DNA of 43,043 nt, from positions 1 through 43,043 of the forward strand of contig JBBQPO010000016.1 in the NCBI GenBank assembly GCA_038217285.1. The letters run 5' to 3'. Position 1 is the first letter of the stretch, and each line of letters starts with the position of its first letter. The position numbers and the translations under genes were made by a program. Below the pieces are notes generated by a model. The model had not been told where the DNA came from. It was given only the letters and a program-made list of their open reading frames with translations, and did no database searches. Source of the DNA: Chthonomonadales bacterium. Lineage in GTDB: Bacteria; Armatimonadota; Chthonomonadetes; Chthonomonadales; Chthonomonadaceae. Below, piece after piece: positions 1 through 43,043 of this stretch.

Positions 1-1923
1 GAACTGCTGGAGAAGGAGGGCGACGGCGTGTGGTTCGTGGAGCTTGCTCCCCTGACCGATGCCGCGCTTGTTCCACAGACGGTCGCAAACGCACTGGGAG
101 TGAAGGAGGAAGCCGGCAAACCAATATTGCAGTCGCTCGTAGACTATCTCAAGTCGAAACGCATGCTCATCCTCCTCGACAACTGCGAACACCTGCTGGA
201 CCCCACCGCAAAACTCGCTGACACGCTGCTGAGGCAGTGCCCGAACATCACGATGCTTGCCTCAAGCCGGGAGGCGTTGAACATTGCGGGCGAAACGCAG
301 TACCGTGTGCCTTCCCTCTCCCTGCCGGACCTGAAGCAGCCTCAAACGGTCGAAAGCCTCACGCAATTCGAGGCTGTACGCCTGTTCATCGAGCGAGCGT
401 TACAGGTGCGAACTTCCTTTGCGGTCACGAACGACAGCGCACCTGCCCTGGCCCAGATCTGCGTACAACTCGACGGTATCCCTCTGGCGATTGAACTCGC
501 GGCGGCCCGTGTCCGTTCGCTATCGATGCAAGAGATCAATGGGAAACTCAACGATCGGTTTCGTCTGCTAACCGGGGGGTCACGAACCGCCCTGCCGCGC
601 CAGCAGACGCTCCGTGCCCTGATCGACTGGTCGTACGATCTGCTGAATGCGCAGGAACAGGCGTTCCTGGGCAGGCTCGCTGTGTTCACAGGGGGATGCG
701 TTCTGGAAGCAGCCGAGCAAGTTGGTGTGTCGGACAGTCCGGAAGGCGGCGTCGAAGTATGGGAAGTCCTCGACCTGCTCACGAGCCTGACGGACAAGAA
801 CCTCGTCGTCGCGGATACCGGCACACCGACCCGCTACCGCCTGCTGGAAACGGTACGGCAGTACGCGGCGGAGAAGCTGCAGGCCAGTGGCGAGGCGAAC
901 GCCACACAGAGCCGGCATCTGGCCTTCCATGTCGCGCTGATGACAGAAGCCAAGCCGAAAATGAAGGGAGCCGACGCATTGGTCTGGCTCGACCGACTGG
1001 AAGCGGAGCATGACAACCTGCGGGCCGCGCTGACCTGGGCTGAGGAGATTCCTGGTGGCATGGAGAGCGGACTGCGCATGGCTGCGGTGATGGAGCGGTT
1101 CTGGAGGGTGCGAGGGTATCTGAACGAAGGCCGAACCGTCCTGGCACGGATGATCGCACAGGCCGATGCTGCCGTGTCACCGGTCGTGCTGGCAAACGCG
1201 CTGAATGCGGCAGGCATTCTGGCGCAGTTCCAAAACGACAATCGAGAGGCGCTAACGCTGTACGAACGCACAAAAACACTCTGGGAAGAGCTGGACAATC
1301 TGCACGGGGTCGCCAGCGCGTTGAACAATCTCGGAATGATCGCTTCCAATCTGGGTGATTTTGAGCAGTCTCGGCGCATTACAGAGGAGGCGCTTCAAAT
1401 CAACCGTCGCCTCGGAAATCGGCAGTCGGAAGCGATCAATCTCAATAATCTGGGGCTTCTCGCCATTCATCAGCGCGACTATACGGCGGCGCAGTCGTTT
1501 CTGGAAGCCGCTCTTCTGATCAACCGCGAGATAGGAATGCGCGAATGGGAGGTGGGCAACCTGCTCAATCTCGGCAAGTCGGCGCTGCAACAGGGCGAGC
1601 AGAGGCGCGCCATGGAGTGGCTCACCGAGGCGCTCACGCTCAGTCAGGCGCTGGACTACAAAATTATCATCGCCGAAACGCTGGAAGCTTTTTCGGAGAT
1701 GGCGGTGCAGCGGGCTCAGTGGGAACGGGCGGGAATGTTCTGGGGCGCGTCCGAAATCTTACGAGAAACGATCTCCTACCCCATCCCGCTCGATGAGCGA
1801 CAGGACTATGACCGCGCCGTAGCGGCGGCACAGCAGGCAACCGAGGCCGTTACGTTCGCGGCATGGTGGCTGGAAGGTCGCACTCTCTCTCTGGACCAAG
1901 CAATTGAACTGGCTCTGGGATAG
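1..1923 (+). CDS. STAND/NB-ARC-like ATPase with winged helix and C-terminal TPRs (AfsR/LuxR/adenylate-cyclase-associated type), 5'-truncated
   Basis: Frame is open from base 1. Walker B-like LILLDNCEHL, GIPLAIELAAAR (GLPLA motif), RQQTLRALIDWSYDLL and RYRLLETVRQYA, followed by TPR repeats (ALNNLG). The Walker A motif and N-terminus lie before the window. Confidence 0.9.
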   Translation, partial: ELLEKEGDGVWFVELAPLTDAALVPQTVANALGVKEEAGKPILQSLVDYLKSKRMLILLDNCEHLLDPTAKLADTLLRQCPNITMLASSREALNIAGETQYRVPSLSLPDLKQPQTVESLTQFEAVRLFIERALQVRTSFAVTNDSAPALAQICVQLDGIPLAIELAAARVRSLSMQEINGKLNDRFRLLTGGSRTALPRQQTLRALIDWSYDLLNAQEQAFLGRLAVFTGGCVLEAAEQVGVSDSPEGGVEVWEVLDLLTSLTDKNLVVADTGTPTRYRLLETVRQYAAEKLQASGEANATQSRHLAFHVALMTEAKPKMKGADALVWLDRLEAEHDNLRAALTWAEEIPGGMESGLRMAAVMERFWRVRGYLNEGRTVLARMIAQADAAVSPVVLANALNAAGILAQFQNDNREALTLYERTKTLWEELDNLHGVASALNNLGMIASNLGDFEQSRRITEEALQINRRLGNRQSEAINLNNLGLLAIHQRDYTAAQSFLEAALLINREIGMREWEVGNLLNLGKSALQQGEQRRAMEWLTEALTLSQALDYKIIIAETLEAFSEMAVQRAQWERAGMFWGASEILRETISYPIPLDERQDYDRAVAAAQQATEAVTFAAWWLEGRTLSLDQAIELALG

Positions 1924-2056
1924 GCCTCTCCCCTCCTTCGCCCTGTTTTTCGCGTCCGAGTTCGGTAGTGCAGCAGGATTATGCTCCTGATGCGGCGAAA
2001 AACGTAATCAGAGGTTGGAAATCGCACTATCGTTCAGACTACGAGGAGGTTCGATC

Positions 2057-3367
2057 ATGTCGGAAGACAAACGGATAGATCGTCGTTCCCTGATCCAGGG
2101 GGTGTTGGGGGCGGGAGCGGGAGCAACGTTGTTCAACGTCGTTCCCGCCTCGGCGCTGGGACTCGGGGGCCATGTCGCGCCGAGCAACCGCATTGTGATG
2201 GGATGTATCGGCCTGGGGGGGCAGGGTTCCGGCAACATGGGCACCTTCCTGAACATGCCGGATACGCAGATCGTCGCCGTCTGCGACGTCGATAAGAATC
2301 ATCTTGCGGGCGCGAAACAGACCGTGGATCGCCATAACAACAATCAGAGCTGCGCGACCTATAGCGACTTCCGCGAGCTGCTCAGTCGCAAAGACCTGGA
2401 TGCGCTCTCCCTGGCAACTCCGGATCACTGGCACGCCATTCCGGCCATCATGGCGCTGAACGCGGGCCTCGATGTCTACGGCGAGAAGCCCGTCTCGCAC
2501 TGCCTTGCCGAAGGCCGCGCCATGGCGGATGCACAGAAGAAGAACAACCGCATCTGGCAGACGGGAAGCTGGCAACGCTCGGAGAGCCATTTCCGCACCG
2601 CGTGTGAACTGGTGCGCAACGGACGCATCGGCAAGGTCGCTCGGATCGAAGTCGGCTTGCCGACCGGGAGTCCGCACGGCCCAGTGCAGTTCAAGGACGC
2701 TCCGCCGGAGCTCGACTACGAGTTCTGGGTCGGTCCGTCGCGCTGGGCTCCCTACTGCGACGAGCGCACCCACTGGAACTGGCGCTGGCAGCTCGACTAT
2801 GGCGGCGGCCAGATGATGGACTGGATCGGACATCATGCCGACATCGCAAACTGGGGCATGGGTTGGGACAGCACCGGCCCGGTCGAGATCGAAGGCAAAG
2901 GCGAATATCCTACCGAGGGAATCTGGAACGCCGCCACGGTCTACCACTTCATCGCTAAGTACAAAGACGGCGCCGAGATGCACGTCGCCAACGGCGGAAA
3001 CGCGGGCATTCGCAGCGGCACGAAATGGATCGGCGAAGACGGCCGGTGGATATGGGTGGATCGCGGCAACAACAGCCTGGAGGCCAGTGCGAAGTCTATT
3101 CTCGAAGCGAAAGTCGGGCCGAACGAGACGCAACTGTTCCGGAGTCCGGGGCACTGGCGCGAGTTCCTGGACAGCGTGAAGAGCCGCCGTCCGACCATCG
3201 CTCCCTGCGAGACCGGGCATCGCGCGGCGTCCATCGGCCATCTGGGCCAGATCGCCATGCTGACAGGCCGTAAGCTCCACTGGAACCCGGATACCGAGCA
3301 GTTCAAGGACGATCCGACGGCGACCCGCATGCTCTCCACACCGATGCGCGCCCCCTGGCATATCTAA
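2057..3367 (+). CDS. Tat-exported Gfo/Idh/MocA family oxidoreductase
   Basis: AGGAGG RBS before ATG 2057. Twin-arginine signal DRRSLI; motifs IGLGGQG, ATPDHWH, YGEKP and GGGQMMDWIGHH. Confidence 0.93.
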   Translation: MSEDKRIDRRSLIQGVLGAGAGATLFNVVPASALGLGGHVAPSNRIVMGCIGLGGQGSGNMGTFLNMPDTQIVAVCDVDKNHLAGAKQTVDRHNNNQSCATYSDFRELLSRKDLDALSLATPDHWHAIPAIMALNAGLDVYGEKPVSHCLAEGRAMADAQKKNNRIWQTGSWQRSESHFRTACELVRNGRIGKVARIEVGLPTGSPHGPVQFKDAPPELDYEFWVGPSRWAPYCDERTHWNWRWQLDYGGGQMMDWIGHHADIANWGMGWDSTGPVEIEGKGEYPTEGIWNAATVYHFIAKYKDGAEMHVANGGNAGIRSGTKWIGEDGRWIWVDRGNNSLEASAKSILEAKVGPNETQLFRSPGHWREFLDSVKSRRPTIAPCETGHRAASIGHLGQIAMLTGRKLHWNPDTEQFKDDPTATRMLSTPMRAPWHI

Positions 3368-3510
3368 CGCCTGCATGAGCCACGTCTCCCGCCCAGGTCC
3401 CTACCAGGCAGGAGACGTCGGCTTCCCCTCGTTTTCCTTTCCTCCGACTCTGCGCCCAACCGACGGCGGCAAGCGGGGACGACATCCATTCTCCGAAAGG
3501 ACCATCTGGC

Positions 3511-5571
3511 ATGAAGCCGACTCATCGAATGGCGACAGCGTTGACGCTGACCGCACTGGTTGCCGGGGCCACTCTTTCCTCCCACGCAGGAGGACGCGGC
3601 GCTCAGGACAACCCCTTTGAAAAACTGAAGACGTACGACTTTCAAACCTACGCGCCCGTCGATGCGATCCGCAAGATGATCCAGGACTCGGGCGATGACA
3701 AGGTCAAAACGGCAGACATCGAGCAGCATCTCATCGGGGTGCTGGAGGATACGAACGCGACCTTTGCGGGAAAGCAGGAGGCCTGCCGCCTGCTCTGGAT
3801 CATCGGGTCCGCTCGCTCGGTGCCGGTGCTGTCGAAGCTGCTGACCGACCCGAAGCAGGCCGATATCGCCCGCTACGCGCTCGAACGCAATCCCGACGCG
3901 GCGGCAGGGAAGGCGCTGCGTACGGCCCTCTCCTCGACGAAAGGCTCCACGCGGATCGGGGTGATCAACTCGGTCGGAAACCGGGGCGATGCCGAGGCGG
4001 TCGGCGCTCTCAAAGCGTTCATCCTTAACTCGGACCCGCTTGTGTCTGAAGCGGCGATCAGCGCGCTCGGTAAAGTCGGAACTCTGAGCGCGCTGGCGGC
4101 GCTGCGATCCCTGCCCTCTACCAACGTGTCAGCGGCACGAGCCATTTTGCATGTAGCGGAGCATTTCGCAGTGACCGGCAGACAAGCCGATGCCAGCCGG
4201 GTCTACGACAGTCTCACCGGTGAGGGCAGACCGGCGGTCATCCGGGGGGAGGCGCTGCGCGGTCTTGCCGTCCTGCCGTCGCCGCATGCGGCTGCGGTAG
4301 CGCTCGCCTTTCTGAACTCCTCCGACCTCTACCTGCAAGAGGTCGGGGCACGCACCGCTGGCTCGCTCGCCGACCCGCAGACCACCCGGAGCGTTCTCGC
4401 AGCCTTCCCGACGCTCCCGTCCGCGACTCAGACCGTCCTGCTGACCGCCCTTTCCGAGCGCAATGAGGCGGCGGCCCTCCCCGTGGTAGAATCATCCATT
4501 CAGAGCACAGACCCGCTGGTACGCGGTGCGGCCATCCGCGCCCTCGCCCGCCTCGGCGGCGGAAAAGCGGTGCCGGTTTTAGTGAACATCGCTCGCACGG
4601 GTGAAGGAGATGACAAACGGATCGCCCGCGAGAGCCTGGCGAGCATGCCCGGCGCGGACGCCGAACAGGCGATCCTCCAGACGGCCCTCAAAGGGGCTCC
4701 TGCAGAACGCGCGCTCCTGATGGGCATTCTGTCTGAGCGCCCCTCTCCCGCCGTCACGGCGGCGCTGCTGGAGGCCGCACGCGGTTCCGACCCCAGCGTT
4801 GCGGTGGAAGCCGCCCGCGCCTTGGGACGCACCGGAGGCATGAAAGAGCACGGCGAACTGCTGAAGGTGGTCCTCACCACGCACGACGCCGATATCCGCG
4901 ATGCGGCGCGCGATGCCGTGGTGACTATCGGGACGCGTCTCGGCAACCGCGATGAGGCCACGGCTCCCGTGCTCGACGCGCTGCCGGGTACGGCGGGAGC
5001 CGCGAAAGCCGCCCTGCTCGCCATTCTGGCAGGCACCGGCGGAGACCGTGCGCTGGAAGAGCTCACGAGAGCCGCCGGCTCTCAAGACGCCGAAGTCAAA
5101 CAGGCTGCCGTCACGCTGCTGGCCAATTCGTGGTCCGACTCGCGCCCGCTCCCGACCTTGCAGTATGTCGCGAAGACCTCCGCCGACAAGTCGCTGCGGA
5201 TCGAATCGGTGCGAGGTTACCTGCGTCTTGTCGGACAGGACGACCGTATGCCCGCCGACCAGAAGGTGATGAAAATCACGCTGATTCTGCCGCTGGCGGA
5301 GCGGCCTGAAGAGAAACGCCAGGCGCTGGCCATTCTGCGCGACTGCCGTCTCTCGTCGGCCGTCGAGCAGGCCGCGACTCTGCTTAACGACCCGATGGTT
5401 GGTGCGGACGCCGGGGACACCGTTCTGGACCTTGCCGCTCCCCAAAGACGACGGAACCGGAACCTGCCTGCTGTTAAGAGCACGGCCACCACGGCCGCGT
5501 TGAACAAGATCATTCAGACCGGCCCGGATGACCAGAAACAACGTGCCCAGAAGCTGAAGGACTCCCCGTAG
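3511..5571 (+). CDS. Secreted HEAT-repeat protein
   Basis: N-terminal signal peptide and many Ala/Leu-rich HEAT-like repeats (e.g. DPLVRGAAIRALARLGG). Confidence 0.85.
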   Translation: MKPTHRMATALTLTALVAGATLSSHAGGRGAQDNPFEKLKTYDFQTYAPVDAIRKMIQDSGDDKVKTADIEQHLIGVLEDTNATFAGKQEACRLLWIIGSARSVPVLSKLLTDPKQADIARYALERNPDAAAGKALRTALSSTKGSTRIGVINSVGNRGDAEAVGALKAFILNSDPLVSEAAISALGKVGTLSALAALRSLPSTNVSAARAILHVAEHFAVTGRQADASRVYDSLTGEGRPAVIRGEALRGLAVLPSPHAAAVALAFLNSSDLYLQEVGARTAGSLADPQTTRSVLAAFPTLPSATQTVLLTALSERNEAAALPVVESSIQSTDPLVRGAAIRALARLGGGKAVPVLVNIARTGEGDDKRIARESLASMPGADAEQAILQTALKGAPAERALLMGILSERPSPAVTAALLEAARGSDPSVAVEAARALGRTGGMKEHGELLKVVLTTHDADIRDAARDAVVTIGTRLGNRDEATAPVLDALPGTAGAAKAALLAILAGTGGDRALEELTRAAGSQDAEVKQAAVTLLANSWSDSRPLPTLQYVAKTSADKSLRIESVRGYLRLVGQDDRMPADQKVMKITLILPLAERPEEKRQALAILRDCRLSSAVEQAATLLNDPMVGADAGDTVLDLAAPQRRRNRNLPAVKSTATTAALNKIIQTGPDDQKQRAQKLKDSP

Positions 5572-5586
5572 CCCTTGTTCTAAAAC

Positions 5587-5641
5587 CGTAAAGTCCCTAC
5601 TGATCAAACCTGAATCAGGCGGTATCAGCAGGGACTTTACG
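5587..5641. terminator. Long hairpin between convergent genes, probable terminator
   Basis: CGTAAAGTCCCT (5587-5598) pairs with AGGGACTTTACG (5630-5641), extended by CTGAT/ATCAG and an inner CCTGA/TCAGG stem. Confidence 0.65.
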
Positions 5642-5675
5642 CTTATTCCCGGTGCAGGTTGAACGAAAACTACGG

Positions 5676-7388
5676 TTACGCGTCCTCGTCCTCCAGTTCG
5701 TAAAGCACATCGATCAGTTGTTCGCTGAACAGCGCGGCGTCTTCGTGGCGGCCATCGCGCCGGGCGGCTTCCAGGGCTGTGACGACATTCGCCAGATCGG
5801 CGACATCGTGCCGCCTATGTTCGAGCAGTTTGCGGGCACGCGCCAGCAGCGGATCTCCCACCTCTATTTCCGCCAACTCCAGGTCCGCCAGATAGCGCGC
5901 GGAAGCCTCCCGTGCGCTCGGGCTCAGGCGAGTATGCGCGGCCTGTAAAGTGGTCTGCTTCACCGCCGCGCTGCCCCGGTCTACGGCGGAAACGTTCAGG
6001 ATGCCGCTCACATCCAGATCGAATTGAACCGTGATACGCGGTGGTACACCCGGACTTTCCTGTTTGAGGTCTTCGAACTTAAACTCGCCCAGCAGCGTGT
6101 TCTGCGCGACGAGCGCCGCTTCGCCTTGATAGACCTTGACCTGGATCGCCTTCTGAGATGGATACATGGCCGAAAAGACTTGCGCGCCGCTGGTCGGCAA
6201 CGTGGCGTTGCGATGGATGATGATGCCGTACCGACCCGAAACGACCTCGCCGAAGGCTACTTCGGCAACCTCGATCCCCAGTGAGTGCGGAGTCACGTCG
6301 ACCAGGATAGCATCCAGGGGCTCCCCTGCGATAATGGCGGCCTGAACGCCCGCGCCCAGAGCCACCGCCTCATCCGGATTGATGGCCGACATCGGCTCCA
6401 GTCCGGTATGTTTCGCGACAAGGTTCCATACTAGCGGAATGCGGGTGGAACCGCCAACAAACATCACCTTATCCAGATCGGAAACCGTCAGTCCGGCATC
6501 CGCGAGAGCCTGATCAAAGGAGGTCAGCGTATGCGACAGCCGATCAGAAATCATGTCTTCGAACGTTGCTCGGTCGATCTCCAGGTCGAGATGCAGGGGG
6601 TGATGATCCTTCTCCAGCAAGTACTCTTCGCGTATTCGGGTGAAGGGATAGCTGGAAAGCGCGATCTTGGCCGCCTCCGCAGCGCGCAGTAGGCGTGCGC
6701 GTGCTTTAAGATCCTCGCGCGGATCGACACCGTGCTCGTTCAGGAACCAGTCCGCCACGTAATCCAGCAGCATCTCGTCGAAGTCGTCACCGCCCAGATG
6801 CGTGTCGCCATGGGAGGCGCGCACCTCCAGCACTCCCTGGTTGAGCTCGACGATAGAGACATCAAACGTTCCGCCACCAAGGTCGTACACGGCGATCATC
6901 TGTTGTTCGTCCATGCGATTGAGACCATAAGCCAGCGCCGCAGCCGTCGGCTCGTTGATGATCCGCTCTACCGTCAGCCCCGCGATCTCTCCGGCTTCGC
7001 GGGTGGCCTGGCGGGCAGCGTCCGAAAAGTAGGCAGGGACCGTGATGACCGCGCGTTCCACCGGCTCACCCAGGTTCGCTTCGGCGATACGCTTCATCTC
7101 ACGCAGGATCAGCGCGGATATCTCCGTCGGCGTGTAGTCGCGATCATTCAAGCGCACGGTCTCACCGGTCCCCATCAACCGCTTGATCGAACGGACGGTG
7201 TTCTCGGGGTAGAGCACGTACTGGTTGACGGCAGGCGTGCCGACAACAAGCTGACCGGTCGGAGTGAAACCGACGACAGAAGGGACGATGCGCTCCGCGC
7301 CGTTAGCAAGAATGCTGGGAATACCGTCCCTGACGAAGCCGACGGCAGAAAAGGTCGTACCCAGGTCGATTCCGATAATAGGTGTCAT
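5676..7388 (-). CDS. Hsp70 family chaperone (specialised DnaK paralog)
   Basis: [68 protein letters not shown], and linker [13 protein letters not shown]. 570 aa with a short, divergent lid. Confidence 0.95.
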
Positions 7389-8194
7389 ACAGATCTCTCC
7401 ACTTCCGCGCGAGCAACGATCACTTCGGCGTAACGCAGGACCGTATCGCCCTGGGCATAACCACGTCGCTGTTCGCGTACAATAGCACCGGGATGGACCT
7501 GATCGGTCGCCGGTGCCGTCTCTACTGCAACATGTAGATGAGGGTCGAAGACGCGCCCTGCGGTGGGAACAGGAACGACATCCACGGCTGCCAGCGCTTC
7601 GAGAAGCCGTTCCTGGACGAACTCCAGTCCCTCCAGCCAGGCTGCTATCGCCTGTGAGGAGGACGCCTCGGTCGCTGCAACGGCGCGATGCGCCGGATTC
7701 AGGCGCTGCCAGAAGGACGGGAGCGCGCTCGAATCCGGGAGAGCCGTCGCGCGCTGCAGCCGTCGGCGTCCGGAGGCGAGCGCTTCTTCCAGTCCGTCAA
7801 GCGCCGGAAACAGCCGTCGGACGACGTCCAGCTTTCCCTCTGCACCGGCCTCCCCAAGGCGCTCACGCAGTTGCGCCAGCTCCCGTTCCCGATGGGCTTC
7901 TGCGTCACGCAGTTGTTCGAGCATCGTCTCGGCGCTCTTCTGCTGTGCCTCCGCGAGGGTGTTGGCCTTGAAGAGCTCCCTCCCGGCGCGATTCAACTGC
8001 TTTTCCAGCCGATCCGTGACTTCACTCATAGCCGCAACCGTGTCTATGTGACTCTGAGTCAGGCTCACCATGGCAGCCTCGAATGCGGCAAGGCGCTCGG
8101 TCGTCTCGTCAGGAGGCAATGCTTTTCCTCGACGTACAGGACGCGCATTGTAGTGGCGGCCGGACGGAGAACGACGCAGAATGCCACCGCTCAT
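7385..8194 (-). CDS. GrpE-like nucleotide exchange factor
   Basis: Long N-terminal coiled coil; C-terminal GrpE signature GRVFDPHLHVAV...RRGY...VLRYAEVIVA; ATGA overlap with the Hsp70 gene. Confidence 0.88.
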   Translation of the reverse strand: MSGGILRRSPSGRHYNARPVRRGKALPPDETTERLAAFEAAMVSLTQSHIDTVAAMSEVTDRLEKQLNRAGRELFKANTLAEAQQKSAETMLEQLRDAEAHRERELAQLRERLGEAGAEGKLDVVRRLFPALDGLEEALASGRRRLQRATALPDSSALPSFWQRLNPAHRAVAATEASSSQAIAAWLEGLEFVQERLLEALAAVDVVPVPTAGRVFDPHLHVAVETAPATDQVHPGAIVREQRRGYAQGDTVLRYAEVIVARAEVERSV

Positions 8195-8553
8195 AGCTTG
8201 ACCTCACGCCAGTCTTCACGCCAATCGTTCCGGGCGAGGTCGCTGCACGCTCTCGCCGCCCGAATCACGTCCGCCGGGTCCAGCTTCATTTCGACCGGAG
8301 CAGGCGCTGCCAGGGTGGGCTCCGGCCACACCACGCAACGCTGCATGTCGGTCTCCAGTCTCTTCTCGGGCGTCTTTAACCGTTCATAGGCGGCACGAAT
8401 CTCTTTGAAGGCGACCGGTTCGCGCTCGGGCGGGTGGGCACGCACCTGCGTAAAGTAAGCATTCTTGATCTCCTCCAGGCTTGCGGAGGGAGCGACCCCC
8501 AGAACGGCATACGGATCAGGTGCACGAGGGTCGAGGGGGGCAGGAGGGTTCAT
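8191..8553 (-). CDS. Small J-domain (DnaJ-like) protein with HPPE in place of HPD
   Basis: DPYAVLGV...EEIKNAY...HPPE...FKEIRAAYERL J-domain pattern; 4-nt overlaps with both neighbouring genes. Confidence 0.85.
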   Translation of the reverse strand: MNPPAPLDPRAPDPYAVLGVAPSASLEEIKNAYFTQVRAHPPEREPVAFKEIRAAYERLKTPEKRLETDMQRCVVWPEPTLAAPAPVEMKLDPADVIRAARACSDLARNDWREDWREVKL

Positions 8554-10880
8554 CTAAAAAACTCCTCGTCATCCGGATCCAGCCCACCCGTGCCGAAGAC
8601 GGAGGCCAGCATCCCGAACATGGGGGATCCGATTTTCTGCCGCATTTCGGCGATGGAGTTGAGCAAGTCTTTCCGACCCTGCTTGCGGGCGAGCCGCTCG
8701 GCCTGCGCGAGTGTGGTCTTGCCACCGGCCACATCCCTGGCAATTCCCTGGTAGAATGCCAGGTCGAGGAGGCATTCCGGATCCTCCGGTCTCAGTGCGA
8801 CGAGTTGACGCGCATAATCGACAGCGATCACGGCGTATCCCGGTCCGAGAGCAGAAAGGAGGCTTTCCAGGGCGTCGGCGCGGTCTGTTGCGAGTTCAAG
8901 CCCCTTCTCGATCAGTTCCCGGCCCCACTTTTCCCATACAGGCGAGACGTCTGTTCTGTACGGCTTCACCGCAGGACCGGATGGCGCTCTGCGGGTAAGA
9001 CAGACGACGCCGGCGCTCATATAAAGGTCGAACGTCGCCAATCCGGCCTCTTCGGCACGACGAAGAATCTTGCGTGCCTCTGCTTCGTCGAAAGATCTGC
9101 CCCTGAAGGAGAACAACTGAATGTAGGCAGCGGGGCTGCCGGTCGCAAGGGCGGCGTCGAAATGCGCCTGTGCATTCTTTTTTCTCCCCAGAACAAGCTC
9201 GGCCTGGCCCAGAAACACCAACAGTTGCGGATCGTCTGGGGCATACGTCAGCGCAGCGGTGTAGATATCCCGGGCCTCATAATACATTCCGGAGTTGAAG
9301 GCATCCATTCCGCGTTCGAGCATCATCTGACGGATCGCTTTCCGCGCCGTGTCATGGTTGGAATCGATCTCCAGAATCCGGCTCAACGCCCGCTCCGCAG
9401 CGTAGTTCTCCGCTCGGGCCTGATGTATTTCGGCGAGCAGGAGCAACGCGTCGATCTGCTTCGGATCCTTGGCGAGAATGCGCTGGACTTCGTTCCGGGC
9501 CGCGATGCTCTGTTCGTTGGCAAGCAACGCCGAAACCATCTCCAGTCGCAGATCCATGTTTTCCGGATCGGCTTTAACCGCCTGCTTGTAGTAGGAGATC
9601 GCTTCGTCGGGAAGTTTGGCGCGTCCGTAGTTGTCGAGGATACGGCGGCGCATCCAAGCGCGCTGTTCCTCCAGAGTAGGCCCCTCGGTCGTGGGTAAAG
9701 GGTTCTTGGGCGTCCGCCCGCTCCGTCTGGGCAGGGTGTTCAACAGCGCCACCCAGGCTTGTGCAGCCGACTCCCACGCTTGGAGCGCCTCGTAGGCGAT
9801 GGCAAGATTATGAAGTATTGGCGGTAGCGGCCCCAGGCCGGGATGCGTCTCCAGGAGACCGCGCATGGTCAGCCAGCGGCCAACCGCAGTGTTCCATTCT
9901 CCCGCCTCCCGTGCCGCCACAGCCAGTCGATTGGCGGCGATCAAGGCTGCCTTCAGCAGCCAGGTGTCGCCGGGTGCGAGAGCAGCGCTGCTCTGCGCCT
10001 GGTCGAGTGCCTCCTCCCATCGCCCTTCCTGCTGGAGCGCCAGGATGCTGTGCGCGGAGATCTGGGAGAGGTAGGCATTCAGGTGGGGAGGGCTCGCCCC
10101 AGCTGCCGGGGAAGAGACACGCAACATCTCCCGCCATACAGACAGGGCGAGCGGCGGCTTCCCGCCCAGAGCCGCCGCTACACCGAAGTAGAACGCACGC
10201 GTCGGTTCTGCGCCTACCGGAAGACGCTGCCCTTTCGGAGGGCTCAGCGCGGCATACGCTCCCAACGCGTCTCCGCGTGCGAGCAGCGTCAGACCCTGCC
10301 AGAGAGAGGTTACCGGGTCGATGGTGCCCGGAGGACTGGAGGCATCGGCGCGGGCCGGGAGCGCCTGCGCAGCAGGCGGCTCCCCTCGAAGCAGACCGGC
10401 GATTGGCGCGAGGGAGGTCCGAGCCTCCGGAGTCAGCCACGGCAGCGTGTCGAGAGAGAGACCGGAATCGACTTCCAGTTCCGCCAGACCTCGCACAAGT
10501 CCGATACCCCGGCGCGCCAAGCCCAGGTCGGCTGCCCGCGCGTACGCCTGTCGGGCCTCCTCCAGGTGGTCGTTCCGATGAAGCATCAGGCCGAGTTGAT
10601 ACCAGTAGCGCGCTTCGTCAGGAAGCAGGTCAACGGCGTGGCGCAGATCGGCCAGCGCCTCGGAGGCCGTCAGACGCGTTGCCAACGCGCGGCGAAAGTG
10701 GGCCTCGGCGACCGCTGCACACACGGCGGGTTCGTCCCCTGCGTCGAGTTCGTTCCAAAACCGGATCGCCTCGCTATAGTTGCCTAGATGAAACGCCTTG
10801 AGACCGAGGCCCCCCGCGCCGGAAGGGCGAGGCGTCGGTTTGGAAGCTTTATGATGGGGCTTTAGATTTCGTCGACTCAT
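8550..10880 (-). CDS. Multi-TPR protein
   Basis: Many TPR-like helical repeats (ARYWYQLGLML, AISYYKQAVKADPEN); first gene of the Hsp70 operon. Confidence 0.85.
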   Translation of the reverse strand: MSRRNLKPHHKASKPTPRPSGAGGLGLKAFHLGNYSEAIRFWNELDAGDEPAVCAAVAEAHFRRALATRLTASEALADLRHAVDLLPDEARYWYQLGLMLHRNDHLEEARQAYARAADLGLARRGIGLVRGLAELEVDSGLSLDTLPWLTPEARTSLAPIAGLLRGEPPAAQALPARADASSPPGTIDPVTSLWQGLTLLARGDALGAYAALSPPKGQRLPVGAEPTRAFYFGVAAALGGKPPLALSVWREMLRVSSPAAGASPPHLNAYLSQISAHSILALQQEGRWEEALDQAQSSAALAPGDTWLLKAALIAANRLAVAAREAGEWNTAVGRWLTMRGLLETHPGLGPLPPILHNLAIAYEALQAWESAAQAWVALLNTLPRRSGRTPKNPLPTTEGPTLEEQRAWMRRRILDNYGRAKLPDEAISYYKQAVKADPENMDLRLEMVSALLANEQSIAARNEVQRILAKDPKQIDALLLLAEIHQARAENYAAERALSRILEIDSNHDTARKAIRQMMLERGMDAFNSGMYYEARDIYTAALTYAPDDPQLLVFLGQAELVLGRKKNAQAHFDAALATGSPAAYIQLFSFRGRSFDEAEARKILRRAEEAGLATFDLYMSAGVVCLTRRAPSGPAVKPYRTDVSPVWEKWGRELIEKGLELATDRADALESLLSALGPGYAVIAVDYARQLVALRPEDPECLLDLAFYQGIARDVAGGKTTLAQAERLARKQGRKDLLNSIAEMRQKIGSPMFGMLASVFGTGGLDPDDEEFFR

Positions 10881-10943
10881 CGTAGAAGTGATTTTACCCT
10901 ACTCCACATCGTTTTGAAACAGTCTGGTGGGGAAAATTAAGGA

Positions 10944-12554
10944 CTATTTCGGGAGAGGTTCGCCCGTCGTCGGATCCTCTTTAGGTTGGGGTTGGGTCTT
11001 CTTCCAGGCGAGGTAAGACGTCCAGACGTCCATGCGGATCCATATCTCGAAGAACGTACCCGGACGAAGGCCGTAGATGTGGTTCATCAAATGGGTTTCA
11101 CCGAGTTTCTTCGTGAGGATCTCGTCGAAATCAGGATCGGCGAGGACGATGGGAGCCTGGACGTCGTCGGGGATGCCTTGCCAATACCCGACGTTCGGGA
11201 ACTGACGAATATACCAGGGGAGTGGCCAGTAGTACTGGTCTTTCGAGAAAACCTTAACCACCATGCTGTTATGTTCGTGGTAGGCCAGAGAGAGTTTCTG
11301 CATCTGCTGTGCCAACGCGACCACATCTCCCACCGGTTGGGCATAGACATAGGGGTTCGCCTCGTCCATGTAGGCGACATAACTGGTGCGATACGACTGC
11401 CAGCCAAGTTGACCGCAGGCCACCAGAAGCCCTATCATAGCTGTTGCCTTCAGCAAGCGACCGGGCAGCCACCGTACCACCGCGACCGCCCCAAACCCTG
11501 CCATTAGAATCATGCCGAGTAGAAAACTGAGCACGCACCACGGCGTCTTGTAGGGAATGGCGCTGTACGCCGCCGTCAACACCAGCGTCGTGAAGGTGAT
11601 GAATCGGGCGAAGAGCACGCTGCCCTCCAGGCGTCCGTGCTCTTTAGGCAGCAGCGCCACGACCGCCCCGACGACCGCAAGCCCGACAATAAGCCCTTCA
11701 CTCCAGACCGGCCCTCTGGCGCTCTTGGACCAGAGCAAGATACGGAGGTAGTAGTTCCAGGGATGGCGGTGCAGATTGGTGCCGTGGGCGCGACCGAGCC
11801 ACGGTGCATAGGAATGCAGATAGTCGAGGGGAGCGGCAGGATTCCGGAACCCGTTGGTGAGGACAAGGCAGGCCGTGAACAGGGCGATCCCGACCGCCAG
11901 TGCGGCCAGACGGCTGTTCCAGAGGCGACGCCAGTCCGGCGCTGCGCCGTCCACCCGTCGCGTCCAGAGAACGGTTAGCCCCATTGCCGCAGCGCAAGCG
12001 ACGAAGGTTAGAACGGCGGTTTCCTTGGTCGCGATCATCAGTCCGGCAGAGACGCCTGCCCCAATCAGCCAGCCTGGCCGCAGGCTGCGCACATAACGCC
12101 ACCCGCAGGCCAACATTCCAAGCGTGAAAAAAACGAGCAGGATCTCCTGGATATAGTCGCGGCTGTAGAAGACGAACGCGGGCGAGATCGCCAGCAGCAG
12201 AGCGGATACGAGGGTTCCACGCTTGCCGAGCGCATCGTGGAGAGGGAGCAGAAGAAGAAGGATCGCCGCACCAAATACGACGGTCGGCAGTCGGTAGTCC
12301 GATTCACGAACGTCGTCGAAGCTTTTTCTGCCGGTCAGCCAGACCACCGGCAGTTCGGCATAGTATATCGTCGGGCCGTGATACTCGTTCCGGTCGTAAC
12401 GGTACACGCCTTTTTCCCACAGTTCGCGGAATTTGAAGGCGTGTACCGCCTCGTCACCATGCATCGGTCGGTTGTCGAGCGCCGGAAGTCGAAACAGCAG
12501 CGCACCGGCAGCGAGCAGACTCAGGAGAGCGACGAATACAACCGGTTTCCTCAT
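10944..12554 (-). CDS. TIGR03663/Agl23-like polytopic membrane glycosyltransferase (GT-C/PMT-like)
   Basis: RPMHGDEAVH, YHGP, ISPAFVFYSR, ATKET, YKTPW and YWPLPWY motifs; about 10-12 hydrophobic segments. Confidence 0.8.
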   Translation of the reverse strand: MRKPVVFVALLSLLAAGALLFRLPALDNRPMHGDEAVHAFKFRELWEKGVYRYDRNEYHGPTIYYAELPVVWLTGRKSFDDVRESDYRLPTVVFGAAILLLLLPLHDALGKRGTLVSALLLAISPAFVFYSRDYIQEILLVFFTLGMLACGWRYVRSLRPGWLIGAGVSAGLMIATKETAVLTFVACAAAMGLTVLWTRRVDGAAPDWRRLWNSRLAALAVGIALFTACLVLTNGFRNPAAPLDYLHSYAPWLGRAHGTNLHRHPWNYYLRILLWSKSARGPVWSEGLIVGLAVVGAVVALLPKEHGRLEGSVLFARFITFTTLVLTAAYSAIPYKTPWCVLSFLLGMILMAGFGAVAVVRWLPGRLLKATAMIGLLVACGQLGWQSYRTSYVAYMDEANPYVYAQPVGDVVALAQQMQKLSLAYHEHNSMVVKVFSKDQYYWPLPWYIRQFPNVGYWQGIPDDVQAPIVLADPDFDEILTKKLGETHLMNHIYGLRPGTFFEIWIRMDVWTSYLAWKKTQPQPKEDPTTGEPLPK

Positions 12555-13282
12555 TTAGCCGGCTGGCCGTAGACTTCCACTTCCGTATAGCGGTTCAGCG
12601 GGTCATGGAACGTGCTGCCCTTGCTATACAGACGCACATAGCGCGCCTTCGTCCCCTTGGCATCGACCTGTCTGCCTTCGGAGGTTTCGAAGTACTCTCG
12701 GTCCTTACCGATACCGAGCATCGAGACGTTCTCCTGGTCGTTGTTGTACACGGTCGTCACACCATCGATGAATTTCGGATCGTTGGACACCTGGACGACA
12801 ACCGCATGATAGACGACCGGCTCCAGGTGGGCATGCCACACCACGATGTACGACAGCGGCGAGGTCGCGCCGAGATCGATCTGAATCCACTGAAGACGGG
12901 GCTTGAGTTCGACCGAGGAGTCGTCCCGGGCCTCTTTATCGCCATCCGTCACCAGATCGAGCGAGCCACCGAACGGCGCGGCGCTGCTCGTGACCTTCTT
13001 GTGCAGGGCCAGGTTGATCGTACCTTTCGGCACCATCGGAATCGGTCGGGGCTTGCCCGTCGGCTTCTCGACATTGGGGTTGGTCGGAGCGCTACTGGGC
13101 GTTCCTGCGAATGCGGCCTTCGGCAATTTGATCGGCAGCGGAATCAGGTCGGCTGTCTTCGTATCCTGGGCAAGGCCGGAAATTGCGCCGAAGCCCATCA
13201 TTCCCACGACGGCGAACGCGCACACCGCCGCCCCTACCGCGGTCCGCAAGGCGCGGCTCGTGCCGTGCTGAATCTGTTTCAT
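12551..13282 (-). CDS. Secreted discoidin (F5/8 type C, galactose-binding-like) domain protein
   Basis: Signal peptide, Pro-rich linker, NLALHKKVTSS...VTDGD...WIQIDLG...ARYVRLY...EVEVYG; AAGGAG RBS; 4-nt overlap with the downstream gene. Confidence 0.82.
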   Translation of the reverse strand: MKQIQHGTSRALRTAVGAAVCAFAVVGMMGFGAISGLAQDTKTADLIPLPIKLPKAAFAGTPSSAPTNPNVEKPTGKPRPIPMVPKGTINLALHKKVTSSAAPFGGSLDLVTDGDKEARDDSSVELKPRLQWIQIDLGATSPLSYIVVWHAHLEPVVYHAVVVQVSNDPKFIDGVTTVYNNDQENVSMLGIGKDREYFETSEGRQVDAKGTKARYVRLYSKGSTFHDPLNRYTEVEVYGQPAK

Positions 13283-13497
13283 CCCTATCTCCTTCGTTCC
13301 TTTATGGATAACCGGAAGCGCCTGCCGAATTCGCAGACCGTCCCGTAACAGGCAAGTCTCTTAAAAAGTCATCTCAGAGAAACGGCCTCGTCTCCTTGCC
13401 CTTCCACACGCCAGTATAGCCGTTTCCATACCATTAGACGCAAACCGGCGTCAAGAGTGACATCCGGTTCACGGCCAACAACCCACGGAATCGCAGA

Positions 13498-14595
13498 TCA
13501 CGGATGTAGTTTGGGCAGCGGTTTCGCGATCCCACCCATATCCCCGAAGGTCTTGGCGATATAGTCGGCGTACCATTTCGTTTCCGCCTTGGGGTCTTTC
13601 TCACGGGGAGCGATCACATCGACGTTGTCCTTTGTCACGATCTCCGTGGTGACATCGACCCAGCCTTTGGGCAGCGGTTTCTTGTCGCGCAGATGCTGCA
13701 CCATTGCCAGGACCGGAAGATAACCCTGCAGGTAAGGATGCTGGCCCAGCGAAATCTGGGTGTTGCCGGCCTTAATCGCTTCCAGTGTCTCCAGGTTGAG
13801 ATCGTAGCCGCCGATCAGCCACTTCGAACGCGCTCGCGACTTCACTTTGGCGAGGTTGGGTATGTCCATGGAGCAGAGCCCGACCGCCGCAACGATGTCC
13901 GGATTGGCCGTCGCCTGGTTTTCCCACGCCGCGTAGTTTGCAGTGTTCTCCACACCGACGTCTTTCGGATCGGTCACCGTGAAGCCGCTGCCCTCCAGCC
14001 CCTTCTTGAAGCCCTTATAGCGCTCTTCCAGCACGGCGACACCCGGTTTGCAGATCCCTGCCAGAATGATCCCCTTCTTCTTGCCGCTCACTTCGAGCAT
14101 CTGGCGCATCTCCGTCGCGAGAATAACGCCGCTCGCGTACTCGTTCTGTCCAAACCAGGACTCCGCCGACGAGCCATCGCTGGTGATGTTCGCGGTGACG
14201 ACCGGAATGCCTGCATCCGTCGCCTCTTTGATCGGCTTGACCCAGACATCCCCCGGCATCGGAACGACGACAAGCCCATCCTTCTTCTTTTGAACCATCG
14301 TCTCGAACATGCCGATCGCGTCGTTGGCATTGGCCGTCGCCGGCCCGACGACTTCGACATCGACGTCAAGGGCTTTGCCGGCATCTTCCGCGCCGCGCTG
14401 GATCACCGCCGAAAAGTCGTTGAGCACGTGCAGTACGTAACCGATTTTGATGCGCGGTTTGCCGCCCGTGGGTGCGCCGGGAGGAGGCGCGGAAGAGACC
14501 GTTGACGGCGGAGGCGAGGTACTCGGTGAGTTGTTGCACGAAACGACCAGCAAAAGAGGCAGTGCTAACAGAATAGATGGAAAGATACGCTTCAT
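13498..14595 (-). CDS. Sugar ABC transporter substrate-binding lipoprotein (RbsB-like)
   Basis: Lipobox LVVSC, Pro/Ser linker, and Peripla_BP-type motifs (AGIPVVT, GYDL, QHPYLQGY). Confidence 0.9.
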   Translation of the reverse strand: MKRIFPSILLALPLLLVVSCNNSPSTSPPPSTVSSAPPPGAPTGGKPRIKIGYVLHVLNDFSAVIQRGAEDAGKALDVDVEVVGPATANANDAIGMFETMVQKKKDGLVVVPMPGDVWVKPIKEATDAGIPVVTANITSDGSSAESWFGQNEYASGVILATEMRQMLEVSGKKKGIILAGICKPGVAVLEERYKGFKKGLEGSGFTVTDPKDVGVENTANYAAWENQATANPDIVAAVGLCSMDIPNLAKVKSRARSKWLIGGYDLNLETLEAIKAGNTQISLGQHPYLQGYLPVLAMVQHLRDKKPLPKGWVDVTTEIVTKDNVDVIAPREKDPKAETKWYADYIAKTFGDMGGIAKPLPKLHP

Positions 14596-14626
14596 CGGGA
14601 ATCCCTTCTTGAGAGGAGACGGTTCA

Positions 14627-15640
14627 TTAGAGTTGTGGTTGTGTGCGCCGTTTCACAAAGGCGTCGATGGCGACGGCAAGAATGATCACGACGCCTGTTA
14701 TTGCGGTCGCCGCGTAACTCGGAGCGTTCAAGAGAACCAGACCATTGCCGATCACGGCGATGATCAGCGCGCCGAGAATAGCGCCCGGCACCGAGCCGCG
14801 ACCGCCGCTCAGGGCCGTTCCGCCGATGATGACGGAGGCGATCACCCAGAGTTCGAACCCGATCCCCGAACTGGGATCGGCCGACTGCAAGAACGCCAAC
14901 GCGATGATTCCGGCCAGCGCGGCAATGGTCCCGTTCAGCGTCATGACAACGACGCGATACCGATCCAGAGGAATACCCGACAGTCGTGCGGTGACGGGAC
15001 TGCTGCCCATCGCCATCAGTCGGCGTCCGGCGACCGAACGGGTGAGTCCGATCCAGCCCAACACGCCGATCACTACCATGATAATCACGCTGGTGGGGAT
15101 TCGGCCAATATCTCCCCCACCAACCGTAAAAAACAGGCCGTCTTTAGGGAACTGACTGATCGGCGAAGCTTTGCACAGCACCAGGGCGACGCCCCGAAAG
15201 ATACTGAGGGTGCCGAGCGTCACGATGATCATCGGGATGCGGAGCCAGATCGCGATGAGGCCGTTGCATGCACCGCAGAGCGCCCCGACTCCGAGTCCCA
15301 GCAGAACCGCGACCGGAACGGGCAGGCTCGCGCGGAGCGCCATCCCCGCAACAATATTGGTGAGCGTGAAGATCGATCCTACGGAAAGATCGATATCGCC
15401 CATGCAGATCACGAACACCATTCCGACCGCCATGATGCCGTAGTACGACGCCTGTCGCGCCACCTGGAGGAGATTGCTCGAATTCTTGAACACAGGCGCG
15501 GCGAAGGTCAGTCCCACGCACAACAGCAGCAACGCGATCAGCACGCCGATCTCCTGCATTGCCTGCAGATTCCGGTAGGCGCGTTTCATTCCGCCCGACA
15601 GAGTCTCATCCTGGGGTGCGCTCAAAGGGCCCGGTCCCAT
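14627..15640 (-). CDS. Sugar ABC transporter permease (RbsC-like)
   Basis: GDIDLSVGS, IIVTLGTLSIFRG and IASVIIGGTALSGGRGS motifs; hydrophobic. Confidence 0.93.
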   Translation of the reverse strand: MGPGPLSAPQDETLSGGMKRAYRNLQAMQEIGVLIALLLLCVGLTFAAPVFKNSSNLLQVARQASYYGIMAVGMVFVICMGDIDLSVGSIFTLTNIVAGMALRASLPVPVAVLLGLGVGALCGACNGLIAIWLRIPMIIVTLGTLSIFRGVALVLCKASPISQFPKDGLFFTVGGGDIGRIPTSVIIMVVIGVLGWIGLTRSVAGRRLMAMGSSPVTARLSGIPLDRYRVVVMTLNGTIAALAGIIALAFLQSADPSSGIGFELWVIASVIIGGTALSGGRGSVPGAILGALIIAVIGNGLVLLNAPSYAATAITGVVIILAVAIDAFVKRRTQPQL

Positions 15641-15673
15641 CGTCTCAGGCTTTGCCCGCTCTCGCGTTCGGCT

Positions 15674-16591
15674 CTACTCATCGAGGACATGGGCCACCGT
15701 GACGAGTTGCGACATCTTGTGATCGGCGAAGGTCCAGAGAACCTTCTTTTTACGCGTGATTTCGAAGGCATGGGCGCCCTGGCCCTCTTTACCACGCAGG
15801 AAGTTGCCGACGACCAGATTACCGTTCTTCAAGATCTGAATACCGCAGATCCAGTTGAGGCCAAGTTCGGGCGCATCTTTCGTGCCGAACTCCCAGACGA
15901 TCATCCCCTCTTTCGTCACCTCGATGATTCGGGCTGCTGCGCCCTCTCCTCCGCCGATAAGGGTGTTGCCGTTCTTCAGGCGAATGGCCTCGAACACGTT
16001 GGTCATGTTGGGGTACTCCCAGACGACCTTGCCGTTCGGATCGACCTCCCGTACCGTCGCATCCCCCTCATGGCAGGAGAGGATATTGCCGTTCGAAAGC
16101 TTGTGGACGCTGCGCAGTTGGCGATGCGCCCCTTTCTCAAAGGTGGTCAGCGGCGTGACGTGGACCACTTCGCCTTTGCGGTTCACCTCGACAGCCTGGC
16201 AAGGCCCCTGCTCACCGACGAGGATGTTGCCGTTCGACAGGCGGCTGAATCCGAGCACCTGTTCGCACTTCGCGTTGTACATCCAGACGATGTTGTGCTG
16301 CCGATCAACCTCCTGGACCCCGGTGGGCGATCCTCCATAGGCGTAGACGACATTGCCGTTCTTCAGTTCCTGAAACATGACTGCCAGGCCCGGCATCGGG
16401 TGCTCCCAAAGGATCTTCCCTTCGGCGGAAAGCTCGACGAGGCGGTTGCCCGGCGAGTACTGCATGAACATGAAGTGGTGCCGTTTGAGGGCAGGCCCCT
16501 CCGAAGTCTGTGCCTCCGCCAGAGAACAGGCGCAAAACAGTGCGAGAACAGAAAGAAGCAGTCGGGAACAAGGTCGCATACAGGTCTCCAT
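15674..16591 (-). CDS. Secreted PQQ-like beta-propeller repeat protein
   Basis: Signal peptide and repeated L-x-NGN-x-L...EV-D-x-x-G-K-V-V-W-E blades. Confidence 0.8.
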   Translation of the reverse strand: METCMRPCSRLLLSVLALFCACSLAEAQTSEGPALKRHHFMFMQYSPGNRLVELSAEGKILWEHPMPGLAVMFQELKNGNVVYAYGGSPTGVQEVDRQHNIVWMYNAKCEQVLGFSRLSNGNILVGEQGPCQAVEVNRKGEVVHVTPLTTFEKGAHRQLRSVHKLSNGNILSCHEGDATVREVDPNGKVVWEYPNMTNVFEAIRLKNGNTLIGGGEGAAARIIEVTKEGMIVWEFGTKDAPELGLNWICGIQILKNGNLVVGNFLRGKEGQGAHAFEITRKKKVLWTFADHKMSQLVTVAHVLDE

Positions 16592-16746
16592 TGTCTGTTG
16601 ACGGTGAGGAACAAAATCATGCGCACGTGAAATTCGGGATCACAGGACGTTATGTCTCCACGGTTCGCCGCAGCAAAGCCAAAATCCTTCCGAGGAAGCG
16701 CTGAGGCGCACCCCAAATCCGCCTATCCTACGGCGGATTCCCTGAT

Positions 16747-18741
16747 CTATTTATGCACGGCTAGTTGAATAGCAGGAGCGAGCGTATTGGAGTTGTCGAG
16801 ATGTCCGATTAGGATGACGTTGGCAATGTCCGGCGCGGCATCGGGCGCGGCGGTCAGCGTGATTTTGCCGTCGGTCTGCCCGGCAGGAATAGTCGCTGCA
16901 GTCGCTGTAACCTTCGCGGGCAGCCCGCGCAGCTCCAGCTTGATCTCATTTTTGGCGTTCGGCTGCCGATCCACATGAACTGGAATATCGAGACTATTGC
17001 CCGGAATCAAAGTCAGGAAAGCGGGCGTCATCCCAAAATTGAAGGTATCAGTTCGGTCGGTGATGCCAAGCAGCAACAGATCCCAGAGATGATGCGGGCG
17101 GGTGTAAGAGAACTCAACGGCCAGCCCCAGATCGATCGAACGATGCTCGTATTTTTCCCATGCAGGGGCCGCATGTAAGGTAGAATGGCCGCCGATAGTG
17201 GCGACACCGACGATCTGTACGCCAGACGCCGCAATCACCGCCCCAGGCGCGGCCGTCAGGGTGACCTCAAGCGTCGTCTTGCCCACCCCGATCGTTCCGC
17301 CCCGCGCCGTCACGCCCTCCGGCAGACCTTCTATCTTTACCGCGACCGCGTCCTGAAAGCCGCCGGATCGTTCCATCGTGATGGGCAGCGACACGGTACC
17401 GCCGACCGGCACCGTCAGTCGATCCGCAGTGATAGAAATCCGGAAATCCGGCTGCACTCGCGAGGCTTTCAGGCGGTAGTAGCAGTCAGGCCCCGTGATC
17501 TCCTCCACGTTGCTGACTTCGACGGTGTATTCCCCTTCGTTCGGAGCCGTAAATACCAGGCGGGCCTCTTTGCCGAGTTCGGGAGCATCGTCGTTGGCAG
17601 CGATCTCTTTGCCAACGGTATTCAGAATCCGTATCTGCCCGTCGATCCGGGAGCCGATGCGCCGCCCCAGCAGATCGAACAGGTACGCGGACTGCGCTGC
17701 GGCGTGAAATGTAAACCGACGGTGCGGCGCTTGGCCAAATACTCCATCGACCGCAGCCGGAAGCGCCGGTAACGGCTGCGGTAATGCACTCTGTCCGACA
17801 TCGGTCACCGCCTCGTTCTCGACGATCAGTGGCACGACTATCGGGTTCGCGCCATCCGCCTTCACTTCCGCCCAAAACATACCGGGAGCGGCATCGGCCG
17901 GGATCGAAACGAGGGCCTGCTTCGTGGTCAAATTGGTGCCGTCCAGTGCGAGCAGTACCTGATGACCGGGAGGCGCTCCGCGCGGAGTGTATCCTGCCAG
18001 AAAGGCCATACGACCGACCCGGAGACGGTACGTATAGTTAGGTCCGCCATTGTACTCCGAATCCCGCACGGTCAGGAAATAGCGCCCGGCCTTCGCGAAG
18101 CGATAGACAAAGCGCGGGTCGGTCTCCCACATCGACTGCACCAGTTTCAGGCTCACTCCCGCCTCATCGCGCAGTTCCATCACGGGGTCGAAACGGGAAC
18201 GAATGCGGTCTGCAAAACAGTCGAAAGCCCAGGTGTCGCCTGCCGAGGCCGTGAGGACGAAGCGATCCCGACCGGCACGAGCGGCGATCCGCCCGTTCAA
18301 CGCCACCGGTTTCGCGCCGTCCAGTGGCAGCGGCGGCAGGCTCTCCGTCATCGGGGTTTCTATCACTTGATTGGGAATCACGTCTACCCAGAACCGGGAT
18401 CCGTTGGAAACCCCTTTGGAGGTCGCCAGACGCAACTCATGCGGTCCCAGCTTCGCGTTCGCCTCGACAGACAGCTCCGCCGTCAACTGACTGCCGTCCG
18501 GCGTCACCTGAACTGACTTCACGGCGACGCCGCCCCCACTCAGATAGAGACGCGCCCCTACCAGGTTCTTCCCGTCAACTCGAAGAGTCGTCGCCTGACC
18601 TCGCGGCCCTCCCGCCGGCAACAGCCCCCCAATCTCCGGAGATTGGGCCATCGCCGAACGTGCAGTCGCGCTGCTCAGCCCGCCTACCAATCCCACTCCA
18701 AACCACAACTGTAAAAGCCTCGTCGATGGCGCGGTCCTCAC
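16747..18741 (-). CDS. Secreted PPC (pre-peptidase C-terminal)/Ig-like domain protein
   Basis: GTG start overlaps the DUF1501 stop. PAGGPRG, GRYFLTVRD...YRLRVG and GKEIAANDD motifs typical of PPC proteins in DUF1501 clusters. Confidence 0.78.
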   Translation of the reverse strand: MRTAPSTRLLQLWFGVGLVGGLSSATARSAMAQSPEIGGLLPAGGPRGQATTLRVDGKNLVGARLYLSGGGVAVKSVQVTPDGSQLTAELSVEANAKLGPHELRLATSKGVSNGSRFWVDVIPNQVIETPMTESLPPLPLDGAKPVALNGRIAARAGRDRFVLTASAGDTWAFDCFADRIRSRFDPVMELRDEAGVSLKLVQSMWETDPRFVYRFAKAGRYFLTVRDSEYNGGPNYTYRLRVGRMAFLAGYTPRGAPPGHQVLLALDGTNLTTKQALVSIPADAAPGMFWAEVKADGANPIVVPLIVENEAVTDVGQSALPQPLPALPAAVDGVFGQAPHRRFTFHAAAQSAYLFDLLGRRIGSRIDGQIRILNTVGKEIAANDDAPELGKEARLVFTAPNEGEYTVEVSNVEEITGPDCYYRLKASRVQPDFRISITADRLTVPVGGTVSLPITMERSGGFQDAVAVKIEGLPEGVTARGGTIGVGKTTLEVTLTAAPGAVIAASGVQIVGVATIGGHSTLHAAPAWEKYEHRSIDLGLAVEFSYTRPHHLWDLLLLGITDRTDTFNFGMTPAFLTLIPGNSLDIPVHVDRQPNAKNEIKLELRGLPAKVTATAATIPAGQTDGKITLTAAPDAAPDIANVILIGHLDNSNTLAPAIQLAVHK

Positions 18742-20081
18742 GAGAACAGACCTGGAATACCGGGGGAGTCCCGGACAATGCGGGCTTCGCGGAGGCGCGC
18801 GGAGACGTCCATGTTGAGCAGTTTGGCGACGGACATATAGGTGTCTTCCGGAGTGATCGGCAGTTCCGCCGGGTAGCGGGCCTGCGCGTCACTGGAACCG
18901 ATGACACGTCCGCCGGGGATACCGGCGCCCGTGATAAGATACGAATAGACGAAGGGCCAGTGGTCACGCCCGGCGGCTCCATTGACGGAGGTGCGGCCGA
19001 ACTCGCCGGTCACGAGCACCAGGGTCTTCTTGTTCATACCGCGCTGATAGACGTCGTCGATGAGAGCGGAGACGGTGCGGTCCAGTTCCGGTAGTTGGCG
19101 TTTGCAGCGATTGAAGTTGTCGCCGTGGTTGTCAAAGCCCATCTTATCGACATCGTCGTTGATCGGATGCGCCCGCCAGTTGACCTGAACGAAGCGCACA
19201 CCCGATTCGATCAGCCGCCGCGCCATCAGACAGCCCTGTCCGAACTGCGTCATGCCGTAGCGCTCGCGGACCGCCGTGGGCTCCTTGGTCAGGTCGAACG
19301 CCTTCTTGGCCTCGGGAGAAGTGACCAGGGTGAACGCCTTTTCGTAGGAGGCGTCGTGAATCCGGGTGTCGCCGCTCTCGATCTGCCGCTGGAACGCGTC
19401 TACCTTCTTGTAGAGTTCACGGCGCAGATTGAGGCGATCGCCGGTCATGCCGGGCGGCGGCGTGAGGGCCGCCAGTTTGTCCACCGGCTGCATCGCATCC
19501 AGTACGCGAAAGGGCGAGGAGGCGTTGCCGAGGAAGCCGCCGTCCTGACCAAGGGGACCGTTTCCGGCCGTATCGTACATGCGCGGTCCGATGTGCAGGG
19601 CCGACGGCAGCGCATTGCGCTGCGGCATGAACTTATTGATGACGGCACCCATATTCGGAGCTTCCCGGCCGGGCGCGACCTTGTTGCCGGTCAGGGTGTA
19701 GTGGGCCGCCTGCGCGTGAACCGTCTGATCGTGTGTGGCGGAGCGAATGATCGTGTACTTGTCGGCCATCCGCGCCAGCATAGGCAGGTGCTCGCAGATG
19801 TGGGTGCCGGGAATGTTGGTCGGTATCGGCTTGAAGATGCCCCGGATCGCCTCGGGAGCATCAGGCTTCATATCAAAGGTGTCCTGGTGCGGCGCTCCTC
19901 CCCACAGAAACACGATAATGATGGACATCCCGTCGTCCACGCTGGCCTGCGCCAGACTGCTCTGGGCGGCAAACATCCCCGGCAGGGTCAGCCCTAAAAA
20001 GCCCGCAGAGCCGATCTGCAGGAACTCGCGGCGGGACCGCCCGTCGCACGTCTCTACGGTCTCATGTCCGAATTCGATCAT
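18738..20081 (-). CDS. DUF1501 family protein (Tat-exported)
   Basis: SRREFLQIG Tat motif, FLWGGAPHQDTFDMKP, ERYG...FGQGCLMARRLIESGVRFV, GEFGRT and GRDHW. Alternative start at 20096. Confidence 0.92.
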   Translation of the reverse strand: MIEFGHETVETCDGRSRREFLQIGSAGFLGLTLPGMFAAQSSLAQASVDDGMSIIIVFLWGGAPHQDTFDMKPDAPEAIRGIFKPIPTNIPGTHICEHLPMLARMADKYTIIRSATHDQTVHAQAAHYTLTGNKVAPGREAPNMGAVINKFMPQRNALPSALHIGPRMYDTAGNGPLGQDGGFLGNASSPFRVLDAMQPVDKLAALTPPPGMTGDRLNLRRELYKKVDAFQRQIESGDTRIHDASYEKAFTLVTSPEAKKAFDLTKEPTAVRERYGMTQFGQGCLMARRLIESGVRFVQVNWRAHPINDDVDKMGFDNHGDNFNRCKRQLPELDRTVSALIDDVYQRGMNKKTLVLVTGEFGRTSVNGAAGRDHWPFVYSYLITGAGIPGGRVIGSSDAQARYPAELPITPEDTYMSVAKLLNMDVSARLREARIVRDSPGIPGLFS

Positions 20082-20111
20082 TGCTTCTTCCCTCATCCTT
20101 CACAAGGCGCG

Positions 20112-22391
20112 TCAGTGGTTGAAAAGGAACTCTTTGCTGTTGACCAGAACCCACAGCATATCCTCGAAGGCGCGGCGGCGGGCGGCGTTCAGTGTACTCG
20201 CCGGGTTCGGTGTCGGCGTGTTGGGCACGGCTTTGGGCGTGATAGCGACAGGGGCCGCTGCAACAGCCCGGTGCAACGCATTCAGGTTCGACGCTTGTTC
20301 GTCGGGACGCGGTGCGCGGCTACAGGTGGCCCAGTAGAGCGCGTCCAGAATCTCCGTATCGGACTTGCCAGCTGTCACCAGACGGTCTACAATGCCGTTG
20401 TCGGCGGTCACCTTGCGGTTGAGAACGTCTCCATTGATGAACAGCAGTGCCTGCGCCATATTCGGCTCCTGGCTGCGCTCGCATTCGCAGGTAATGACGC
20501 GCGCCGGTCGCCCGAGGATGTCCATGAAGTCGGACTTGACATGCGTGTCCGGCAACTGCGACGCCCTATAGCCCGCCGGCATACCGGGGAACTCCTCCGG
20601 CTTGCCGGTCACCTGGCTCAGAGCATCCAGCAGTTGTTCGGCGGTCATACGGCGCACCAGGAAGTGGCTCGAATACTTGTCGTCTTTCGCATTCTGGGGC
20701 GTTGCAGCCGAGGAGAGCTGATAGGCGCGTGAGGTGACGATCCGGCGCATCAGATACCGCAGATCGTACTTATGCTGCACGAAGTCGGCGGCAAGGGCGT
20801 CGAACAACTCCGGGTTGGAAGGCGGATTGGTTTCGCGCATATCGTCAACAGGCTCAACGAGGCCACGCCCCATAAAGTGAGCCCAGACCCTATTGACGAT
20901 AGAGTGGGTGAAGTACCAGTTGTCCGGTCGCGTCAGCCACTCCGCGAAGAAGACGCGACGGTCGCGCGGCGAGTTGAGAGCGAGCGTCGGGCCCCCCAGC
21001 GGCTTCGGCGGCACCGGTCGGCCCAGGCGCGGCTGAATCAGGTCGCCGACCGAGACATTGTAGACGGTCATCTCGTCGTTGACATAGATCCCAAGGTTGG
21101 CCTTGTACTTGACCCGCGCGAAGATCTGCGCCATACCGTAGTACTCGTTCTGGGTCCATTTCTCCAGAGGATGGTTGTGGCACTTGGCGCACTGCATCCG
21201 AATGCCGAGAAAACCCTGACTGACGTTCTCGGCCAACTCTTCGGGCTTAAGCGCCGTCCGGAAATAGTTGGCTGGGCCATCGAGGAAGGTGTTACCGTGC
21301 GCGGTCAGCACTTCGCGGGCCATGGTATCCCAGCCCTTGTTGTCGCGGACGGCATCGTGGATATAGCTGTAGTAGGCCCACATCCCCTTATCCTTGAGGG
21401 TTCCCCGATTGACCCGCAGCAGATCGCTCCACTTGTACGCCCAGAAATCCGTAAATTCCGGTCGCGCCATCAAGGCGTCGACCAGTTTGGCGCGTTTCTG
21501 CGCATCTCTGTCGGCGGCGAAGGCGCGCGCTTCGGCAGGATTCGGCAGAGCGCCGGTAAGGTCCAGCGTGACACGTCGAATGTACTCCAGGTCGCCCGCC
21601 GTGCGGCTTGGGGCAAGGTGAAGGGCAGCGAGTTTCGCATAGACCCGGTCATCGATATAGTTGGCACGCGGAAGCTTCGCATAGAGGGCAGGATCGATCT
21701 TGTTGGGGAACGGCACCTGGACCCGCGCAACGGCGACTTTGTCCTGGTACCCCATCATGATCGCGGTCTGCCCTACCCCGTCGATCGTCACCAGACCGTT
21801 CGGAACGACCGTCGCCACGTTTTCGTCGTTGGAGGCGAAACGGGTCCAGTGCGTCACGTCGCGAAAGGAACCATCCGAGAAGACGGCCTGAACATGCAGT
21901 TGCAGTCGATCTTTCGGTGTGAGGGACCGCGACGACGGATTCACGCGGAGCGCCGTGACGTGCGGATCGCGAACGTCCGGCCCCGGCGCTCCCTGGGCGA
22001 TCCAGCGTAAGAGAAGTTCGAACTCCGGGGTGCCGCGCCGCAGCGCCTTACCGCCAAGATGAGGCATCTCCATCAGGGGCTTGCGCAGTACGAGGCTCTG
22101 CTCGGGCTTCAAAACGTTGATACGTCGTCCCTGAAACTGCCTTGTCAGCGCCACAAAATCAAGCTCAGGCGCGAACCCCCGGAGCGAGAGTTTGAAGCCA
22201 TTTTTGCCTGCCGCTGCGCCATGACACGTGCCCATATTGCAGCCAGCCCGAGTCAACACCGGTATAACGTCGTTGACGAAACTGACCGGCGTACCGATCA
22301 TTGGTTTCACCGCTTCCGCAGCGGACCCGCGCAACGCCAAAAGCACCAACGCCAGCAGCGCGACGGCGATTCTCCCCAGGGGTTTGCTCAA
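20112..22391 (-). CDS. DUF1549/DUF1553 (PSD1-type) protein with Ig-like (BIG2) domain
   Basis: GGGAGGAG RBS before TTG 22391. SFVNDVIPVLTRAGCNMGTCHG, IRRVTLDLTG, MQCAKCHNHP, VNRVWAHFMGRGLVEPVDD, CECER and C-terminal NSKEFLFNH. Confidence 0.92.
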   Translation of the reverse strand: MSKPLGRIAVALLALVLLALRGSAAEAVKPMIGTPVSFVNDVIPVLTRAGCNMGTCHGAAAGKNGFKLSLRGFAPELDFVALTRQFQGRRINVLKPEQSLVLRKPLMEMPHLGGKALRRGTPEFELLLRWIAQGAPGPDVRDPHVTALRVNPSSRSLTPKDRLQLHVQAVFSDGSFRDVTHWTRFASNDENVATVVPNGLVTIDGVGQTAIMMGYQDKVAVARVQVPFPNKIDPALYAKLPRANYIDDRVYAKLAALHLAPSRTAGDLEYIRRVTLDLTGALPNPAEARAFAADRDAQKRAKLVDALMARPEFTDFWAYKWSDLLRVNRGTLKDKGMWAYYSYIHDAVRDNKGWDTMAREVLTAHGNTFLDGPANYFRTALKPEELAENVSQGFLGIRMQCAKCHNHPLEKWTQNEYYGMAQIFARVKYKANLGIYVNDEMTVYNVSVGDLIQPRLGRPVPPKPLGGPTLALNSPRDRRVFFAEWLTRPDNWYFTHSIVNRVWAHFMGRGLVEPVDDMRETNPPSNPELFDALAADFVQHKYDLRYLMRRIVTSRAYQLSSAATPQNAKDDKYSSHFLVRRMTAEQLLDALSQVTGKPEEFPGMPAGYRASQLPDTHVKSDFMDILGRPARVITCECERSQEPNMAQALLFINGDVLNRKVTADNGIVDRLVTAGKSDTEILDALYWATCSRAPRPDEQASNLNALHRAVAAAPVAITPKAVPNTPTPNPASTLNAARRRAFEDMLWVLVNSKEFLFNH

Positions 22392-22509
22392 CAGGCAGTC
22401 TCCTCCCAAACGTTCTAACTCGGTTAGACAGAGATTGCAATCGTTTGTGGCAACGATCCCATACCATTTGCCAGGAATCGTTGCATTGTTTACGTCGGTT
22501 CCTGCACCC

Positions 22510-23256
22510 TTAGAGCGGTGCGACCCAGACATTGCGAAACTGAACCACATCGTGATCCCCTTGCAGGATGATTGGCCCGGTCTTCACCGCCTCTTTGTAC
22601 TCGCCGTACTGGATGCCGGTCATGCCGTTAAAGTCATTGTTGTTCTGGACGAGAATTCCGTTCTGAAACACGGTGACACGGGGCTGCTCCGTCACCTTCC
22701 CATCCGCTCCAAAGCGGGGGGCGCGGAAGACGATGTCGTAGGTCTGCCATTCGCCGGCCTTCTTTGAAGCGATCACGAGGGGCGGTTTCTGGCTGTAGAG
22801 CGCGCCGCACTCATGCGCCTCTGGCTTCTTGCCATACGAGTCGAGTATCTGAATTTCGTAGCGGCCCTGCAGTCCGACACCGCTGTTACCATGCCCGATC
22901 ACTTTGCCGCCCGCATCTACCGCGATGCGAAAGTCGGTGTGTACGAGGCAGTCGCCGAACTCCTGTTTGCTGGTGATGTCCGTTTTGTTCGGCGTGGCCA
23001 CGCCGTCTGCATCGACCGTCCATCCACCGGGGTCTTTAGAGTAACGTTTGTAAAAGCCGGACGTAATCTGATCAGGTTTGCCCGTAAAGAGCAGAACGGC
23101 CCCCTTCGGCGGCTGCGTGGACAGACTCACTTTGGCGGGTATCAATACCGCTTCCTCCGACTGCTGACGCGCGTATAGACGCGAGGCGCCAAAGCCGAGA
23201 AGGGCGGCACACGACAGTGCGATCACGGTACGTTGCGCAACATATTGACGATTCAT
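22510..23256 (-). CDS. DUF1080 (3-keto-disaccharide hydrolase family) secreted protein
   Basis: GNSGVGLQGRYEIQILDS, GEWQTYDIVFRAPRF and GPIILQGDHDVVQFRNVWV; AAGGAG RBS. Confidence 0.9.
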   Translation of the reverse strand: MNRQYVAQRTVIALSCAALLGFGASRLYARQQSEEAVLIPAKVSLSTQPPKGAVLLFTGKPDQITSGFYKRYSKDPGGWTVDADGVATPNKTDITSKQEFGDCLVHTDFRIAVDAGGKVIGHGNSGVGLQGRYEIQILDSYGKKPEAHECGALYSQKPPLVIASKKAGEWQTYDIVFRAPRFGADGKVTEQPRVTVFQNGILVQNNNDFNGMTGIQYGEYKEAVKTGPIILQGDHDVVQFRNVWVAPL

Positions 23257-23445
23257 TTCGTTTCTCCTTCGCGCCTTGTAGCCCTTTGGTCCGCAAGGCG
23301 TTTGTCGTCGTCTAAATAGTTGACGGCGCTATAGTCACGTCACATTCGTCAGGGGCGCGCCGATTTCCTGTCACTTTTCGTGACGGCACTATTCGGTTAT
23401 TGGCTAAACGGGACAACACGGGCGAAAAAAGCAGGCGACCAGGCT

Positions 23446-23474
23446 TTGAATTTCCGGCACTAATCCGGTAGAAT
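23446..23474 (+). promoter_or_regulatory. Putative sigma70 promoter of the histidine kinase gene
   Basis: TTGAAT (23446-23451), 17-nt spacer, TAGAAT (23469-23474). Confidence 0.55.
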
Positions 23475-23523
23475 GTCAGGACATATTCTCCCACTCTACC
23501 GCGAAGGAGTCGTTAAGAAGGCC

Positions 23524-25212
23524 ATGATGCCAGACAACCCCCCTATCGGTGCAGAATCAGCGGATCTCGGATGGAACCCTGCTCCGCTGCCATGCCCCAA
23601 GCCGATTCAACCTCCCGAGGCGTCAGATCCACTCTGGCAGCAGATGCTCGACAGTGTGCCACAGGGCATCGCGGTGCTCGACGCCGAGACGGGAGACACG
23701 CTGTGGGTGAATGCGGCGCTCAGTAATCTGCTCTATGGCACCGCCGGGGTCGTCTCACCCATAGGCCTGCAGCCCTTCCAGTATCTGCCGTCCCTGGACA
23801 TGGCCGAGTGGAATAGCAGTCTCCTCTCTCTGCAAAGCAGCCAACCTTCCGAAGATCCGAGTTTTCCGGCTCGCCTTCAGTTCGTCGATCATGCCACCCG
23901 CAATATTACCTATTGGGAATGGCGCTTGCAGGCCCCCGACAGTCTGCCTCCGCTGCGGCATCTGCTCCTGCTCGTCAACGAGGTCAGTGAGGCCGTGATG
24001 ACCGAGCGCCTGTTGACGAGCGCGGGCCGCACCGCCCATAATGCGCGGCAGCGCGCGGAAGACACCCTCGTTCAGCTGCGAGCCACACAAACCCAAATGG
24101 TTCAGGTTGAAAAGTTGCGGGCTATCGGCGAGCTCGCCAGTGGGATCGCCCACGATTTCAACAATGCCCTCCAGGCCATACTCGGCTATGCCGAACTCGC
24201 TCAGGACAACCTGGACGATATGCCTGCGGTGGAACAGCACCTCGGTATCATCGTCAAAGCCGCGGAAGATGCGACCAGCACGGTGCGCCGCCTGCAGCGG
24301 TTTGCGCGCCAGAAAGCCGTCACAGAGGGCGAGCCCACTGATATCAATCGCCTGGTGGAGGATGTCGTCGAACTGACGCGGCCCAAATGGTGGGACGCGG
24401 CCCACCGTCAGGGCTGCACCTACGAGGTGCGGACGGAGCTCCAACCGCTGCCGGTACTCTACGCGGAGCCGAGCAGTCTAAAGGAAGTCCTCATCAATCT
24501 GACCTACAACGCCCTCAATGCGATGCCGGACGGCGGAACCCTGGTATTCTCCACGCGTCCGGACGGCCCGGACTGGGTCGAGTTGGTCGTCTCCGACACC
24601 GGGATCGGCATGACGCCCGAAGTGCAGTTGCGTATTTTCGATCCTTTCTTTACCACCAAAGGGGTCGAGGGCACCGGCCTCGGGCTGTCCGTCTCGTGGA
24701 CCATCATTCAGCGGCATGGCGGAACGATTGCCGTGGAGAGTGCGCCTGGTCAGGGAACCCTTTTCCGCGTAAGAATGCCTGTACAGGACATGAACGCCTT
24801 TCGTTCGGCGGAACCCATCGCCGTGCCGCTGCCTGCATCGCCCGGCGCCAGCCTTCTGATTGTCGACGACGAGCCGTTTATCTCCAGCCTGATCGCCTCT
24901 CTGCTGCACCGGGAGGGCTATCATGTCACCGTCGTCAACAGTGCCGCCGATGCGCTGATTCGGCTAGACGGCCCAGAGACCTATCGCCTTCTTCTCACGG
25001 ATCACGGAATGCCGGGAATGAACGGGCTTCAGCTTCTGGCGGCCGTGCGGCAGCGCCATCCTGACCTTCCTGTGCTGCTGCTGACTGGTTGGGGAGATAC
25101 CCTGTTGCAGACAAACGACGTCCCGCATCCGCCCGACGCGATTTTGAGCAAACCCATCAATCGCCACGACCTGCTTCTCACCGTAAATCGCCTGCTCAAT
25201 ATCGACGATTAA
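23524..25212 (+). CDS. Cytoplasmic hybrid sensor histidine kinase/response regulator (PAS-like, HisKA, HATPase, REC)
   Basis: H-box ASGIAHDFNN, N-box EVLINLTYNA, DTGIGM, FDPFFTTK, GTGLGL; receiver IVDDE...LTDHGMPGMNG...KP. Start placed downstream of the predicted promoter. Confidence 0.93.
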   Translation: MMPDNPPIGAESADLGWNPAPLPCPKPIQPPEASDPLWQQMLDSVPQGIAVLDAETGDTLWVNAALSNLLYGTAGVVSPIGLQPFQYLPSLDMAEWNSSLLSLQSSQPSEDPSFPARLQFVDHATRNITYWEWRLQAPDSLPPLRHLLLLVNEVSEAVMTERLLTSAGRTAHNARQRAEDTLVQLRATQTQMVQVEKLRAIGELASGIAHDFNNALQAILGYAELAQDNLDDMPAVEQHLGIIVKAAEDATSTVRRLQRFARQKAVTEGEPTDINRLVEDVVELTRPKWWDAAHRQGCTYEVRTELQPLPVLYAEPSSLKEVLINLTYNALNAMPDGGTLVFSTRPDGPDWVELVVSDTGIGMTPEVQLRIFDPFFTTKGVEGTGLGLSVSWTIIQRHGGTIAVESAPGQGTLFRVRMPVQDMNAFRSAEPIAVPLPASPGASLLIVDDEPFISSLIASLLHREGYHVTVVNSAADALIRLDGPETYRLLLTDHGMPGMNGLQLLAAVRQRHPDLPVLLLTGWGDTLLQTNDVPHPPDAILSKPINRHDLLLTVNRLLNIDD

Positions 25213-25235
25213 GCCGAGATCAGCGGAGTGACGCC

Positions 25236-25460
25236 TTGTCTTTTATATGGCAAATGAGGTACACTAGCCCGGTTTGCGTGTCGTTTTCGGCACAACACGG
25301 CGGTAAATCGTAAACTACGCCGCCGTGAACCTCGCACTGACGCCTGTCCCGGCGAACGGGTCCGGAGAGTCCGCTCTTCGTGCCGCCGACACCGACACGT
25401 CAGGAGGAACACATCCGCTGCGCAAAGCGCACGATGTGTCGCAACCCGGAGGAAAAACTA
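25236..25460 (+). promoter_or_regulatory. rpsB promoter and structured S2 autoregulatory leader (t44-like)
   Basis: TTGTCT-18 nt-TACACT. CCGGTTTGCG (25269-25278) pairs with CGCAACCCGG (25440-25449) next to the GGAGG SD. Internal hairpin CACGGCGG (25296-25303)/CCGCCGTG (25320-25327). Confidence 0.65.
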
Positions 25461-26354
25461 TTGGCATCGCTTTCCATGAAAGAACTCCTCGAAGCGGGAG
25501 TCCATTTCGGCCACCAGACGCGTCGCTGGAACCCGAAAATGAAACGTTATATCTACGGCGCACGCAACGGGATCTACATCATCGATCTGCATCAGACCCT
25601 GAAGCTGTTCGACGAGGCCCAGAAGTTCGTGCAGGAAGTAGTGGCGGGCGGCGGCAAAGTGCTGTTCGTAGGCACCAAAAAGCAGGCGCAGGATGCGATT
25701 CAGGAGTCGGCGGTTCGCTGCCGCCAGTACTACATCAATCAGCGCTGGCTCGGAGGGATGCTGACCAACTTCCGCACCATTCGCGACCGTGTGAAGCGTC
25801 TGGCGGAACTCAATGAGATGGACGCCAATGGCACCCTCGCCCGCCTCACCAAAAAAGAGGCCGCGATCATCAACGAAGAGCGCGACAAACTGGAGCGGTA
25901 CCTCGGCGGCATCAAGACCATGCCGACTCTGCCCGACTGTCTGGTCGTCATCGACCTCAAGAAGGAGCATCTGGCGATAGCCGAAGCCCGTCGCCTCGAG
26001 ATCCCGATCGTCGCGCTCGTAGACACAAACTGCGACCCGGACGAAGTGGACTACGTGATCCCCGGCAACGACGACGCCATTCGCGCCATCAAGCTGATCA
26101 CGGGCAAGATCGCGGACGCTATCTCCGAGATCAAGCAGTCCGAATGGGATGCCGAAGAAGAGGCGCGGATCGCAGCCCTTCCGCCGGAAGAGCGTGAGGC
26201 GCTGGACAAACCGGATGCCGACGCCATCCTGACCCCGGAGACGACCCTGACGGTACCGGGCGGCGACTTTGTCTTCCAGCCCGGCGTCGAGGACGAATAC
26301 TCCCGCATGGGAGCCGAAGAAGAGCTGGTTCCCCTCGCCCCCGTCGAAGGCTAG
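25461..26354 (+). CDS. rpsB: 30S ribosomal protein S2
   Basis: TTG start after [36 protein letters not shown] and DTNCDPD...PGNDDAIR; acidic C-terminal tail. Confidence 0.98.
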
Positions 26355-26364
26355 AATCCCACAG

Positions 26365-26412
26365 GCCCCCGTCTTGCTTCCTAATCCAGGGAGGAAGGCG
26401 GGGGCGTCTTTC
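26365..26412 (+). terminator. rpsB-tsf intergenic hairpin (attenuator/terminator-like)
   Basis: GCCCCCGTCTT (26365-26375) pairs with AAGGCGGGGGC (26395-26405), followed by GTCTTTC. Confidence 0.6.
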
Positions 26413-26491
26413 AGGCAGTGCAACTTTGGCCGTAAGCGAGTTGTCACTGGTTACGCACGGTGCAAATTTTCGGAATGAGGTAGAGAAGAGA

Positions 26492-27406
26492 ATGGCAGAG
26501 ATAACCGCCAAGATGGTCATGCAGTTGCGGGAGCGCACCGGCGCAGCGATGATGCTGTGCAAAGAGGCGCTGAAGGAGTCTGACGCCGACTTCGACAAGG
26601 CGTTCGCGTACATCCGCGTCAAGATGGGCAACAAGGCGCAGGATCGCGGCGAGCGCGTCGCCGGTGAGGGCGTCATCGCGGTGGTGGTTCTGGACAAACA
26701 GGACGCGGCGATTGTCGAACTCAACTCCGAAACCGACTTCGTCGCCCGCAGCGAAGACTTCAAGTCGCTGGCCCGCGAACTCGCCGAGCAGGTTGCGAAG
26801 ACGAAGGGACATAGCGTCGAGACGGTTCTGACGCAGGAGTCCGTGGCGCAGCCCGGTACGACCGTCGGTGACCGCATCAACACGGTGTTCACCAAGCTGC
26901 GTGAGAGCATCGTCTTCAAGCGGTTCGAGTTTATCTCTACCGGACCGAACGGCGCCCTGGCTGGCTACGTCCACGTTCCGGCCAACGATAAGATCGGGGT
27001 TCTGGTCGAGCTGGAAACGGCGTCGCCGGAGGCCGCGCAGAGCGAAGCGGTGCAGACGCTCGGACGTGAAGTCGCGATGCAGATCGCCGCTACCAGTCCA
27101 CGCTACCTGAATCGCGAAGAGGTGCCTGCGTCTGTTGTGGAGAGCGAGCAGAATATCGCCCGCGAAACCGCGCAGAACGAAGGCAAGCCGGAAGCGGCGC
27201 TGCCTAAGATCATCGAGGGACGCGTCCGCAAGTTCTATGAGGAGAATGCGCTCGTTGACCAGGCGTGGCTGCGCGAACCCAAGAAGTCCGTGGCGCAGGT
27301 TCTGAAAGAGAACGGCGTGTCGATCAAGCGTTATGTACGCTTTGCGGTCGGTGAGAACATCACCGGCGTCTCCTCCTCGGGCTCGATCAAGGAGACCGCC
27401 GAATAA
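26492..27406 (+). CDS. tsf: Translation elongation factor Ts
   Basis: [40 protein letters not shown] and GKPE...KIIEGR; follows rpsB. Confidence 0.97.
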
Positions 27407-28233
27407 TGGAAGGCTCCGACCAGTCCCCGGCAGCAGGCGCGCCGGAAGCGGGAGCAGACGCTCCCGCTTCCGGTGGCCTCCGCTGGCGGCGCATCCTGCT
27501 CAAGCTCTCCGGCGAAGCCTTCGCCGCCGACTACGGGCCGACCGCCATCGCTGAGCGCGAAGCGACAAAAGAGCCTCGTGTCGGCCTGAACTACGCGACT
27601 ATCCGCTCCATCGCGGCCGAAGTCGTCGCCGCGCACCATGCGGGCGCCGAGATCGCCATCGTGATCGGCGCAGGCAATATCATCCGGGGCGAGCGTGCCG
27701 CCGAAGCAGGCATGGAACGTGCCGGAGCCGACTATATGGGCATGCTCGGCACGGTCATCAACAGCATGGCTCTGCAGGACGCGCTCGAAAAGCAGGGCGT
27801 CCCCACCCGTGTGATGAGCGCCATCGCGATGGCCGAAGTCGCGGAGCCGTTCATTCGCCGCCGTGCCATCCGTCACCTCGAAAAGGGCCGTGTCGTCGTA
27901 CTCGCCGGAGGCACCGGCAATCCGTTCTTCACGACGGATACGGCGGCCGCTCTCCGCGCCAATGAGATCCGCGCCGGGGCCGTCCTCAAGGCCACCAACG
28001 TCGATGGCGTCTACGACAAAGACCCCCGCAAGTTCTCCGACGCCAAGCGCCACACCCAGGTCTCTTACGACGACTGTATAAAGAACAACCTGCGCGTCAT
28101 GGATCAGACCGCCTTTACCTTCTGCCGCGAATACGACATCCCAATCGTCGTCTTCGACATCGCGCAGCAGGGCAACATCCGCCGTGTCGTCCAGGGCGAC
28201 AACATCGGAACGCTCGTCAGTCGCAGCGCATAG
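27406..28233 (+). CDS. pyrH: UMP kinase
   Basis: [30 protein letters not shown] and [22 protein letters not shown] coupling with tsf. Confidence 0.97.
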
Positions 28234-28261
28234 AAACCATTCGCGTGTTTTGGAGGCTCCT

Positions 28262-28825
28262 ATGATACCGGAACTCTTGAAAGAGACCGAAGAGAAAATG
28301 AAGCGGTCGGTCGAGTCCGCCCGCCATGAGTTTACGCTGATCCGCACGGGGCGCGCCAGCCCCGCCATTTTGGAGCATGTCAAGGTCGAACTCTACGGGC
28401 AGATAATGAGCCTGCGAGATGTGGCCGCGATCAGTGTGCCTGAATCACGCCAACTGCTGCTGACGCCGTTCGACCGCAACGCCCTCGGCGCGATCGAAAA
28501 AGGCATCCTGAAGTCGGACGTCGGGATCACGCCGAACAACGACGGCACCGGGATCCGCCTCAACATTCCCCAGCTCAACGAACAGCGCCGCAAAGACCTT
28601 ATCAAACAGGTCCATCAGAAAGCCGAGACCGGGCGCGTCTCCGTTCGCTCGGTGCGGCAGGATGCCGTGAAGAAACTGACGAACCAGAAACGAGATAAAG
28701 AGAACCCTATCTCCGAAAATGAGGAGAAACGGGCGCTGGAACAGGTGCAGAAGCTTGTCGACAAGTATGTCGCCGATATCGAGCAGCTCACCAAGGCCAA
28801 AGAAGCCGATCTCCTGGAAGTCTGA
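28262..28825 (+). CDS. frr: Ribosome recycling factor
   Basis: GGAGG RBS; IRTGRASP, P..NDG..IRLNIPQLNEQRRKDL. Confidence 0.97.
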   Translation: MIPELLKETEEKMKRSVESARHEFTLIRTGRASPAILEHVKVELYGQIMSLRDVAAISVPESRQLLLTPFDRNALGAIEKGILKSDVGITPNNDGTGIRLNIPQLNEQRRKDLIKQVHQKAETGRVSVRSVRQDAVKKLTNQKRDKENPISENEEKRALEQVQKLVDKYVADIEQLTKAKEADLLEV

Positions 28826-28837
28826 GCGAGGCCAAGC

Positions 28838-29605
28838 ATGTACGAACGGCCCCTTACGCCGGAAAAGGCCGGTCTTGATCCCCAGCGTCTCCCGACCCAT
28901 GTCGCCATCATCATGGATGGCAACGGTCGATGGGCCACCGAGCAAGGGCAGGATCGGCTCGTGGGACACTATCAGGGCTACCGGATGCTCAAGGAGATCG
29001 TCTATGCCTGCGACGATCTGGGCATCCCGTATCTGACGGTCTATGCCTTCTCCTCCGAGAACTGGCGACGGTCTCAGGACGAGGTCGGTGGCCTGATGAC
29101 CCTGATGCTGTATGCCATGCAGTCCGAGATCGAGGAGCTGATCGAGAACAGGATCCGGGTGCGTGTCTCCGGACGAATGAGCGATCTGCCGACCGATCTC
29201 CGCACCGAATTTATGGCCGCGGCAGAGCGCACCGTCGATTTTAGCGGCCTGACCTTCAATATCGCGATCAACTATGGCGGGCGAAGCGAAGTCGTAGATG
29301 CGGTTCAGGCCCTGGCGAGGGCAGTGCAGCGCGGCGAAATCACGCCCGAATTGATCGACGAAGCCGCGATCGCCGCCCATCTCTACACTCCGGACATTCC
29401 CGACCCCGACCTACTGATTCGCACGGCTGGGGAGATGCGCCTCTCCAACTTTCTGCTGTGGCAGACCGCCTACAGCGAAATCTACGTCACCCCGACCTGC
29501 TGGCCTGCCTTCGACAGCGCCGAGCTCGTCGCCGCTCTCGCCAACTACGCGAAACGCGTCCGCAAATTCGGCGGACTCGGCGCAAATTCGGAGAACCCTG
29601 CCTGA
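28838..29605 (+). CDS. uppS: Undecaprenyl diphosphate synthase (cis-isoprenyl transferase)
   Basis: HVAIIMDGNGRWA, YAFSSENWRR, NYGGR and DPDLLIRTAGEMRLSNFLLWQ. Confidence 0.97.
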   Translation: MYERPLTPEKAGLDPQRLPTHVAIIMDGNGRWATEQGQDRLVGHYQGYRMLKEIVYACDDLGIPYLTVYAFSSENWRRSQDEVGGLMTLMLYAMQSEIEELIENRIRVRVSGRMSDLPTDLRTEFMAAAERTVDFSGLTFNIAINYGGRSEVVDAVQALARAVQRGEITPELIDEAAIAAHLYTPDIPDPDLLIRTAGEMRLSNFLLWQTAYSEIYVTPTCWPAFDSAELVAALANYAKRVRKFGGLGANSENPA

Positions 29606-29641
29606 CAACTTGTATGTTCGCCCACACCACAGAAGGAGAAT

Positions 29642-30256
29642 ATGATGCGTAAACTGAGTTGGCTGCCCGTTGTGGCGGCTCTGTCTGTTTTATCCCCCCT
29701 CGCTCTGGTCGGAACACCGGCAACGGTCGCTGCGCAGGAGACGCCTGCACAGACGCCCCCCATTGTCAGCAAACCAGCAGAGGCGAAGACGATCCTGGAC
29801 GCCGCCTATAAACAGGCGAAAAAGGAGCGTAAGCCGATTCTGGTGATGTTCCATGCGACCTGGTGAGGGTGGTGCAAGCGGCTGGATGCCGTTTTAGACA
29901 AACCCGATTTCAAGGCGGCCTTCGCGGCCAACTACGTAATGGTAAACCTCGATGTGATGGAGAACGGCCCGAAGGTCGCGACCGATGAGAACCCCGGTGG
30001 CGTCGCCATCATGAAGACGCTCGGCGGCGAAAAGTCCGGCCTGCCTTTCTATGCCATCCTCGACGCCAAAGGCAAGAAACTCGCCGACTCGAACGTCATG
30101 CCCAAAAACCAGAACATCGGCTACCCCGGCTCCTCGGAGGAGATCGAGGCGTTCGGGAAGATCCTCGAAAAGACGGCTCCCAAATGGAAAGAGGCGGATC
30201 GTCTGAAACTCATCGACTATCTTAAACAGAACGCGCCGCCGAGCACGGGACATTAA
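29642..30256 (+). CDS. Exported thioredoxin-like selenoprotein (UxxC; in-frame TGA at 29864-29866 read as Sec)
   Basis: The ORFs 29642-29866 and 29939-30256 are in frame, with no other stop between them. Read-through gives ..VMFHATW-U-GWCKRLD.. and the thioredoxin cis-Pro loop GLPFYAILD. Signal peptide, AAGGAG RBS and a SECIS-like hairpin are present. Confidence 0.85.
29867..29905 (+). promoter_or_regulatory. Putative bacterial SECIS element
   Basis: Stem AAGCGGC (29876-29882)/GCCGTTT (29888-29894) with apical loop UGGAU beginning 16 nt after the UGA (G at loop position 2). Lower stem GGGT/ACCC. Confidence 0.65.
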
Positions 30257-30262
30257 CCCACG

Positions 30263-31420
30263 ATGAAACGACTGGTTATTCTCGGTTCGACGGGCTCCAT
30301 CGGCACCCAGGCGCTGGATGTCGCTCGCCGGCTGCCAGGCCGATTTCAGATCGTCGGTCTGGCTGCCAACGGAAATGCGGAACTTCTTGCCGCGCAGGCG
30401 AATGAGTTCCAGGTTCCTTACGTATCGATAGGTAATGAGGCGCGGCGACCGGACCTGCTGGAGCGGCTCGCGGCCCTCGGCTGGAGTCCGAACGTCCTCG
30501 TCGGCGTCGAAGGCATGTGCTCCCTCGCCTCGCTGCCGGAAGCGGATCTGATCGTCGTCGCGGTAGCCGGAGCCATTGGAATCGCGCCCACCCACGCGGC
30601 GCTCGAATCCGGCAAAGACATCGGGCTCGCCAGCAAAGAGGTTCTGGTCGCCGCCGGAGAGCCGACGATGGCTCTGGCGAAAGCCCGTGGCGCGACGATT
30701 TTGCCCATCGATAGCGAGCACTCGGCGATCTTCCAATGTCTGCAGGGCGCGCCGGAACGCAGCATCGAACGGATCTTATTGACGGCTTCCGGCGGTCCCT
30801 TCCGCACCGTACCCCGCGAAGCGCTGTCGCATGTCACCCCGGAACAGGCGCTGAAGCATCCGATCTGGAGCATGGGGGGCCTGGTGACGATCAACTCGGC
30901 GACGCTAATGAACAAAGCCCTGGAAGTCATCGAGGCGAAGTGGCTGTTCGACGTGCCGATCAAGAATGTCGAAGTGGTAGTTCATCCGCAGTCTATCGTG
31001 CATAGCATGGTCCGCTTTACAGACGGTTCGACGCTCGCGCAGTTGGGTCTTCCCGATATGCGGCTGCCGATCCAGTATGCGCTGGTCTACCCGGAGCGCG
31101 TCGATACGGGCCTTCCGCGCATGGAGCTTAGCGCCTACGCCAACCTCACCTTCGAGGCCCCCGACGAGGCGAAATTCCCGGCGCTCGCGTTGGCCCGCCA
31201 TGCTGTGCGCACTGGCGGCACACTGCCTGCGGTGATGAATGCCGCTAATGAAGCCGCCGTCGGGCTGTTTCTGGATCACAAGATAGCGTATTTGGAGATT
31301 ATGCGACGGGTCGAACGAGCGATGGAGAGCCATACCCCCGTGCTCCCGACCCTGCCGAATATCCTGGAAGCCGATGTGTGGGCGCGACGATCCGTTATGG
31401 AAGACGGAACGACGCACTGA
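30263..31420 (+). CDS. dxr: 1-deoxy-D-xylulose-5-phosphate reductoisomerase
   Basis: ILGSTGSIG, PIDSEHSAIFQ, LTASGGPFR, HP.W.MG, NSATLMNKALEVIEA, HPQSIVHSMV and NAANE. Confidence 0.97.
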   Translation: MKRLVILGSTGSIGTQALDVARRLPGRFQIVGLAANGNAELLAAQANEFQVPYVSIGNEARRPDLLERLAALGWSPNVLVGVEGMCSLASLPEADLIVVAVAGAIGIAPTHAALESGKDIGLASKEVLVAAGEPTMALAKARGATILPIDSEHSAIFQCLQGAPERSIERILLTASGGPFRTVPREALSHVTPEQALKHPIWSMGGLVTINSATLMNKALEVIEAKWLFDVPIKNVEVVVHPQSIVHSMVRFTDGSTLAQLGLPDMRLPIQYALVYPERVDTGLPRMELSAYANLTFEAPDEAKFPALALARHAVRTGGTLPAVMNAANEAAVGLFLDHKIAYLEIMRRVERAMESHTPVLPTLPNILEADVWARRSVMEDGTTH

Positions 31421-31452
31421 AGTAAGTCAATTACAAGGAGCCTTTCCTCATT

Positions 31453-32784
31453 ATGGATATGATACGAACCGCCGCTTATCTGCTCGCTGTACTGAGCATA
31501 CTGGTGATCGCGCACGAGTGGGGCCACTATATCGTGGCGAAACTCTGCAAAATGCGGGTAGATGATTTCTCGCTGTTTTTTGGACCGCGAATTTTCCGCC
31601 TGGGCACGCGCAACGGCACGGAGTATAATATCCGCAGCATTCCGCTCGGAGGCTTCGTCAAGATCGCAGGTATGGAGCCGGAGGATCTCACAAACGGTTC
31701 GCTTACGCTCAGCACCACCGGTAAGGGCATCTTTCTGATCGGCCTCGATGAGGCCAGGGTGGCTGCGGTCGATGTCGATCTTGTCTCCACTACCGTGCGC
31801 TCCACCGTGGATCAGGCGATCAGTTCCGATGGCAAGCTCCTGCCGCAAGGGCGCAGCGACCTGAACGACCTTCTGTTGACGACCGGTATCAATGCCGAAG
31901 AACATAAGTACATTCAAGCCGTGCTCGATGCCGAAAACTACGTCCCGGACCCGAATGGTTACAACCAGAAACCGCTCTGGCAGCGCGCCTCCACGATCTT
32001 CGCGGGTCCCTTTGTGAGCCTGGCTTTCGGCTACCTGCTCTTCTGCGTCATGGGCGTTACCACCGGCCTGCCCTACGATGCTAAAATCTATAATACGATC
32101 GATGGGATCAGTCCCAAGAAGGCTGCGGCTAGGGCGGGCCTCAAGCCCGGTGACAAGATCGTTCAGATCGACAACACGGTCATTACCGATGGTATGAGCA
32201 TGGTGGACACGATTCACGCGGGCCTGGGCAAGTCGCTGACGATTACCGTCCTCCGCGGTTCTGAGCGCCTGACCAAAGTCGTTCGCCCCGAGGCCGGACA
32301 GGTCACCATGATCGTCGATGGGAAACCCGTAAAGAAGACGGGCGGTCTTATTGGCATCGTTCCTCGCAGTGAGATACTGTGGAAACAGTACTCCCCGGTT
32401 ATGTCTGTTCGCGTGGGGACGGACCTTGTCCAGCAACTCGTCGTGGGAACATTTACCGGGCTTTTCAGTAAAGACGTGGGTGAGAACGCCGGCGGAATCA
32501 TTCGGATCACCCGACAGATTCACGAAGATAGCAAGGAAGGTCCGCGGCAGGTCGCCTACCATGCGGCTATGTTGAGTATCAGCCTCGGAATCATCAACCT
32601 CTTTCCAATTCCGATACTGGATGGGGGGCACCTGATGCTGCTGGCGTGGGAGGGTCTGCGCCGCCGCAAGCTGTCAACCAAAGAGGTCTACACGGCGCAA
32701 CTGGTCGGAATCTCTATCATCGGCGTTCTATTTATCCTGGTGATGTACAACGACATTATGCACGTGTTCGTTCATCACGGCTGA
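31453..32784 (+). CDS. rseP: RseP/RasP site-2 intramembrane zinc metalloprotease (M50) with PDZ domain
   Basis: HEWGH, IPLGGFVKIAGM, AGP, PDZ motif AARAGLKPGDKI, and NLFPIPILDGGH. Confidence 0.95.
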   Translation: MDMIRTAAYLLAVLSILVIAHEWGHYIVAKLCKMRVDDFSLFFGPRIFRLGTRNGTEYNIRSIPLGGFVKIAGMEPEDLTNGSLTLSTTGKGIFLIGLDEARVAAVDVDLVSTTVRSTVDQAISSDGKLLPQGRSDLNDLLLTTGINAEEHKYIQAVLDAENYVPDPNGYNQKPLWQRASTIFAGPFVSLAFGYLLFCVMGVTTGLPYDAKIYNTIDGISPKKAAARAGLKPGDKIVQIDNTVITDGMSMVDTIHAGLGKSLTITVLRGSERLTKVVRPEAGQVTMIVDGKPVKKTGGLIGIVPRSEILWKQYSPVMSVRVGTDLVQQLVVGTFTGLFSKDVGENAGGIIRITRQIHEDSKEGPRQVAYHAAMLSISLGIINLFPIPILDGGHLMLLAWEGLRRRKLSTKEVYTAQLVGISIIGVLFILVMYNDIMHVFVHHG

Positions 32785-33710
32785 CGCAAGGCCACTCCGA
32801 TGATGGAAGTAAGGCTGTCGATACCGTGGTGGACCAGGTATCGACGGAGGTCGCCCGCGATGTGGTCCACCGCCGCAGGATGAATGAGACTGGCGACGCC
32901 GACGGCGACGGCGGACGCGCCTGCCATCAGGAACTCAAGGGCGTCGTCCGCCGTCATAATGCCTCCGGAGCCAAGGATCGGTATCTGTACGCACTGGGCG
33001 GCGCGCCAGACCTGATAGAGCGCCAGCGGTTTGATGGCAGGCCCCGACAGCCCGCCGACAACGCCCGGCAGTCGGAAAGATCGAGCGCTCAAGCGAACCG
33101 CGACTCCGGGAAACGCCTGCGACACTGCGATCCCATCCGCGCCCGCCTGCTCCGCCGTTCGCGCCGCCACACCAATCTCCATTCCTACCGCCGGGAGTTT
33201 TGCGATCAGCGGTAAAGTGGTAGCGCGACGCACTGTCGAGACGACCGCAGTCAACAGCTCCAACTGCCGCGCTTCGGAGAGGGGTGGCGCCGTGGAACGT
33301 TCGGCGAAGAGAAGTTCGGGAGCCGTCAGGTTCAACTCCAGCGCAGCCACCGTTCCTGTCGCAGTCAACGCCTCCGCCAGTTGTTCCCACTCAGCCAGAC
33401 TATCTCCCCACACGCTGACGACCACAGGATACGGTCGTTCTCGCATTGTCGGCGCGGTCTCTCGAACAAAACTCTCCAGGCCGGGATTGGGCAGGCCGAG
33501 TGCATGCAGCATTCCAGCATGGGCCTCGACCGTGCGGGGCATCGGGTTTCCATCACGAGGCCAGAGCGTCAACGTCGGCGTGATCAGGGCGCCTAACTCC
33601 GTACTATCGGCCAGGTCGCGCACCTCGTTCCCATACCCAAACGTTCCCGATGCCGCCACGACGGGAGTCCGAAGCGACAGCGACGAAGTAAGCAAAGTCT
33701 GCATTTCCAT
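32775..33710 (-). CDS. Dihydroorotate dehydrogenase class 1B-like flavoprotein with degenerate active site
   Basis: PVVAASGTFGYG, GNPMPR, GGLSGPAIKPLAL, IPILGSGGI and EFLMAGASAVAVG are retained, but catalytic NxSCPN reads NLTAPE. The 3' end overlaps rseP convergently by 10 nt. Confidence 0.85.
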   Translation of the reverse strand: MEMQTLLTSSLSLRTPVVAASGTFGYGNEVRDLADSTELGALITPTLTLWPRDGNPMPRTVEAHAGMLHALGLPNPGLESFVRETAPTMRERPYPVVVSVWGDSLAEWEQLAEALTATGTVAALELNLTAPELLFAERSTAPPLSEARQLELLTAVVSTVRRATTLPLIAKLPAVGMEIGVAARTAEQAGADGIAVSQAFPGVAVRLSARSFRLPGVVGGLSGPAIKPLALYQVWRAAQCVQIPILGSGGIMTADDALEFLMAGASAVAVGVASLIHPAAVDHIAGDLRRYLVHHGIDSLTSIIGVALRQP

Positions 33711-33891
33711 ACCTTCCATTATACCAGTTCGCACGACATGGTCGCCGGATGTCTTTCGACCACATAAATTAGATTTACAGCCGGGAAATGCATGATTTCG
33801 GGAACACACTCTTGGAAGGCTCTGGGAGGCAGGAAAGGGCCGCACCAACGAGGAATGTAGCGGCGTAATCTCGTTGGGATGGAGAGTGATA

Positions 33892-34827
33892 ATGCATATC
33901 GTTCCTATCGTTGGATGGGTGGCCGCCCTTGCCCTGGGGACGATTCTGCCTGCCCAGAGCCAAACGGCGCCGCCCGCGCCAGCGTACCAACTCTATTCAA
34001 ACGGTGTGCCGAGTACGCTCGATGCTGCAGCGAAAGAGTTGGCTGGTGCCGATGTCGTGTTTTTCGGGGAGCAGCACGACGACCGGCAGGCGCATGCTCT
34101 GGAACGTGCCCTGCTGGAACGTCTCTATGCTCAGCGGCCCCGCCTGACGCTTTCGCTGGAGATGTTCGAGCGGGATGTGCAGGGAGTCCTCGACGAGTAT
34201 CTGCACGGCTATATCACCGAGACGCACTTCCTCCAGTCGGCCCGTCCCTGGCCGAACTACAAGGAGGACTATCGTCCCCTCATCGAGTTCTGCCGGGAGC
34301 ATCGGATACCGGTGGTGGCGGCCAATGCGCCGCGCCGATATGTCAACATCGTGAGCCGAAAAGGCCAGACGGCGTTGACGGATCTGCCGAAATCGTCCCG
34401 CACCTATCTCGCTCCCCTGCCCTATGCCATGACGCTACCTCCAGAATACGACCGCCAGTTGACGGAGATTTTCGGGGGCAACCACGATTCCGCGCCCGGC
34501 AAGCCCGCTCCTGTCGCGCAGCCCGGTATGCCGGACCCCGCACTGTTGAAACAGGCCCAGGGCCTGTGGGACGCAACGATGGCCGACTCGATCGCCCGCA
34601 CCGTTCGTGCCAACCGGGGTCGGCAGATCCTTCAGATCAACGGCGCGATGCACAGCGACAGCAGCTTCGGCATCGCCGCGCGGCTGCACGAAATCAGTCC
34701 GCGCCTCCGTATCAAGGTCGTCACGGTACGCCCGGATACCGGCTACCCCGCGCTCCCATCGGGGCTCGCGCCAGGTCTGGTCGACATTATCGCAGTCACC
34801 CCCGCCCACAAGCCGGAAACACCCTGA
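33892..34827 (+). CDS. ChaN/PhuW family (haem-uptake, Tiki/EreA fold) exported protein
   Basis: ADVVFFGEQHD, LSLEMFERDVQ, WPNY..DYRPL, AANAPR, QGLWDATMA and NGAMHS motifs; signal peptide. Confidence 0.88.
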   Translation: MHIVPIVGWVAALALGTILPAQSQTAPPAPAYQLYSNGVPSTLDAAAKELAGADVVFFGEQHDDRQAHALERALLERLYAQRPRLTLSLEMFERDVQGVLDEYLHGYITETHFLQSARPWPNYKEDYRPLIEFCREHRIPVVAANAPRRYVNIVSRKGQTALTDLPKSSRTYLAPLPYAMTLPPEYDRQLTEIFGGNHDSAPGKPAPVAQPGMPDPALLKQAQGLWDATMADSIARTVRANRGRQILQINGAMHSDSSFGIAARLHEISPRLRIKVVTVRPDTGYPALPSGLAPGLVDIIAVTPAHKPETP

Positions 34828-34843
34828 GCAGGAGAGATCGAGC

Positions 34844-36973
34844 GTGAGACAAATCGGAATTAAGCGAATCATCGGACTGGCAGCACTCCTCCTCACCCTG
34901 TTCCCTGGACGAGTAGGCGCGCAGGATCGGCTCAAAACCATGCCAGCCTACACCCGATTCCAGCAGGCCAGCCAGGACCTGAATGCGGCTCTGAGCAGTT
35001 TTTATAGCAGCGGTGTCGGCAGTGTGGTGTGGGCTGAGGACGGGAAGGCGGTGGGCTACGCGAAGGGCGGCAAGAACTACCGCTACGACCTGACGACTCA
35101 TCAGGCCACGGAGGTCGCACAGTCGGTGAAAGGCGTTGTGCCGGGTGGAGGCCGCAGACGCAGCGGAGGGGGAGGGCCGGAGCGAGGCCGACAGTTCGCC
35201 TCGGCGACCTCCCCGGACGGCAAACGAAAGGCGTTCTACAAAGACAACAACCTCTGGCTCAGCGATGGCGACGACGCCAATCCCGTACAGATCACGCAGG
35301 ATGGCGGCAAAGCGGCGCGCATCAAATACGGCACCGCCAGTTGGGTCTACGGGGAAGAACTGGATCAGGTCACCGCCATGTGGTGGTCGCCCGACAGCAA
35401 GCGCGTGGCGTTCTACCGATTCGATGAGAGCAAGGTTCCGGACTACTACCTTGCCATGAATACGCTCCAGACCCAGGATACGCTGGATGTGGAAGCCTAT
35501 CCGAAGGCAGGCGCGCCGAACCCGATCGCGGACATCCTGATCTACGACACCCGCACGAAGCAGAGCCTCACTGTAGATGCCCGAGACGGCAAACCGTTCG
35601 CCGATTCAACGGTCGGGCACTATATCTACGGAGTGGACTGGTCGCCGGACGGCACGGAACTCCTGCTGCACCGGACCAACCGCAAGCAGGACATCATGGA
35701 GTACGTGGCGTGCAGCCCGACGACCGGAAAATGCCGCGTCATCGTGCGGGAGACGTGGCCTGCCAGTTGGACGGAAAACCTGCCGACCATGCAGTTCCTC
35801 TCCGACGGCAAGCGCTTCCTCTGGATCTCCGAACGCACCGGCTTCCGCAATCTCTACCTCTACGACCTGACCGGCAAGCTCCTTTCCACGTTGACCCAGC
35901 ATCCGTTCGAGGTTTCGACGATTGCACGGGTAGACGAAGCGAACAACACCGTATTCTACATGGCGCGCGATGGCGACAGCCCGTACAAGTTCCAACTCCA
36001 TCGTGTAAAACTCGATGGGTCGGGCGAAACAAGCCTCACCGACCCCACCTACACGCACCGGGTCCAGATCGCACCGGATAGCAAGAGTTTCATCGATGTG
36101 GCGCAGGCCCATGATGTCGCGCCCATGACCCGCCTGGTCGATAGGGACGGCAAGATCGTCGAGAGATTCGGGCAGGCCGACCTCACGACTCTGACAGCCA
36201 AAGGCTTTCAGCCCGGCGAAACCTTTACCTATAAGGCGGCAGACGGCAAATCTAACTGCTATGGAGTGCTGTACAAACCAGCGAACTTCGACCCGTCGAA
36301 ACGGTATCCGTTGCTCGTCTCGGTCTACGCAGGACCGGGAGTCGGCGTTGCCGACCGCGAGAACTTCGCGCCTCCGAACATGCGCACCGGGCTCGGCTTT
36401 CTGATCGCGGAGTTCGACGGCCGTGGTCAGGAGGGTCAGGGCAAGGCGTTCAAGGACGCGCTCTATCGCAATCATGGCAGACCGGAGATCGACGATCAGG
36501 CGGCGGGCGTCAAGTTCCTGCGGCAGCGCCCTTACGTCGATGGCGCAAATGTCGGGATCTTTGGGGGCTCCTACGGGGGCTACGCCTCCGTCATGGCGCT
36601 GCTGCGTTATCCCGACGTGTTTCGCGCTGCCAGCGCCTCCTCCAGCGTGACGGATTGGCGCAACTACGACAGCGTCTATACCGAGCGCTTCATGGGGATG
36701 CCCGACGACAACAAGGAGGGCTACGACTTCGGGTCCGCCATGACGCATGTCGCGGATATGAAGGGCTATCTGCAGCTCTACTACGGCACGGCGGACAACA
36801 ACGTCCACCCCACGAACACCTACCAGTTGATCCAGGCGCTCAGCCGCGCCGGGAAGTCCTACGACCTCCAGATCGGCCCGGATCAAGGGCATACCGGCGT
36901 CAACTTCTCGCGGATGATGGAGTTCTTTCTGGACCATCTCGTCAATCAATCTGTCGCCCCAACAACCCCCTGA
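34844..36973 (+). CDS. S9B dipeptidyl-peptidase IV-like secreted peptidase
   Basis: GTG start after AGGAG. DPPIV N-terminal propeller (WVYGEEL, WWSPD, YPKAG); catalytic GGSYGG, YDSVYTERFM, GTADNNVH and C-terminal GH. Confidence 0.93.
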   Translation: MRQIGIKRIIGLAALLLTLFPGRVGAQDRLKTMPAYTRFQQASQDLNAALSSFYSSGVGSVVWAEDGKAVGYAKGGKNYRYDLTTHQATEVAQSVKGVVPGGGRRRSGGGGPERGRQFASATSPDGKRKAFYKDNNLWLSDGDDANPVQITQDGGKAARIKYGTASWVYGEELDQVTAMWWSPDSKRVAFYRFDESKVPDYYLAMNTLQTQDTLDVEAYPKAGAPNPIADILIYDTRTKQSLTVDARDGKPFADSTVGHYIYGVDWSPDGTELLLHRTNRKQDIMEYVACSPTTGKCRVIVRETWPASWTENLPTMQFLSDGKRFLWISERTGFRNLYLYDLTGKLLSTLTQHPFEVSTIARVDEANNTVFYMARDGDSPYKFQLHRVKLDGSGETSLTDPTYTHRVQIAPDSKSFIDVAQAHDVAPMTRLVDRDGKIVERFGQADLTTLTAKGFQPGETFTYKAADGKSNCYGVLYKPANFDPSKRYPLLVSVYAGPGVGVADRENFAPPNMRTGLGFLIAEFDGRGQEGQGKAFKDALYRNHGRPEIDDQAAGVKFLRQRPYVDGANVGIFGGSYGGYASVMALLRYPDVFRAASASSSVTDWRNYDSVYTERFMGMPDDNKEGYDFGSAMTHVADMKGYLQLYYGTADNNVHPTNTYQLIQALSRAGKSYDLQIGPDQGHTGVNFSRMMEFFLDHLVNQSVAPTTP

Positions 36974-36988
36974 AAAGTACAACGTTCA

Positions 36989-37846
36989 ATGACGATCGCA
37001 CTGAATTTCACGCCGGAAGAGAAGCGATCCGGCAAGATGACGGCGGAGAAGCTGCAGGAGGCACGCAGCGCGTTGCACCAGGACGGCTTCGTCGTGTTGA
37101 ACGATGTGGTGGACCTTACCCACCTCGCGACCTTGCGCGAAAAGATGCAGGAGGATCTCGCCACGATTCTCGCCCGAGAGGACGCTCCGTTCAACTTCAA
37201 CGCGGGAAACGTGCAGCAAGACCCCCCGCCGTTTCCGCCCTATCTCTTCCGGGACGTGCTGCTGAATGACCTCGTGATCCAGGTCACGAAAGCGATGCTC
37301 GGCTCCGGCCTGAAGAACAACTTCTATAGCGGCAACACGGCGCTGCCCGGAGAGCGCATGCAACCAGTGCACCCGGATGTGCCGCAGCTATGGCCCGACC
37401 TCGAAACCGCGACTCCCTCTTTCGGCTTCGTGGTCAACATCCCGGTCGTCGATATGACGCCGGAAAACGGCAGCACGGAGTTGTGGCCCGGAACGCACCA
37501 CGACACGACCCTCAGCGACGTGCGCGGCGACATCAAAGTGCCGGAGGAGGCGCTGGAGCGCCAGCGGTCGGCTCGTCCACCGGTGCAGCCTTCCTTGCGC
37601 TGCGGGGGCGTCCTGATCCGTGACATCCGGCTCTGGCATCGCGGAATGCCCAATCGCACCCCCACCCCACGTCCCATGATCGCCATGATCCACTGGATTC
37701 GCTGGTGGAACGACCATGAACGCATCCGATTCCCCAAAGACACCGAGGCGTTTTTCCAGCACCCTGACCTGAAAACCAACGCCCTATTCGTAGAAGGTCC
37801 GATAGACTACCTGCACCACAACGCCGCATACGACTTCCAGAAATAG
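36989..37846 (+). CDS. Phytanoyl-CoA dioxygenase (PhyH) family Fe(II)/2-oxoglutarate dioxygenase
   Basis: DGFVVL, HxD motif (QPVHPD), ENGSTELWPGTH and LWHRGMPN..R. Confidence 0.9.
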   Translation: MTIALNFTPEEKRSGKMTAEKLQEARSALHQDGFVVLNDVVDLTHLATLREKMQEDLATILAREDAPFNFNAGNVQQDPPPFPPYLFRDVLLNDLVIQVTKAMLGSGLKNNFYSGNTALPGERMQPVHPDVPQLWPDLETATPSFGFVVNIPVVDMTPENGSTELWPGTHHDTTLSDVRGDIKVPEEALERQRSARPPVQPSLRCGGVLIRDIRLWHRGMPNRTPTPRPMIAMIHWIRWWNDHERIRFPKDTEAFFQHPDLKTNALFVEGPIDYLHHNAAYDFQK

Positions 37847-37891
37847 GCGCTGTCTGTGATCCACAAAAACCGTTTGAGGAGAAAACTCATC

Positions 37892-37950
37892 AAAACAGAC
37901 AGCCACGGAAATGCCTCAAACGCATTTCCGTGGCTGTCTGTTTTCTTTTT
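37892..37950. terminator. Bidirectional intrinsic terminator
   Basis: Perfect 23-bp inverted repeat AAAACAGACAGCCACGGAAATGC (37892-37914)/(37922-37944), 7-nt loop, followed by CTTTTT, between convergent genes. Confidence 0.85.
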
Positions 37951-37971
37951 CTTGTTAAGCGGCTACTTGAT

Positions 37972-39138
37972 CTACGACGAGCGTTTGTTCCACTCTGCAT
38001 TGACAAACATGTTGAGGCCGGGGTCTCGGTAGATACCGTCTTCGGATGGCGGTGCCTGACTGGTAAGGAACTCTTCGTTGATCTCCAGGCCCCATCCGGG
38101 TCCTCCAGGCACGCCGAAATAGCCGTCCACGACTTCCGGGTAGGGCGAACCGCACGTCTTGATCTGGGAATCGACGAAGTCGTTGAAGTGTTCCAGGATC
38201 TTGCCGTTGCGAAGGCCGACCAGCATGTGCAGCGTCGCCACCGTCGTGACGATTCCGCCGACGTTATGCGGGGCCGCCATGATGGAGTAGGTTTCGGCAG
38301 TCGAACAGATCTTCTTCGTCTCCAACAGACCACCGCACTGGTTCAGGTCGGGCTGAATGATATGCGTCAGCCGATTGGCCAGCAGCTCACGATACTGCTG
38401 GGCGTGGTAGAGGCGCTCCCCTGTCGCGATGGGAATGTCGGTGTGGTCCATGACGTATCGCAGGGCGGGCAGGTCTTCCGGACGACACGGCTCTTCGATC
38501 CACCCCGGATGATATTTCTCGATGGCCCGCGCGATCTCGACCGCCTGATGCGGCGCAAACCGGCCATGCATCTCGATGAACATCTGCACCTCGTCGCCAA
38601 CCACGGAGTAGACCGCCTCGATGATCGCCAGCGACATATAGTACTCTTTGCGGGTCAACTCCAGATCGCCGTTACCGAACGGGTCGAACTTCAGACCCTT
38701 GTAGCCTTTCGCCACCACCTTCTGCGCCGCCGCCGCGAAGGCTTCCGGGGTGCGCTCCCCGGTATACCAGCCGTTGGCGTAGGCCGGAATTTTATCGCGC
38801 ACTTTGCCGCCGATCAGTTGGTAGACCGGTAGGTTGGCCTTCTTGCCGAGAATGTCCCAACAGGCCATCTCCACCAGGGCCAGCCCCGTCATCACGACCT
38901 CGCCAGGAGAGCCGAAGTCGAGGAGGGTGAACCGGCGGTAGAGCGCCTCGATGTCCGTGACCTCATGCCCGATAAAGTGCCGTTTTGAATCCTTCAGAAA
39001 CTCCAGGACCGTATGCGTTTTTCCCAGAACCCGTGCCTCCCCGACGCCTGTCAGCCCCTCATCCGTTTCCAGTATCAGATAGGTCAGGTTGCGCCAGGGG
39101 GTGCCGACGACATAGGTTCGATATCCGGTAATCTTCAA
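37972..39138 (-). CDS. Mandelate racemase/galactonate dehydratase-like enolase superfamily enzyme
   Basis: TTG start; ETDEGLTGVGE, WDILGK...PVYQLIGG, YANGW, KFDPF, EMHGR, WIEEP, ATGER, QPD..CGG and APHN. Confidence 0.92.
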   Translation of the reverse strand: MKITGYRTYVVGTPWRNLTYLILETDEGLTGVGEARVLGKTHTVLEFLKDSKRHFIGHEVTDIEALYRRFTLLDFGSPGEVVMTGLALVEMACWDILGKKANLPVYQLIGGKVRDKIPAYANGWYTGERTPEAFAAAAQKVVAKGYKGLKFDPFGNGDLELTRKEYYMSLAIIEAVYSVVGDEVQMFIEMHGRFAPHQAVEIARAIEKYHPGWIEEPCRPEDLPALRYVMDHTDIPIATGERLYHAQQYRELLANRLTHIIQPDLNQCGGLLETKKICSTAETYSIMAAPHNVGGIVTTVATLHMLVGLRNGKILEHFNDFVDSQIKTCGSPYPEVVDGYFGVPGGPGWGLEINEEFLTSQAPPSEDGIYRDPGLNMFVNAEWNKRSS

Positions 39139-39183
39139 TACTCGCGTTCCTCACTTCCCATAGTGTTCCTTTGCGTCGGCTGC

Positions 39184-39561
39184 CTAGCCGACCTTACGCT
39201 CCTCGAAGTCGTCCGGCGCGGGAAAGGTTTCCGTCTTCGGCTCCAGTGCCTCGATGGCGCGGGGATGCGCGCAGGGAAAATCCTTCTCCACATAGTAGCG
39301 CACGCCGTCCGATTCGAAATAGACTCCCTCCACGTCCGGTCCCAACAGCCGCAGAAGATCGACCGGCGCGAGAGAGATACGCAGCGTCGCGCCCAACTGC
39401 GTCAACGTCGTATCCGCCTCTGCCACCATCAGTTCGACCCGCCAACCACCGGCCGCTCCCAGATTCAACGTCGTGTCGATGGGGTAGCGCGCCTCCAACT
39501 GTGCCAGTTCCGACGGCGTCAGTCGCAGCCGCAGGCTCTCTTCCGTCCAGCGTACTTTCAT
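39184..39561 (-). CDS. Small conserved hypothetical protein (MK.R...SLRLRL..SE; VEKDF.C family)
   Basis: GGAGG RBS before ATG 39561; motifs MKVRWTEESLRLRLTPSE and YYVEKDFPC...FP.P. Confidence 0.7.
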   Translation of the reverse strand: MKVRWTEESLRLRLTPSELAQLEARYPIDTTLNLGAAGGWRVELMVAEADTTLTQLGATLRISLAPVDLLRLLGPDVEGVYFESDGVRYYVEKDFPCAHPRAIEALEPKTETFPAPDDFEERKVG

Positions 39562-39648
39562 ACCCTCCAATTGCATACCCACGCCCTCAATTCCTCCTCG
39601 TGGGGCAGAGGCTGACCCTGGGTGGTGAATAAAAATCAGCACAATCTC

Positions 39649-39677
39649 TTGAACGTCGTTTCCGGTTGTGATATACT
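39649..39677 (+). promoter_or_regulatory. Near-consensus sigma70 promoter driving the ncRNA and the downstream gene
   Basis: TTGAAC (39649-39654), 17-nt spacer, extended -10 TGaTATACT (39669-39677). Confidence 0.75.
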
Positions 39678-39730
39678 GGCTGGAGTGGACAAACAGAGGA
39701 ACAACTTTTGTTCACAAACGGATTTTCCGA

Positions 39731-39966
39731 ATTAGAGGGCGAGTTTAGCCAGCAATCAGACTGCGGTGTTTCGCCGTGGCTGCCGTCAAGCCTGTTTCAC
39801 ATCACCGGACATCGATTCTACTCAGCGGTAGGGGCATACTAGTTGTTGCCCCTTCGGCGCTGAGGAGACGTAGTCCACACTAGGTGAAACAACTAGTATG
39901 CCCCTACCGCCTACAGTGACCGACGCCGGTTCCGAGGTGGCTTAGTGGCGAGACGCGCCCTCTAAT
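39731..39966 (+). ncRNA. Candidate retron msr-msd non-coding RNA
   Basis: Closing inverted repeat ATTAGAGGGCG (39731-39741)/CGCCCTCTAAT (39956-39966), extendable to ~21 bp and followed by G39752 in AGC. Hairpins at 39761-39779 and 39778-39792. Perfect 23-bp stem 39825-39847/39888-39910 with a 40-nt branched apex. Confidence 0.68.
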
Positions 39967-40085
39967 ACCCCTTCCTACGCGATGTCGCGCGACGGGTGTG
40001 ACCACAGATTATGAAATCCATCATGGTGCATCGCCTCGTGCCCTATTCCCGGCAATGAATTGCCGTTCTGAGAGGAAGTCCTCTT

Positions 40086-43037
40086 ATGGCCCGAAAAGAG
40101 TCGCCGGACCGGCCCCTCTTCGCCCGTGTCCAGGCACAGTTGCAGGTGATCGGCGTCGAGGCAATGCTGCATGCCGCACAGGAAGATCTGCTCCATTTTA
40201 TCCGTAAAGCACCGCTCGTCTATGGTTTTTGGGCGGATTTCAAACGCCTTGTTAAAGCCGCAGAGGGTTCGGTGCCGGTCGGGCCGACGGCTGCCCTTCT
40301 TGCGCGCCTGGATACGGCAGCCTTGCCAAAACACACCCTCTCGCTGCCTGTCTCTCCTCTGGAAGGGCAGATCAACCAGGTTGGTCGCCTCGACTACGAC
40401 GGTAAATATGCCTACCTCATCAGTGTTTACTGGAATTCTCCGGGGTTGTACATCGTCGATATGACGATCCCCGCGATGCCGACTGTCGTCACGCACATAA
40501 AACTACCCGGCCTGTCAGATGTCGTGGTCGCAGGTACGAAAATGTTCCTGCTCCAGGGTACGGCAGAGAACGCTCCCGGAAAACTCTACTGTTACGACGT
40601 CTCGGATCCGGGTCACCCGCAGAAAGAGTCCGAAATCCTGATCTCAAATGGTATACGGCTCGCCGTAGCTGGCTCCACGATCTGTGTGGCGACGATGCAG
40701 CCCCGCAGTCCCGGACTCCAACTGGTCGATGCCTCTCGGCGCGATCAGTTGCGTCTGCTGGGTCGCCTCCACGTGAAGGATCCCATCGCCGTGCAGATCG
40801 CAGGCAGCCACGTCTATGTCATCAGCACCCCGCCGCAGGGCAACCTCCGAACGAGCCTGGTTATCGCCGATATTTCCGATCCCCTTCAGCCGCGACAGAT
40901 TCATACGCTTGATCTTCCTCCTGCCACAGGACTGGTGATCCAGGGCCGTTACGCCTACGTCGCCTGTACGCACGGCAGCAATACCGGGCCCGACGATCAG
41001 ACGGGCCTTGCCGTCATCGATCTGGCTCCGCCGAATTTCACTGCGGCCCAGCGCGTCGCTTTCGTCGCCGTTGGAAACGTTCAGGATGTTGCGGTTGAGG
41101 GCCGTTACGTCTATGTGGGTGTAGGAAAGAGAGGGTACTCGGATCGGAACAACGGGGGCCTTCGTATCTTCGATATCTCGGATCCTGCCCGGCCACAGTT
41201 GGCAGGCTCCTTTATGGCGGACGAGGCCCACTCTATGAAGGTCGTTGGCGATATCGCGTGCCTCACGGTCGCGCATCGGTGGAACGAACTGTTCCTGCCG
41301 ATGAACGTCGCGGAGCCAGCGCGGCCCCTCCTGCTCGGCGCGCCTCCTAGCCGCGACACACTGGGCTATATGAAACGGAGGGGCCGACGGCTGATGCGAA
41401 CGCTGGCGCTGCAGGATCCGGAAGTCTATGTCCGTACGGCCGCGCAGATGCTGATCGAAGCCGGGCAGGCCCAGACGAATCTGGATCCGCGCCTTCAATG
41501 GATCTCCATGGATCTGCTCTACGGCGGCGGAACGCGCTTCGAACAGCAGGCTCACGGTCGGGGCAGCTACAGCGTTGCGCGCCGTGGTCTGTCGCTTCGA
41601 ACAAGGGAAGAACGGCATCCGGAACTCTGGGACCGCTATCCCGAACTGGCGCAGCAACTCTTCACCACGCCCCGGCTGCCATGGCAGACCTGGGAAGCCT
41701 CCTGCAAGATGCTGCGTAACATAACAGCGCCTTTGCCAGTCCTCAACGACGGAATGCTGGCACAGTTCCTCGCCTCCGAGTCGCCGCTCCTCCGCTCGGT
41801 CGCCGCGAGGCAGGTCGCCGCAATGCTGGAGGCCGGCCGAAATGTAGCGGCGGATGTCGTGGCCGAAACCTACGTTGGCGGGACGCGCCGACAACGTGAG
41901 ACTATCGCCCGTTTCATCGCGGCACAGGAGAGCACGTCGCGCTGGATGACAGCGTTCGCCACGCGGCTCTACAAGATCGCGAACGGACTCGTCAGAGGCG
42001 CTGTCCCGCGCAAGGCTGCCCTGTCGTTCGCCCTGCTGATCGCGCACTTTCCCGATCTGTCCGGCCAGGATGTCCCTGCGGGCACCGCAGTCGCCCTCTA
42101 CGGCACAGGACGGCCCATCTTCGAAGCCTGGGCGCGGAGTGTGTTTGGGAAGTTGCTCCCGCTGCAGTTGCCGGAATGGTTGTTCGCGCTCGCCGCCTTG
42201 CCTGCCGGGCTGCGCGAGAGCGCGGCGCAGGCTGTCGCCGCAGGCATGGCGACTCAGGCGATTCCGCCCAGAACACTCTGGTCTCTGACCAGTCACGAGG
42301 ATCCATGGGTACGGGAGGTAAGCTGGCGAATTCTGGCGCGCAGTCAGACGCCTCTGCCCGACATCGCGATCATATGGACCGCGCTCCTGGCTGCGAATGA
42401 GGCGACGCCAGCGCTTCTCACAGCCTTCGCGGCGCCCGACGCGCTGGCCCTATTCGACCGATGCGAGTTCGATAGCTGGGCGATGGCCGGGCAGTTGGAG
42501 GCCAATCCGTTCCTCATTCCCCTGTTGCCGCCGGCTGCGCTCGAGAAGATCGTCTCGGTCCTGCCTCCGGCCTCTCTGCTGCAAGTGGTGGCCGAGGCAT
42601 CGGACGAACAGTGGCCGAGATTGAGACAGGCGATTCTCCTCGGGTCGCTGCTGCCGAAGCATCGGACCGCCTTCTGGCGTGAGGTGTTTGCCGCCATCGG
42701 AGCGACGGGCAACGCAAATCTGACGCTGCGTCTGCTGGACGACGTACCGATGCAGGCAGCCTTTCTGCAACTGGCCGATATAAGCGAATTCCTGCGGAGC
42801 GCCAATCCTCTCTTCGGGCTGTTACTCGGCCTCTGGATCGCTGGTCATACCGACCTCTTTCGCCGGGATTCTGCCGAACTGCTCCAGATCGCCACCCATC
42901 CCCTGCCGCAGATACGCGTGGTCGGGCTGGCGCGTGCTCGGGAGGTCGGCTTGAGTCTGCCCTTCGCGCTGCGGCTGCTAGAAGCGCGGCCGAAAAGTCG
43001 CCTTCCAAACCAAAGGAATTGTTGGGTTGTGTGGTGA
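40086..43037 (+). CDS. Large helical (ARM/HEAT-like) protein with internal LVIVD beta-propeller; probable retron-associated protein, C-terminus probably truncated or chimeric
   Basis: About 7 LVIVD-type repeats (G.YAYV...GL.I.D.SDP..P) at roughly aa 95-415, flanked by helical regions containing SRDTLGYMKRRGRRLMRTL and REERHPELWD. The last ~16 codons look compositionally foreign. Confidence 0.75.
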   Translation: MARKESPDRPLFARVQAQLQVIGVEAMLHAAQEDLLHFIRKAPLVYGFWADFKRLVKAAEGSVPVGPTAALLARLDTAALPKHTLSLPVSPLEGQINQVGRLDYDGKYAYLISVYWNSPGLYIVDMTIPAMPTVVTHIKLPGLSDVVVAGTKMFLLQGTAENAPGKLYCYDVSDPGHPQKESEILISNGIRLAVAGSTICVATMQPRSPGLQLVDASRRDQLRLLGRLHVKDPIAVQIAGSHVYVISTPPQGNLRTSLVIADISDPLQPRQIHTLDLPPATGLVIQGRYAYVACTHGSNTGPDDQTGLAVIDLAPPNFTAAQRVAFVAVGNVQDVAVEGRYVYVGVGKRGYSDRNNGGLRIFDISDPARPQLAGSFMADEAHSMKVVGDIACLTVAHRWNELFLPMNVAEPARPLLLGAPPSRDTLGYMKRRGRRLMRTLALQDPEVYVRTAAQMLIEAGQAQTNLDPRLQWISMDLLYGGGTRFEQQAHGRGSYSVARRGLSLRTREERHPELWDRYPELAQQLFTTPRLPWQTWEASCKMLRNITAPLPVLNDGMLAQFLASESPLLRSVAARQVAAMLEAGRNVAADVVAETYVGGTRRQRETIARFIAAQESTSRWMTAFATRLYKIANGLVRGAVPRKAALSFALLIAHFPDLSGQDVPAGTAVALYGTGRPIFEAWARSVFGKLLPLQLPEWLFALAALPAGLRESAAQAVAAGMATQAIPPRTLWSLTSHEDPWVREVSWRILARSQTPLPDIAIIWTALLAANEATPALLTAFAAPDALALFDRCEFDSWAMAGQLEANPFLIPLLPPAALEKIVSVLPPASLLQVVAEASDEQWPRLRQAILLGSLLPKHRTAFWREVFAAIGATGNANLTLRLLDDVPMQAAFLQLADISEFLRSANPLFGLLLGLWIAGHTDLFRRDSAELLQIATHPLPQIRVVGLARAREVGLSLPFALRLLEARPKSRLPNQRNCWVVW

Positions 43038-43043
43038 ATCTAT

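Follow-up and report, generated by a model that had tools for sequence, protein, structure and literature searches.

An in-frame TGA at the catalytic Cys codon of a thioredoxin-fold gene from a Chthonomonadaceae bacterium: a probable UxxC selenoprotein with a predicted signal peptide

Thioredoxin-fold proteins with a UxxC motif are the commonest type of bacterial selenoprotein in published inventory tables (PMC13188914, PMC9312934), which also list a 'Thiol:disulfide interchange protein' UxxC family whose domain is PF13098. For the hairpin that accompanies the recoded codon, the bSECIS model given in the first of these sources (PMC13188914) has a loop of 3-9 nt, an upper stem of 4-16 bp, a G at loop position 1 or 2, a distance of 16-37 nt from the UGA to the loop, and an MFE of -7.5 kcal/mol or lower. 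Recoding of UGA of this sort is already known, and it is routinely missed by annotation pipelines. We describe here a locus in a stretch of 43,043 nucleotides (hereafter the window) at which UGA 29864-29866 is very probably read as selenocysteine (Sec), and whose product, from a Chthonomonadaceae bacterium, would be an exported thiol-disulfide oxidoreductase with a thioredoxin fold.

The gene occupies 29642..30256 on the forward strand. When TGA is translated as U, a single frame spans this entire interval, with TGA 29864-29866 as its sole interruption, and it closes with a TAA after 204 codons, or 203 if the second ATG is the start. Translation table 11 divides the same frame into two ORFs, 29642..29866 (74 aa) and 29939..30256 (105 aa), and the databases hold the window's pieces of 73-74 and 105 aa separately; an earlier note on this DNA had read the two short ORFs as one frame split only by the TGA, and had expected pipelines to break up the gene, and both points are borne out. 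U75 is the only non-standard step in the readthrough product of 204 residues, where its context is KPILVMFHATW-U-GWCKRLDAVL. This in-frame TGA, the proposed selenocysteine codon for residue 75 (29864-29866, forward strand), lies in the column of the nucleophilic first Cys of CxxC; the resolving Cys78 of U-G-W-C is encoded by TGC 29873-29875 on the same strand, as seen in the sequence, its translation and the alignment. The gene product is predicted to be the precursor of an exported thioredoxin-fold protein carrying U75-G-W-C78. A Shine-Dalgarno sequence, AGGAG (29634-29638, forward strand), precedes ATG 29642 by 3 nt and ATG 29645 by 6 nt. Because of this spacing, and because full-length homologs in the alignment begin MRKLSWLP with one Met, we favour the second ATG (29645), which probably is the true start and would give a protein of 203 aa; the length of 204 aa proposed earlier holds from the first ATG, but the second fits better.

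The homologs assign the TGA to a catalytic position. Cys occupies its column in 119 of the 119 full-length homologs listed (89 with WCGWC, 29 with WCSWC and one with WCPWC), as was to be expected if the TGA sits on the first Cys of the thioredoxin motif, which is where the earlier note had placed it; Cys is also found there in all 18 full-length sequences of the multiple alignment. The full-length Cys homologs are 73-81% identical to the window protein, and the best relatives, for protein and DNA alike, are Chthonomonadaceae (Armatimonadota) MAGs. We also fetched 21 homologous loci from reference genomes, the nearest of which is 79% identical; one (L021) matches the N-terminal region only and lacks the motif. 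Whether relatives carry Cys or TGA at this codon, a check that the earlier note had called for, can be answered from the 20 motif-bearing loci: the codon is TGT or TGC in 19 and TGA in one (L010). Four loci (L001, L002, L003 and L005) are syntenic orthologs in the order pyrH-frr-uppS-(this gene)-dxr, and all have TGT or TGC, one base from TGA. A nonsense mutation or base-call error would for this reason be mechanically easy, and that is one point in favour of a broken gene, in which the TGA would have come from TGC/TGT by recent nonsense mutation or through a mistake in base calling or assembly, and the hairpin behind it would be a coincidence. We give this reading a slim chance, on grounds that emerge below from the hairpin, from recurrence of the TGA and from the codons downstream.

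The hairpin that we propose as a bacterial SECIS element lies at 29876-29894 on the forward strand, and comprises a stem of 7 bp and an apical loop of 5 nt: the 5' arm is AAGCGGC (29876-29882), the loop UGGAU (29883-29887) and the 3' arm GCCGUUU (29888-29894), with one G-U pair and an energy of -9.0 to -9.6 kcal/mol. A hairpin with this loop, beginning 16 nt downstream of the UGA, had been described before; it is present with its UGGAU loop, but it is the apical loop that starts 16 nt after the UGA, and the stem starts at 9 nt. We compared the hairpin with the bSECIS model by an ungapped hairpin scan of our own and not by bSECISearch. It falls within the published ranges (loop 5 nt, stem 7 bp, G as the second loop base, 16 nt from the UGA, -9.0 kcal/mol), in agreement with the earlier note, which had set it beside bacterial SECIS elements. 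By itself the hairpin is weak evidence. A qualifying ungapped hairpin follows 76 of the 1103 TGA triplets in the window (6.9%), 43 of these at -9.0 kcal/mol or lower, and this base rate favours the broken-gene reading. The 62-nt stretch folds no better than its shuffles (z = -0.29); a scan of the whole window at Rfam gathering thresholds returned no match, and a permissive Rfam scan of 29780-30000 returned two at chance level (E = 4.4 and 8.7), neither to a SECIS family.

It is the comparison with relatives that gives the hairpin weight. The bSECIS test passes in both of the TGA genes (-9.0 kcal/mol for the window and -11.4 for L010, in the same register and with the same loop) and in none of the 19 Cys genes, in which the best value is -4.9 (Fisher p = 1/210); a hairpin that tracks the TGA in this way argues against coincidence. 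The window and L010 have 22 identical nt in common (TGGTGCAAGCGGCTGGATGCCG), a stretch that covers 5' arm and loop and takes in four 3'-arm bases, and dS between the two genes outside that shared stretch is about 1. The only stem difference replaces G-U with G-C, with Val changed to Ala. The syntenic Cys orthologs encode K-R-L-E-A-V-M with non-pairing codons, and the window departs from the Cys orthologs exactly at the residues (D/E and L/M) whose codons form the 3' arm of the stem, which also counts against a broken gene. A separate observation concerns L015, a Cys-bearing locus from Bacteroidota: it has a 7-bp hairpin (AGGCAUC/UUAAU/GAUGCUU, within 3124-3171, -8.2 kcal/mol) in the same register after TGC, which fails the loop-G criterion because the loop opens with two U. 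This hairpin could be due to chance, or it could be the relic of a former SECIS.

L010, from another Chthonomonadaceae MAG, is a paralog that is 59% identical and occupies a different gene neighbourhood. Its TGA (1413-1415) stands at the equivalent codon, so that its motif reads W-U-P-W-C; TGA and the same hairpin thus recur together in a second gene, and a broken gene does not readily explain a near-identical hairpin, with its one G-U/G-C change in the stem, behind a TGA at the same codon. Short proteins in public data extend this pattern. Our search returned 34 matches among 42 candidates, of which two are the window's own pieces and 32 are others. Three of these 32 (P0137, P0151 and P0155) are N-terminal pieces, and all three terminate precisely at ...FHATW; they are protein records only, but contig ends would not coincide three times on one residue. 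That three independent fragments share their end residue again weighs against the broken-gene reading. The remaining 29, together with P0071 (115 aa, 90% identical), are C-terminal pieces that begin past the motif, P0130 being the C-terminal piece of L010. Many of these C-terminal fragments could be contig-end truncations; some sit on contigs of 10-127 kb. A search restricted to residues 33-74 yielded no new N-terminal fragments, finding only the window's piece, P0137 and P0155. In a FastTree tree of 150 family members, in which only 30 of 147 inner branches are well supported, the fragments are scattered, entailing 20-21 changes of which at least nine are forced; we do not take these changes as a count of Cys/Sec switches, because the fragments may be contig-end truncations.

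Two groupings among the fragments deserve mention in their own right. P0151 (N-terminal, 73 aa, ending at FHATW) and P0071 (C-terminal, 115 aa) have seven member sequences each and are both closest to the Cys form P0007; the two appear to be complementary halves of a further TGA-bearing ortholog. In the tree, the C-terminal fragments P0130, P0132 (on a 127-kb contig), P0135 and P0141 group with the TGA gene of L010 (1245-1817), a placement that suggests that paralogs with TGA make up an entire subclade in Chthonomonadaceae.

Two things go beyond chance: that the TGA falls on the catalytic Cys column, and that TGA and hairpin recur together in relatives. It is very unlikely that the TGA arose by accident. 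Selection on the codons beyond it points the same way. Over the 129 codons past the TGA, which contain no additional stops or frameshifts, dN/dS is 0.086 against both L001 and L002 (dS 0.86-0.91); by this measure purifying selection on the downstream part is strong. Relaxed selection there, named in the earlier note as grounds for rejecting the selenoprotein, is not seen, and the intact downstream codons further oppose a broken gene; in favour of the latter, a mutation is not datable by pairwise dN/dS. A reassigned code in which TGA is a sense codon was considered and ruled out: of the 17 genes in the window that have family support, TGA closes 8, among them the neighbouring uppS, frr, dxr and rseP, so that this organism uses it as a normal stop codon. 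The other TGA-interrupted frames in the window are all true gene ends or non-coding GC-rich frames, and our scan of the window brought up no further candidate selenoprotein bearing a redox motif. With the TGA on the Cys column, a TGA and hairpin in L010, the ends at FHATW and purifying selection downstream, the earlier interpretation of this gene as that of a selenoprotein is sustained.

One may also imagine that the two ORFs yield two products, a secreted peptide of 74 residues and a separately initiated protein of 105 residues from ATG 29939. Table 11 does call both pieces as ORFs, and databases store such pieces separately. Against this, neither half is a complete thioredoxin fold in the AlphaFold2 model, the 24 codons from the TGA to ATG 29939 are conserved in homologs and include the resolving Cys, no AGGAG-like site lies ahead of 29939, and single-chain, full-length homologs are the rule (119 listed). 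We consider two products scarcely credible.

Read through as one chain with Sec at position 75, the protein belongs to the thioredoxin superfold by several measures. It matches Pfam Thioredoxin_7 (PF13899) at 60 bits against a cut-off of 27 (E = 2.5e-16, residues 52-142), and also passes PF00085 Thioredoxin (35.5 against 23.5), PF03190 Thioredox_DsbH (33.3 against 27) and, with a UxxC motif, PF13098 Thioredoxin_2 (29.4 bits against 27). An AlphaFold2 model based on a 20-sequence alignment has a mean pLDDT of 82.9, with residues 45-200 mostly above 85; AlphaFold2 and Foldseek together delimit a thioredoxin-fold domain of approximately residues 45-200 (29774..30241, forward strand) that has two extra C-terminal helices. 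The thioredoxin identity proposed earlier is therefore one on which Pfam and the model agree. In that model, strand 66-71 is followed by U75 and by a helix at 76-85; U75 therefore stands at the N-terminal end of helix 1, where a CxxC motif classically has its nucleophilic Cys. Foldseek against the PDB produced 42 matches at E <= 0.001, and those listed are nearly all of thioredoxin fold; at the top are 3fk8 and DsbH 2ju5, then 3f9u (a domain of an exported type related to cytochrome c biogenesis), DsbD-gamma and AGR2/ERp18. A sequence search of the PDB is consistent with this result.

Residues 1-31 (29642..29734, forward strand) look like a Sec-type signal peptide, with MMRK, a hydrophobic core and V-A-A before Q32, and it is from these features that we infer export; A31 is almost invariant in the alignment, and the pLDDT of the model is below 60 over residues 1-40. 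None of the curated NCBIfam selenoprotein models is reached by the window protein. We rejected assignment as a DsbH equivalog (NF043050, 36.1 bits against a cut-off of 190), the protein being DsbH-like and no equivalog, and as the Trx7/PDZ (seleno)protein NF041199 (26.4 against 300 bits), given a motif of UxxC and no PDZ match; TsoB scores 30.8 against 805.

Sec insertion is the usual outcome of a UGA plus a SECIS, which favours Sec over the other residue that such a UGA might specify here. According to PMC13582414, which cites Vargas-Rodriguez et al. 2018, tRNA-ReC-like tRNAs decode UGA as Cys given a downstream SECIS, and such tRNAs occur in five of five Armatimonadota genomes with UXXU-type hydrogenases. 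Since tRNA-ReC-like tRNAs are known in the phylum, the residue inserted at this UGA could be Cys, delivered through the hairpin and SelB by a SelC-like tRNA-ReC, in which case the mature protein would be an ordinary CxxC protein; DNA cannot distinguish the two, and the TGA on the Cys column, the conserved hairpin and purifying selection fit both equally well. On the other hand, canonical SelC is also present in those five UXXU-type genomes, which belong to other Armatimonadota classes, and Sec-type group 4 hydrogenases are reported from Armatimonadota MAGs in the same source (PMC13582414). No tRNA that might insert Cys is found in the window: ARAGORN detected no tRNA genes there, and none in the 9 homologous loci, out of 21, to which it was applied. 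We give Cys insertion a small chance, and consider it improbable to the same degree if the reading is widened so that Sec or Cys is inserted according to selenium supply. If such conditional recoding were true, an exported oxidoreductase would be a natural client for it, and the switching between TGA and TGY among orthologs would reflect flexibility.

The preferred reading, insertion of Sec, implies a Sec machinery in the genome. Neither selA, selB, selD nor a tRNA-Sec lies within the 43-kb window, as surveyed with NCBIfam on 30 window ORFs and with ARAGORN, and the absence of such machinery from the window is a further point for a broken gene. The literature that we searched reports no selenoproteins from Chthonomonas or Chthonomonadaceae and contains nothing on this protein family. 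The string 'Chthonomonad' is absent from the Armatimonadota rows of one supplementary table of PMC13582414, and the passages searched of the deep-Sep paper (PMC12013277) mention neither thioredoxin nor Armatimonadota.

By NCBIfam annotation of the window ORFs, the gene lies in the order rpsB-tsf-pyrH-frr-uppS-(this gene)-dxr-rseP; the order is the same in L001 and L002, and, up to the end of the contig, in L003 and L005. The thioredoxin-like gene is thus placed between uppS and dxr (window 28838-31420), a position at which many bacteria carry cdsA; no cdsA-like ORF was found among the 30 window ORFs scanned. Some other features of the window may be recorded here. With GTG 28184 as its start, the listed frr ORF shares 50 nt with pyrH (28184-28233); its profile match begins only at residue 36, so the true frr start is probably further downstream. 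On the reverse strand, four large ORFs (664, 452, 812 and 248 aa) at 16747-23256 have no NCBIfam match at E <= 1e-5. Also on the reverse strand, 5676-10880 encodes a DnaK-like protein of 570 aa that aligns with model positions 1-497 of 625 and scores under the curated cut-offs, adjoined on the same strand by a weak GrpE-like ORF and a TPR protein of 776 aa; this interval may be a non-canonical Hsp70 module.

We propose the following course of events, with steps taken from the established bacterial pathway. SelB-GTP carrying Sec-tRNA(Sec) would bind the apical loop of the hairpin at 29876-29894 when the ribosome is at the UGA, and Sec would go in at position 75 in place of termination. The precursor would then pass the inner membrane via the Sec translocon by virtue of its N-terminal signal peptide, which would probably be cleaved after Ala31. 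Once the protein is in the periplasm, its U75-G-W-C78 motif, at the N-terminal end of helix 1, would alternate between the selenol/thiol and selenenylsulfide states; with Sec making the nucleophilic attack, it could act on substrate disulfides as DsbH or DsbD-gamma do. Sec rather than Cys as the residue, export, and the redox direction are each points that we infer.

At present the public databases hold this gene and many of its relatives as fragments only (P0137, P0151, P0155, P0071 and P0130 are examples), so that the active-site residue, and with it the entire enzyme, is absent from annotations. If confirmed, the finding would extend selenocysteine use to Chthonomonadaceae, a group without a selenoprotein report in the literature searched, and would add a Thioredoxin_7/DsbH-like UxxC protein with a predicted signal peptide that lies outside the curated NCBIfam selenoprotein models. 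Because close syntenic orthologs have Cys, the locus offers a clean natural Sec/Cys pair, with which one can ask what advantage Sec brings in a compartment that is oxidising and lies outside the cytoplasm.

How, then, does this protein compare with those already described? It resembles the bacterial UxxC thioredoxin-fold selenoproteins in that Sec would replace the N-terminal nucleophilic Cys of CxxC, in having a SECIS-like hairpin just 3' of the UGA, and in the abundance of its Cys homologs. It differs from them in that its best family is Thioredoxin_7, in its greater length (approximately 170 residues when mature, two additional helices being present at the C-terminus), in its predicted signal peptide and in its host, a member of Chthonomonadaceae. 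Its likeness to the 'Thiol:disulfide interchange protein' family is by domain and motif only (PF13098 and UxxC). Xylella 'disulphide isomerase' 3fk8 is its top structural match (Foldseek E = 5.3e-8, TM 0.68 on the target). Chlamydia DsbH (2ju5), a periplasmic disulfide reductase, is an exported, single-domain thioredoxin-fold protein, as the window protein appears to be, and ranks second by structure (E = 2.7e-6), with a sequence match of 6.2e-7 over residues 31-154; DsbH has Cys instead of Sec, however, and identity is just 24%. With DsbD-gamma, whose Foldseek entries are at about 1e-4, it has the thioredoxin fold of a periplasmic reductase in common; compared with DsbD-gamma and 3fk8, to which identity is 20-28%, it is without a membrane domain, and no DsbD or CcdA gene is adjacent in the window. 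NF041199 (Trx7/PDZ), a listed selenoprotein family, shares its Thioredoxin_7 domain, but has a CxxU motif, a PDZ domain and approximately 390 residues. No curated NCBIfam selenoprotein model covers the window protein, yet UxxC thioredoxin-fold proteins are common and PF13098 is passed, and we therefore regard it as a well-supported UxxC thioredoxin-fold selenoprotein, of a kind already known.

Follow-up and report, generated by a model that had tools for sequence, protein, structure and literature searches.

The stretch examined here comprises positions 39731–39966 (plus strand) of a 43,043-nt contig, C16, from a Chthonomonadaceae (Armatimonadota) genome. This whole contig is referred to as the window. 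The promoter-like site, the parts of the RNA, and the first protein gene described below lie on its plus strand. The stretch is followed by a gene at 40086–43043 which codes for an LVIVD beta-propeller/HEAT-ARM protein and which is cut by the contig end. It is the first protein gene of an operon with the order RNA, LVIVD-propeller/HEAT-ARM gene, SWIM/BRCT gene, and retron reverse transcriptase (RT).

Upstream of the stretch, a promoter-like site is predicted at 39649–39677 (TTGAAC-17-TATACT, the −10 element being extended by TG). It is the only sigma-70-like site in 39500–40200, a region for which shuffled sequences contain 0.3 on average, and its hexamers are conserved in the relatives G001–G003 (alignment A2). 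A terminator-like site was sought ahead of the next gene and none was found; a tRNA/tmRNA search likewise found none. Comparison of the whole window with Rfam 15 at the gathering score returned no matches. With E-values up to 10, Rfam 15 gave nothing relevant in 39500–40200, msr family included; the lone matches in this region were a miRNA-like one to the hairpin (E 0.9) and cow-rumen-1 (E 0.84).

Fold, conservation, and covariation of the RNA

A preliminary description of this DNA had claimed that the stretch has the msr–msd layout of a retron RNA, and this claim is borne out by its fold and by its conservation. The minimum free energy of a 261-nt stretch is −114.1 kcal/mol, compared to a mean of −84.2 kcal/mol (sd 5.1) for shuffled sequences (z = −5.86; 0/200 shuffles are as good). 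For the analysis of conservation, 25 copies from 18 loci were aligned and 56 pairs were scored. The structure is kept by compensatory change: 88.5% of the cells are paired, compared to 66.6% upon shuffling (0/500 shuffles reach the observed value) and 33–47% after sliding of the 3' partners. Compensatory change is seen in 38/56 pairs, and the covariation score amounts to 0.585 versus 0.203. A lack of stem conservation and covariation had been named beforehand as evidence against a retron; the stems are conserved and covary across the 25 copies.

The outer duplex of the preliminary description is present. Its 5' arm a1 (39731–39751) forms 19 pairs with the 3' arm a2 (39946–39966), 11 of them in an unbroken run, and the duplexfold energy is −30 kcal/mol. 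An a1/a2 duplex of 15–26 bp is found in 25/25 copies, with arm sequences which are unrelated (mean pairwise identity 0.30–0.34). Its inner five pairs covary, four of them with changes on both sides. The unpaired guanosine that had been pointed out next to this duplex, G39752, is invariant in 25/25 copies, is followed by an invariant C, and in 22/25 copies stands directly 3' of the last a1 pair. We predict that it is the priming (branching) guanosine. Its context is CAGC in the window and [A/G]GC across the copies. A CAGC context is reported for the priming G of Mx162 and Sa163 in PMC6868368, along with an AGC/CAGC rule.

Two short msr hairpins had been described, of which the first stands and the second does not. 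Hairpin 1 (39761–39779; 8 bp, UUU loop) is paired in 99% of the cells over the 25 copies, and 4/8 pairs have changed on both sides. It is rich in G·U pairs (47/200 cells), which fits a helix that forms only as RNA on the plus strand. The proposed second hairpin, GGCT...AGCC, overlaps hairpin 1, is paired in only 67% of the cells, has no pair that changed on both sides, and is not supported. We assign msr hairpin 2 to 39785–39800 (GTCAAG/TTTCAC). It is weak in the window copy due to a C·C mismatch, and the family helix GTGAAG/CTTCAC (39785–39790/39795–39800) is paired in 74.7% of the cells with 13 compensatory cells, which 0/500 shuffles reach.

The msd region (39804–39930) consists of a lower stem, a conserved internal loop, a long stem, and an apex. 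The lower stem, 39804–39814 with 39921–39930, confirms the lower extension noted previously; 94.2% of its cells are paired and 4/9 pairs have changed on both sides. Within the RNA, conservation is highest in the flanks of the internal loop (identity 0.71–0.82). The long msd hairpin (39825–39910) was also recognized correctly, with a perfect 23-bp Watson–Crick stem (39825–39847/39888–39910) and a 40-nt apex (39848–39887). The apex, for which a fold into three mini-hairpins had been proposed, shows conservation at the sequence level (mean pairwise identity 0.59) and carries a conserved CGCUGAG. The arms of the long stem show an identity of 0.31 between copies, and 26/28 aligned pairs have changed on both sides. 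When unbroken runs are counted per copy, this stem has 604 Watson–Crick and 3 G·U pairs (3/607); in the alignment, ~14 of ~695 cells are G·U. Because a G·U pair in the RNA becomes a C·A mismatch in the cDNA, a stem that is restricted to Watson–Crick pairs suits a helix that folds both as RNA and as cDNA.

Just 5' of a2, the dinucleotide AG at 39944–39945 (A223 and G224 of the first sequence in the alignment) is invariant in 25/25 copies. Because of retron biochemistry, as outlined in PMC6868368, these are predicted to be the first template bases of the cDNA.

The operon and its occurrence in relatives

The preliminary description had guessed that the retron is of type XIII, and the protein families of the operon, as well as an RNA match in a canonical type XIII locus (see below), show this guess to be right. 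The 40086 protein matches the PADLOC profiles HEAT-ARM_XIII (2.5e-13) and WGR_XIII (2.1e-11), the latter only at profile positions 307–641. WGR_XIII profile positions 1–306 are unmatched, no Pfam WGR domain was found in this protein, and an LVIVD beta-propeller (Pfam, 4.8e-15) is there instead. The type XIII HEAT/ARM partner (cluster 216) has an N-terminal WGR-like domain in most members (Mestre et al., 2020; PADLOC); HEAT/ARM partners without WGR are also listed for type XIII (Mestre et al., 2020).

The RT had been expected beyond the right edge of the window or elsewhere, and the former appears to be the case. Another contig of the assembly, C12, carries the last 92 codons of the HEAT gene (assigned by homology), SWIM_XIII, and RT_XIII. 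The contig break thus appears to split the operon, C16 ending inside the HEAT gene and C12 continuing it. This adjacency is based on a homologous gene that is split over two contig ends, with ~66 codons missing; no exact overlap between the ends of C16 and C12 was found. Relatives hold the whole operon on one contig. Type XIII systems have a partner with a SWIM zinc finger (cluster 114), and the SWIM protein matches SWIM_XIII at positions 1–504 of 509 (E 7.1e-167); the Pfam SWIM domain is weak (E 0.0086), and there is an extra BRCT domain (6.4e-14).

A genome devoid of a retron RT would have spoken against the claim; RT_XIII (PDLC02956) is matched on C12 with an E-value of 1.8e-155 at positions 16–423 of 469, the next best profile being at 3e-95, and has the motifs YADD, NAxxH, and VTG. 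NAxxH and VTG are the motifs which define retron RTs. A consensus of four RTs from this clade shows RYADD, NARQH, and AVTG. The YADD tetrad is described in PMC6868368. Two further genes were considered as parts of the system and set aside. For a 404-aa ORF that follows the RT, the closest relative alone has a homologue (1/21 loci), and conservation of the upstream DUF7009 gene is limited to the genus.

The order RNA-HEAT-SWIM-RT is found in 16/16 related loci which have at least ~5.7 kb upstream of the RT; four loci that lack this upstream DNA and one that has only the 3' end of the RNA at the contig start are left out of this count. G019 and G002 carry RNA and RT together on a single contig and on one strand. 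The RNA lies 5–8.3 kb ahead of the RT, with two genes in between; it shares the strand of the RT and apparently its operon. The RNA of a retron is usually contiguous with the RT, and in this clade it is not. This distance is the clade's departure from the usual layout and is not counter-evidence to the role of the RNA. Among 151 sampled Armatimonadota genomes, 19 have both the RNA and RT_XIII, one has only the RNA, four have only the RT (no RNA match being found in these four RT_XIII-positive genomes), and 127 have neither.

In one relative, G003, promoter, a1, and msr are still present, whereas the msd hairpin and the genes that follow have been lost; a search for an RT_XIII homologue in its genome (85% complete) was negative. 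Retron loss therefore occurs in this genus, and the RNA gene of the window might be genuine and belong to a decaying system that no longer works. The HEAT reading frame, which ends oddly 6 nt before the end of C16, could be read in the same way. However, this odd end coincides with the assembly break and a homologous tail is present on C12, all RNA elements are intact in the window, and both reading frames on C12 (SWIM and RT) are uninterrupted and full-length compared to their profiles. We consider a nonfunctional remnant very unlikely and favor an intact retron.

The position of the RNA also allows it to be read as a cis-acting 5' leader, resembling a riboswitch or an attenuator, that controls the propeller/HEAT gene without any reverse transcription. 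It is flanked by the promoter-like site and the first gene, no terminator separates the two, the HEAT gene comes after it throughout this clade, and tandem copies, which relatives of the window have, exist for some riboswitches. However, RNA of the same family is found in Methylobacterium between the SWIM and RT genes, far from the start of the WGR/HEAT gene. The element displays the complete layout of a retron RNA, including the invariant G where the duplex ends, its hypervariable stem is kept in Watson–Crick pairs only, unlike in ligand-binding leaders, and RT_XIII is present in 19/20 of the RNA-positive genomes sampled. A regulatory leader is hardly tenable in view of these data. We thus consider it very likely that 39731–39966 (plus strand) is the msr–msd noncoding RNA gene of a type XIII retron (Mx162 class) of this Chthonomonadaceae genome. 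The system is a member of the already catalogued retron type XIII.

Partial copies, tandem units, and proposed mechanism

In its own genome, the RNA is single-copy except for one 34-nt partial copy of msd, which is located next to tpiA. When searched with R1, a covariance model built from the copies of this clade, the tpiA copy is matched at the apex alone (E 0.014). Its interpretation as a longer, internally deleted relic of the RNA is not supported, as local alignment scores of the flanks are reached by 215/2000 shuffles on the left and 871/2000 on the right. It was rejected as a guide target or att site (bridge-RNA-like, integrase core): the apex, instead of varying from genome to genome, is conserved. 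No recombinase was found near the RNA. No second site resembling the tpiA copy was found for the RNA units of G019, G002, and G001 in their genomes.

The preliminary description had considered genome-wide recurrence as a REP/MITE-like repeat to be the outcome that would contradict it, and the single 34-nt partial copy is all that was found in this genome. A palindromic repeat, or the inverted ends of a mobile element in an intergenic gap, would account for the perfect 23-bp inverted repeat and for a piece that recurs once, and relatives do carry true palindromic repeat families. However, the RNA units of G019, G002, and G001 are also without other copies in their genomes, synteny at this position extends across families, and the stems show covariation instead of having been copied. 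The probability of a repeat element is practically negligible compared to that of a retron RNA.

The window has a single RNA unit, and relatives carry one to three in tandem. Two or three units are found in L026, L027, L029, L044, G043, G083, G118, and G163. Within an array, the units carry individual a1/a2 arms and individual, perfectly Watson–Crick-paired msd stems, while the scaffold and the apex motif are common to all. Arm identity within an array is 0.21–0.37 in three arrays and ~0.6 in a fourth. In G019, the two RNA units are separated by a spacer for which dozens of matches exist in the G019 genome and which represents a palindromic repeat family.

These data allow a wider interpretation, which we put forward tentatively and regard as rather unlikely in its entirety. 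In an Armatimonadota-centred clade, the template RNA may have become detached to the head of the operon and multiplied into arrays of up to three msr–msd units, so that one RT would produce several distinct msDNAs per cell. The stem would be a fast-evolving specificity element, and the 34-nt tpiA copy would be a trace of retron cDNA having entered the chromosome. If true, the arrays are a natural counterpart of engineered "multitron" arrays.

For the system in the window, we envisage the following course. Transcription would start from the site at 39649–39677, the RNA being the 5' part of one transcript that continues through the HEAT-ARM, SWIM/BRCT, and RT genes. Pairing of a1 and a2 would place G39752 and the AG at 39944–39945, both of them invariant, side by side. 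The RT would prime from the 2'-OH of G39752 and copy msd leftward from ~39945 to ~39800. The product would be a branched msDNA with an estimated size of ~140–150 nt, the DNA part of which would refold into the long hairpin. By analogy with known retrons, a particle of msDNA and RT may restrain the two accessory proteins until phage infection disturbs it. An anti-phage function is presumed for type XIII; a literature search on type XIII retrons, Mx162, and retrons with SWIM and HEAT returned nothing on a defence phenotype or mechanism, and vertical inheritance and possible non-defence roles have been noted (Mestre et al., 2020).

Short contigs of 157, 206, and 205 nt, assembled from RNA libraries of two studies, are confined to 39743–39949 and include none of the flanks. 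They are a weak hint of expression, as they come from relatives which are ~90–98% alike and as such libraries can hold DNA. A rise in DNA-run depth over msd (run X1) was rejected as a sign of msDNA because the figures add up contig depths from several strains and also include the tpiA copy. Small word shares of runs X2, X5, and X6 were set aside as habitat evidence.

A retron template RNA can thus be recognized from raw sequence with the RT out of view. Type XIII retrons, together with a structure-supported RNA model, are extended into the Armatimonadota. A full-text literature search found no paper that mentions retrons together with Armatimonadota; loci of this clade may already be contained in the supplementary files of Mestre et al. 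(2020). Because the RNA is 5–8 kb away from the RT, pipelines that seek it only beside the RT (e.g., 300–600 bp upstream) would miss this clade. The tandem units and the hypervariable stem with its Watson–Crick-only pairing provide leads on template choice by the RT and on the part of the msDNA that is read by the partners, and both may interest builders of multiplexed retron editors. The family is compact and well aligned with clear invariant positions, a useful start for work on the mechanism of type XIII.

Comparison with known systems

The experimentally known type XIII retrons (RT clade 10; Mestre et al., 2020) are Retron-Mxa1 (Mx162), Mxa2 (Mx65), Sau1 (Sa163), and Nex2 (Ne144). The system described here shares with them the RT_XIII family with its N-terminal extension, the SWIM/DEDE-type and HEAT/ARM partners, and the architecture of the RNA (a1/a2 duplex, short msr hairpins, a single long msd hairpin). 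According to PMC6868368, the priming G of Mx162 and Sa163 is embedded in CAGC, as is the one predicted here, and the primary transcript of Mx162 has 241 nt compared to a span of 236 nt from a1 to a2. The layout differs. In known type XIII retrons the RNA is contiguous with the RT, whereas here it heads the operon at a distance of 5–8 kb. A propeller replaces the WGR domain of canonical type XIII systems, and the SWIM protein has gained a BRCT domain.

A homologous RNA is found in the canonical type XIII locus of Methylobacterium bullatum (NZ_LR743510.1, L050), where R1 matches between SWIM_XIII and RT_XIII over the full model length (E 4.1e-9). Both RNAs have GCAA following the duplex, the GCGGCGUUUCGCCGU hairpin, and the same conserved sequences flanking the long stem, but they do not share the apex motif CGCUGAG. 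The order in M. bullatum is WGR/HEAT, SWIM, RNA, RT, with WGR_XIII matched over profile positions 1–969, whereas it is RNA, propeller/HEAT, SWIM plus BRCT, RT in the clade described here. On a plasmid from Clostridium butyricum (NZ_CP053375.1; L051, Firmicutes-type), the three protein genes have the same order as here. The SWIM and RT genes of L051 overlap so that there is no room for an RNA between them, as is the case here. Its lone RNA candidate is a weak match (E 0.0012) located just downstream of the RT (L051:9546–9784) and not upstream of the operon.

The arrays found in relatives have two counterparts. UG27 RT noncoding RNA arrays (bioRxiv 10.64898/2026.09.22.753630) also have tandem template units for one RT, each with its own hairpin; however, UG27 is a different RT class and lacks retron branching. 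The engineered retron "multitron" arrays (10.1101/2023.07.17.549397) likewise consist of tandem template units per RT, each with its own hairpin, but are man-made, whereas the arrays of the relatives are natural.

RNA fold and covariation

The RNA is encoded on the plus strand and spans 236 nt from a1 to a2. All of its main elements can be read in the sequence as the preliminary description had proposed them: the outer duplex a1/a2 (39731-39751 with 39946-39966), an unpaired candidate priming G at 39752 in a CAGC context, a small msr hairpin (39761-39779), a lower stem (39804-39814 with 39921-39930), and a long msd stem (39825-39847 with 39888-39910) of 23 perfect base pairs with a 40-nt apex between its arms. 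The minimum free energy of a 261-nt stretch folded as RNA is -114.1 kcal/mol, compared to a mean of -84.2 kcal/mol (sd 5.1) for shuffled versions (z = -5.86), and none of 200 shuffles equalled the native fold. A second msr hairpin that had also been proposed is unsupported across the aligned copies. The alternative hairpin GTGAAG/CTTCAC fits better in most of them, and a C.C mismatch weakens it in the window's copy. Rfam 15 produced no match in the whole window at the gathering score and locally nothing relevant at E up to 10, and a search of the window for tRNA and tmRNA genes was negative.

The RNA alignment comprises 25 copies (the window, genus member G001, and 23 copies from 16 further loci). 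RNAalifold predicted 56 pairs, 38 of which show compensatory changes. On the proposed structure, 88.5% of the cells are paired, compared to 66.6% upon shuffling (0 of 500 shuffles attained the observed value), and the covariation score is 0.585 versus 0.203, figures that overstate independence given the kinship among the copies. Controls with the 3' partners slid by 1-3 columns retain this relatedness, yet are far below the observed values (33-47% of cells paired). Column-wise alignment of the a1/a2 duplex is possible for its inner five pairs only, so each copy was folded individually; the duplex was found in all 25, with 15-26 bp. G39752, which had been put forward as the branching position, is invariant in 25/25 copies, as is the C that follows it, and is located immediately 3' of the last a1 pair in 22; branching itself is predicted. 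The AG at 39944-39945, directly 5' of a2, is likewise invariant across the 25 copies. For G39759, the alternative that had been offered, the alignment column is gapped in three copies.

Mean pairwise identity is 0.30-0.34 for the a1 and a2 arms and 0.31 for the long-stem arms, compared to 0.59 for the apex, 0.72 for the msr, and 0.71-0.82 for the lower stem and the internal-loop flanks. The RNA is thus a conserved scaffold which bears two hypervariable, complementary duplexes. G.U pairs account for 47 of 200 cells in the msr hairpin and for about 14 of about 695 aligned cells in the long stem; when unbroken long-stem runs are counted per copy, there are 604 Watson-Crick pairs and 3 G.U pairs. 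The many G.U pairs in the msr hairpin and in a1/a2 identify plus as the transcribed strand. Copied into complementary DNA, a G.U pair of the RNA turns into a C.A mismatch, so a helix required in template and cDNA alike is limited to Watson-Crick pairs. By these base-pairing rules, the scarcity of G.U in the long stem matches the expectation for an msd rather than that for an ordinary RNA helix.

Of the msd, 34 nt (39842-39875; 6 stem and 28 apex bases) recur with 100% identity elsewhere in the genome (L002 on contig C192, 227-260, minus strand). This copy is located about 60 nt downstream of the tpiA stop codon and there supplies the loop and 5' arm of a terminator-like hairpin of 15 bp. It bears the apex variants of this very genome, is absent from the corresponding place in the genus members G001-G003, and has no significant homology in its flanks. 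These comparisons suggest that a segment of the msd was recently transferred to the chromosome; the copy may be a remnant of DNA derived from the msd that was inserted there.

An operon split across two contigs

A 983-aa frame starts at 40086, 120 nt 3' of the RNA. It matches Pfam LVIVD (4.8e-15) and a beta-propeller family, and the PADLOC profiles HEAT-ARM_XIII (2.5e-13) and WGR_XIII (2.1e-11, profile positions 307-641 only). The latter two matches point to accessory proteins of type XIII retrons.

The window comprises all of contig C16, and the reverse transcriptase (RT) had been expected beyond its right edge. The genome has three RVT_1 genes, which encode a group II intron RT, an FHA-RT-primase fusion, and a retron RT on contig C12. 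The last of these, trimmed to its true start, codes for 473 aa and matches RT_XIII with E 1.8e-155. Just upstream is a gene for a 653-aa protein with a SWIM_XIII match (E 7.1e-167) and a C-terminal BRCT domain. The window's HEAT gene aligns with residues 75-1011 of the 1171-aa homologue from the relative G019, and the end of C12 (277 nt, read inwards) codes for residues 1078-1169 of that protein, directly ahead of the SWIM gene. Since both contigs match parts of one HEAT homologue, their ends abut, with about 66 codons missing between them, and the RT is situated just past the right edge, as had been proposed; no sequence overlap was found between the ends. In G019, a single contig carries, in this order, two RNA units and the genes for LVIVD/HEAT (1171 aa), SWIM/BRCT (660 aa), and RT (481 aa) proteins. 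In G002, RNA and RT are on the same contig and strand.

Alignment with HEAT protein homologues breaks off 57 nt before the end of the window (42987-43043), and the HEAT frame terminates 6 nt short of that end. This stop probably results from the assembly break and does not mark the true gene end.

The FHA-RT-primase fusion (L010, C56:20060-23665, ORF 838-3606) is a frame of at least 923 aa, open at the locus end, which joins FHA and RT (RVT_1 4.8e-27) domains to an archaeo-eukaryotic primase domain, the latter of the TOTE conflict-system type (1.4e-29; PADLOC PrimPol 3.8e-51). It is a second RT-based system of this genome, unrelated to the retron. The group II intron-type RT (L009, C373:65-3862, ORF 772-2715, minus strand; RVT_1 8.3e-33) carries maturase (Intron_maturas2) and AI2M-like HNH endonuclease domains.

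Distribution, tandem arrays, and a relic

An alignment of four RTs from the window's clade was used to search species-representative genomes and yielded 21 loci. The closest RTs (80-83% identity) are from MAGs labelled Chthonomonadaceae or Chthonomonadales. Others are from Capsulimonadaceae, Abditibacteriaceae, and other Armatimonadota; outside named Armatimonadota there are one Chloroflexia, one Actinomycetota, and one unclassified MAG. A sequence profile detected the RNA in 16/16 loci with at least about 5.7 kb of upstream DNA, on the RT strand and 5.5-6.6 kb upstream of the RT, and the gene order RNA, HEAT, SWIM, RT holds in all 16. Four of the remaining five loci have too little upstream DNA, and the fifth (L041) has only the RNA 3' end, at the contig start.

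Among 151 evenly sampled Armatimonadota genomes, the window's included, a covariance model built from the 25 copies matched in 20 and RT_XIII (E up to 1e-60) in 23. Both were found in 19, the RNA without RT_XIII in one (G043), RT_XIII without the RNA in four (G058, G097, G104, G106), and neither in 127; these counts are given without a statistical test because the genomes are kin and several exceptions are on short contigs. Of the 19 genomes having both, 17 have the RNA 5-8.3 kb from the RT on a shared contig and strand; in the window's genome and in G101 the two are on different contigs.

Three of the 16 loci have three tandem RNA units, one has two, and 12 have one. The arrays of two or three full msr-msd units before one operon are located at L026:3376-4223, L027:3426-4316, L029:3451-4225 (from G019), and L044:3230-4106, and the covariance model also revealed arrays in G043, G083, G118, and G163. 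Each unit has its own a1/a2 arms and msd stem, while the scaffold is near-identical (0.94-1.0 in the internal-loop flanks). An additional, separate RNA-plus-RT locus occurs in G118, G129, and G163. The G019 inter-unit spacer (L016:1244-1417; contig C2, about 1800380-1800553) contains a palindromic element of about 140 nt with dozens of genomic matches (54 listed, some of them self or both-strand), one of them shortly after the retron RT. The element represents a host repeat family and is not part of the retron RNA.

A retron relic was encountered in genus member G003 (L015, contig C594, reverse strand, about 260-560 of the reverse complement), beside a syntenic DUF7009 gene. It retains the promoter, a1, the priming-G context, and msr hairpin 1, and has lost the HEAT and downstream genes together with the msd hairpin and the greater part of a2. 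A search of this genome, which is 85% complete, detected no RT_XIII homologue. The window's DUF7009 gene (39184-39576, minus strand; Pfam 1.1e-10) is divergent and just upstream of the retron promoter. It was not considered a member of the system, being syntenic only within the genus (L025, L015).

Expression and relation to known type XIII retrons

A sigma-70-like site with an extended -10 (39649-39677) is conserved in the genus, and no terminator-like site was found between it and the HEAT gene. Six public runs contain part of a 1-kb stretch around the RNA, and contigs from four were aligned. Those from two metatranscriptome runs of two studies (157, 206, and 205 nt) cover 39743-39949 and neither flank, whereas a DNA run, the probable source of the assembly, covers the whole stretch. 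The metatranscriptome contigs, which stem from relatives (3 to 19 differences) and from RNA libraries, where DNA may also be present, weakly suggest that a small RNA or RNA-DNA species is abundant.

Applying the retron biochemistry described by Simon et al. (2019, PMC6868368) to this anatomy, the operon transcript would fold such that a1/a2 pairing presents G39752. The RT would prime at its 2'-OH and copy from about 39945 to about 39800, and RNase H would trim the template. A branched msDNA of roughly 140-150 nt would remain, the DNA refolding as a Watson-Crick-only hairpin that displays the conserved apex. Our literature search found no mechanistic study of type XIII retrons; non-defence roles are raised as a possibility for this type by Mestre et al. 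(2020, PMC7736814).

According to the same paper, the defining features of type XIII (RT clade 10) are a SWIM/DEDE protein, an ncRNA structure particular to the type, and HEAT/ARM proteins, the majority of which have a WGR-like domain; Mx162, Mx65, Sa163, and Ne144 are validated members. CAGC is described as the priming context of Mx162 and Sa163, along with a primary transcript of 241 nt for Mx162, an msd of 162 nt, and N-terminally extended RTs (Simon et al., 2019, PMC6868368), to be compared with CAGC, a 236-nt span, and a 473-aa RT in the case presented here. The covariance model was run, with filters off, on two type XIII loci of a plasmid collection. In Methylobacterium bullatum, which has a complete WGR_XIII protein upstream, a full-length match (E 4.1e-9) is located exactly between SWIM_XIII (E 4.8e-213) and RT_XIII (E 6.6e-176). 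The Clostridium butyricum locus has its three genes overlapping and a sole, weak RNA candidate (E 0.0012), just downstream of the RT. On the strength of the Methylobacterium match, the window RNA is homologous to that of a canonical type XIII retron, with a position that differs among lineages. The retron call of the preliminary description proved correct, given the fold, the covariation, the RT_XIII gene, and this match.

The literature search found no paper treating retrons together with Armatimonadota or Armatimonadetes, and the supplements of Mestre et al. may list such loci. Natural retron arrays were not found in that search either; for UG27 RTs, natural template RNA arrays have been reported, and retron arrays have been engineered. 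The published type XIII descriptions have the RNA next to the RT, and in M. bullatum it is between SWIM and RT, whereas it heads the operon in the window's clade. An LVIVD propeller takes the place of the usual WGR domain in the HEAT protein, the SWIM partner bears a BRCT domain, and in relatives two or three complete units form natural tandem arrays. With these departures, the system is of a known kind and not a new class.
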